Positions 1-5,746 of a DNA stretch of 5,746 nt are shown here, one piece after another. How positions within the stretch are numbered: position 1 is the first letter of the stretch; every line of letters starts with the position of its first letter. The translations under genes and the position numbers were made by a program. The notes under the pieces are model-generated. The model did not search any database and was not told the DNA's origin. It worked only from the letters and a program-made list of their open reading frames with translations. The DNA lies in the NCBI RefSeq assembly GCF_006345805.1, contig NW_021829499.1:1-5746 (forward strand), read 5' to 3'. The stretch is from Octopus sinensis. Taxonomy: Eukaryota.

Positions 1-271
1 ATATAAGTGTGTAATTATGTATGTATATATGTATGAATAAACGTGTATATGAATCCATGTATATGTATCTATTTAATGTATTTTTAAGGCCATTATTCTG
101 ACTACTGACCTCCAAGTTCAAGAATAAATGTTCAAGCCATTAGTTTGCAGGAGTTACCTTTTCTTTATATTTTTTAATATTTATTTTATAACTAAAGCTA
201 TTTTTAGGTCATTTGTATTTAATATTTTATCTCTATATTTTTTATGACACTTCATCATTAACAAACGATCT

Positions 272-307
272 TAATGAGTTAACAATATCTTGTTTGTTAA
301 CTCATTA
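272..307. repeat. Perfect 14 bp inverted repeat with 8 nt spacer
   Basis: TAATGAGTTAACAA (272-285) and TTGTTAACTCATTA (294-307) are exact reverse complements. Confidence 0.95.
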
Positions 308-786
308 GCAAAGCAAGAAAATGATAAATGAGTACAGATTCACATAGTGATCAATGAGTTACGACACGTATTTTATTCCATTCAAACACCCCTACAACTC
401 GAAAATTTGATGAATAATATTTTATCCTGCATATAATATAATGTGTAATTTTCACAATATTCTTGAGAAAAGCATTACTCACGATACGGTTTCGAATAGC
501 GATTGTTAGATGCTTGTTTTTGCTTCTGCCTTAAATGATTTCAGTATTAATTTAATTGAAATATTTCGTGTCACGTTTAACAAATAATGGCGTCGTTCGT
601 TGTAGATTTCTTGTGGGCTAACCGCTGGTTCAGTACATTTATGGTGATCTGAGTATCAAGGGAGTGTCTGTGCAATTCAGGCAGAACCAAGGCGGCATTG
701 CTGCTCATGGTATTTTAAAATCTAAAGCACAGGTTTTTCGTTTCTCTCATTTCTATTTGTATCTTTCGATTACTGGCATCGTTAAA

Positions 787-903
787 ATATACACACATGT
801 AGATTTTTATGCATGTAAGTATCTATGTGTATACGTATATTTAAACAGATACACGCACACACAGTCACATATATAAATATATATACATATACGTTTATAT
901 ATG
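787..903. repeat. Degenerate TA/CA low-complexity tract
   Basis: Interrupted TATA, CACA and TACA runs. Confidence 0.7.
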
Positions 904-993
904 CAGAGGGCGTAAGTTATTCGAGGACATACCTTTTTGGGGTTATTGCTGCATTTTTTGCTCACGCTGTAAGATCTGTTTCTGAAAATCATA

Positions 994-1521
994 ATGGCAG
1001 ACCCTCAGCTTACTCAAGAAATGAAGAGGCATGCTGTTATTGTGGTTTTGAAGGCTGAACATAGGGATTTAGAAATATCTCGTTTTTTAAAAGTTGCCAG
1101 ATCTTTCGTCTACAAATTTTGTAAGGAGCTAGAGGCTGAAAATAGAAACTTATCACCAGTATCAAAGCATAACAAGCATTCTAAATGTTCTGAAATCATC
1201 AGAACATCTGAAGTTATCCAGCAAGTTCAAAAGACCATTGATTACAATCTCAGAAAGGCCATGAGGTCAATTGCAAAAGATTTTCATGTTTCAGAAGGAA
1301 CAGTCAGAAATGGTGTCCAGGAAGACATCAGATATAAGTCTTATATGATGAGGAAAGGTCTGTCAGAAAAAGCAGACAAAAATCACTACATCAGATTTAA
1401 AAGGCTCTTAAACAAGCTGAAAACTGTAGCAGAAGAAGAAATGGCAGATGGTTATGTACAGACCCTTCTGAAGTTCCAAGTGTTATGTATACGAAATTTC
1501 CTGCAACAGTCAGGGTTTTAG
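994..1521 (+). CDS. Residual 175 aa ORF: ~150 aa transposase DNA-binding (HTH) region plus an out-of-frame tail; expression unknown
   Basis: Provided ORF track. Two HTH-like segments (LEISRFLKVARSFVYKF and RSIAKDFHVSEGTVRNGV). Residues after M150 (1441) are read out of frame relative to the transposase. Confidence 0.35.
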   Translation: MADPQLTQEMKRHAVIVVLKAEHRDLEISRFLKVARSFVYKFCKELEAENRNLSPVSKHNKHSKCSEIIRTSEVIQQVQKTIDYNLRKAMRSIAKDFHVSEGTVRNGVQEDIRYKSYMMRKGLSEKADKNHYIRFKRLLNKLKTVAEEEMADGYVQTLLKFQVLCIRNFLQQSGF

Positions 1522-1882
1522 GGGTTGTCAGCAACGAAGGACATGTGATACCTCCTTACTTCTTTCCACAAAGCCTTAGAGTTAACTCTGCCGCCTATAT
1601 TGAGGTCCTGGAAATAATTGTTAAGACCTGGATAGACAGTGCATGCAATGGAAGGCCATATGTGTTTCAGTAAGGCCCTGCACTATCACACATGGTTCTT
1701 GTGTCACAGGTAGGGATGGCTGAGACTTTCCATGGTCACATAACCCCTAACATTTGGCCTCCTAATTCCCCAGATCTCAATCCATTGGACTATTACATGT
1801 GGAGCGTTGTTGAGAGAGAGAGATCTATGAACACAACCATAACACCAAATATTCTTTGAAAGCTATCATAGTTCGCAGGTGA
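994..1882 (+). pseudogene. DD37D transposase pseudogene
   Basis: ATG at 994 (cataATGG). Reading frame switches at ~1431-1443, where the expected F-S-D-E-K motif carrying the first catalytic Asp is absent. In-frame TAA at 1671-1673. Second catalytic Asp codon reads GGC (Gly). A +2 slip in (GA)6 at 1812-1823 shifts the frame, after which it reads IYEHNHNTKYSLKAIIVRR* to 1882. Confidence 0.9.
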
Positions 1883-2126
1883 TCTAAACGAATAGGTACG
1901 CTAGGTAAGTGCTATAACGGATTACTAGGGCTCCAAGGTTATAGCTGAGATAGTAGTTATAGAGCCATTGCAGATTTTCGATGCGGCAGATATATAATTG
2001 TTAAAGAGGACAGCAAACATTAAAGCAAGGCAAGCATCTCATGTTGCATACAGCATTATTATTGGAAAAAATTCAGTCTTACAGCTGTTTCTGGGATATC
2101 CCCGACTATGGGATATTCCATCATCT

Positions 2127-2182
2127 GAGACAAATAGGGAAAAATAGAGAAAATATTTTCCCTATTTATCCTTATTTGTCTC
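2127..2182. repeat. Fold-back inverted repeat built from ~10 bp units
   Basis: AAATAGGGAAAA (2132-2143) pairs with TTTTCCCTATTT (2156-2167); GAGACAAATA (2127-2136) pairs with TATTTGTCTC (2173-2182). Confidence 0.85.
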
Positions 2183-2184
2183 TA

Positions 2185-2283
<99 letters not shown>
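2185..2283. repeat. (ATAG)24 perfect tetranucleotide (GATA-type) microsatellite
   Basis: 96 bp of uninterrupted ATAG (2185-2280) plus ATA. Confidence 0.99.
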
Positions 2284-2355
2284 TGTGCGTGTGAGTATGC
2301 AAATATCTGTGATCTACGAAAATTAGCTAAAATGCATAACTCGGTGTTCAGTGGC

Positions 2356-2435
2356 ATGTATGTATGTACGTATGTATGTATGTATGTATGTATGTATGTA
2401 TGTATGTATGTATGTATGTATGTATGTATGTATGT
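2356..2435. repeat. (ATGT)20 microsatellite with one ACGT variant
   Basis: Directly visible tandem repeat. Confidence 0.99.
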
Positions 2436-2436
2436 A

Positions 2437-2636
2437 GGAGGATTTAAACGACATGCAAAGGTACATGAAGCCCAGTTACAACTACAGCCGGCTATTACCG
2501 GTAAAGGTTTTAGCTGCCAATTCTGTACAAGACATTGTAGATCTTTAGCTGGGCTAAAAAGTCACATTCGATCACACCACCAGTAACAGTTTAGTTTCGT
2601 GCAATGGCCATACTCGATAACGAGGGGGCAGCCATA
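2437..2636 (+). mobile_element. 5'-truncated 3' end of a non-LTR retrotransposon (probably RTE-like LINE) with a C-terminal C2H2 zinc finger
   Basis: 2437-2586 reads GGFKRHAKVH-EAQLQLQPAITGKG-FSCQFCTRHCRSLAGLKSHIRSHHQ*, i.e. half a finger plus one complete C-x2-C-x12-H-x3-H finger. It is followed by a ~50 nt 3' UTR and an (ATGT)n tail. A terminal finger, short UTR and microsatellite tail are typical of RTE-clade ends. Alternative: remnant of a host C2H2-ZNF gene, but the linker is not TGEKP. Confidence 0.7.
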
Positions 2637-2795
2637 ATGCATGTATGTATGTATGTATGTATGTATGTATGTATGTATGTATGTATGTGAGTGTGTGTGC
2701 GTATGTATGTGTGTATGTGTGTATGTATGTATGTATGTATGTATGTATGTATGTATGTATGTATGTATGTATGCATGCATCATGTATGTATATGC
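2637..2795. repeat. Compound (ATGT)n/(GT)n microsatellite, probable LINE tail
   Basis: (ATGT)12 at 2641-2688, a GT-interrupted middle, then more ATGT units decaying to ATGC. Confidence 0.97.
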
Positions 2796-3238
2796 AATTG
2801 TCCCTGAACGGGATTGAAATGTACTCGTGTTAGGCTTATTGCTGGCCATAAGAGAATGCTTTCCTCTGAATGCGTAACTAATACACATAACTTTTACTTC
2901 GCATTCCCAATGCCCACATGATTCCTTGTAACAGCGATTTATAAGAAAGAAGCAATAAGAGTAAAGAGTCAAAAAGTAGCAATCACCTCGCAACAGTGTT
3001 TGTGAGGTTGATATGTATGATAAATGATGTTTTAGATGTGTATGCAGTTATATGATGAAGTCTCCTGTCCATTTTGACTTTCGAGTGTCATTTGTTCATT
3101 CAACTAAAAGACCTGTTCGTTGAATAAGCGACGGAATTCGTCGGTTATTCCATAAATATGTGTACCTTTAACGCAAATTACAGGTAGAATTAGAAAGAAT
3201 GTTACGAAAATGGATATAAATTGCAGTTACATCTTATC

Positions 3239-3581
3239 TTATTTCTTTACAGCCCACAAAGGGTTACACACAGACGGGACAAACAAAGGCAGACAAATGG
3301 ATTAAGTCGATTATATTGACTCCAGTGCGTAACTGGTACTTATTTAATCGACTCCGAAAGGATGAAAAGCAAAGTCGACCTCGGCTCCAGATCTTAACAA
3401 TTATTTCCAGGACCTCAATATAGGCGGCAGAGTTAACTCTAAGGCTTTGTGGAAAGAAGTAAGGAGGTATCACATGTCCTTCGTTGCTGACTGTTGCAGG
3501 AAATTTCGTATACTGTTGTCATATTCTCAGAACGAAGCGGCAGACGAAATACCGCTAAGCATTTCGTCCGGCGTGCTAACG
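3239..3581 (-). mobile_element. tRNA-derived SINE (octopus-type), 5'-truncated and interrupted at its B-box by a 141 bp insert
   Basis: 3239-3385 and 3526-3581 match a cephalopod SINE consensus as I recall it (…AAAGTCGACCTCGGC[GGAATTTGAA]CTCAGAACG…GACGAAATACCGCTAAGCATTTCG…). An 8 bp stem GACGAAAT/ATTTCGTC lies at 3543-3568. The family match is from memory, not from a search. Confidence 0.8.
3386..3513 (-). repeat. Inverted duplication of transposase segment 1487-1632, lacking 18 bp
   Basis: Manual alignment: 127/128 identical to the reverse complement of 1487-1632. One mismatch at 3391 (versus 1627); donor 1514-1531 is absent. Confidence 0.98.
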
Positions 3582-3594
3582 TTGCTCCAAAGGT

Positions 3595-3677
3595 GTCTTC
3601 ATCTACTCAGCTTTCTATATAAGGCTTGGGTACACCCAAGGTTAGTAGGGGAAAACACTTGCCAAGATGCTGTGCAG
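3595..3677 (-). mobile_element. Diverged internal fragment of a second tRNA-SINE family
   Basis: GAAAACACTTGCCAAGATGCTGTGCAG resembles the reverse complement of the recalled SINE body CTGCGTGGCACCTTGGGCAAGTGTCTTC, and the upstream part also aligns loosely. Consensus recalled, not searched. Confidence 0.55.
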
Positions 3678-3831
3678 CTACATATGTGTGTGTGTGTGTG
3701 TTTGTATTTATGAATATTCACTGTGCACCAGCATCTATTGGTTGTTTAGTGTTAATGGCCACCAACAGAAACCGTTTCGAATCCCTGCTCGGAGTCTCGA
3801 GAATGTTCTTTCATATTCCCTCTGTGAGTAC

Positions 3832-3968
3832 ATATATATACACACACATATATGCATATATACATACATAAATGTGTGTGTTATGTGTGTGTATGTGTGT
3901 GTACGTGTGTGTGTGTGTGTGTGCGTACGTGTGTGTGTGTGCTTTGTGTGTGTGTGTGTGTGTTTGTG
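3832..3968. repeat. Compound (TA)/(CA)/(TG)n microsatellite
   Basis: TA/CA runs followed by interrupted (TG)n from ~3872 to 3966. Confidence 0.95.
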
Positions 3969-4286
3969 TACAAGCTAGAGGCAAATAACCCTTCATATCC
4001 TCCCGCCTACAGAAAATTTATATACTTTGTTACTTTTTTTCTTTGTTTCTTTTTTTTTGTTTTCGTCTCAGATTTTGTAGTTTCATTATTTCATTCTTTA
4101 TCTCCAATGTACACGATAAATATGCTCCAGTATGGCCACATCCAAAAGAATGAACAGTGTATAAGAATTCCAGAACACAAGCATATACATTGCTTTTAAT
4201 TTATTTTTTTGCGGAATTCTAGAAATATTTATGTATCTTCGCCCTAATAATGATTCATTCAAGCAGATAACAAACAACACAAACAC

Positions 4287-4294
<8 letters not shown>

Positions 4295-4355
<61 letters not shown>

Positions 4356-4475
4356 CATAGACATAAACATATATATCCGTATATAATTATATATATATAT
4401 ACATACATATATATACATTGTAGGTATACATGTATATACATGTATAATATATGTATATATATGTATATATATGTG

Positions 4476-4535
<60 letters not shown>

Positions 4536-4549
4536 CGTATATATATATA
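4295..4549. repeat. (AC)23 followed by a long interrupted (AT)n tract
   Basis: (AC)n 4295-4340 with one GC variant; (AT)18 at 4478-4513 and (AT)10 at 4515-4534 within a TA-rich tract. Confidence 0.98.
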
Positions 4550-4665
4550 ATACAAAAAAGAAGTATCACTTTAATGGCGTCTTTCATAAGTGTAATGAAT
4601 AACGTTAGCATTCTCACCATTGACTTCTCTTTGACATTGCATTATTTGGCGTATAATGTTTGAAT

Positions 4666-4766
4666 TTCAAAGATGGAATCTAAGAAGAAATTAAATAAGC
4701 CGCTTAATCAAAGGCGGATATAGTTAATAATGGCTACCTCCCTCCGAAATGTCTTTGATCGGATTA
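4666..4766. promoter_or_regulatory. Candidate enhancer motif cluster (3 TCF/LEF-like sites plus GGATTA)
   Basis: TTCAAAG 4666-4672, ATCAAAGG 4707-4714, CTTTGAT 4753-4759, GGATTA 4761-4766. Motif match only. Confidence 0.25.
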
Positions 4767-4848
4767 TTTAGATGGAGAGATTTTCAAAATACGGGGTCCG
4801 ATAAAACATGTTTCCTGGCGACATCACGTCACTGAGATTTAACGACGA

Positions 4849-4931
4849 GACTAGAGAGAACAAGGTGGAGAGAAGTAGAAGGAGAGAAAGAGGGAAAGAC
4901 AAGCTAATAGAGAGAGAGGGGGAAGAGAGAC
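4849..4931. repeat. Purine-rich (GA) low-complexity tract
   Basis: Almost exclusively G and A on the + strand. Confidence 0.8.
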
Positions 4932-5097
4932 ATCAGCGTTGCAAATCATTATATGTTAACAACAGGAAACTGTTGTCATATTCTTCGCCAAAATTATGAC
5001 CCATTTTCATCAGGTCTTGAATGTAGCTAATTGTTAAAGCATTTTTAAGGATTAAAGCGGAAGAAATGAAAGCCTGCTGCGTCCAGACAGCATAGTG

Positions 5098-5128
5098 TGA
5101 CGTCAGATAACGTGTTTACATGATTTAA
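5098..5128. promoter_or_regulatory. Perfect CRE palindrome with abutting GATA, FOX and TGATTTAA motifs
   Basis: TGACGTCA 5098-5105, AGATAA 5105-5110, TGTTTAC 5113-5119, TGATTTAA 5121-5128. Motif match only. Confidence 0.25.
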
Positions 5129-5209
5129 AGCCGATCTCAATCGAAATATTCATCATGTTGCACGCTCATGGTTCTAATCATTTAATGAACAAACTCCACG
5201 TACATATAC

Positions 5210-5258
5210 AAGCACACGTATATACAAATTCGCACTCACACGGAAGCCATACATACAT

Positions 5259-5297
<39 letters not shown>

Positions 5298-5645
5298 TGT
5301 GTATGCTTATAAATATGAATATGTGATGTATATGTGTGTATATATGTATATATTTAGATATTTATGTTCACGTATATATATTTATGTATGAGTATGTATA
5401 TATATTCCTATTTCCGTGTGTGTGTGTGTGAGTATAAAATAGACATATATAAATGTGTGTATTTGTGCAAGTGTAAATTTCAAAAGATAATACACACCTA
5501 CACACAAACATATGAGCTTGTGTATGTATGTATGTATGTGTTATTGCACATGCGCACATGTATGTGTACGTGTGTATACATTATTGATGACACCTTTCAA
5601 GAAAGAAGTTATAAATGCATATGTGTACATATATAAATAAATATA
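5210..5645. repeat. Degenerate CA/TG/TA/TATG microsatellite field including (CA)16 at 5262-5293
   Basis: Directly visible. Confidence 0.9.
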
Positions 5646-5707
5646 TTTTGCAATTGAAATTGCATTCTCCATCCATTAGGATCTGAATGAGTATATATAA
5701 ATACATA

Positions 5708-5746
5708 GGTGCAGAAGTGGCTGTGTGGTAAGAAACTTGTTTCCCA
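5708..5746 (+). mobile_element. 5' tRNA-like head of a SINE running off the window edge
   Basis: GGTGCAGAAGTGGCTGTGTGGTAAGAAACTTGTTTCCCA contains an A-box-like TGGCTGTGTGG and matches the recalled head of the same family as 3595-3677. Confidence 0.7.

Follow-up and report, generated by a model that had tools for sequence, protein, structure and literature searches.

What event placed 142 nt of sequence copied from both flanks inside a SINE-like repeat of Octopus sinensis, and which DNA end was extended to make it? We addressed this question in a 5,746-nt stretch of DNA (the window; contig NW_021829499.1 of GCF_006345805.1), to which all coordinates refer and which is taken from one assembly. 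An earlier note on this DNA had claimed that the block is a composite insertion, stitched together from donors on both sides through microhomology-guided switches within a SINE. We compared the window with itself by BLAST and by an exhaustive 13-mer self-comparison after masking of simple repeats, and that claim was supported and survived every test run. Firstly, segment A of the insert (3386-3491, + strand) is an inverted copy of 1527-1632, with 105 of 106 positions identical (BLAST E 9e-56); the sole mismatch is at 3391, which is A where the donor predicts G. Secondly, segment B (3487-3513, + strand) is an inverted copy of 1487-1513 (27/27, E 5e-11). Thirdly, segment C (3512-3527, + strand) is a direct copy of 4969-4984 (16/16, E 2e-4). 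Altogether, 148 of the 149 copied positions match donors on the two flanks and every base of the insert is accounted for. Neighbouring segments overlap by 5 nt at the A/B junction (CTGAC at 3487-3491, GTCAG on the other strand), by 2 nt at the B/C junction (AC) and by 2 nt where segment C meets the SINE (CT at 3526-3527); the SINE/A junction (3385/3386) has an overlap of 0 nt. At this left junction, a k-mer of at least 5 nt common to the end of the SINE and to the sequence upstream of 1632 in the donor was sought, and none was found. The spacers between donors and insert measure 1753 nt (1632 to 3386) and 1441 nt (3527 to 4969), so that the donors lie 1441-1899 nt away, inverted upstream and direct downstream as the note had it. 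The coordinates, strands and junctions that it gave for the three segments all hold, as do the switches at GTCAG, AC and CT; the block is where it was said to be (3386-3527), but its length is 142 nt (140-142 depending on which side owns the shared CT) and not 141 bp.

The masked self-comparison yielded the three donor matches, AT- or GT-rich words close to microsatellites and one 14-bp palindrome, and nothing else; the pattern is thus far beyond chance. For the shortest segment, C, 200 dinucleotide-preserving shuffles gave 0.01 expected matches to the 16-mer even when 2 mismatches were allowed. By our own calculation, an overlap of at least 2 nt is expected by chance at a given junction with a probability of ∼0.16, and one of at least 5 nt with a probability of ∼0.004; overlaps of 5, 2 and 2 nt were observed at three of the four junctions. 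The palindrome, the only other non-simple exact repeat, is a perfect 14-bp inverted repeat at 272-307 (TAATGAGTTAACAA / TTGTTAACTCATTA) with an 8-nt spacer.

We then asked what the site looks like when it is empty. The left part of the interrupted repeat covers 3239-3385 and ends in ...GTCGACCTCGGC; the right part covers 3526-3592 and resumes at CTCAGAACG. Two O. bimaculoides loci had been retrieved through homologues of the transposase described below, and a total of 45 kb of O. bimaculoides DNA was compared. In one of them (L002), the matches to the left part (8711-8843, 83% identical) and to 3526-3586 of the right part (8854-8914, 95% identical) are separated by exactly 10 nt, and the whole stretch 8711-8914 reads ...GTCGACCTCGGCGGAATTTGAACTCAGAACG... 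unbroken. Six O. bimaculoides copies, the one in L002 and five more diverged, carry CTCGGC-GGAATTTGAA-CTCAG or a close variant of it without interruption, which is the empty-site reading (CTCGGC, intervening sequence, CTCAG) predicted beforehand. From these six uninterrupted copies it follows that 10-12 nt of the SINE gave way to the insert: GGAATTTGAA is absent at the insert site, a loss of 10 nt, or of 12 nt if the CT is donor-derived. The six related copies measure roughly 100-200 bp each and were all found within the 45 kb; the host is thus a short, dispersed and abundant repeat. A tRNA-derived SINE head was searched for with ARAGORN, which found no tRNA in an intact O. bimaculoides copy or in the window, and with Rfam, which gave no match; the sub-threshold Rfam matches, including those labelled miRNA, are all microsatellite noise. 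On the minus strand at 3385/3526, the lost bases read (AG)TTCAAATTCC, and a B-box-like GAGTTCAAATTCC can be made out by eye only; if this resemblance is real, the insert would have destroyed the internal pol III promoter of the repeat. The interrupted SINE also has about 14 extra bases at 3284-3297 (AAAGGCAGACAAAT) relative to the closest O. bimaculoides copy, which could be a subfamily difference or a small duplication.

The donors of segments A and B lie within a dead Tc1/mariner (DDE_3) transposon copy at 975-1875 (+ strand), which is 74-78% identical to O. bimaculoides copies at the nucleotide level. Its open reading frames (994-1521, 1485-1673 and 1692-1859) join into a DDE_3-type transposase with an N-terminal helix-turn-helix. 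A search with this transposase gave 94 homologues at a threshold of E 1e-5; the best has an E of 9e-111 and 64% identity, and most carry a precomputed PF13358. Compared with its nearest intact relative, a protein of 345 aa (P0001, 64% protein identity), the copy has lost ∼28 aa around the first catalytic D, is interrupted within its FQQD motif by a TAA stop (1671-1673) and is truncated at its 3′ end; because of this decay, it falls below the Pfam cut-off on its own. Donor A (1527-1632, + strand; ...SNEGHVIPPYFFPQSLRVNSAAYIEVLEIIVKTW) and donor B (1487-1513, + strand) are both in the reading frame of the transposase. Relative to this frame, the insert skips 18 nt net, namely 13 nt at 1514-1526 and one copy of GTCAG, which encode part of VLGVVS. 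These 18 nt are kept in both O. bimaculoides copies and in P0001, hence the gap is derived in the insert; likewise, both O. bimaculoides copies carry the donor state at the single mismatch, which places that change on the insert side. Thus, with donors in frame in the transposase and the skipped bases kept in its relatives, the transposon is the source and the insert is the copy.

Because these donors belong to a multicopy transposon, we had to consider that a fragment of another copy had been imported. Over segments A and B, the insert matches the neighbouring copy at 132 of 133 positions (99%), compared with 83% for L001, 82% for L005 and 75% for L003; the closest copies found, L001-L005, are themselves 71-82% identical to the donor region at the DNA level. 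A four-way alignment shows 15 copied positions at which the local copy departs from the two O. bimaculoides copies; at every one of the 15, the insert has the local state. As all other relatives found are only 71-83% identical, the template is, judging from these identities, the neighbouring copy or a very recent duplicate of that copy. An insert that arrived pre-assembled, as a piece of another transposon copy, as a multicopy composite or as cDNA from a template-jumping retroelement reverse transcriptase, possibly at the time of SINE integration, would be in keeping with the wide distribution of the main donor family, which has relatives in O. bimaculoides and many other animals, and with a host that is a retroposon. 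We nevertheless regard such an origin as extremely unlikely. It leaves the 99% identity to the neighbour and the 15 shared local states unaccounted for, donors on opposite strands would call for two separate transcripts, and a poly(A), a target-site duplication, a TA target and a terminal inverted repeat are all missing from the insert. The footprint of a Tc1/mariner insertion or excision was rejected, the SINE site having no TA and the insert no terminal repeats. A Helitron-type capture was rejected as well (no A/T host dinucleotide, no CTRR 3′ end and no 3′ hairpin), as was an edited RNA template for the mismatch at 3391, which is C to T on the sense strand of the transposon and not A to G.

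The downstream donor bears on the same question. Segment C is copied from 4969-4984 (+ strand), an apparently unique sequence outside the transposon, and the surrounding region 4560-5200 had no match in the 45 kb of O. bimaculoides DNA. As segment C copies non-transposon sequence of the other flank of the same locus, an imported foreign fragment would not carry it. The age of the insert points the same way. It differs from its donors by 1 in 149 copied bases (∼0.7%), compared with ∼6-7% between the host SINE copy and its closest sampled relative (counted by hand on the alignment) and with a thoroughly decayed transposon; judged by these divergences, the event is probably much younger than both elements, which argues against an origin during SINE integration. 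The donor of segment C also overlaps a palindrome at 4951-4981 that can form a hairpin, with a 7-bp core stem ACAACAG/CTGTTGT (4959-4965 and 4970-4976), a GAAA loop and a stability, for each of the two strands, of about -10 kcal/mol; the first base of donor C falls exactly at the boundary between the loop and the 3′ arm. The word CAGGAAA occurs both at 3497-3503, in segment B and 9 nt before the B/C switch, and at 4963-4969, directly adjoining the start of donor C. It is possible that CAGGAAA served as an upstream anchor for this switch (rough chance ∼1e-3, calculated post hoc), and the word and the hairpin boundary may together have helped this third step of the synthesis.

Could the junctions be absent from the genome of the animal and be an artefact of assembly or sequencing? 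They rest on one assembly, in a region rich in microsatellites and repeats, and an independent copy of the locus was looked for in several ways. Ten open reading frames of the window, three of them crossing junctions, were looked up exactly in a protein collection and none was present; a chimeric query made of four locus-specific open reading frames had no match at E up to 0.001; and exact scans of metagenome and prokaryote genome collections with a junction 30-mer and two donor patterns returned nothing, as expected for animal DNA. We nonetheless consider an artefact very unlikely, by the following reasoning. Mis-joins in an assembly graph arise where the joined sequences have k-mers tens of bases long in common, compared with 0-5 nt at these junctions. 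Palindromic reads that stem from a missed adapter yield contiguous foldbacks and not a 106-nt piece placed 1.75 kb from its source, with an internal 18-nt skip and an additional 16-nt piece taken from the opposite flank. Finally, the single substitution fits a real copy that has slightly aged.

We therefore take the insert for the product of DNA repair: in our estimate, with a probability of roughly 70%, an old SINE copy suffered a break, or a stalled and collapsed fork, that was repaired by error-prone, microhomology-guided synthesis on nearby DNA of the same locus. The three copies with their strands and overlaps, the loss of SINE bases, the neighbouring transposon copy as template and the insert as the derived side are direct results; a single event, its place in the germline, the left end as primer, the lengths of single strand given below and the enzymes are inferences. 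The most economical path would have as its primer one 3′ end of the top strand, on the left side of the site (...CTCGGC-3′). This end would first fold back and, in its own single-stranded tail 1.75 kb upstream, copy the + strand of the dead Tc1/mariner element from 1632 down to 1527; such snap-back synthesis in cis would leave segment A inverted. Next, a forward slip over the GTCAG repeat would bring it to 1513 of the same template, and synthesis would continue as far as 1487. After dissociation, AC would let it re-anneal at 4969-4970 on the single-stranded tail of the opposite side, with CAGGAAA possibly steadying it, and 14 nt would be copied in trans, up to 4984, so that segment C is direct. 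A further dissociation and annealing via CT (3526-3527) beside the break on the right side would be followed by gap filling and sealing, with the 10-12 nt of SINE lost. Once the 5′ ends at a break are resected, what remains single-stranded is the + strand on the left side and the - strand on the right side. An inverted copy of the left flank followed by a direct copy of the right flank fits a left-side primer working first in cis and then in trans; a right-side primer on single-stranded tails would give the opposite. A reverse-complement copy of the flank that carries the primer and a forward copy of the other flank are what snap-back and in-trans synthesis, respectively, are described as leaving behind (PMC5068794; PMC4912351). 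For this path, the single-stranded tails would have to be at least 1.9 kb (left) and at least 1.46 kb (right) long. As converging forks expose the same templates as lagging-strand templates, FoSTeS/MMBIR with a nascent strand coming from the left is equally compatible with this path. That the distant segments were physically close at the time of the event, another claim of the earlier note, is true but trivial at 2 kb.

The left junction speaks against the favoured polarity, in that it would be the first priming step and is without microhomology; at least 1 nt of homology is found at about 80% of such priming steps (PMC4032859). The same kind of repair could also have run from the bottom-strand 3′ end of the right side, through CT/AG priming on 4984, synthesis back to 4971, an AC/GT switch to 1487, the 18-nt skip, synthesis up to 1632 and blunt ligation on the left. 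The junction without microhomology would then be the final ligation, and all three priming steps would have 2-5 nt of homology. However, the templates for a right-side primer would be the left-hand - strand and the right-hand + strand, which are the very strands that 5′ resection removes, and this version therefore requires invasion of the duplex of a sister or homologue at 2-nt homology, twice. In a replication setting (FoSTeS), a nascent strand at a stalled fork would hop between the lagging-strand templates of converging forks, and microhomology of 2-12 bp, multiple switches and longer tracts are typical of FoSTeS/MMBIR events (PMC8421209; PMC2621351); if the strand came from the left, however, the templates would be those of our favoured path and the two are indistinguishable by sequence. 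Taken together, a departure from that path in polarity or in setting seems rather unlikely to us.

A stepwise origin replaces the single event by a succession. Here, one 151-nt inverted copy of 1487-1632, with some unknown filler, would have been followed by an 18-nt slippage deletion between the GTCAG repeats, by a separate patch for segment C, or by both. Spontaneous deletions of 18 nt between direct repeats of 5 nt are common, the order of the steps cannot be read from sequence, and the 18-nt gap taken by itself could be such a later deletion instead of a switch during synthesis. Against this, two or three rare events would have struck the same 60 nt while only 1 substitution in 149 nt accrued, and segment C adjoins both segment B and the SINE without unexplained bases, as continuous synthesis predicts. 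Thus, we hold the stepwise origin to be improbable and retain continuous, microhomology-guided repair synthesis as the best explanation.

Which known pathway does this synthesis resemble? The earlier note had called the pattern the signature of polymerase theta end joining and of MMBIR/FoSTeS. TMEJ delins of C. elegans, Drosophila, plants and mammals are alike in combining a small deletion with an insert copied from the flanks, in their patchwork structure with reiterated priming on 1-5 nt, in having cis (reverse-complement) and trans (forward) copies, and in being inherited as variation in natural isolates (PMC4032859, PMC5068794, PMC12426944 and PMC4912351). Our insert shares with them its identity to flanking sequence (148/149) and the loss of 10-12 nt at the break. 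Size and distance differ: TMEJ inserts are usually <25 bp and copied from within ∼20 bp or tens of bp, whereas here the tracts measure 106, 27 and 16 nt and the templates lie 1.44-1.9 kb (1441-1899 nt) off. Inserts made by polymerase theta are generally <25 bp, and patchwork inserts are known among them (PMC12426944); of the C. elegans inserts, 37-44% have their source no more than 20 bp from the breakpoint, 2-3% of delins come from inter- or intrachromosomal sites >1 kb away, and snap-back products are a minor class (PMC5068794). A 106-nt tract and a 1.75-kb snap-back loop are far outside this usual range, and for this reason the polymerase theta part of the signature was worded too strongly; the MMBIR/FoSTeS part fits at least as well. 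Such a tract length and donor distance are atypical for polymerase theta joining and closer to MMBIR-type events.

The templated insertions ascribed to MMBIR/FoSTeS (MMB-TI) are alike in their serial switches at 2-12 bp of microhomology and their inverted nearby copies (PMC8421209; model in PMC2621351), in inserts of tens to >100 bases, in the return to the original template and in the persistence of neutral events as germline variants (PMC8421209). Human multi-template germline insertions are among them, for example event FG-16 with three templates (PMC8421209). The insert described here likewise has an inverted copy of nearby sequence (segments A and B), "nearby" meaning kilobases in this case, and several switches (four junctions and three donor tracts). 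Its microhomology is at least 2 nt at three of the four junctions and 0 nt at SINE/A. The differences are that the published detector covered templates within 100 bp only, leaving donors in the kilobase range uncatalogued (PMC8421209), and that our locus shows no copy-number change or larger rearrangement and has one junction without microhomology. The event falls between the descriptions of the two pathways; we therefore speak of a templated-insertion repair scar and do not commit to a polymerase. It could reflect polymerase theta-like end joining with unusually long tracts, or synthesis of the MMBIR/FoSTeS type. Short template-switch mutations have also reportedly been inferred from genome comparisons by Loytynoja and Goldman in 2017. 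Those scars are said to be alike in that a nascent strand briefly copies the opposite strand nearby, and unlike in that they span tens of bases, usually arise within ∼100 bp and replace sequence in place, compared with 142 nt from both flanks here. Our search of the literature on templated insertions and microhomology template switching found no cephalopod case, in agreement with the earlier note, whose author knew of none. The kind of scar is already known from worms, flies, plants and humans, and the present one is a clean textbook case and a single example.

No function is evident for the scar, which is the record of a mutation, a single neutral change in junk DNA that alters no existing knowledge of repair or of cephalopods. 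As a record it is unusually legible, the donor strands revealing which end was extended and the probable single-stranded extent on each side. Tracts of this length from donors at this distance are hardly catalogued, since the search range of published detectors is 20-100 bp around the break. A genome-wide scan of repeat-rich cephalopod genomes would be cheap and could show whether templating in the kilobase range is common. We think it quite unlikely that the scar is one member of a cephalopod-wide class of long-tract, kilobase-range insertions, in which germline breaks would often be resected over kilobases and closed by unusually processive snap-back or in-trans synthesis. Events of this kind plant inverted repeats near their sources, here a pair of 106-bp arms, 99% identical and 1.75 kb apart. 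ADAR editing is very active in cephalopods and acts on long double-stranded RNA; if transcribed, this pair of arms would form a long double-stranded RNA of that sort.

Other features of the window were recorded along with the insert. At 2437-2586 lies the tail of an open reading frame that ends in a stop and encodes one C2H2 zinc finger (FSCQFCTRHCRSLAGLKSHIRSHH), with weak Pfam zinc-finger matches only; (TGTA)n arrays lie on either side of it (about 2352-2436 and 2637-2775), and it is possibly the 3′ end of a retroelement open reading frame. Microsatellites of the (GATA)n, (TGTA)n, (GT)n/(CA)n and (TA)n types are dense (2186-2282, 2352-2436, 2637-2775, 3685-3700, 3870-3970, 4285-4345, 4380-4550 and 5250-5290). 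At 5692-5746, the window ends within the start of another octopus repeat copy (GGTGCAGAAGTGGCTGTGTGGTAAG...), which is 84% identical to positions 171-225 of the O. bimaculoides locus L001.
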